From positions 30,001-62,000 of the forward strand of contig DAOVER010000001.1 of assembly GCA_030668875.1 (NCBI GenBank): DNA of 32,000 bases, read 5' to 3'. This stretch comes from Candidatus Heimdallarchaeota archaeon. GTDB taxonomy: Archaea; Asgardarchaeota; Heimdallarchaeia; Heimdallarchaeales; Heimdallarchaeaceae. This document shows positions 1-32,000 of the stretch, piece by piece; position 1 is the stretch's first letter; every line of letters begins with the position of its first letter. The notes beneath the pieces are model-generated. The model worked only from the letters and a program-made list of their open reading frames with translations, searched no databases and was not told the origin of the DNA. Made by a program: the position numbers and the translations under genes.

Positions 1-82
1 TTTAAATGACAACAACCCATCATTAAAGTTCCTTTATTAGAAATGAATTTATCGTTAAAATAGTAAAGAAGAGAAGAGTCGA

Positions 83-1378
83 TTAAACTCTCTCTAAATA
101 TTTTAGATATTCCCATTCCCATTCAGCTTCACTACTAGTAGATTTAGCTTCAGAATGATCTTTACATTCTTTTCTCTTCACTTCTAAGAAAATGTCGACA
201 ATGTCTTTCCCGAGAACTTGAGAAACTAGATTACTACTTTCTAGATAATCCAAAGCATCACTTAAACTAGAAGGAAGTTGGGTTATTCCCATATCTTTTC
301 TTTCTTGAACAGTCAGTTTTTCTATGTTTTTAACAGTAGGTTGTATTGGTTCAATTTTCTTTTTCATACCATCTAAACCAGAAGATAAGAGTAACGCAGA
401 AGCAAGATAGATATTTGTAGCACAATCTGCTGCGCGAAATTCAATTCTTGCTTTCTTTTCGTATCCTGGAACCCGGATCAATGCTGTACGATTAGCTATT
501 CCCCACGATTTGAATACTGGAGCCTCATGGCCAGTTACTAATCTTTTATAGGAGTTTGTTGTTGGATTGAATATAGCTGACATAGCGTCAACATTTTCTA
601 AGATACCACCAACAAAAAATCGTAAATTGTCACTAATTCCTTTTTCTTCATCTGAAAAAATATTTGTTCCATTTTGAGTAAGAAATTGATGTATATGTAA
701 TCCACTACCTGCCAAATCCTCAAAAGGTTTAGGCATGAATGTAGCAATTACTTCATCAAAAAGCGCGTTTGCTTTAATGATTAGCTTTGCAGTTTGAGTA
801 TTATCAGCTTGTTTTAAAGCATCTAGGATACCAAATTCTATCTCTTGCTGAGCATGCCCACATTCATGATGAATTGTTTTAACGGGTATTCCCATTTCTA
901 GCATATCATTTGCCATACTTCGTCTTAAAGAACCTAGAATATCAAATGGTAAAGTGTCCATGTATTCCCCATCTTCAACAGGCTCTAATTCATCATCAAG
1001 AAAATACCACTCTAGTTCAGGTCTGACTTTGTATTCAAACCCTAGATTATTGGCATTGCCTATCTCTTTTTTCAATATACTCCTTGGATCTGTAGGGTGA
1101 GGGGTTCCATCATTTTTTTGAATATCACAAATGAATCTAGCAACTCTTGGTTCCCATGGAATTATAGATAAAGTGTCCAAATCAGGAATGATTTTCATGT
1201 CACTTTGCTCAGTTTGTAAGAATCCTAATGAAGACCCATCCACACCACTTCCTTCTTGCATCTCATCCCAGATGTTTGCAGGAAATTCCACAGACTTGAG
1301 TTCTCCAAAAATTGTCGTAAACTGAAATTGTATAAACTCGATTTTATTTTCTGTAAAAAACTTGTTTAAATCACTCAT
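83..1378 (-). CDS. glnA: Glutamine synthetase type I
   Basis: Motifs DGSS, ELEWY (ExEF-like), HHE..Q.E, ATFMPKP, GSGLHIH, NSYKRL, GHEAP, NRTALIRVP, RIEFR. Start placed at ATG 1378 (ORF track gives 1417): the N-terminus then matches typical GS length, GTGAT lies 7 nt upstream, and the TATA at 1428-1435 is too close to 1417. Confidence 0.92.
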   Translation of the reverse strand: MSDLNKFFTENKIEFIQFQFTTIFGELKSVEFPANIWDEMQEGSGVDGSSLGFLQTEQSDMKIIPDLDTLSIIPWEPRVARFICDIQKNDGTPHPTDPRSILKKEIGNANNLGFEYKVRPELEWYFLDDELEPVEDGEYMDTLPFDILGSLRRSMANDMLEMGIPVKTIHHECGHAQQEIEFGILDALKQADNTQTAKLIIKANALFDEVIATFMPKPFEDLAGSGLHIHQFLTQNGTNIFSDEEKGISDNLRFFVGGILENVDAMSAIFNPTTNSYKRLVTGHEAPVFKSWGIANRTALIRVPGYEKKARIEFRAADCATNIYLASALLLSSGLDGMKKKIEPIQPTVKNIEKLTVQERKDMGITQLPSSLSDALDYLESSNLVSQVLGKDIVDIFLEVKRKECKDHSEAKSTSSEAEWEWEYLKYLERV

Positions 1379-1427
1379 TTCAATAATCACGCTTTCTAAC
1401 TCTGTATCAAACATCATTAAAATTCTA

Positions 1428-1435
1428 TTTATATA
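1428..1435 (-). promoter_or_regulatory. Putative TATA box of glnA (TATATAAA on minus strand)
   Basis: Archaeal TATA-like octamer about 50 nt upstream of ATG 1378. Confidence 0.45.
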
Positions 1436-1525
1436 GTTTTGTCAAGGGTGAAAACTATTTCCATGAATATTTTATTTCAATTCGACAATTATTTAAGGTT
1501 GTAACAATTTAATAGCAAGAAGGGC

Positions 1526-2095
1526 ATGACAATACCTAGCAGATTCTGGATAACTAAGGGAACAGGGGAATCTAATGTATCAGATCTTTCTGCCATTGAT
1601 GAATCCTTGATGAATGCAGGAATAGGTTATCAGAACCATGTTTTAGTTTCATCCATACCTCCCTCCATTGAAATTCAACCAAAAATTATTGCTCGACATG
1701 GATTAACCCGCGTTCCAGTTGGGGTTGAATGGAAACTTATACCTTCAAGCGCGATATTATATGTTGTTAGGGCATTAAAAACTGGCAAACGAGGTGACAC
1801 TGTTGCAACTTGTATCTCTTTAGCAAAAGTAGAAATAAAAACAAGTGATGCAAATCTTGAATGCGTTCTAGCCTATGAGTCTAATGGGTCAAAAATAGAC
1901 GAAGTAGAAAATATTGCACTATCTGGATTAAAAGAGATGGTTGAAAGAAGACATGCAATTCTCGATGAAAATTGGGGAAATTCTGGATATAAAACCATCT
2001 CTTCCTCTTTAGAAATAACTAAAAAATATGGCTGTTCAGTATCCTTTGTTGTCATGGATCCTTTTACTTTCAAACATGAAACTCGTACTCCTTGA
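1526..2095 (+). CDS. pdaD: Pyruvoyl-dependent arginine decarboxylase family protein
   Basis: P..F....G.GE....L.A.D..L..AGI...N.V.VSSIPP, with the Ser-Ser autocleavage site intact; later strand CVLAYE and C-terminal YGCSVSFVV. Confidence 0.8.
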   Translation: MTIPSRFWITKGTGESNVSDLSAIDESLMNAGIGYQNHVLVSSIPPSIEIQPKIIARHGLTRVPVGVEWKLIPSSAILYVVRALKTGKRGDTVATCISLAKVEIKTSDANLECVLAYESNGSKIDEVENIALSGLKEMVERRHAILDENWGNSGYKTISSSLEITKKYGCSVSFVVMDPFTFKHETRTP

Positions 2096-2157
2096 AAGAA
2101 AGCACGAGACAAAAAGCATAAAAATGCTATAATTTACACCTACCAAGCAGAGTTAAA

Positions 2158-4035
2158 GTGGAAGATATGAATAATAAAAAAGTTAACACAATACTAATCT
2201 TAACAATTTTATTTGCCTCAATGACTTTAGGTTTTAGTACGATTAATACTGTCTTTGCTGCAAGCACAGCAGAACCTACATTAGAGCGTATTATGATTGA
2301 TGAAGAAGAAATAGATTATTACAACTTTGAAAATAATACAATTGTCACCGTAGAATACTCAGTAGACCGAAGCATTGAGGTAGATGGAGTTATTCTAGTT
2401 GGTTTTGGCTCCGAATTGGATTTAGATCCATTCAATAGTATAAACTTAACTTATTCATACTCTCTACAGGATAGGACATACTATATTGGTGATATTGAAC
2501 TTTTTGAAAACAGTTATTTCAAAGGATATGGCTGGATTGGAGATATCACAAATGGAACATATGAAGACGTTGAAGAATTCAATCATCTTGGTCCATGGCA
2601 CTATCTGTTTGTAAATGAGGTTGGTGTCCCTCCACAATTTCATGGAATTGTAAATGCAACATTTACTGGAGGATTTCATACCTACTATGCACCAACAAAC
2701 CAAACTAATCACACTATAGTCATTTCCTATAGAGTTTATGGAGGAACAGAAGCTGATAATGTGTCTCTTGTTTATTCTGTTTATCGAGATAAACTTTACA
2801 ACGCCTCACTCAATATTTTTGATAGCACTATCGTGTTTCAGAATATGACTTATGCAGATATCTCAACAGAAACTTATGTTGTTTTCAACACATCACTTGA
2901 ATTCACTGAGAGAACACTTTACTTTACAGCCAACAATTCCTATGGCTGGGACACATGGGGTGATGGACTTGTTAAAAATAATTTGAATATTTACAAAATT
3001 AACAATGGTTTCGATTTTAATTCAAACACTGTACTTCATGAGCTAATTACAGATGTGGATGAGGTTGATATTATCATTACAACATTAAACAGTACAGAAT
3101 ATGACTCATTTGGTATAGGGTATTATGTTATTGAGAGTTTAGAAAATGATACTGAAATCGTTTCATGGACTCAGATAGAAGGAACATTACAAAGCTATTA
3201 TACAGAAGTAAACGATTTCGATTACAATGATACAATGCGGGAATATAATGTTTCACTTGGGATATTTGATGTTGATAATATCATCTACTTTGAAGCTTAC
3301 AATATCTATTATGGCGAAGTTTACAACGAAACAGTTGGACATTATCACGCGATTAGGATTTATGATTCCAAACCTTATCTAGAGTTGTTCCCTGTAAGTG
3401 GGTCTTATGTAAATCACGAAGAAGTCTCATTCAGTTTTGATATCTTGTTAAATAGAGGAAACATTACAGAGATTCTTTTGGATTATGATGATGGTTCCCC
3501 CGTTGCTAATCTTACAACTTTAGAACCAGATGAAGACAATGGGCTATATTATGTGATCCATACTTATCCTGTAGCAACTGAAGGATACAATGTTACACTT
3601 ACAGTAAATACTTCTTTAGGAACATTCAATACTACAACAAACTATCTTTATCTCGATTTTGATGCTCCGACCCTTGAAATCACTGAATTCACGAATAACG
3701 CCACTGAAATAACAGATGGGTATGTTGAATTATACTTCACTTACCTTGATGACTATTCTGGTGTTTGGAAAGTAAGTATAGATTGGGGAGATGGTGTTGT
3801 TCAAAATGTAACAGAAGACAATTTTGCTTTCCATTACTATGTTAAAAGTGGAAACTATACTGTTATTATGGAGGTTCAAGATAAAGGAGGCAACACGTTC
3901 AGTACAAGTATAATATATACAATTAAACTACCAGAGACTACTCCTACCGGACAGGTACCATTTGCAGCTCTATCTGTATTTATTTCATTAATTTTCTTAG
4001 GTTGTATTGTGTTCCTAACAAAGAGGAGAAAATAA
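2158..4035 (+). CDS. Membrane-anchored acidic surface glycoprotein with C-terminal PKD-like domains
   Basis: Signal peptide (NNKK + hydrophobic stretch + VFA-A), more than 20 N-x-S/T sequons, PKD-like motifs LDYDDGS..HTY and IDWGDG..HYY..SGNYTV, C-terminal TM helix + KRRK. Start is GTG 2158 or ATG 2167. Confidence 0.75.
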   Translation: MEDMNNKKVNTILILTILFASMTLGFSTINTVFAASTAEPTLERIMIDEEEIDYYNFENNTIVTVEYSVDRSIEVDGVILVGFGSELDLDPFNSINLTYSYSLQDRTYYIGDIELFENSYFKGYGWIGDITNGTYEDVEEFNHLGPWHYLFVNEVGVPPQFHGIVNATFTGGFHTYYAPTNQTNHTIVISYRVYGGTEADNVSLVYSVYRDKLYNASLNIFDSTIVFQNMTYADISTETYVVFNTSLEFTERTLYFTANNSYGWDTWGDGLVKNNLNIYKINNGFDFNSNTVLHELITDVDEVDIIITTLNSTEYDSFGIGYYVIESLENDTEIVSWTQIEGTLQSYYTEVNDFDYNDTMREYNVSLGIFDVDNIIYFEAYNIYYGEVYNETVGHYHAIRIYDSKPYLELFPVSGSYVNHEEVSFSFDILLNRGNITEILLDYDDGSPVANLTTLEPDEDNGLYYVIHTYPVATEGYNVTLTVNTSLGTFNTTTNYLYLDFDAPTLEITEFTNNATEITDGYVELYFTYLDDYSGVWKVSIDWGDGVVQNVTEDNFAFHYYVKSGNYTVIMEVQDKGGNTFSTSIIYTIKLPETTPTGQVPFAALSVFISLIFLGCIVFLTKRRK

Positions 4036-4053
4036 GTTTTCTCTCCCTTAACC

Positions 4054-4060
4054 TTTTTTT
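4054..4060 (+). terminator. Oligo-T terminator after the surface protein gene
   Basis: T7 run in a pyrimidine-rich tract 18 nt after the stop codon, between convergent genes. Confidence 0.45.
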
Positions 4061-4077
4061 ATAATTTTCCAAGAGCA

Positions 4078-5982
4078 CTACAACTTTCGAAGAACTTCAA
4101 TTTTAAACGAAAAGCTCTTTTCTTCCATTTTTCGAAGCTGTGGTACTATTATCCTCAGACTGAGTTCAAAATTTCCAAAATCTTTTTCGATTTTCACATC
4201 AATATTTTCCGGGATTGTAATCTCTAAACCTGAGTTAAGTTCTTTATTGAAGATTTTAATGCTACTTATTTTGTCGCTTTGTTTATCTTCAAACACTTCA
4301 ATCTCCTCTTGTGAAAGGAAATGTGTTTGGTTCTCTCCTAAGTTTATTTTTGATAAACTAAGAACACTGAATTCATCTGATTTATTACCAAAATTCTTTA
4401 GATTATACTGAACATTGAATCTAGATGAGTCCTTTCCAAATTCGAAATGTTTTGATAATAAAATATTTTCTGTAGCGTAGATTGAAAACATGATTGTTTT
4501 ACTGTCTTTTTTATCTAACCAGTTGTATGTGTATCTTTCATTAAAGAGATTATATTGACCACTATGTCGCTTGGAGATAACATCGTACATAAGCCCGTAT
4601 CTTGGCTCATGAGTTGCTTTATCTAAAGCTAAATCTTTGGAAGGGCAAGAAGTGAGAACTACCCCCTTCTTCAAATCTATAAGATTAGTGATTATTCCTC
4701 CTTTATCTGTTAAACTGCAAAATAAGTCCTTGCCAATAAATATGGATTCTGAACATTCTTGTCCAAGACTTGTGAACCTATCTAGTTGATCGGTTTCTTT
4801 TTCCAAAAACATTTTAGCTACATTTTCTATCAGATTCAGATGACTAATACTTTCCCAGTTATCTGCATTTACTAAGGTGTTTACTCCTTTGATTGGCTCA
4901 GAAAATACGTCAAAACAAAAGTTGTGTTGTTTTCTTATTAAGTAATTATATGCATACTTTAGGAGATTTGCAATTTTCAATTGTATTTCATTTGTATTAG
5001 TGCTACTACGTCTCTCTATGTCTTCTAAATTTGTTAAATGTTTTTGAAATAATTGACGACATCTTATACAATATGGAGTTAACTTCAATCCTCGTTGGTA
5101 CCCCTTTGTCAGAGTAATTTCGTAAGGAGGTGCTGATCTTATATCAATTTCCTGAATCTCTTCAAACTTTTCTATAATTTCAGAAGGTTTCAGGAAAAAT
5201 GCAGGCTGTTCTATTAAATTTCTTGCTTCATTAAGAAAGTTTTCGAGATCGAACTGAGGGTGAAAAACAGGGAATTTCATGTCATTTAAGTCGAGTGAGA
5301 GAATGCCAAAGTGATCTTGATGAGTCTCTTTGGAGATTTCAATTCTTTCCTTAACTATTTTCATTAAATTCTTCAATTCTCCTGAACGTATTGCTTCTTT
5401 ATATGTTTCAGGATAGTTTCGATAAACACTGCGCAGGTTAAATGATGGAAGAACGAAAACATTCTGATTCTTTAATTTGAATGGTTTAAAATATTCTACC
5501 TCAAAAATCCCAGTTGGTTTTGGGTTGAGCGTTTTCGCTATACTATACCAATCCATTATCACATATTTGTACCCTTGATTTTCCAATGTGTCGATAGATC
5601 TCTTATCCCAGACTCCAAAGGGGGGATAATATCCTTTGATATATTTAGCTGGAAAAATATTTTTTAAAATTGTGGTTGCTTGGTTGATTTGGTGCTCAAT
5701 AAGACGATCTTCATATGGCTGATTCATCGGAATGAAATTGGAATACATTGAAGATGATAGCTCAATTTGATCTGCTAAGCACAATTTTGACAAATTCTTA
5801 AGAACAGTTTGATTACCCCACATGTTTGATAATAAAAACAGTGAGTTTGTGGATATTGTCCCTCTAGCTGATTTATTTACCAAGAACCAATTAATGATTT
5901 TTGCATACTTATCATACTCATCTCGTGTAACTGGAACTAAAGAACTAGATAAATTAAAGTGAGTTGATATGTAAACTGCCAT
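4078..5982 (-). CDS. GH57 family 4-alpha-glucanotransferase/alpha-amylase-like protein, probably catalytically degenerate
   Basis: GH57 layout: QIEL...Y, IEHQI, KGYYPPFGVWD...L...GYKYVIMD (cf. KGVWLTERVWQ...L...GIEYVVVD); beta-rich C-terminal domain similar to the AmyA C-terminus. The catalytic Glu and the HxHQP motif are not conserved. Confidence 0.7.
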   Translation of the reverse strand: MAVYISTHFNLSSSLVPVTRDEYDKYAKIINWFLVNKSARGTISTNSLFLLSNMWGNQTVLKNLSKLCLADQIELSSSMYSNFIPMNQPYEDRLIEHQINQATTILKNIFPAKYIKGYYPPFGVWDKRSIDTLENQGYKYVIMDWYSIAKTLNPKPTGIFEVEYFKPFKLKNQNVFVLPSFNLRSVYRNYPETYKEAIRSGELKNLMKIVKERIEISKETHQDHFGILSLDLNDMKFPVFHPQFDLENFLNEARNLIEQPAFFLKPSEIIEKFEEIQEIDIRSAPPYEITLTKGYQRGLKLTPYCIRCRQLFQKHLTNLEDIERRSSTNTNEIQLKIANLLKYAYNYLIRKQHNFCFDVFSEPIKGVNTLVNADNWESISHLNLIENVAKMFLEKETDQLDRFTSLGQECSESIFIGKDLFCSLTDKGGIITNLIDLKKGVVLTSCPSKDLALDKATHEPRYGLMYDVISKRHSGQYNLFNERYTYNWLDKKDSKTIMFSIYATENILLSKHFEFGKDSSRFNVQYNLKNFGNKSDEFSVLSLSKINLGENQTHFLSQEEIEVFEDKQSDKISSIKIFNKELNSGLEITIPENIDVKIEKDFGNFELSLRIIVPQLRKMEEKSFSFKIEVLRKL

Positions 5983-6152
5983 GGTAAAGTATTATACTTA
6001 ACTTTAAAATCTCTTTCGTTCAATTTTCGAGATTAACTTATTAATCATTACAAATTCTAAGTAAATTGCAAAAACACTTGTTTAATTAGCTACTCTCTAT
6101 ACATATCAAATTTATGTATTGTGGCGCTTCTAACGTCTTTTGATTGGTTAGC

Positions 6153-6160
6153 TTTATATA
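6153..6160 (+). promoter_or_regulatory. TATA box of tfb (TTTATATA)
   Basis: Consensus archaeal TATA 28 nt upstream of ATG 6189, compatible with a leaderless or short-leader mRNA. Confidence 0.55.
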
Positions 6161-6188
6161 TGTGGGTGCGTATCGTATGATAGTGATA

Positions 6189-7145
6189 ATGATGAGTGAA
6201 GAACGTTGCCCCAACTGCAATTCGAATGAGATAGTTAGTGACTACTCTCGTGGTGAGTCTATCTGTAGTAACTGTGGCGTTGTCCTCTCCAAGTTAATTG
6301 ATACCACTCCAGAGTGGAGAAGTTTTACAGCTGAAGAGAAATCTAATAGGAGCAGAACCGGTGCTCCAATCTCTTCTTTGAAATCTGATTATGGGATTTC
6401 ATCCCAGATTAGTTTTAGTAATATGGATGTTTATGGGAGGAAGCTAGAGCCTGCTGTTGTGGCAAAGATGCGAAGATTACGATGGTTAAATAGACGAGAT
6501 TCAAGATCTCATATTAGAAACCTACGTATAGCTTTACGTGAGTTGAGAAGAATTGTAAGCCAACTCGAATTAAGTGATGAAATAGCTGAAGCTGCAGCAA
6601 CAACTTACCGAAAAGCTTTGAAAGCAGACCTAATCCGTGGAAGGAGCATTGAATCAATGGTAGCCGCTGCCATATATATTGCCTCTCGACAATATAATAA
6701 TCCTACAACCCTAAAGGACATTGAAAAACAAGTACACGCTGATAGAAAGGTTATCGCAAGATGCTTCCGCATATATGTTCAAGAACTAAATATGAAACCC
6801 ACACCAATCGATCCTGCAGTACTATTGGCTAAGTTATGTAATGAATTAGATTTAACCACTGCAACTCAAAATGAGGCTTTGAAAATTTTGGAGGAGAGTA
6901 GATCAAGAAGACTTGATATGGGTAAGAATCCATTAAGTGTCGCAGCTGCTGCAATATACATCGCAGGAATCAGAACTGGTGAAAGAAGAACTCAGCAACA
7001 AGTTGCTAAAGTTGCAAAAACTACACCTGTTACTCTAAGGAATCGTTTCAGAGAAATAGTTGATTCTCTAGATTTAGCAAATGTAATTGTTAAGCGAGGA
7101 GCAGCAAGTGCCCCAGTTTATGTTAGAGACCCATGGAAGTTCTGA
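6189..7145 (+). CDS. tfb: Transcription initiation factor IIB (TFB)
   Basis: Zn ribbon CPNC..CSNCG, B-reader PEWRSF..RSRTG, linker LRWLN, two cyclin repeats (RGRSIESMVAAAIYIA; GKNPLSVAAAAIYIA..RTQ..VTLRNRF). Start at 6189 or 6192 rather than 6144, because the TATA box lies inside the longer ORF. Confidence 0.95.
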   Translation: MMSEERCPNCNSNEIVSDYSRGESICSNCGVVLSKLIDTTPEWRSFTAEEKSNRSRTGAPISSLKSDYGISSQISFSNMDVYGRKLEPAVVAKMRRLRWLNRRDSRSHIRNLRIALRELRRIVSQLELSDEIAEAAATTYRKALKADLIRGRSIESMVAAAIYIASRQYNNPTTLKDIEKQVHADRKVIARCFRIYVQELNMKPTPIDPAVLLAKLCNELDLTTATQNEALKILEESRSRRLDMGKNPLSVAAAAIYIAGIRTGERRTQQQVAKVAKTTPVTLRNRFREIVDSLDLANVIVKRGAASAPVYVRDPWKF

Positions 7146-7152
7146 AACTCAA

Positions 7153-7202
7153 TTTCCTTTATCTCCTTTATTTTATTTGTGATTTTTCTTTATTTCTTTC
7201 TC
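7153..7202 (+). terminator. T-rich terminator tract after tfb
   Basis: About 50 nt of pyrimidine/T-rich sequence with several T4-T5 runs directly after the stop. Confidence 0.45.
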
Positions 7203-7286
7203 TAGTAAAAAGTATTACCACCATGTTATTACTGTACTAATCTTGTTTTAAGAACAGCAATTGCTTTTTTGTATGGTGGAAACTTT

Positions 7287-7640
7287 ATGGGATTAAAACG
7301 ATTAGTCACACGTAACTCCACAGAAAAGAAAGAGGAAACTAAGATTTGTAATCAAACACCAAGTGTAAAATTCTATTCACTGTTGGATGTTGTAAAAACT
7401 GAAAGAATTATCGATGATGTTGAAAAAGGCAATCTTGTTTTTCTTAATATTAGTAGGATATCAGCATTTCCTGAGAGAAAGAGAGATTTTCTAAAAGCAC
7501 TCAAAGATAAATCTGCAAAACTACATGCAACTCTTAAAATGGTTTCAGAAGAAACTGTTATGGTTGCCCCTCCGTCTGTACCTATAGAAATAAGATCTTT
7601 ATCTCCGCTGAATATTGGCAAAAAGAACAAAGAAAATTAG
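7287..7640 (+). CDS. sepF: SepF-like cell division protein (divergent)
   Basis: SepF core D...IIDDVEKGNLVFLNI......KRDFL..LK......VMVAPPSV, preceded by a short N-terminal amphipathic segment MGLKRLV. ATG 7287 preferred over 7269. Confidence 0.7.
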   Translation: MGLKRLVTRNSTEKKEETKICNQTPSVKFYSLLDVVKTERIIDDVEKGNLVFLNISRISAFPERKRDFLKALKDKSAKLHATLKMVSEETVMVAPPSVPIEIRSLSPLNIGKKNKEN

Positions 7641-7663
7641 ATTAGTTTGGAGAAAAATAGAAT

Positions 7664-10423
7664 CTAAATCATCTTTCTGATAATGTCTTTTGCTTGAATT
7701 AGAATAGTGGCTATTTTATCTACTGATGATCCTCCACCTATAGCTAATTCTCCTTTTCCTCCACCAGATCCACCAGCAATTTCTGATAATTCTTTTATTA
7801 CAGTTACGATATCAAAATCTAGCTCTTTATTTCTCGCTCCAATTAAAGTTACCCTATTATTATCTGAGGAAATAAGAACGCAAATACCATTCGGATAATG
7901 TTTAACAGCTTGAGTTGCTTGAAGAATCAACTCTTTTTGACCACCGCTTGTTTCTTGAACAAAAACATCAAGGTGTCCTATTTTCTCTGACTTTGTTGAA
8001 TTATTGGAATATTGTAACTCAGCAATTTTCTTTGTTAGAGATTCTATTGTTTTTTTCTGTTCCTTCCACTCATTGAAAAACCTCTTTGCTGTTTTTGGTA
8101 ACATTTTAGGTTCAACACTCATTATAGCAGAAGATTTTTTGAGTATATTTTCTTGTTCCTGGATGTATCTCAAAGCAGGTTCTCCAGCTAAAATATCCAA
8201 TCTTACAACGCCATCTTGTATCCTCTCACTACTTGTAAGTTTGATTATCCCGATGTCACTAGTATTATCTAAATGTGTTCCACCACAAGCTTCAATGTCC
8301 CATTCATCAATTGAAACGATATGGAGAGTTTTTCCAGGAACGACTCCACCTTGATAGATTTGAAATCCATAATCTCTCTCTGCTTCATCACGATCTAAGT
8401 TTACTTTAGAAATCTCTCTCTTCTCGAAGATAATTTTATTTGATGTATACTCTATTTCTTGGAGCTCTTCAGTGCTAACGGATTGGTAATGTGTAATGTC
8501 CAATCTTGCCTTTTTCTCTGTTTTGTCTGCTCCTGCTTGCCAAATATGTCTTCCTAATACCTCTCGAGCAGCACGATTTACAACATGAACTGCAGTGTGG
8601 TGACGCATTATTGCCATTCTTCTTTTTGCATCAATTTCTCCAGTAATGGACACTCCTTTCTTTAGGTCACATTTTTCTTTTAATTTATGCAAAATAGAAG
8701 AACCTTTTTTCATAACATCCACAACATGATATTTCTTATCCTTAAATTGAATAGTTCCTGTGTCATGAATTTGACCGCCTCCAGTAGGATAGAACATAGT
8801 TTTGTCAAGAATCAAATATTGGTTGTTAATGATGTCTAATACTTCTGCTGTAAATTGACTTTCGTAAACATTCTCGTAGTAGAGTGGATAGGTTTGATAC
8901 TCCTTTTCTAGTTGTATCTCTGCTTTATCTTCTATTCCCTCTTGTTGTTTCTTTTGTTCAGCAAAGTATTCTTCAAGCTTAATATAGAAATCTGCAGGTA
9001 CATCTATCTCTAAATTCTTTTCCTTTGCAAGTTCCTTAACCATCAAGGGATTGATGCCATTATTCTGGTAAAGATTTACAAGTGTTTTGAAACTGAATTC
9101 AGTTTTCTTTTGTAGTAGGTCATTAATTATTCTTCTACCAGATTTTTTAGTTTCGCTATAACGTTTAGTTTCTAAATCTACAATTTTATGAATTTCCTCT
9201 CTATGTTCCTTCACTCTTGGAAAGGAGATGCTTAGATTATTAATCTGAAGATCAAATAATTTTACGACAGAAAATTGCAGTTTATATAGTTCCTTCAAAG
9301 CAATGATTCTGCGTAGTAAAATTCTCAGATTATACCCCCCTCCAACATTAGATGGTATTGCACCATCTGCAATGGTCATGGATAAGGTTCGAGCATGGTC
9401 TCCAATTGCATATATTGCTTCTTGTGGTCCAAGAATATCAAGCATTTCTTTGTAAGACATGCCTAGCTTGCCAGCTAATTCAATTCGCTCTTCCTTTAGA
9501 TCCTTTACCTCTTCTACAGCTAAAAGACCAGATAACTTACTGTAATCCATTAGTAGTTTTTGATCAACTTTGTATCCATTTTCTTTTTGTAGATATTCAA
9601 TCACATTTGGGAAAATAGCCTCATAAATTGTTGGAGTACCTTGGGTAAACCATGATGTTCTATCAAGTCCCCACCCAACATCTATAACTTGCATATCAAG
9701 CTTCTTTACAGCTCCGTTTTCAAAACCATAGGCAATAAAAACATTATTTACTAATTCTGTTCCATATGCAAAAGCTTCAAGGTTAGGACCAAAATTTCCT
9801 CCACCAGACCAAATTCCTTCTCCATAAGTAATTTCTTCAGGTATGAGACCTATTTCTTCAGTTAGATATTTGAAATTTAACTCAATACAACGATCCATCC
9901 AGTAACCACCAGTCAGTTTTTCCGAATTAAACGAGTGCTGACCAAACATAACAAAACTTGTTAGATGTCTAGCTGTTTTTCCGATATTGTCTATATCTGA
10001 AAATTCTCCTCCTGTTCTTATGCACATCTGAGGCACAACTAATGGGTTTGCAGGTGGGTCAATAATGCCCTCCAATACCCATGGTTGAAAATCTGCAATG
10101 GAAGCAATTGTAAACTCCATATCAGCCCTCCATCTAGAAACAACAGGATAGTCTTTGATTGCAGTATGACCATTTTTCACAAAGAAGTCTGTTAAACTCT
10201 TAATAGTTTCATCAAAATTTAGGTTCTTTCCCTTTTTTCCTAAGAACTGGTATCCACCTGAACAACGGGTGTCACCACAAGTTTCTTGATCAGAAACTAA
10301 AGTCCAAAAATTGTGATTACAAATTGAACAAGATTTTCTAATGAAACCTCTTTCTTTGAAGAGTTTCACCTCATAATCCTCTCTTTTGAACCTTTCTTTT
10401 AGTTGTTTTCCAGATATAGGCAT
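7664..10423 (-). CDS. alaS: Alanine--tRNA ligase, archaeal type
   Basis: N-terminal CxxC...TCGD..C, FTIASIADFQP, RHLTSFVMFG, WSGGGNFGP, DVGWGLDR, editing domain HHTAVH and EACGGTH, C-Ala GGSGGGK. ATG 10423 (MPISGKQ) preferred over 10471. Confidence 0.97.
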   Translation of the reverse strand: MPISGKQLKERFKREDYEVKLFKERGFIRKSCSICNHNFWTLVSDQETCGDTRCSGGYQFLGKKGKNLNFDETIKSLTDFFVKNGHTAIKDYPVVSRWRADMEFTIASIADFQPWVLEGIIDPPANPLVVPQMCIRTGGEFSDIDNIGKTARHLTSFVMFGQHSFNSEKLTGGYWMDRCIELNFKYLTEEIGLIPEEITYGEGIWSGGGNFGPNLEAFAYGTELVNNVFIAYGFENGAVKKLDMQVIDVGWGLDRTSWFTQGTPTIYEAIFPNVIEYLQKENGYKVDQKLLMDYSKLSGLLAVEEVKDLKEERIELAGKLGMSYKEMLDILGPQEAIYAIGDHARTLSMTIADGAIPSNVGGGYNLRILLRRIIALKELYKLQFSVVKLFDLQINNLSISFPRVKEHREEIHKIVDLETKRYSETKKSGRRIINDLLQKKTEFSFKTLVNLYQNNGINPLMVKELAKEKNLEIDVPADFYIKLEEYFAEQKKQQEGIEDKAEIQLEKEYQTYPLYYENVYESQFTAEVLDIINNQYLILDKTMFYPTGGGQIHDTGTIQFKDKKYHVVDVMKKGSSILHKLKEKCDLKKGVSITGEIDAKRRMAIMRHHTAVHVVNRAAREVLGRHIWQAGADKTEKKARLDITHYQSVSTEELQEIEYTSNKIIFEKREISKVNLDRDEAERDYGFQIYQGGVVPGKTLHIVSIDEWDIEACGGTHLDNTSDIGIIKLTSSERIQDGVVRLDILAGEPALRYIQEQENILKKSSAIMSVEPKMLPKTAKRFFNEWKEQKKTIESLTKKIAELQYSNNSTKSEKIGHLDVFVQETSGGQKELILQATQAVKHYPNGICVLISSDNNRVTLIGARNKELDFDIVTVIKELSEIAGGSGGGKGELAIGGGSSVDKIATILIQAKDIIRKMI

Positions 10424-10529
10424 TAGTAATCTATTATTAGAAAAGAGCTGAAATATAATAAAATTTTGCATTAATATTAAATTTATTGAGTGACAATATC
10501 TTTTTAAGAGTTTTTTACAGCATTTTTGT

Positions 10530-11720
10530 ATGAAAGAGATAAGAATTGAAGAATTACGAGGAGAAGATATTGATCCGATACTCGAAATGGCTTTTTATGC
10601 TTTTTTCAGCTCTCCTGGTAATCTCGAGCAAATGATTAAAAATAAATCATTCTTCAAAGAAGATCTGTGTTTAGCTCTTTATGAAAATGATGAAGTTGTA
10701 GCGGGATTAATGTGTAAGCCCATTATGCAAAATGTTCGAGGAAAAATCAGATCCATGTGTGGAGTTGCAGAAGTTGTAACTAAACCTGAAGCTCGAAGGC
10801 AAGGTTACTCTAAAAAGTTGATGAATCTGGCTCTCAAGAAAATGAAAGAACAAGGACAGATATTTTCTACATTATATCCTTTCAAAGAATCGTTTTACGA
10901 AAAATTAGGCTATATTACTTTCCCCCAATATAGAAATGCTATTTTCTCACCAACCTCTTTAGTTGGTTTATTGAAGGAAAATTATGAAGGAAAAGTTGAA
11001 AGAGTTAACATAAAAAATGGTTTAGATATTTATCTAAATTTCTTAGAAAAAATTCAGAAAAAGGTTCATGGAATGGGGATAAAACATAGAACTGAGCAAG
11101 AACGTTTAAAGGAATCACCAAATTTTTGGTTAGCAATTGCTAGAAATAACAAAGATGAAGTAATTGGTATTATGACTTATCGAATAACTGGTTTCTGGAA
11201 GGAAATAAAGGTTAGAAGTTTCTTCTATGATAACTCTCTCGCAAAGTATTTACTCTTACAATGGTTAGCACATCATTCAGACCAAGTTAGAGAAGTCCAT
11301 TTACCTGTTCCTCATCATACCTATCCTGAAACATGGTACAATGATACATTCTGGGGAGAGAAAGGGAAAATTATGAATAGAGAATGGGTGCCTTCTGTGA
11401 TGGGTAGAGTTGTTATTGTAGATGAATTATCTGGAATGAATGTTGGAAAAGGGAAAGTGTCAATTAAGATCACAGATGAGCAATGTGAATGGAATAATAA
11501 TTCATATGCATTTACAAGTAATAATGGTGTTCTAGAAGTTTCAGAAACTTCAGATTATGACTGTGAACTTACTATACAAGGATTTTCTGCAATTATTTAT
11601 GGTTGTTATAACTTGAATGATTTTTCTTTCAAAAAATGGGGCGTTATTTCTGAAGAAACTAAAACCAAAATTAATAATCTATTTCCACCAGCCTATCCAT
11701 ATCTGCATGCTGACTTCTGA
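10530..11720 (+). CDS. Eis-family GNAT acetyltransferase with C-terminal SCP2-like domain
   Basis: Acetyl-CoA motif V.TKPEARRQGYSKKLM, LYPF...FYEKLGY, second GNAT lobe, I.ITD..C.WN, C-terminal P....DF. Confidence 0.85.
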   Translation: MKEIRIEELRGEDIDPILEMAFYAFFSSPGNLEQMIKNKSFFKEDLCLALYENDEVVAGLMCKPIMQNVRGKIRSMCGVAEVVTKPEARRQGYSKKLMNLALKKMKEQGQIFSTLYPFKESFYEKLGYITFPQYRNAIFSPTSLVGLLKENYEGKVERVNIKNGLDIYLNFLEKIQKKVHGMGIKHRTEQERLKESPNFWLAIARNNKDEVIGIMTYRITGFWKEIKVRSFFYDNSLAKYLLLQWLAHHSDQVREVHLPVPHHTYPETWYNDTFWGEKGKIMNREWVPSVMGRVVIVDELSGMNVGKGKVSIKITDEQCEWNNNSYAFTSNNGVLEVSETSDYDCELTIQGFSAIIYGCYNLNDFSFKKWGVISEETKTKINNLFPPAYPYLHADF

Positions 11721-11741
11721 CTTACAGAAGTCTCTCACTTT

Positions 11742-12719
11742 TTACATTAAAGCTTCCCAGACAGTTGGAGCAGAATCTGGGTAAAAATTCTTTATATCTT
11801 TTATTTCAATTGCAATTTGGCCAGTTTTTCCATGAATAGAGTACGGCATCCTACTAACTCTATTGGTGTCCATGGTTACTTTTCTATCAATTCTTGGATA
11901 ACGGCGTAAAATAATCTCACTAGAGAGTTTCTTTCTAACAACTGAATCATTGGGGATGAGAATGTTATATTTTGTGTGATCAAAATCATCACTATTTTGA
12001 ACTTGTTTTATAATATCTTTTGCCTTATTTACAGATATGCCAAATTCATGTAGTTTTTTAGGAGTTATTTTTTCAAGATACGATTTGGCAGTAAGAGCAT
12101 AAATCCTATTTCTCAAAGGTTTAGATTCATTAGGAATTTCATCTATAGATTGAGATCGTTTTTCATCATGTATAAATGTAAGATAATCTAGAATAGCAAC
12201 TCTTTGATTTTTATCAAATGTTTGGATAAGTGGATCCCTTACCCATCCATGTACTCCTCTTCTTCCAGAAAAAATCCAGATGATATCGTTAAAACCAAAA
12301 TCTTCTCGCATTGTTTGATCAATAAAGACTGCTGCATCTTGAACAAGAGACCAGCATTCTTTACAGTATTGAGCACCTTGACAACCACAGGTTCTCACTA
12401 AATCATATTCATCAATATCAATATCATAGATAAATTCCCGATAGTTCCACTTTAGTTTCTGTATTGGATGTTCTTTTGATGGAGGAGTATCAAAAACTGC
12501 ACCGACATAGGCATCCTTTACAGAATTATTAACCATAAACTCAAGCATTTTTTCTGTGTTCTGAAAAGAAATATTTCTCACAAATCTATTATTACCAACA
12601 ACAAACCCAAATTCTCTTTTTTTAAAATTAGAGAGACCTATAAATGACATGAATTTCTCAACTGGGAATTTTTTTTCGTAATATGCAGAAATTACTTCAG
12701 GTGTCAACTTCTTTTCCAT
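11742..12719 (-). CDS. priS: DNA primase small (catalytic) subunit, eukaryote-like
   Basis: REFGF, catalytic DIDID, Zn motif CGC..[34 protein letters not shown]. Confidence 0.95.
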   Translation of the reverse strand: [325 protein letters not shown]

Positions 12720-12721
12720 AT

Positions 12722-14089
12722 CTAGGCCTTCTTTTGCTTATCACTTGTTTTTGAATTGTCTGTTGTAGTTTCCTTCTTCTTATAGAAGCGTTTGTATGCA
12801 TCTTGGGAATATTTTAACATGTGATTTATTTGAAATCCTCTAACTTTCCAACCAGTTAATAATGTGAAATACCTTGCGCATGCTGATTGATATCTTTGAT
12901 TTATGATTAATCTGGAAATTTCCTCTATCGCTTTATCTACAACTTCACTATTTCTTTTAGACATCTTTACTTTGATGTCTTCGTTAATGTCTTCGAGTTT
13001 TTTGTGAGCCCAATAACAGTAATATCCATTGATACAAGTTTTGCAGCTTGGAGGGTCGTAGTCAACTCCACCTCCAGTTTTACCATAAATGTGATTGATT
13101 TGGTATCCTACACGTTGAACAAATTCGTCATAAGACATACCCACATTATCAATTGAATTACTATACCAAAATCGTAATTGGTCATCTACACTCATACCTA
13201 TTCTTTTCAAAAAAGTTCCTAGTTGCCAGTTCTCTACATGGGATAGATGACCTTTAGCTTGTAGTGTGGCAACCAATTCTTGAATGCATGGGGGAAATAT
13301 ATCTGGTTTGGTGTGGATGGCATCACCATCAGCAAAACCTAGGTTCTTGAAATCCCCTGAATATCTTGTTGATCTCGCAATTTTTGATATTCTATCTTTG
13401 ATTGGTTTAACAGTTACTTCTAAATCCTCATCCTTTTCGATTAAAACTTTAGATTTTTCTATAACATCTTTTAGTTGTTTCTCAAACTCTCTTTTTACTG
13501 CAAGTCGGATATCAGCTAGTCTAACAATCCCCCAACCTTTGTAGAGCAAAGCTTTCTTTGCTCCAACGACCTTAGGGATTTTATGAAAACGGACAGCTAA
13601 TCTTGTATCTAGAACCTTAACCTTCGATCCATATTTTTGTTTTGATTTTGCATACTTACCAGATCTGTAAACTGAGTCTGCTAGATTGAATTCGCGGTTA
13701 AGATTTATTTTGAAAAGTTCATTAATTTCTTCTGTAGTCTTTACGTTATCTTGTCCATATAAATCTTTTAGAACTTGGATTCTTTCCTCAGATTTATTAC
13801 TACTGATAAAACGGAATTCGAAAAGATCTCCTTCAACTTCTACTAGCCAAGAACTTAATCTTGGATCTGTTGATACAGCAAGTCTAAGAAGAAGATGACC
13901 TCCTATCTCTTCTGATATGGTTGAAACCCAATCATCGTCAGACATCCAGGAAGGTCTATTGATAATCCAATCATCTTCTGCTAAAAAACGTTCTAATCTT
14001 GTTTCTGCGAACTTGTACCAACTAGCGACATTTATAGTAATGTCTCCTGGGTCTTTTAAGACATACCAATCTGGAAGTTCAACAGACAT
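12722..14089 (-). CDS. priL: DNA primase large subunit with Fe-S domain, eukaryote-like
   Basis: HLLLRLA...W.[31 protein letters not shown]..G...Y.[18 protein letters not shown]; its stop is 2 nt before the priS ATG. Confidence 0.92.
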   Translation of the reverse strand: [455 protein letters not shown]

Positions 14090-14116
14090 GAGATATTCCT
14101 TTCTCTAATCTCTTAG

Positions 14117-15259
14117 TTAGTCTGACTTATTAAAAAATTGTGCTAAAGTTTTTTGATGAGCATCTATCTTTTTAAGATTTGATATTTTTACTCCAACTAA
14201 TCTTATACTCGAAGGATCTTTTGAAGAATATTCTCCTAATAGGGTCTTTACGGCCTCTCTGACTTGCCTTTCAGATGTTTCATGACAGGTAAGAGAATGA
14301 GCTCGTGTAGCTGTTTCAAAATCATTGAACCTTATTTTTAGAGATATAGTTCTAAAGTGCATTTTCTTGTCTTTAGCTTTTGAGACTATGGTTTTTATTG
14401 CAGAATCGATATGAACCCAAATATCCAACCATGAACTATAATTATTGAAGAAGGTACGCTCTTCGCTTATCGATTTCCTTTCGTGACCGTTGAATTTTTC
14501 ATCAGTTTTTTCTGTATTATAACCATTGACAAGTTTCCATGTCTTCAAACCATATTTTCCGAACTTTTGAAATACAAGCTGATAGAATAAATTAGCTAAA
14601 TCACCGCATGTTTCTATAGAATTGTTCTGAAATACTTGGTAACTTTTTTTACCTATTCCAGGAATAGCTGTTATTTTTAATGGTGCAAGAAAATCACTTA
14701 TCTCTAATGGTTTTACTACAGTTAATCCATCAGGTTTATCCACCTCACTGGCAATTTTAGCTAATATTTTTGTTGGTGCAACACCTATTGAGCAGGTTAA
14801 ATGTTCACTCGCAAGGATATCGTCTTTTAATTCAGTTGCTAGCCTTCTAGCTTCTTCATAGTCACTAACAACATTGGTGACGTCAAGATATGCTTCATCA
14901 TTTCCTGCTATCTTCATAATTGGAGAATAATCGGATAAGATTTTCATTATATTCTCTGATACTTTAGAGTAGAGCTTGAAAGTTCCTCTGACAATTGTAA
15001 CGTGAGGACATAATTTCACTGCTTGAGAAATTGGCATACCTGAATGAATACCATACTCTCTGGCTTCGTAAGAGCAAGTGCTTACTACCCCTCTCTTTGT
15101 TTGAGGATTACCTCCTACAATTAGAGGAATACCAGAAAGTTTTGGATTTTCACGTATTTCAACATTAGCAAAAAAAGCATCCAAATCCATATACAAGATG
15201 ATTTTATCAAATGTTTGCTCCTTCTCTGAGAAATATGTCATTTGATTGACTAATGTCAT
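14117..15259 (-). CDS. dinB: Y-family DNA polymerase IV (DinB/Dpo4) with C-terminal PIP box
   Basis: YMDLDAFFANVE, CSYEAREYGIHSGMP, DEAYLD, CSIGVAPTKILAKIAS..KPDG, IPGIG, little finger RKSISEERTF, IRLVGV; C-terminal QKTLAQFF. Confidence 0.95.
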   Translation of the reverse strand: MTLVNQMTYFSEKEQTFDKIILYMDLDAFFANVEIRENPKLSGIPLIVGGNPQTKRGVVSTCSYEAREYGIHSGMPISQAVKLCPHVTIVRGTFKLYSKVSENIMKILSDYSPIMKIAGNDEAYLDVTNVVSDYEEARRLATELKDDILASEHLTCSIGVAPTKILAKIASEVDKPDGLTVVKPLEISDFLAPLKITAIPGIGKKSYQVFQNNSIETCGDLANLFYQLVFQKFGKYGLKTWKLVNGYNTEKTDEKFNGHERKSISEERTFFNNYSSWLDIWVHIDSAIKTIVSKAKDKKMHFRTISLKIRFNDFETATRAHSLTCHETSERQVREAVKTLLGEYSSKDPSSIRLVGVKISNLKKIDAHQKTLAQFFNKSD

Positions 15260-15278
15260 ATTAATATATAGTGATTTT

Positions 15279-15286
15279 AATATAAA
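15279..15286 (-). promoter_or_regulatory. Putative TATA box of dinB (TTTATATT), directly after the T-rich terminator of the upstream gene
   Basis: Lies 20-27 nt upstream of ATG 15259, preceded on the minus strand by T5-T7 runs. Confidence 0.4.
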
Positions 15287-15317
15287 AATACAAAAAAGAA
15301 AAAAATGAAGAAAAGTA

Positions 15318-17345
15318 TTATTTTCTTCTATTCACAAAGAAAATCGCTGTTAAACCAATTAACCCAATTATTACAATGAATAATCCTATTTCTGTGAATC
15401 CAGTAACAGCTGTAACATCTACATCTCCAGGAGATGGAGTGTCAATTATGAAATCGGTGTTACAGTTGTTAGTATCTTCATTAGCTGGAGATCTTTGTAA
15501 AGTTTCATCCTCTCCTGTGGAAGAACCACTCCATGAAGTTGTACCAGATGCACTCCCTGATCCCCAAGCAACTGCATCTTTGGCATTTCCTGCTGAATCT
15601 TTTAGTATTACTTCATCACCAGTATTTCCAAGAGCTAAATTTCCAAGACCATAATCTGCTGAAGATACCGAGATACCTAAGGCACTCATTTCGCTAACAT
15701 AAGTTGCACTATCTTGAGCAAATACTAGAACCTCATCACTAATAATCTGAGCTCCTTCCGGCATTGTGAATACACCTTCATTGTCTGTTATCGTCCATCC
15801 TTCTATAGATAAAGCAAAACTAAAACCGTTATAGATTTCAGCATACTCACCATTTGGTTCTGAATCTCCATCATACCTAACTTCTGAAATTAAGAGCAAC
15901 CAATCTCCAGTATTGATAACATTAACCTCTTTTTCGATTTCTATCGGACTTCCCACTGTAGGTATTCCAATTAGTTTGATTGTGTGAATGCCATCAGTAT
16001 ATGATGTTGTATCAACGCTTTTGCTAACAATACCAATAGGATTTGTCCATGTATGTATTGAAACAGAATCTATCAGTAGTTCACCTGAAGTATATGTGTT
16101 TACTGCAAATGAAGCTTGGAAATTATAATTTCCAGAAGCAATACCACCTGGAGTTGGTGACACAAGAGCAACAGGTTGAGCAAAACCAACTGGAGTTTCT
16201 CCAGCAGCCCAATCATAATCAAAAACTGTTTTGAAATAAGCTGCTACATTTGCATTCTTTACTATTGCTCCAGCTTCCCTGTTATTTTCAAACGAGTTAT
16301 TAGACCAGTTTATGCTAGAAACTTGAACTGTTTCATCATCTACTGAAATATACTTATTGTGATCAGTCATTCCTTTGAAGAACTTAACTTGAATTCCATT
16401 ATTAATCAATAATTCAGTAACATTTTCAGTAGATGTACCTGGTTCTGGAATAAGGACCCTTACAGATACTCCTCTTAAAGCAGCATCAATAATATCATAC
16501 AAGGCATCACAACTAAATTTGATATATTGTAACTCTAAATCGATTGAAGTGGTAGCATTAGCGATCATACTAGAAATTAGTTCATAACTGTTATCCGGGG
16601 AGAATATTGGAGTTACTTCAGCATATTCAACAAAGATAGCAGGAGAAAATGGGTGTTCATATGTACCACTTGTTTCTGCTGTTTGTAATGCACCTCCATG
16701 AGCTATTACTGAATATGGTGTAGAAATTAGACCATCATCAGTAAACACATCTTCGTAATATAATGCTATGCTAACATCATTAAATACAAATCCCATCTCT
16801 CTATTTGTTCTCGCTTCAGGTGATTCTGGTATGCTTGATGGTGCCCAGTTACCTGAATAAACGTATGCGATTTGATGGTCAACAATCCAGAACTTTGCGT
16901 GTGTGTAAACAAATGAAGAATTTGTCCAGTATACATCAATTCCAGCTACATATAATCGATATGCAGCTTCCTCTGTGTAGTCATCCTCATAAGTGTTAAA
17001 TCTATCGTCAGACAATTGAACAATAACTTCAACTCCTCTACCATGTGCAGCTATTAATTCATCAACCAGAGATTCACTTGATAGTGTGTAGACTTCTAAA
17101 TAAAAGGAAGTTACTGCATTCTTGATTGATCCTAATACTACAGCGTGAGCATTATCAGGTCCTACAAAAGTTGTGATATTTATCGTTCCTGAGAAAGTTG
17201 TTGTTGTAATAGCATCAATTGTTGCATCAGTAGGTGTGTGTATGCTAGATTCTTCTCCAGAAATAGGATTTGAAAAATCAAGAACTACAAACGAACTGAT
17301 TAGTAAAACTAACAAGAAAAAATTAGTAATCTTTATTCTTTTCAT
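15318..17345 (-). CDS. Secreted, membrane-anchored phospholipase D/nuclease superfamily protein with Ig-like and lamin-tail (LTD) domains
   Basis: Signal peptide; two HKD motifs (HAKFWIVD..SGNW; HNKYISVD..SSINWS, NNREAG); Ig-like DTTSYTDG.HTI; LTD LLISEV.YD....GEYAEIYN..GWTITD..LGNTGD.V.L.D; C-terminal TM + RRK. Confidence 0.85.
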   Translation of the reverse strand: MKRIKITNFFLLVLLISSFVVLDFSNPISGEESSIHTPTDATIDAITTTTFSGTINITTFVGPDNAHAVVLGSIKNAVTSFYLEVYTLSSESLVDELIAAHGRGVEVIVQLSDDRFNTYEDDYTEEAAYRLYVAGIDVYWTNSSFVYTHAKFWIVDHQIAYVYSGNWAPSSIPESPEARTNREMGFVFNDVSIALYYEDVFTDDGLISTPYSVIAHGGALQTAETSGTYEHPFSPAIFVEYAEVTPIFSPDNSYELISSMIANATTSIDLELQYIKFSCDALYDIIDAALRGVSVRVLIPEPGTSTENVTELLINNGIQVKFFKGMTDHNKYISVDDETVQVSSINWSNNSFENNREAGAIVKNANVAAYFKTVFDYDWAAGETPVGFAQPVALVSPTPGGIASGNYNFQASFAVNTYTSGELLIDSVSIHTWTNPIGIVSKSVDTTSYTDGIHTIKLIGIPTVGSPIEIEKEVNVINTGDWLLLISEVRYDGDSEPNGEYAEIYNGFSFALSIEGWTITDNEGVFTMPEGAQIISDEVLVFAQDSATYVSEMSALGISVSSADYGLGNLALGNTGDEVILKDSAGNAKDAVAWGSGSASGTTSWSGSSTGEDETLQRSPANEDTNNCNTDFIIDTPSPGDVDVTAVTGFTEIGLFIVIIGLIGLTAIFFVNRRK

Positions 17346-17409
17346 AATTATCTAATATTTTTTTACTTAATAAATATTTATCGACAAAACAAAAATAGGA
17401 AATACTTCT

Positions 17410-17928
17410 CTACAGTATTTTCTCCAATAATTCATAAGCTTTTACTATATCTTCAGAAGCTGATGATCTTCTAGCAGCTGACCTTAACATACGTGAGTAT
17501 TGTCTTAGATCTCTATCTGTCACATCTAACAGAGACATAACATCCTCTTTTGATAGGTTATCTGCATTAGGGATTTCTATTATCTCAGATGCAAATGCAA
17601 GAGGTGTCATTTTTTCAACTATTTTTTGAACTGGCTCCCCAAAGAACTGCTTTAGATAGGTTACATCTTCATCTTTAGCTCCCCATACATATATCAACGT
17701 TTTTTGTTCTCTAAATTTTTCAACGATTTTAATTTTTGATCTAACAAAAACGAATTTCCCTTCACCAATATCCTGTTTTGACACAGAAGTTTGATAATGT
17801 TCTGCGATTTTCTCTAATTGATTTGAGATTTCTTGTTCTTTTTCTGGCTCAAAAATGACTTTCATATTATTACTTTCCATACTTAAAATAAAATTGTTTC
17901 TAACGAATCCTTCAACATTCTTAACCAT
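17410..17928 (-). CDS. Hypothetical protein overlapping the end of the XPD gene
   Basis: Protein-like ORF of about 172 aa; ATG 17928 overlaps the XPD stop (ATGGTTAA). No family recognised. Confidence 0.7.
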   Translation of the reverse strand: MVKNVEGFVRNNFILSMESNNMKVIFEPEKEQEISNQLEKIAEHYQTSVSKQDIGEGKFVFVRSKIKIVEKFREQKTLIYVWGAKDEDVTYLKQFFGEPVQKIVEKMTPLAFASEIIEIPNADNLSKEDVMSLLDVTDRDLRQYSRMLRSAARRSSASEDIVKAYELLEKIL

Positions 17929-20077
17929 GATGAAATTCAAAGAACTTTTCTAATTTTTTTGCAATTTTTTCTTTTTCTGGTTGGACGACGTGAAAATTCT
18001 CTTTCAACCAGTTGGGTAAGTGCTTCTTATAATAGTGACGAGCAAATCGGTAATCCAGAAGAATGATAGCTGCATAATCTTCTAAGCTTCGAATTGGTCT
18101 TCCAGCTGCTTGAGAAGCTCTAGTTAATGCTGGGATATTATATCCAAATTCTCTTCCCTTAGTCGGAAACTGACTTTCTAAATACTCGATAGATGCATTG
18201 ACAGTAGGTGTTGGTCGAGCATAAGGTATCCCTACTACAACTACACTTTGCATCTGGCTAGCAGGATAATCGCTTCCCTCCGATGATCTTCCTCCAAGAA
18301 CAGATAATAGGACTCCACCTTCTCTCTTAGATTCATTCTTGAAGGCTTTGATTAAATCATCCGTTTCTAAAGAGGACATGCCTTTATGAGTAATGAACAT
18401 TGGTTTCGACAAATTCTTTTCTAGTCCTGAATCAAGAATGCTCTCCAATACTGCATAACTTGCACAGAATATGCCTGTATTTTTTGGTGTTGATTCTACA
18501 ACTGCTTCAATGATACTTACCATACTTGCATAGGTTGTAGGTGTTCTATCCTCTAATTTTGATGATAATTTATCGATTATCAAAGTTACATGATTTTCAT
18601 CTTTGTATGGTGATGGTAGTAACAGAGTAACAACTTCATTTGGATTTAGACCTATTAATGAAGTATATGATTCAATTGGGTCAAGTGTTCCAGATGCAGA
18701 AACTGTTGCATAAGTTTTTGAGAAGACTTCATCTGTAATTGTTCGTGGATCCAAAGATAGGGTTACTAATCTTGGAATTGGATTACCTGCTTTTGATTCA
18801 CTTTTTGTTAGAAAATGAGCGAATTCGACCTTCTCTTTAGTTTCCACCAAAACACTAAGATGATTTGCAACAGCTGAAGCATGGGATAAAGGAGCTTTGT
18901 TTTGCTTCATTTGCTGATCTTTTACTAGATCACCTAGATGGTTGAGTGATTGAATTAACTCTTTATCAATTGTAATTTTAGCTCTTCTTTCTACAGTTAA
19001 AAGAAAATTTGACGAATCAATTCTAATTTCCTGATTTTGGTCCATGTTTTTTATTTCATTCATTAAAGTAGATGAAAGAGATTCAAGAAAGTCATAAACT
19101 TCTCCTTCTCTGTGTTTCATAGCTTCTGATGAGGCATTGTCAATAGAATAGTTTGACAAAGATGAACTACTTATATCAACAGCAGTTGAAGGAAGATTGT
19201 GGGCTTCGTCTACAATTACTATAAGATCTGAAAGTTCTTTCTCAAGATTGTTTAAGAGTATTTTTCTAATGAAAGGATTGAAGATATATTGATAACTTGT
19301 TGCAACAACATTTGCTTTAGGAAGTGACTTAACCGAGATTTCAAAAGGACACACTTCTAGATTCTGACCAATTTCTATTAGTTCTTGACTATCTAGAACC
19401 TTATTTTGTATGATTTTATTTACACTTTCTGACTTTGATTTTTTTGCAAGGTTTGTGAAATATTTGCATTTTCCTTCTTTCTTTAGATACCTGCAGATGT
19501 CAGATGCATTTGCAGCATCCACTGCGAATTTTTTGATAATGTGATGTAAGCATAACTCTCTTCTCCCTCTTAATGCTAAACCTGTTACTTGATTGAGTTG
19601 TTTTATTAGTTTTAATTCTTCAGCAACTCTACTCATTTGTTGATGAGTTCTACAACAATATACGATCGTTTTTTTCTTTTCTTTTGCTATTGGTAAAACT
19701 GCTGCTAACAAAGAAATGGTTTTGCCAACACCATTTGCAGCTTGAATAATAATTTGAGACCCTTTTGACATGTTTTCAGAAATTTTTTCTATTATTTGTT
19801 TTTGAAGGGGTCTTATCTCTAAATAAGGGAAGTACTTCTCCCATTCAACAGTTGCTGAACTTATGTCCTCTTTAATACCTTTTTTAATCTCTTTTAATTC
19901 ATCTGGTAACCGATCTGAACCAATATCTCCTTTACCTATACTATCATTCATAGAGATATATGAACCACATTTTTTGCATCTAGATTTTCCATCTACAAAT
20001 AGTATTTTTCCACAAGTAGGACAAAAAGTATAGTTGTCATCAACCTTGACTACATTACCAGAGTTAGACTTATTCAT
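17921..20077 (-). CDS. xpd: XPD/Rad3-family 5'-3' SF2 helicase with Fe-S cluster and N-terminal Zn ribbon
   Basis: Q motif FPY..RP.Q, Walker A ANGVGKT, RTHQQ, four Fe-S Cys (ELC, DIC, GKC, VCPF), DEAHNL, SASGTL, GGRSSEGSD, VVGIPY, QAAGRPIRSLEDY. ATG 20077 preferred over TTG 20122. Confidence 0.93.
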   Translation of the reverse strand: MNKSNSGNVVKVDDNYTFCPTCGKILFVDGKSRCKKCGSYISMNDSIGKGDIGSDRLPDELKEIKKGIKEDISSATVEWEKYFPYLEIRPLQKQIIEKISENMSKGSQIIIQAANGVGKTISLLAAVLPIAKEKKKTIVYCCRTHQQMSRVAEELKLIKQLNQVTGLALRGRRELCLHHIIKKFAVDAANASDICRYLKKEGKCKYFTNLAKKSKSESVNKIIQNKVLDSQELIEIGQNLEVCPFEISVKSLPKANVVATSYQYIFNPFIRKILLNNLEKELSDLIVIVDEAHNLPSTAVDISSSSLSNYSIDNASSEAMKHREGEVYDFLESLSSTLMNEIKNMDQNQEIRIDSSNFLLTVERRAKITIDKELIQSLNHLGDLVKDQQMKQNKAPLSHASAVANHLSVLVETKEKVEFAHFLTKSESKAGNPIPRLVTLSLDPRTITDEVFSKTYATVSASGTLDPIESYTSLIGLNPNEVVTLLLPSPYKDENHVTLIIDKLSSKLEDRTPTTYASMVSIIEAVVESTPKNTGIFCASYAVLESILDSGLEKNLSKPMFITHKGMSSLETDDLIKAFKNESKREGGVLLSVLGGRSSEGSDYPASQMQSVVVVGIPYARPTPTVNASIEYLESQFPTKGREFGYNIPALTRASQAAGRPIRSLEDYAAIILLDYRFARHYYKKHLPNWLKENFHVVQPEKEKIAKKLEKFFEFHHG

Positions 20078-20238
20078 AAGTTCGTTTCTTCTTTTAATAT
20101 GTCTTATTAAAGTCTTTGTCAAGGTTAAAGATGCATAATTAAAAATCTACCAATTTTATATGTTTTTGCTATATTTATTGATTGTAAATAGATTAACTTT
20201 ATATGATTCCGTATCCATTGTATTTACAGCAGCTACTA

Positions 20239-20401
20239 AAACCAGACTTGAATGAAATTTGAGTAAATATTTAAATACAACAGATTTACAAGAGAAATTT
20301 CGTGAGAATCAAGCTCACGAAAATATGGTTCAGAGCTAATTGCGCAAGTTTAACTTGCATTAGAGGTCACACTAAGTAGTCTGGTTTAAGGTTAAGCTTA
20401 A
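20239..20401. repeat. Nested inverted repeats in the xpd/TPR divergent spacer
   Basis: aaaccagact (20239-48) / agtctggttt (20378-87); tttcgtgag (20298-306) / ctcacgaaa (20314-22); ctaat..gcaagt / acttgc.attag (20336-63); palindromes tatttaaata (20268-77) and ttaagcttaa (20392-401). Confidence 0.7.
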
Positions 20402-22179
20402 TGACTCAAGAACAGAATAGAAATTTAGAAGAATTGTTGGAAAACACTACCGTCCTATTGGAAACTATAGCTTCTGAAATTGTACATTCAACAACCAAAA
20501 TCTATGCTTGTTATCAACCTGGTGATATTAATTCTAGTCTGTTTAATTTTGAAAACAGGGATGTAATTGATGATTTTAAAGAAAATTTTAGTGTGATTAA
20601 GGAAACACTGAAGAAAAACATCTCTTCTCTTCCTTACAAAGAGAAAAATAATGAAGTTCTAATTCTAGCAAATCTTCTTTCCGAATTAAAGGAGTTTGAT
20701 TTAGCTTTAGATTTGTACAAAAATCTCGCGAAACTAAACACCAATAACCACTTTGCTTGGACAAATCTGATGACAATTTATATCCATAAGGGGATGCATT
20801 CAGATGCAATGGAATGTTATCTTCATTTACCACCTGATTTCATAGAATATTCAACCAATGAAAAAACTAATTCAAGTGCAGATTCTTACAGGATTTTGAA
20901 TATTTCAACTGCTTATCCTATGTATCATTCGCTTCGTTCTTTAGGTGGTCAAGTTAAAGAACCTAAAGAATTGAAACAGCAATATGAACAAGAACTGAGA
21001 GACTTGTACTCCATAAAGGAGTTTGTAATAGGTCAAGAAGAATTAGAAAAGGGGAACTTTGATGAAGCTTTCATTCAACTTTCAAGCGTAGCACAGAAAT
21101 TTTCTGATAGCCACGTTCTACAATTTTTCATTGGTAACGCTGCTTTAGAAGGAAAACACTATATCATTGCGGAAGAATATTTCAAGAAAGCAATTCAGAT
21201 TAAAAGTGAGATTCCTGAATATTGGGCTGAACTCGCTGATTGTTTCTTTGCACAACATAAGAACGATCAAGCTATAAAGGCTTTGAAAACAGCTTTAGCA
21301 ATTGATCCTGCAAATCAAAAATGTTGGGAATTAGCGGGGAGAATGATTTCTACTATTGAATCACAAGGGGAATATGATTATTTCATAAAACAGATTCAGT
21401 TAATGCCCTCAGCTGAAGCAATTCTGAATTTCATTGATGGTCTTATACAAAAGAAGAGATATGATAATACATTAGAAATTCTCCAGATTGGAGTTTCTAA
21501 GTTTCCAGAAAATACTGAAATATTGGAGAATCTAGCTCTTGTTTACGAACGAATGGGCAAATTTGATGAAGCAATCGGGATATATGAAGAGCTTTTAATG
21601 TCTGGTAAATCAGTTCAGAAGTATTTAAGAAAAATCACTTCAATTCTTACAGTTTTACACGATGACAAGAGGCTTGTAAAAATACTCAAAATGGTATCTT
21701 CATATCTTCCATGGGATGAAACTACACTATGGAATAAGATAGGTGATCTACTTATGAGGGCTAAAGATTATCTAGGAGCAAGTGAAGCATTCAGAAAAGT
21801 GATCTCTTTTGATGCTGATGATCCTCGTATTCAATTCAATTTAGGTCTTGCTTATCAGGAATTAAATCTATTCAAAAAGGCTGAAGAAACATATAGAAAA
21901 GTACTAGAATTAAATCCTAGCGATCACGCTGCCCTCAATAATCTTGGAAATGTATTAAAAGAGTTAAAGCGATATGATGAAGCTATTGACGCATATCAAA
22001 CAGCTATTGATTTTGAACCAAAGAAGGCCATTTCTTGGGCAAACTTAGGTATTCTTTACGAAGAACTGAAGTTGAAAAATGAAGCAAAAGATTGCTATCA
22101 GAAAGCTAAGGATATTGCTTTAAAAAACAAGGATTACAAATCAGCTGCCCAATTTGAAGAATGGGAAAACTCCCTATGA
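20401..22179 (+). CDS. Tetratricopeptide repeat protein (about a dozen TPRs)
   Basis: Repeated TPR patterns such as QFNLGLAYQELNLFKKAEETYRKVLELNP, ALNNLGNVLKELKRYDEAIDAYQTAIDFEP and SWANLGILYEEL. No catalytic domain recognised. Confidence 0.9.
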   Translation: MTQEQNRNLEELLENTTVLLETIASEIVHSTTKIYACYQPGDINSSLFNFENRDVIDDFKENFSVIKETLKKNISSLPYKEKNNEVLILANLLSELKEFDLALDLYKNLAKLNTNNHFAWTNLMTIYIHKGMHSDAMECYLHLPPDFIEYSTNEKTNSSADSYRILNISTAYPMYHSLRSLGGQVKEPKELKQQYEQELRDLYSIKEFVIGQEELEKGNFDEAFIQLSSVAQKFSDSHVLQFFIGNAALEGKHYIIAEEYFKKAIQIKSEIPEYWAELADCFFAQHKNDQAIKALKTALAIDPANQKCWELAGRMISTIESQGEYDYFIKQIQLMPSAEAILNFIDGLIQKKRYDNTLEILQIGVSKFPENTEILENLALVYERMGKFDEAIGIYEELLMSGKSVQKYLRKITSILTVLHDDKRLVKILKMVSSYLPWDETTLWNKIGDLLMRAKDYLGASEAFRKVISFDADDPRIQFNLGLAYQELNLFKKAEETYRKVLELNPSDHAALNNLGNVLKELKRYDEAIDAYQTAIDFEPKKAISWANLGILYEELKLKNEAKDCYQKAKDIALKNKDYKSAAQFEEWENSL

Positions 22180-22736
22180 AATCTGAAGATAAATCGAATT
22201 CTCCAGATTGGAGGATAGCTCAAAATTCTATAGCTAAGTTTCTTTCAGAGAATAGTTTTGATGTTTGGGAAGAAAGATCTATAGGAAACAAACGAGTAGA
22301 TGTATTAGCTAAATGTGAGTATAAGGGAAAAACATTCTATCTTGTTTTTGAGGTGAAACATTATCAGAATGTTACTCCTAGTGTAGAAGAAAAATTTATC
22401 CAACAACTAGAAGAATATGTGCGAACTCTTATTCTAAGAGAAATACAAAGGAAATCGTACAACCAAATTATTGAACATTATGTCTTTATAGGATATCTGA
22501 TACTATCAAAGGATTATGGTATTTTTCTGAATAGAAGAAAGAATTGGCGGAAAAAAGCATATTTTACAGAGAATACTGTGTTAAGTAAAATTTGGAAGAG
22601 AAATGTTCACTTTTATTGCTCATCTCCCAAATTCATCAGAAAAAATTTGGAATCACAAGGGATTTCTTTCTATACACAATCTAAAATATCAGACTTTTTG
22701 ACGCGCAGTAGCAATAATCATAAAAAACCCAAGTAG
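22176..22736 (+). CDS. PD-(D/E)xK (restriction endonuclease-like) nuclease with C-terminal PIP-box-like motif
   Basis: Q...A..L....F.V......RVDVLA......FEVKH....Q...Y; tail QSKISDFL. ATG 22176 overlaps the TPR stop (ATGA). Confidence 0.75.
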   Translation: MKSEDKSNSPDWRIAQNSIAKFLSENSFDVWEERSIGNKRVDVLAKCEYKGKTFYLVFEVKHYQNVTPSVEEKFIQQLEEYVRTLILREIQRKSYNQIIEHYVFIGYLILSKDYGIFLNRRKNWRKKAYFTENTVLSKIWKRNVHFYCSSPKFIRKNLESQGISFYTQSKISDFLTRSSNNHKKPK

Positions 22737-22750
22737 TAATTAAGTAATGT

Positions 22751-23674
22751 ATGAGTACTAATCTTATATCACTAAAAGATCAGATGTTTGCAATTCACAT
22801 AATCGATCAAGGTATAAGTTTACATAGTGAAAAATTCTCTGATTTCCTTAACATAGATGACGTTTTAGTTTTTGGTTTTATCTCCGCTCTTCACAGCTAC
22901 ACATACTCAATTGGCGATGAAGAGGTTCTCTCAATGGATTTCGGTAAAGCGAAATTTTTGTTTAAATCTCTTCATGATAAAAGATTATTAGTTGTCATAA
23001 TGAAGAAAGCTTTACCTCAAGAGCAAGAACAAGCTATGCTCAACGAATTAGCTACGCGATATGAATTCATAGTATCAAATAAAGATATTTCCGAAATTCA
23101 ATCTCTTATCGATGTTAAAGAGAGATTAATACCACTTGAATTAGTGGTTGAGATGAGGAGAAAAAAAGAAAAAAAATCATCATCCACTTCTATTGATAAT
23201 GAAATACTTATTCCTCCTCCACCTACTACTTTAACAATCCCAGAGGTGAAAGTGGAACGTTTCTATTTAGAGGGTTTGGTAAATGAAGAATTTCTTTCAG
23301 AGACAATTATGGTTCAAATAAAGAAAACTTTGAGCAATTTCTTTCTTGGTTACAAAAAACTATTAGTGGGTCTATTTGTAATTGCTAAAGAAAATAATCT
23401 TGTTACTTTCGCTTTTAGCAGAAAACCAATAGATGAAATATTTCCATTAATACATACCGTTCTAACTAATCCTGTTATCCGAGACAAAACATTAGATACT
23501 GATCATGACTCACCTAAGAAAATAGAAGTAGAAAACCAAGAACTCTGGTTTCTTACAAATACAGAAAGCAAACATGCTGCACGTACTGTTTTGTTCAGTC
23601 TATCAGAAGATGAACTTAACTCAATGCTTCCACATTTAAGTAGAATCATGCACTTTCTCAAGAAAGTAATATGA
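22751..23674 (+). CDS. Longin-domain protein with a second longin/roadblock-like domain
   Basis: N-terminal Asgard longin pattern (IHIIDQGISL..D..LVFGFISAL..Y...IG.E....M.F...KF.F..L....L.VV), Lys/Ser/Pro-rich linker, then an alpha-beta-beta-alpha-beta-beta-beta-alpha pattern inferred from hydrophobicity. Confidence 0.6.
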   Translation: MSTNLISLKDQMFAIHIIDQGISLHSEKFSDFLNIDDVLVFGFISALHSYTYSIGDEEVLSMDFGKAKFLFKSLHDKRLLVVIMKKALPQEQEQAMLNELATRYEFIVSNKDISEIQSLIDVKERLIPLELVVEMRRKKEKKSSSTSIDNEILIPPPPTTLTIPEVKVERFYLEGLVNEEFLSETIMVQIKKTLSNFFLGYKKLLVGLFVIAKENNLVTFAFSRKPIDEIFPLIHTVLTNPVIRDKTLDTDHDSPKKIEVENQELWFLTNTESKHAARTVLFSLSEDELNSMLPHLSRIMHFLKKVI

Positions 23675-23818
23675 TTTATTGCCACTTTTTATACTATTAT
23701 CCATTTTAATTGAAGTGAAAACTAATTAGAATAAATTATTAAATACGCGAAATATTTAAATCAAAAACAAAGATAAGATTGATAAAGGGTAAACAATTAA
23801 ACATTCTTTAGAGAATCG

Positions 23819-24205
23819 GTGGATAAAATGAGATTATCAGGACAACAGATAGAGGAAATATTACATGAGTTTGAATCAAATACTGAAGGAATACTTGGTT
23901 GTTCAATTATAACTTCTAAAGACGCATTATTATTAGCTGAATCTTCACAAAAATTTGAACGGTTGGTTATTCAATGGTTGAGTGAAAAAATGTTATCTTT
24001 AGCAAAAGAATCTCTCAAGCAGCTTATGAATGAATTTACTTTGATGAGTGTAACCATCGAAGAGAAAGACCATTTTGTATATCTAAGACCAATTGGTGAA
24101 TCTTATTACACGGTGATAATTACAACTAAAGAAGAAAATAGAGGTCTTTTAGAGCACAACATCAAGAGATTATTACAAAAACTTGCGCCCCTAATGACTG
24201 TTTAA
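23819..24205 (+). CDS. Roadblock/LC7 (MglB/LAMTOR2-like) domain protein
   Basis: About 125 aa: helix, GILGCSII..D.LLLA, helix, VTIE....VYLRPIG..YY.VII, C-terminal helix. Start is GTG 23819 or ATG 23828. Confidence 0.8.
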   Translation: MDKMRLSGQQIEEILHEFESNTEGILGCSIITSKDALLLAESSQKFERLVIQWLSEKMLSLAKESLKQLMNEFTLMSVTIEEKDHFVYLRPIGESYYTVIITTKEENRGLLEHNIKRLLQKLAPLMTV

Positions 24206-24229
24206 TCCACGTACTAAAGGTAGAGAATT

Positions 24230-24616
24230 ATGGATGTTACGACTTTAAAGATATTAGCAAAAATGGCTAATGGAGAAGAAGGACCAAATATCAGATTCAA
24301 CTTTGTTTCTCCAGATAACGATGAAGTAATTTGCTCTTCCAGCACTTTGGAGGAACTTTATGAATGTGTTATTAAGATTGGATCTAATGTTTTGCATAAA
24401 CATGTTTGTACATGTGAAAATTTAGAAGAGATTACCAATGCAAAAGATCTTGCTTTTTATGTTCACTATGTATTTGGTGACGTAGAATTGTCCATGAAAT
24501 TATATAGTGCGGCAGAAAGATTTCAAGATAATCCCGATAAGTTAAAACTTGAAATTGGGAACCTGTTTTTTACAAGACTTCTAAATTATAGTGAAATAGC
24601 ACTAATTCCAGATTAA
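24230..24616 (+). CDS. DUF5752-like protein
   Basis: F.F.........S.TLEEL...V..I....L..H.......DLA.YV..VFGD.EL..KL resembles the DUF5752 pattern as recalled (F.F....A..L.E....L......L.FH...NDF..WI...LGD..LA..L). Confidence 0.55.
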   Translation: MDVTTLKILAKMANGEEGPNIRFNFVSPDNDEVICSSSTLEELYECVIKIGSNVLHKHVCTCENLEEITNAKDLAFYVHYVFGDVELSMKLYSAAERFQDNPDKLKLEIGNLFFTRLLNYSEIALIPD

Positions 24617-24688
24617 GGTGATAATCACAATTCTTTTTTATAATTCATTTTTGTTAATTATTGTTCTAAAATAATTAGGTGTTAAATA

Positions 24689-26818
24689 TTGAAGGCTAAA
24701 TGTCCAAATTGCAAAGGTAAAGGTACTGTAATTACCGAGAAGATGACTTGTCCAACATGTTTAGGGATTGGAAAAACATCTTTTTCATTAGGAAGTGGAG
24801 ATGAAGGACAACCTTGTGAAAAATGCAATGGTAAAGGAAAAGTTGTTATTCAGTCCAAATGCTCGACATGTGATGGCTCAAAATTCGTTTTTTTCTGCAA
24901 ACAATGCAATAAAATGATGAAAAATCAAACTTCTTCTGGTTTGTGTTTGACTTGTCAAAATAAAAAAGACCCAGTTGTATACTCACTCAAACCTCCAATA
25001 GATTCCCAATTAGTGAGAAAGGAGATGCATCTTTTATCGAGAGTTGAAAGTGTAAAAAAGATGGGGGTTTTCGTTAAGGTTGCACCAGATACCAATGTAT
25101 TAATCCGTTCAAATGATGTGACACAAGACTATGCATGGGATATAGGGGAAGAGGTAATTGTGAAGATTTCTTATGTCAATGATAAAGGAAAATTCTTTGG
25201 AATCCCTGTCCATTTCAAGAAATACGATGTTGAACCATTACGAGGAAAAGTTAGGAAACTTCAGATTGAGGATTTAAAACCTAATATGATGGGTTCATTT
25301 ATTGGATTAACTGCGAAAATTGTCTCAATTATGCAGACACCAGGTCCAACCAGATTCAATCTAGTTGATTCTACCGGCTCAATAAGCGGAGCAGCCTTCA
25401 TCAAACCAGGTGAAAGAGCTTTCCCTGAATTTGAAGAAGATATGGTTGTTTCTGTGTTTGGTGAAATCAATACTCATCGTGATATTATTCAGATTGAAAT
25501 TCGTGATATGGACCAATTAGATTCTGATGAAAGCAACATTCTAATCGGCGAAATTGAAGAAGCAATTGACAAAAAAGCAACTCCTAAGAAAATAGATTTT
25601 TCAATAAAGAGTCCGATACTCGATAAGTTGAGACCTGATTTAACAGATGCGGCTAAACGAATAAAACGAGCCATTTTAACTGGTCAACCAATCCACATAC
25701 GAAATCATGCTGATGCTGATGGAACAGTTGCTGGGTTTGCAGTGCAATTAGCTATTAAGAAACTTATGGAGAAAGAAGGATATGATTCTGATACTATACG
25801 TACTAGATTGAAAAGACTTCCAAACAAACCTCCTTTCTATGATGCTATAGATGTTACAAAGGATTTGGATTTTGCTCTTGCAGATCAAGTTAGGTTTGGT
25901 GACAAACTGCCATTGTTTGTGTGTTTAGATTTTGGGTCTAGTACTGAATCATTGTTCCCTTATCTACAGATAAAAGCCTTAGATCTAGAAATAATTGTAA
26001 TAGACCACCACTTCCCCGACAAAGAGATACAAGAGTTGGTTGATATTCATGTTAACCCTTACTTTGTTGGTGGAGGTTACGAGCTTTCAGCTGGAATGTT
26101 GGGCGTTGAACTAGCTCGAATTATCTATCCTGATATTCATGAAGAAATCATTCATTTACCTGCAATTGCAGGATTGATGGATAGAGTTGAAGGTAAAGAG
26201 ATTGTTGAATACATTAAACTTGCAGAGAAAAAAGGCTATTCTGTTGATGATCTTAGAACTATAGGTCTAGCAATTGATTTTGAGGTTTATCAGTTAAGAT
26301 TTTCTGAAGGTTATAACACTATGAAAATACTTTTTGGAATTGAAACTAGTCAAGATTGGCATTCTAGAATGTATAATCTGATTGGGAATGAAGCTAAAAA
26401 ACTGCTTGAAACTTCAGTAGAAGACTCATTACCTCATTGTAAAAAGAAAGTACTAACCAATGGAACGCTATTAGTTACCATTGATGTTGAATTGTATACC
26501 CATCGTTTCACATTTCCAAATCCTGGAAAAATAACCGGAATGATATTTGACCATTATTGCTCTAGAAATATGGATAAAGCAGTTGTAACACTAGGAGAAG
26601 GACCAGATTTTCTCATCCTTCGATCTAAAGGATTACTAATCAACTTTCCTGAAGTAGTGAAATTGATGCGAAAAGAGATGCCTGAAGCTGGAGTTGAGGG
26701 AGGAGGTCATGAAGTTGTAGGTTCTCTGAAGTTTTATGAAGGGGAACGAAAGAAAGTTAAAACATTCTTTGTAGAACACCTAACAAAACTAAAAACCAAT
26801 ATAGAAAAAGCAGAATGA
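24689..26818 (+). CDS. Archaeal RecJ-like DHH nuclease with DnaJ-type Zn finger, S1 and OB domains (COG1107, HAN-like)
   Basis: Repeated CxxCxG motifs, S1-like GVFVKV, OB-like QTPGPTRF.L.D.TG, DHH motifs RNHADADG / LDFGS / IDHH, C-terminal GGGHEVVGS. TTG start with AGGTG 7 nt upstream. Confidence 0.88.
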   Translation: MKAKCPNCKGKGTVITEKMTCPTCLGIGKTSFSLGSGDEGQPCEKCNGKGKVVIQSKCSTCDGSKFVFFCKQCNKMMKNQTSSGLCLTCQNKKDPVVYSLKPPIDSQLVRKEMHLLSRVESVKKMGVFVKVAPDTNVLIRSNDVTQDYAWDIGEEVIVKISYVNDKGKFFGIPVHFKKYDVEPLRGKVRKLQIEDLKPNMMGSFIGLTAKIVSIMQTPGPTRFNLVDSTGSISGAAFIKPGERAFPEFEEDMVVSVFGEINTHRDIIQIEIRDMDQLDSDESNILIGEIEEAIDKKATPKKIDFSIKSPILDKLRPDLTDAAKRIKRAILTGQPIHIRNHADADGTVAGFAVQLAIKKLMEKEGYDSDTIRTRLKRLPNKPPFYDAIDVTKDLDFALADQVRFGDKLPLFVCLDFGSSTESLFPYLQIKALDLEIIVIDHHFPDKEIQELVDIHVNPYFVGGGYELSAGMLGVELARIIYPDIHEEIIHLPAIAGLMDRVEGKEIVEYIKLAEKKGYSVDDLRTIGLAIDFEVYQLRFSEGYNTMKILFGIETSQDWHSRMYNLIGNEAKKLLETSVEDSLPHCKKKVLTNGTLLVTIDVELYTHRFTFPNPGKITGMIFDHYCSRNMDKAVVTLGEGPDFLILRSKGLLINFPEVVKLMRKEMPEAGVEGGGHEVVGSLKFYEGERKKVKTFFVEHLTKLKTNIEKAE

Positions 26819-26826
26819 AGAGAAAA

Positions 26827-28344
26827 CTATCTCTTCTTTTTCTTATCTTTTCTTCTGAAAACTTTGTTGAAGCCTTTCGTTACTCCTTCCCTGCTTTTGG
26901 TATACGCTCCACCTATTGTCCCAGCTACTTTTTTAGATGGATCAACAAAAACTCTTTTTGCAGTTGATTTAGCCCCAGCCTTTACACCTTGTTTTATAAG
27001 CATATTTGCATATTGTTTCCAAGAATCTTCTCCTTTTCTAACTCTGTCTATTCTCTCTACGAGTTCTTCGTATGGTGGTAAAAACTCAAGTCGATACAAA
27101 GTTGGTGAGCCATATTTTCTAAAATCTTCAGACCATAGATAGCTGAGCAGGAAGAATATCAACAAGCAAGTAAGTAAGATCACTGCAAATTTATCTTTTA
27201 TACCAACTAGTGTATTCTTTGACAAGATAATGTCACCATTTATCACGAAGTACTCACTAAAAATGTCATCACCTGTTAGTAATTGTAGCTGAGTCACATG
27301 AAAACTTAGTACCAATCCCATCACAGTCATAAGTATCCCTAATGGTCCAATTGATCTAGGAATACTGAGAAGAACCCATTTTTCTTCCTCTTCTTCATCT
27401 ATCTCTTCTATTTCTATGTCTCCTATTTCTATCTTTTTCTTCTCTTTCTCTGTTTGTACAGCAGTTTCATCTTTAGCTGTTTCTTTTTCTATTTTTTTAA
27501 TTTTCTTTGCATAGTTTGAAACAGTATAGAAAATGAAAAACAATGCAATTAGTACACTGCCAACATTATCGTTAGGTAATGAACCGCTGTCAGTGTAATA
27601 TGTTAGTTTCCAAAGAGTAAAGGAAGCTATAACATAGAAGAAAGATAAAATTGTGTAAAACACGTCATCTTTTTTTCCTAACTTGAAAATAATTATGTTG
27701 ACAATAATAATAGCTACTAACGAAAAGAAAGATGTTATTAACAACCAAACATCAACCTGAAAAATACCTAATACCTCATCCCATAATGATCTATAGATGA
27801 GATATCCAGTCATAGCTAAATTAATTAGTGATATGATGAAAACTACAATCCCAAATAATACTGAGCCTTCATTATCCTTCTTTCCAAGAAACATGACGCT
27901 CCCGAATATTCTGTTTCCCCAAAAATTTCTAGATAAGGAGAATGTTAGAAATATAGAAATCAAAATCCAGCCAAGATACCCTAATGCTGCAATGAAGGGT
28001 GACATAATAGGGAGGAAATATAATAATGCTGATCCACCTGCTGCTGCCAAAAAAGCAGGTGCTATCCAATATTTTACGGGAAATCTGGCAAAGAACAAAC
28101 CAAAAAACACATACGTAACAGCAAAGGATAATTCAACTTTAATTAAGATAGAACCTATCTCTTTTAGAGTATCAGCAGAACTTGATTCTATGTTTGCTCC
28201 AATTAGATAGAAAACTGTCGAAGTAACTGATATCAGAATGAATGCTAATGTATAAAAGAAGTATTTCTTACTAAAGAGAATTCTGAAACCGCTTGTGAAT
28301 ATATTTTTAACATATTGATAAAATGCTTTCTCAACATATGACAT
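26827..28344 (-). CDS. Hypothetical polytopic membrane protein (about 10 TM helices)
   Basis: About 10 hydrophobic segments, an acidic loop (EIEIEEIDEEEEE) and a basic C-terminal tail (RRKDKKKKR). No family recognised. Confidence 0.8.
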   Translation of the reverse strand: MSYVEKAFYQYVKNIFTSGFRILFSKKYFFYTLAFILISVTSTVFYLIGANIESSSADTLKEIGSILIKVELSFAVTYVFFGLFFARFPVKYWIAPAFLAAAGGSALLYFLPIMSPFIAALGYLGWILISIFLTFSLSRNFWGNRIFGSVMFLGKKDNEGSVLFGIVVFIISLINLAMTGYLIYRSLWDEVLGIFQVDVWLLITSFFSLVAIIIVNIIIFKLGKKDDVFYTILSFFYVIASFTLWKLTYYTDSGSLPNDNVGSVLIALFFIFYTVSNYAKKIKKIEKETAKDETAVQTEKEKKKIEIGDIEIEEIDEEEEEKWVLLSIPRSIGPLGILMTVMGLVLSFHVTQLQLLTGDDIFSEYFVINGDIILSKNTLVGIKDKFAVILLTCLLIFFLLSYLWSEDFRKYGSPTLYRLEFLPPYEELVERIDRVRKGEDSWKQYANMLIKQGVKAGAKSTAKRVFVDPSKKVAGTIGGAYTKSREGVTKGFNKVFRRKDKKKKR

Positions 28345-28456
28345 GATAAATTAATATAACGGAGATAAATAAAAAACTTCGCATAACAAGTTACAAATCT
28401 AAAATGATATTTCCTAATTGTTCCAATGAATTTATGAAGGAGGAGAAGATTGTTTT

Positions 28457-29338
28457 TTGAATACTATGGATTCAAAAGTTAATCCTTTCGATATGTTCAA
28501 TACTTTTCTTTTCGATGGTGACGGAGTTATTTACGAGGAAAATGGCCCTCTCCCTGGAGGAATAGAATTTATCAAGTTGCTACAAAAAAGAGAAAAAAAG
28601 GTGTATTTACTTACAAACAATAGTACAAAAACTAGAGAAGAGTTTAAAGAGAAATTTTCCCTTTTTGGTTTAGATCTACCAGTTGAGAGTATTCTTTCAT
28701 CAGCATATTTAACAGCTCATTATCTCTCTAAAGAAAAACCATCAGCTAGAGTGTATGTGATTGGTGAGGAAGGTCTTAAGAAAGAATTTGTCAATTTCGG
28801 AGTGGATATTGTAAACAGAGAAGAAGAGACTAATGAAGAAGAAATCTTTTCTCTAAACATGGATAACATAGATTATGTTGTGACAGGAATGGACAGACGG
28901 TTAAACTATGTTAAAATCTCCCGAGCGGTTAATATATTAATGTCATATAAAGAAACAAAATTCATCGCGACAAATGCTGATTTTACCTTTCCAACAGTTC
29001 ATGGTCTTATACCAGGAGGTGGGGCAATGATAAGAATTCTTGAGGAATTATCAGGAAGAAAAGTAGAAACAATCATAGGAAAACCCAACTCGGAAATGTT
29101 TGAAATTGCGATGGAACTCTCACAAACTAGTAAAGAACAAATGATAATGTTTGGAGATAGGTTAGAAACTGATATTCTCGGTGCTAAGTTAGCTGGGATA
29201 AAAACTTGTCTTGTTTTATCTGGTGTGACATCCATGAAGGATTTGGGTGGTCTTAAAGATGAAAATAGTCCTGATTTGATTATGAATAATCTTCAAGATG
29301 CATACGATTATTATCTTAATTCTAATCTAGAATCATAG
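28457..29338 (+). CDS. HAD-superfamily subfamily IIA hydrolase (NagD/PNPPase-like)
   Basis: FDGDGV, LTNNS, IATNAD, PGGGA, IGKP, MFGDRLETDILGA, LVLSGV. Confidence 0.92.
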   Translation: MNTMDSKVNPFDMFNTFLFDGDGVIYEENGPLPGGIEFIKLLQKREKKVYLLTNNSTKTREEFKEKFSLFGLDLPVESILSSAYLTAHYLSKEKPSARVYVIGEEGLKKEFVNFGVDIVNREEETNEEEIFSLNMDNIDYVVTGMDRRLNYVKISRAVNILMSYKETKFIATNADFTFPTVHGLIPGGGAMIRILEELSGRKVETIIGKPNSEMFEIAMELSQTSKEQMIMFGDRLETDILGAKLAGIKTCLVLSGVTSMKDLGGLKDENSPDLIMNNLQDAYDYYLNSNLES

Positions 29339-29378
29339 ATAGAAGCTATAGATAATGTCAGCAGTTAATCCCCCTACA

Positions 29379-29388
29379 TTTTTAAATA
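29379..29388 (+). promoter_or_regulatory. Putative TATA box (TTTTTAAATA) of the S8 protease gene
   Basis: Ends 19 nt upstream of GTG 29408, consistent with a leaderless start. Confidence 0.4.
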
Positions 29389-29407
29389 TTTAATACTACA
29401 TTCTTAC

Positions 29408-32000
29408 GTGAGATATCTAACGAAAATTAAATACTATGTTATTTGCTTTGTTTTAACTACTTGTTGCATTTTCTCTTACAATTCAATTATAAATGTACAA
29501 TCATCACACCCAGTGTATATAGAAGAAAATGAATTGTCTTTGAGAGAAATATTCGGAGAAACAAGATTCCTTAAACAATTCATAGAAGCAAGTCAAGATA
29601 CTGAATTCAGAGTGATAGCAGAGATATCTACAACTGCAACTGATTATTATTTTGAGAAACTTGGAAATAGTATAACTCATTTCAATTCTTTTCAAGGCCT
29701 AGCTCTTTCGATTTCCAAAGAAGACTTACTTTATCTTATACAAAAACAGATAATCAGAGAAATTTGGAATAATTCTCAAATCTATGGGGCAAATTTGGTT
29801 AATGAACTCTTGATTAATGACACAAGAACCCTATGTGATTACAATGAGAAAATAGGCGTAGATTTTTTGTGGAATAAGAATCTTTACGGAGACAATGTAA
29901 AAATAGCTATCTTAGACACCGGTTTGAATGTAAATCATCCTGCTTTAAATCAGACAATGACACAACAAAGCAGGATAGTTGGTAAATGGAATTTTCTTCA
30001 AAGAAATGAGGATGTTTTAGATGATAATGGACATGGAACAGAGTTAGCGGGGATTATAGGAAGTAATGGATTATTCGGTTACATGCAAGGAGTAGCACCC
30101 AATAGTAAATTCTTGATAGGGAAAATCTTAGACCATAATTCGATTGGAACTGTAGAAACATTAATTCAGGGAATTGACTGGGCAATAGAAAATGATGCTG
30201 ACGTCATCAACTTATCGTTAGGAAAAACTGTTTCAAATCTAAACTCTCCTGAAGTAGAAGCAGTAAATTTCGCTGTAGAAAGCGGTGTTGTAGTGTGTGT
30301 ATCAGCTGGTAATGCTCGAGGAATAGAAGAATTTGGTTACAGTGATCTTCACACAATACTAAGTCCTGGAATTTCCTCTAAAGCAATTACAGTTGGAGCT
30401 ATTGATAATAACGATGTCCTTTATGAATACAGTAGTGCTGGACCAGTAGCTATAAATTTTAACAGCGAAACATCTGACTATCTGTATGATTCAATTCCTA
30501 AAACCACAACTTGGTTAAAACCAGATGTTGTAGCTCCTGGTGTTCTTCTCAACACTACATCTGCAAATGGAAAAGATTTGAATGTAGTTTCGGGAACTAG
30601 TTATGCAACAGCTGTTGTTTCTGGATTATGTCTCCTTTTAATACAACAATATTATCGGGCTGATTCTTCCTTAGTTAAAGCTTCATTAATTAAAACTTGT
30701 AATCCAATATCGCTGAATGCAGTTTCCCCTTTCTTACAGAATATTAGTATTCCAGTTTCTCCATATTTTCAAGGCTCTGGTTTAATAAATTCTTCTGGTG
30801 CTTTTTCATATATTAATACTCATGGAGATTTTACATTAACTAGTTCAATAATCCCTTACTTGGACAATTATTATTTCAAAAATTCAGAAACAAGTTTTAA
30901 CATACAGTTATACATACATCAACCACTTGATAGCATCAAATTAACTATTTCTGAAAATTTAGCTAATATTCTATATGTTTCTCTTCTTCCCACTTCATTA
31001 GTTATTGGTCAATATGATCTTGAGATAACCATTAATACAGAAGAAGCTCTAGTTGGTTTTCATCAAGGTTACTTAACGTTTGAAAGCACTGATTCTATCC
31101 AAACAATTAATGTTGCATTTAATGTGAAAAAGGCTTATGGGAGAATTTTGCTTGATTACCGAGAAGAAGGCAGTGATGTCAGATATTCTTTAAATGGTAA
31201 TCTACATAATATCATTTCTATATCAAAGAAATATGGTCTAGTTCCCATAATTAATTCACAAGATGTGTACTACTCTACGTTTAACACGATGAATCTCAAT
31301 GAATTTGAAGTGATTGCATTAATCAATTCGAAGAATACCTTACTTCATCCAATTTCAAACTCGGATATCGTCGCACTTTCTGATTATATTAATCCAGAAG
31401 GAACTTATTCAGGAGGATCCTTAATTGTTTTACCATCAAGAAACAGTGATTTTAACATTATTAATGAGATACTTTCTGTAGTCAATGTAACCTATTACCA
31501 AGATTTTTCAGCAAATGTTAGTTTAGATGTATCTTCATCATATCATATCTTACTTTCAGACCCACATCTCTTAAATGATCTTTATCTTCCATACCCCGTT
31601 TTAGTAAATGTAAGCAATACAGATTATAACCCTTATAGTGACAAATTGGTTTATGGCAACCAACATTATTCAAATGGTTCTATCGTGGTAGGGGGAAATA
31701 CTCTAGATATGTTTCTGGATTCTCCTTATCTTTATTCGTCATATGAATCTGAATACTCAGAAATATTCATGAGCGCATATTATGGCGACAATTATCAACT
31801 TCTTGAAAACATGATAAGTTCAGCAGTGGTTAGAGGTTTAATATTTAACTATTCTCTTAAGTCCTCAGAGGTTTCGATAAAAGACAATATAATGCTTACC
31901 ATAAACACTGCAAATATGTTTAAAACTATGCCAGATTGGGCGTTTTACATGACGCTTTCAAATGAATATGATACATATGTTAAGGTAAACGCCTTTGAGT
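29408..32000 (+). CDS. Secreted subtilisin-family (S8) serine protease, multidomain, truncated by the window end
   Basis: Not in the ORF track because there is no stop in the window. Translated by hand in frame +2: open from GTG 29408 (upstream stop 29366-68) to 32000. Signal peptide, prodomain, triad AILDTG (D codon 29915), NGHGT (H 30032), SGTSYA (S 30599), oxyanion SAGN, KPDVVAPG. Confidence 0.9.
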   Translation, partial: MRYLTKIKYYVICFVLTTCCIFSYNSIINVQSSHPVYIEENELSLREIFGETRFLKQFIEASQDTEFRVIAEISTTATDYYFEKLGNSITHFNSFQGLALSISKEDLLYLIQKQIIREIWNNSQIYGANLVNELLINDTRTLCDYNEKIGVDFLWNKNLYGDNVKIAILDTGLNVNHPALNQTMTQQSRIVGKWNFLQRNEDVLDDNGHGTELAGIIGSNGLFGYMQGVAPNSKFLIGKILDHNSIGTVETLIQGIDWAIENDADVINLSLGKTVSNLNSPEVEAVNFAVESGVVVCVSAGNARGIEEFGYSDLHTILSPGISSKAITVGAIDNNDVLYEYSSAGPVAINFNSETSDYLYDSIPKTTTWLKPDVVAPGVLLNTTSANGKDLNVVSGTSYATAVVSGLCLLLIQQYYRADSSLVKASLIKTCNPISLNAVSPFLQNISIPVSPYFQGSGLINSSGAFSYINTHGDFTLTSSIIPYLDNYYFKNSETSFNIQLYIHQPLDSIKLTISENLANILYVSLLPTSLVIGQYDLEITINTEEALVGFHQGYLTFESTDSIQTINVAFNVKKAYGRILLDYREEGSDVRYSLNGNLHNIISISKKYGLVPIINSQDVYYSTFNTMNLNEFEVIALINSKNTLLHPISNSDIVALSDYINPEGTYSGGSLIVLPSRNSDFNIINEILSVVNVTYYQDFSANVSLDVSSSYHILLSDPHLLNDLYLPYPVLVNVSNTDYNPYSDKLVYGNQHYSNGSIVVGGNTLDMFLDSPYLYSSYESEYSEIFMSAYYGDNYQLLENMISSAVVRGLIFNYSLKSSEVSIKDNIMLTINTANMFKTMPDWAFYMTLSNEYDTYVKVNAFE

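Follow-up and report, generated by a model that had tools for sequence, protein, structure and literature searches.

Eukaryote-like primases of Asgard archaea have been described in two recent studies. Li et al. 2025 (PMC12770985) defined a Heimdall group of primase large subunits (PriL) that contain three extra helices. The representative from Ca. Gerdarchaeota B18_G1 (Gerd_ePriSL) exhibits tight, nanomolar binding of PriS to PriL, a stable Fe-S cluster liganded by C252/334/343/388 of Gerd_ePriL, and synthesis of primers under 9 nt (PMC12770985). Feng et al. 2025 (PMC12680538) studied the same class in Ca. Heimdallarchaeum endolithica, where PriL interacts with DP2's C-terminal domain (CTD) in a two-hybrid assay. 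An origin of the eukaryotic primase among Asgard archaea, earlier than that of Pol alpha, is well supported by the Heimdall-group primases. This case for an Asgard origin is already in print, with a member of the Heimdallarchaeaceae as its model, and the gene described below is one more instance.

We analyzed a stretch of 32,000 nucleotides (the window) from the genome of a member of Ca. Heimdallarchaeaceae that is 92% complete. The priL gene of the window (12722..14089, minus strand) encodes a 455-amino acid protein that matches PF04104 with an E value of 1.4e-44. This was the only PF04104 match in the 92% complete genome, in which priS is likewise single. The nearest homologues of the protein (47–93% identity) are named Ca. 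Heimdallarchaeaceae or Heimdallarchaeota. Comparison of 250 genomes revealed two classes of Asgard PriL: a long class, mostly 430–490 amino acids, that matches the whole Pfam profile, and a short class of about 345–390 amino acids that matches only the first 190–225 profile positions. None of the NCBIfam PriL equivalogs came close to its cut-off on the window PriL, as one would expect of so divergent a protein. Very probably, the window PriL was inherited vertically, has a housekeeping role in the replicative primase as its large subunit, and belongs to the published Heimdall-group type, the closest known archaeal relative of PRIM2. The first-pass annotation, made from the DNA letters, had suspected that the type may not be new; indeed, both papers describe the class, and the finding as posed was therefore already known.

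Architecture of the window PriL

At E values below 1e-10, all sequence matches of the window PriL among solved structures are eukaryotic primase large subunits. Human p58 (PDB 4RR2_B) aligns to residues 64–428 with an E value of 1.5e-25. The four PRIM2-like motifs quoted in the first-pass annotation, which begin at residues 64, 265, 346, and 400, are all there and align with p58 without gaps. PriL contains five cysteines, at positions 268, 349, 352, 358, and 404. In the p58 alignment, C268 and C404 directly face human C287 and C424. In a comparative alignment of 385 sequences, C349 and C358 occupy the second and third Fe-S ligand columns. Thus, the full ligand set reported earlier, including the late fourth cysteine, is borne out. 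The third and fourth ligands are separated by 46 residues in the window PriL, 37–50 in eukaryotes, and 6–12 in canonical archaeal PriL (Loki-group Asgard, Bathyarchaeia, and Euryarchaeota). The second and third ligands are separated by 9 residues, as in archaea (9–10) rather than eukaryotes (11–20, median 17; 17 in human p58). These spacings indicate that the three extra helices are mostly an insertion ahead of the fourth ligand. Gerd_ePriL has nearly the same cysteine spacing (82/9/45 compared to 81/9/46 in the window PriL), the same three helices, and an adjacent priS with a YVG motif. The B18_G1 genome differs in encoding two further PriLs of the Loki type.

An AlphaFold model of PriL (mean pLDDT of 81) predicts the two-domain fold found in human p58. 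The N-terminal PriS-binding domain (amino acids 1–243; 13361..14089, minus strand) is followed by the C-terminal Fe-S domain (amino acids 251–436; 12782..13339, minus strand), in which C268, C349, C358, and C404 are the predicted ligands. The Fe-S domain superimposes on human p58C (5F0Q) with a Z score of 21.2 and a root-mean-square deviation of 2.4 Å over 175 amino acids, a one-sided comparison since a complete archaeal Fe-S domain was absent among the structures listed. For the N-terminal domain, the Z score is 14.6 against the human structure and 11–12.5 against archaeal structures, the highest of which is the N-terminal domain of the Pyrococcus protein. Between the third ligand and a point just past the fourth lies a three-helix segment (amino acids 363–412; 12854..13003, minus strand) common to the Heimdall group and eukaryotes, with helices predicted at high pLDDT for residues 365–375, 381–396, and 400–412. 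An insert in a loop of the CTD is also common to the window PriL and eukaryotes.

Profile searches gave a similar result. The window PriL scores 195 bits over residues 55–453 on a eukaryotic PRIM2 profile and 72 bits over residues 202–362 on a canonical archaeal profile; the contrast is somewhat inflated because the eukaryotic set comprised the best matches to a Heimdall profile (eight members were confirmed by name), and the canonical set was assembled without Thermococcales, Sulfolobales, and DPANN. The N-terminal half scores 57 bits on the eukaryotic profile and −0.5 on the canonical one. His65, Trp81, Gln289, Gly291, Lys295, Trp308, and Tyr335 are shared with eukaryotes and missing from canonical PriL. 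Equivalents of human His300, His303, Tyr347, and His351 are present as well, while Arg302, Arg306, and Tyr345 of p58 are not conserved. In size, the protein is close to the eukaryotic median of 491 amino acids, as had been noted, and about 110 amino acids longer than canonical archaeal PriL (median 346). Median identity is 22.5% to eukaryotes (about 23% to human p58) and 20.2% to canonical archaea, which places the eukaryotic signal in motifs and indels. With canonical PriL the protein shares the short loop between the second and third cysteines, Gln330, a proline ahead of the second cysteine motif, pairing with priS, and, probably, PolD as partner. The terminal histidine motif is common to every PriL group. 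The statement that the protein is eukaryotic along its whole length was thus slightly overstated: it holds for the motifs and the insert before the fourth cysteine, but not for overall identity (about 22%), the archaeal loop, or residues 116–160, which resemble neither eukaryotes nor canonical archaea closely. The window PriL is an intermediate that has the archaeal loop between its second and third cysteines.

Gene neighborhood and the predicted polymerase pocket

The catalytic subunit gene priS (11742..12719, minus strand) lies 2 nt downstream of priL and encodes 325 amino acids with a Cys4 zinc knuckle and, at residues 71–73, YVG, the Heimdall-type motif (Y-x-G). A large subunit longer than the small one and the adjacency of the two genes are both traits of the Heimdall group. 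priS follows priL in 27 of 28 loci of the family, and the lone exception stops at a contig edge. The Y-family polymerase IV gene dinB (14117..15259, minus strand) lies 27 nt upstream of priL. Of the Heimdallarchaeaceae loci that are informative, 25 of 26 have this arrangement, compared to none of 42 loci in the rest of the Heimdall group. Ahead of dinB-priL-priS, on the same strand, the window carries xpd, a gene for a 176-amino acid orphan, and a PLD-lamin-tail gene (15318–20122, minus strand), a run conserved in most family loci. In one family member, a 406-amino acid ORF whose start resembles an IS605/TnpB protein occupies the usual place of dinB (L020:330-1550). A sigma-70 promoter scan of the locus scored below chance; the sigma-70 model does not suit archaea.

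The polymerases of the genome include PolD and two PolBs, neither of which has a cysteine-rich tail, and the Pol alpha zinc finger (PF08996) had no match in the genome, which at 92% completeness is not proof of absence. The DP2 subunit of PolD ends in a motif that aligns, weakly by itself, with the cPIP of P. abyssi, a peptide that binds both PCNA and primase. We modeled PriL residues 1–243 together with the 35 C-terminal residues of DP2. The complex scored 0.78 compared to 0.51 for the best control; 58 of the 80 solved pairs attained the mark used, as did 2 of the 110 mismatched ones. Contacts agreed by 98% between runs and the partner had a pLDDT of at least 67. In the model, Val, Leu, and Phe of the DP2 tail dock on PriL residues 11–24, 59–70, and 205–226, which form the predicted pocket. 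Complexes of like kind have already been solved (4BPX, human p58) and the score may reflect them, so the model indicates likeness rather than binding. The first-pass annotation had proposed structure prediction of a surface that binds the CTD of Pol alpha; a pocket is indeed predicted, but the genome search yielded no Pol alpha-type CTD, so the partner of the pocket is most likely the DP2 tail of PolD. DinB, too, has a conserved PIP-like motif in its tail. As the PolD cPIP is dual-purpose, the DinB motif could in principle be a competitor for this pocket. The reading frame of DP2 (G000:C95:56859-62051, minus strand) is 1730 codons long from stop to stop, compared to 1270 amino acids for P. abyssi DP2, and probably holds an intein or insert.

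These features suggest a model in which co-expressed PriS, bound by PriL's N-terminal domain, makes the phosphodiester bonds, as gene order and the measured Gerdarchaeales orthologue would predict. The Fe-S domain, in which three extra helices would help to enclose the [4Fe-4S] cluster on its computed ligands, would grip the template-primer junction to yield short primers, as in the human and Gerdarchaeales enzymes. The N-terminal pocket would then receive the DP2 tail, which corresponds to that of Pol alpha, so that the primer can be handed off, consistent with the two-hybrid result in Heimdallarchaeum.

Asn287 and other residues specific to Heimdallarchaeaceae

In human p58, Arg306 binds the 5′-triphosphate; it is needed for initiation and critical for dinucleotide synthesis (PMC5333051, PMC5700102). 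In the gap-free alignment with p58, this position corresponds to Asn287 of the window PriL (13229..13231, minus strand). Asparagine occupies the position in all 57 Heimdallarchaeaceae sequences, whereas arginine is found in all 139 canonical archaeal sequences, all 82 eukaryotic sequences, and 94 of 97 other Heimdall-group sequences (a set that excludes B18_G1). The main texts of PMC12680538 and PMC12770985 make no mention of Arg306 or the triphosphate. What our comparison adds to the published class is that, judging by these alignments, the whole Heimdallarchaeaceae family lacks the near-universal arginine with which primers are started. The three exceptions in the other Heimdall-group sequences (P0037, P0050, and L032:4917-6341) form a small separate clade and also have asparagine. 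They keep isoleucine and proline at the other two sites described below, which suggests that the change from arginine to asparagine may have arisen twice.

A scan of all columns revealed just four changes specific to the family, at positions 287, 337, 352, and 424. Cys352 (13034..13036, minus strand) is the extra cysteine in the sequence PPSCKTC that the first-pass annotation pointed out. It is present, but as a trait of the family rather than of eukaryotes, since it occurs in 1 of 82 eukaryotic sequences compared to 57 of 57 in the family, 5 of 97 in the rest of the Heimdall group, and none of 139 canonical sequences; nearly all other groups have isoleucine, leucine, or methionine. Met424 (12818..12820, minus strand; 55 of 57 family sequences) replaces the conserved proline of the terminal His-Pro motif, which is kept in 93 of 97 other Heimdall-group, 79 of 82 eukaryotic, and 139 of 139 canonical sequences. 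Asn287, Cys352, Met424, and the adjacency of dinB all mark one clade; their co-occurrence thus amounts to a single event and provides no evidence of a functional link. The PriL of Ca. Heimdallarchaeum endolithica belongs to the same family and clade (100/99) and is 49% identical to the window PriL. It shares the gene order dinB-priL-priS, the three extra CTD helices, Asn287, and Cys352, and comes from another genus-level lineage.

Substitution of asparagine for the triphosphate-binding arginine would probably weaken or rearrange the grip on the initiating nucleotide rather than abolish it. We favor compensation for Asn287, for example by Arg/Lys326, over a loss of the role in initiation. PriS yielded no clear compensating change specific to the family. 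Ser289 of PriS is present in 25 of 25 family sequences, and other Heimdall-group PriS have leucine or isoleucine there; residues 288–289 (window 11853-11855 to the 11861 region) adjoin the nucleotide-binding stretch. A broader reading, in which this eukaryote-like primase lacks the initiation arginine and starts primers by other means (through a residue that compensates, through PriS by itself, or through an unrecognized partner), alongside the fifth cysteine, the lost His-Pro motif, and a family-specific link to DinB, a translesion polymerase, is possible but doubtful.

Could the PriL CTD have ceased altogether to be the site of initiation, with PriS alone or an unrecognized PriX-like partner taking over this role and PriL reduced mainly to a scaffold and length limiter? 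Besides the loss of Arg306 throughout the family and of Arg302 and Tyr345, the net charge of amino acids 276–345 is −2, compared to +5 in eukaryotes. There is a precedent for relocated initiation in Sulfolobus, where PriX made up for the mutation of a nearby arginine in PriL, which was without effect (PMC5700102), and Gerdarchaeales PriS has weak priming activity on its own (PMC12770985). On the other hand, His281, His284, Lys295, Tyr329, and His333 are invariant in the family, Arg/Lys326 might compensate, and the 57 asparagine sequences form one clade and hence record one evolutionary event. Moreover, neither PriX (PF18689) nor a second CTD-like ORF was found in the genome, although its 92% completeness keeps this from being proof of absence. 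On balance we consider such a relocation unlikely. A weak match to the CTD profile on contig C23 (E value of 0.005) was rejected; its frame is antisense to two longer ORFs. A whole archaeal family apparently replicates with asparagine at the Arg306 position, PriX not having been found, and the Asn287 PriL offers a natural variant for probing the contribution of the Fe-S domain to initiation.

Cys352 could also bind metal, as an alternative ligand or a fifth one, and alter coordination or redox behavior of the cluster, given its invariance in the family and its position three residues from the ligand C349. All four canonical ligands are kept, however, and position 352 is elsewhere a hydrophobic residue (isoleucine, leucine, or methionine) that cysteine can replace without binding metal. 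We therefore consider this role improbable.

Phylogenetic placement and related clades

The first-pass annotation called for a profile search and maximum-likelihood phylogeny, and both place the window PriL on the eukaryotic side, not among TACK, euryarchaeal, or Loki-type sequences. The main tree (IQ-TREE, LG+C20+F+G4; 75 rows, 427 columns) had no outside root; it was built without Thermococcales, which lie nearest to the Heimdall group in the tree of Li et al. (PMC12770985). The more careful trees did not include P0092, P0093, and P0191, rows with long branches. The branch that separates canonical archaeal PriL from the Heimdall group plus eukaryotes has support of 100/100 in this tree, and the split is retained in a 38-row tree. 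Support is 100/99 for the Heimdallarchaeaceae family, 100/98 for the Heimdall group, and 100/96 for eukaryotes. The window PriL nests in the Heimdall group, with PriLs of Heimdall, Wukong, Sif, and Njord archaea, next to the eukaryotic clade and outside it. AU tests rejected a grouping of the family with Loki-group and Bathyarchaeia sequences (p = 0.0002), as well as a split of Heimdall, Loki, and Bathyarchaeia sequences against eukaryotes plus Euryarchaeota (p = 7e-5). Groupings of the family with eukaryotes (p = 0.11) or with all canonical sequences (p = 0.14) were not rejected. These two alternatives only shift the attachment of a long branch, and so they neither establish nor exclude a position of the family nearer to eukaryotes than that of its relatives. 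By these trees, the sister relationship to eukaryotes belongs to the whole Heimdall group and not to the window gene in particular.

That an ordinary archaeal PriL has come to resemble PRIM2 by convergence or long-branch attraction is very improbable. The identity to eukaryotes barely exceeds that to canonical archaea, the N-terminal fold scores differ little, and the separating branch is long. Yet the large indels in common with eukaryotes (three helices before the fourth cysteine and the CTD-loop insert), the many residues that canonical PriL lacks, and the agreement between the site-mixture model, the AU tests, and two published phylogenies largely refute this reading. The chance of a eukaryotic source of priL, whether through late transfer or assembly contamination, is negligible: outside the Heimdall group its best solved-structure and profile matches are indeed eukaryotic, but tree and synteny refute such an origin, since the protein branches among Heimdallarchaeaceae and outside the eukaryotic clade, the ORF is uninterrupted with a GC content of 0.336 (0.31–0.35 in the flanks), the gene order is common to the family, and the long form is present in every scored genome of the class that has a near-full match among those listed.

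Other divergent PriLs appeared in the comparison. A long-branch Heimdall-type PriL (L134:10001-11350; P0333/P0092) is set in chromosomal surroundings with a reverse-gyrase-like gene nearby, and priS is absent among its called neighbors. A side clade of long, eukaryote-like PriLs comprises P0094 (L129:8001-9335, L130), P0165 (L132:10001-11350, L133), P0103, P0104, P0126, and P0187. It has support of 100/99 and adjoins the Heimdall group (96/82), between that group and eukaryotes; the equivalent of Arg306 is missing in all six members. On the long contigs that carry P0094 and P0165, most neighbors are unannotated and the remainder include MoxR/VWA, Csx3, radical SAM, GmrSD, and methyltransferase genes. 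The lack of an adjacent priS in these surroundings suggests mobile elements or viruses; no relatives of the clade were found in phage records or IMG/VR. Finally, P0111, P0144, P0181, and P0192 form a divergent clade of PRIM2-like proteins of about 600 amino acids that stands apart from ordinary eukaryotic PRIM2. One member is annotated in Saccoglossus kowalevskii, and the clade is possibly of viral or endogenous-element origin.
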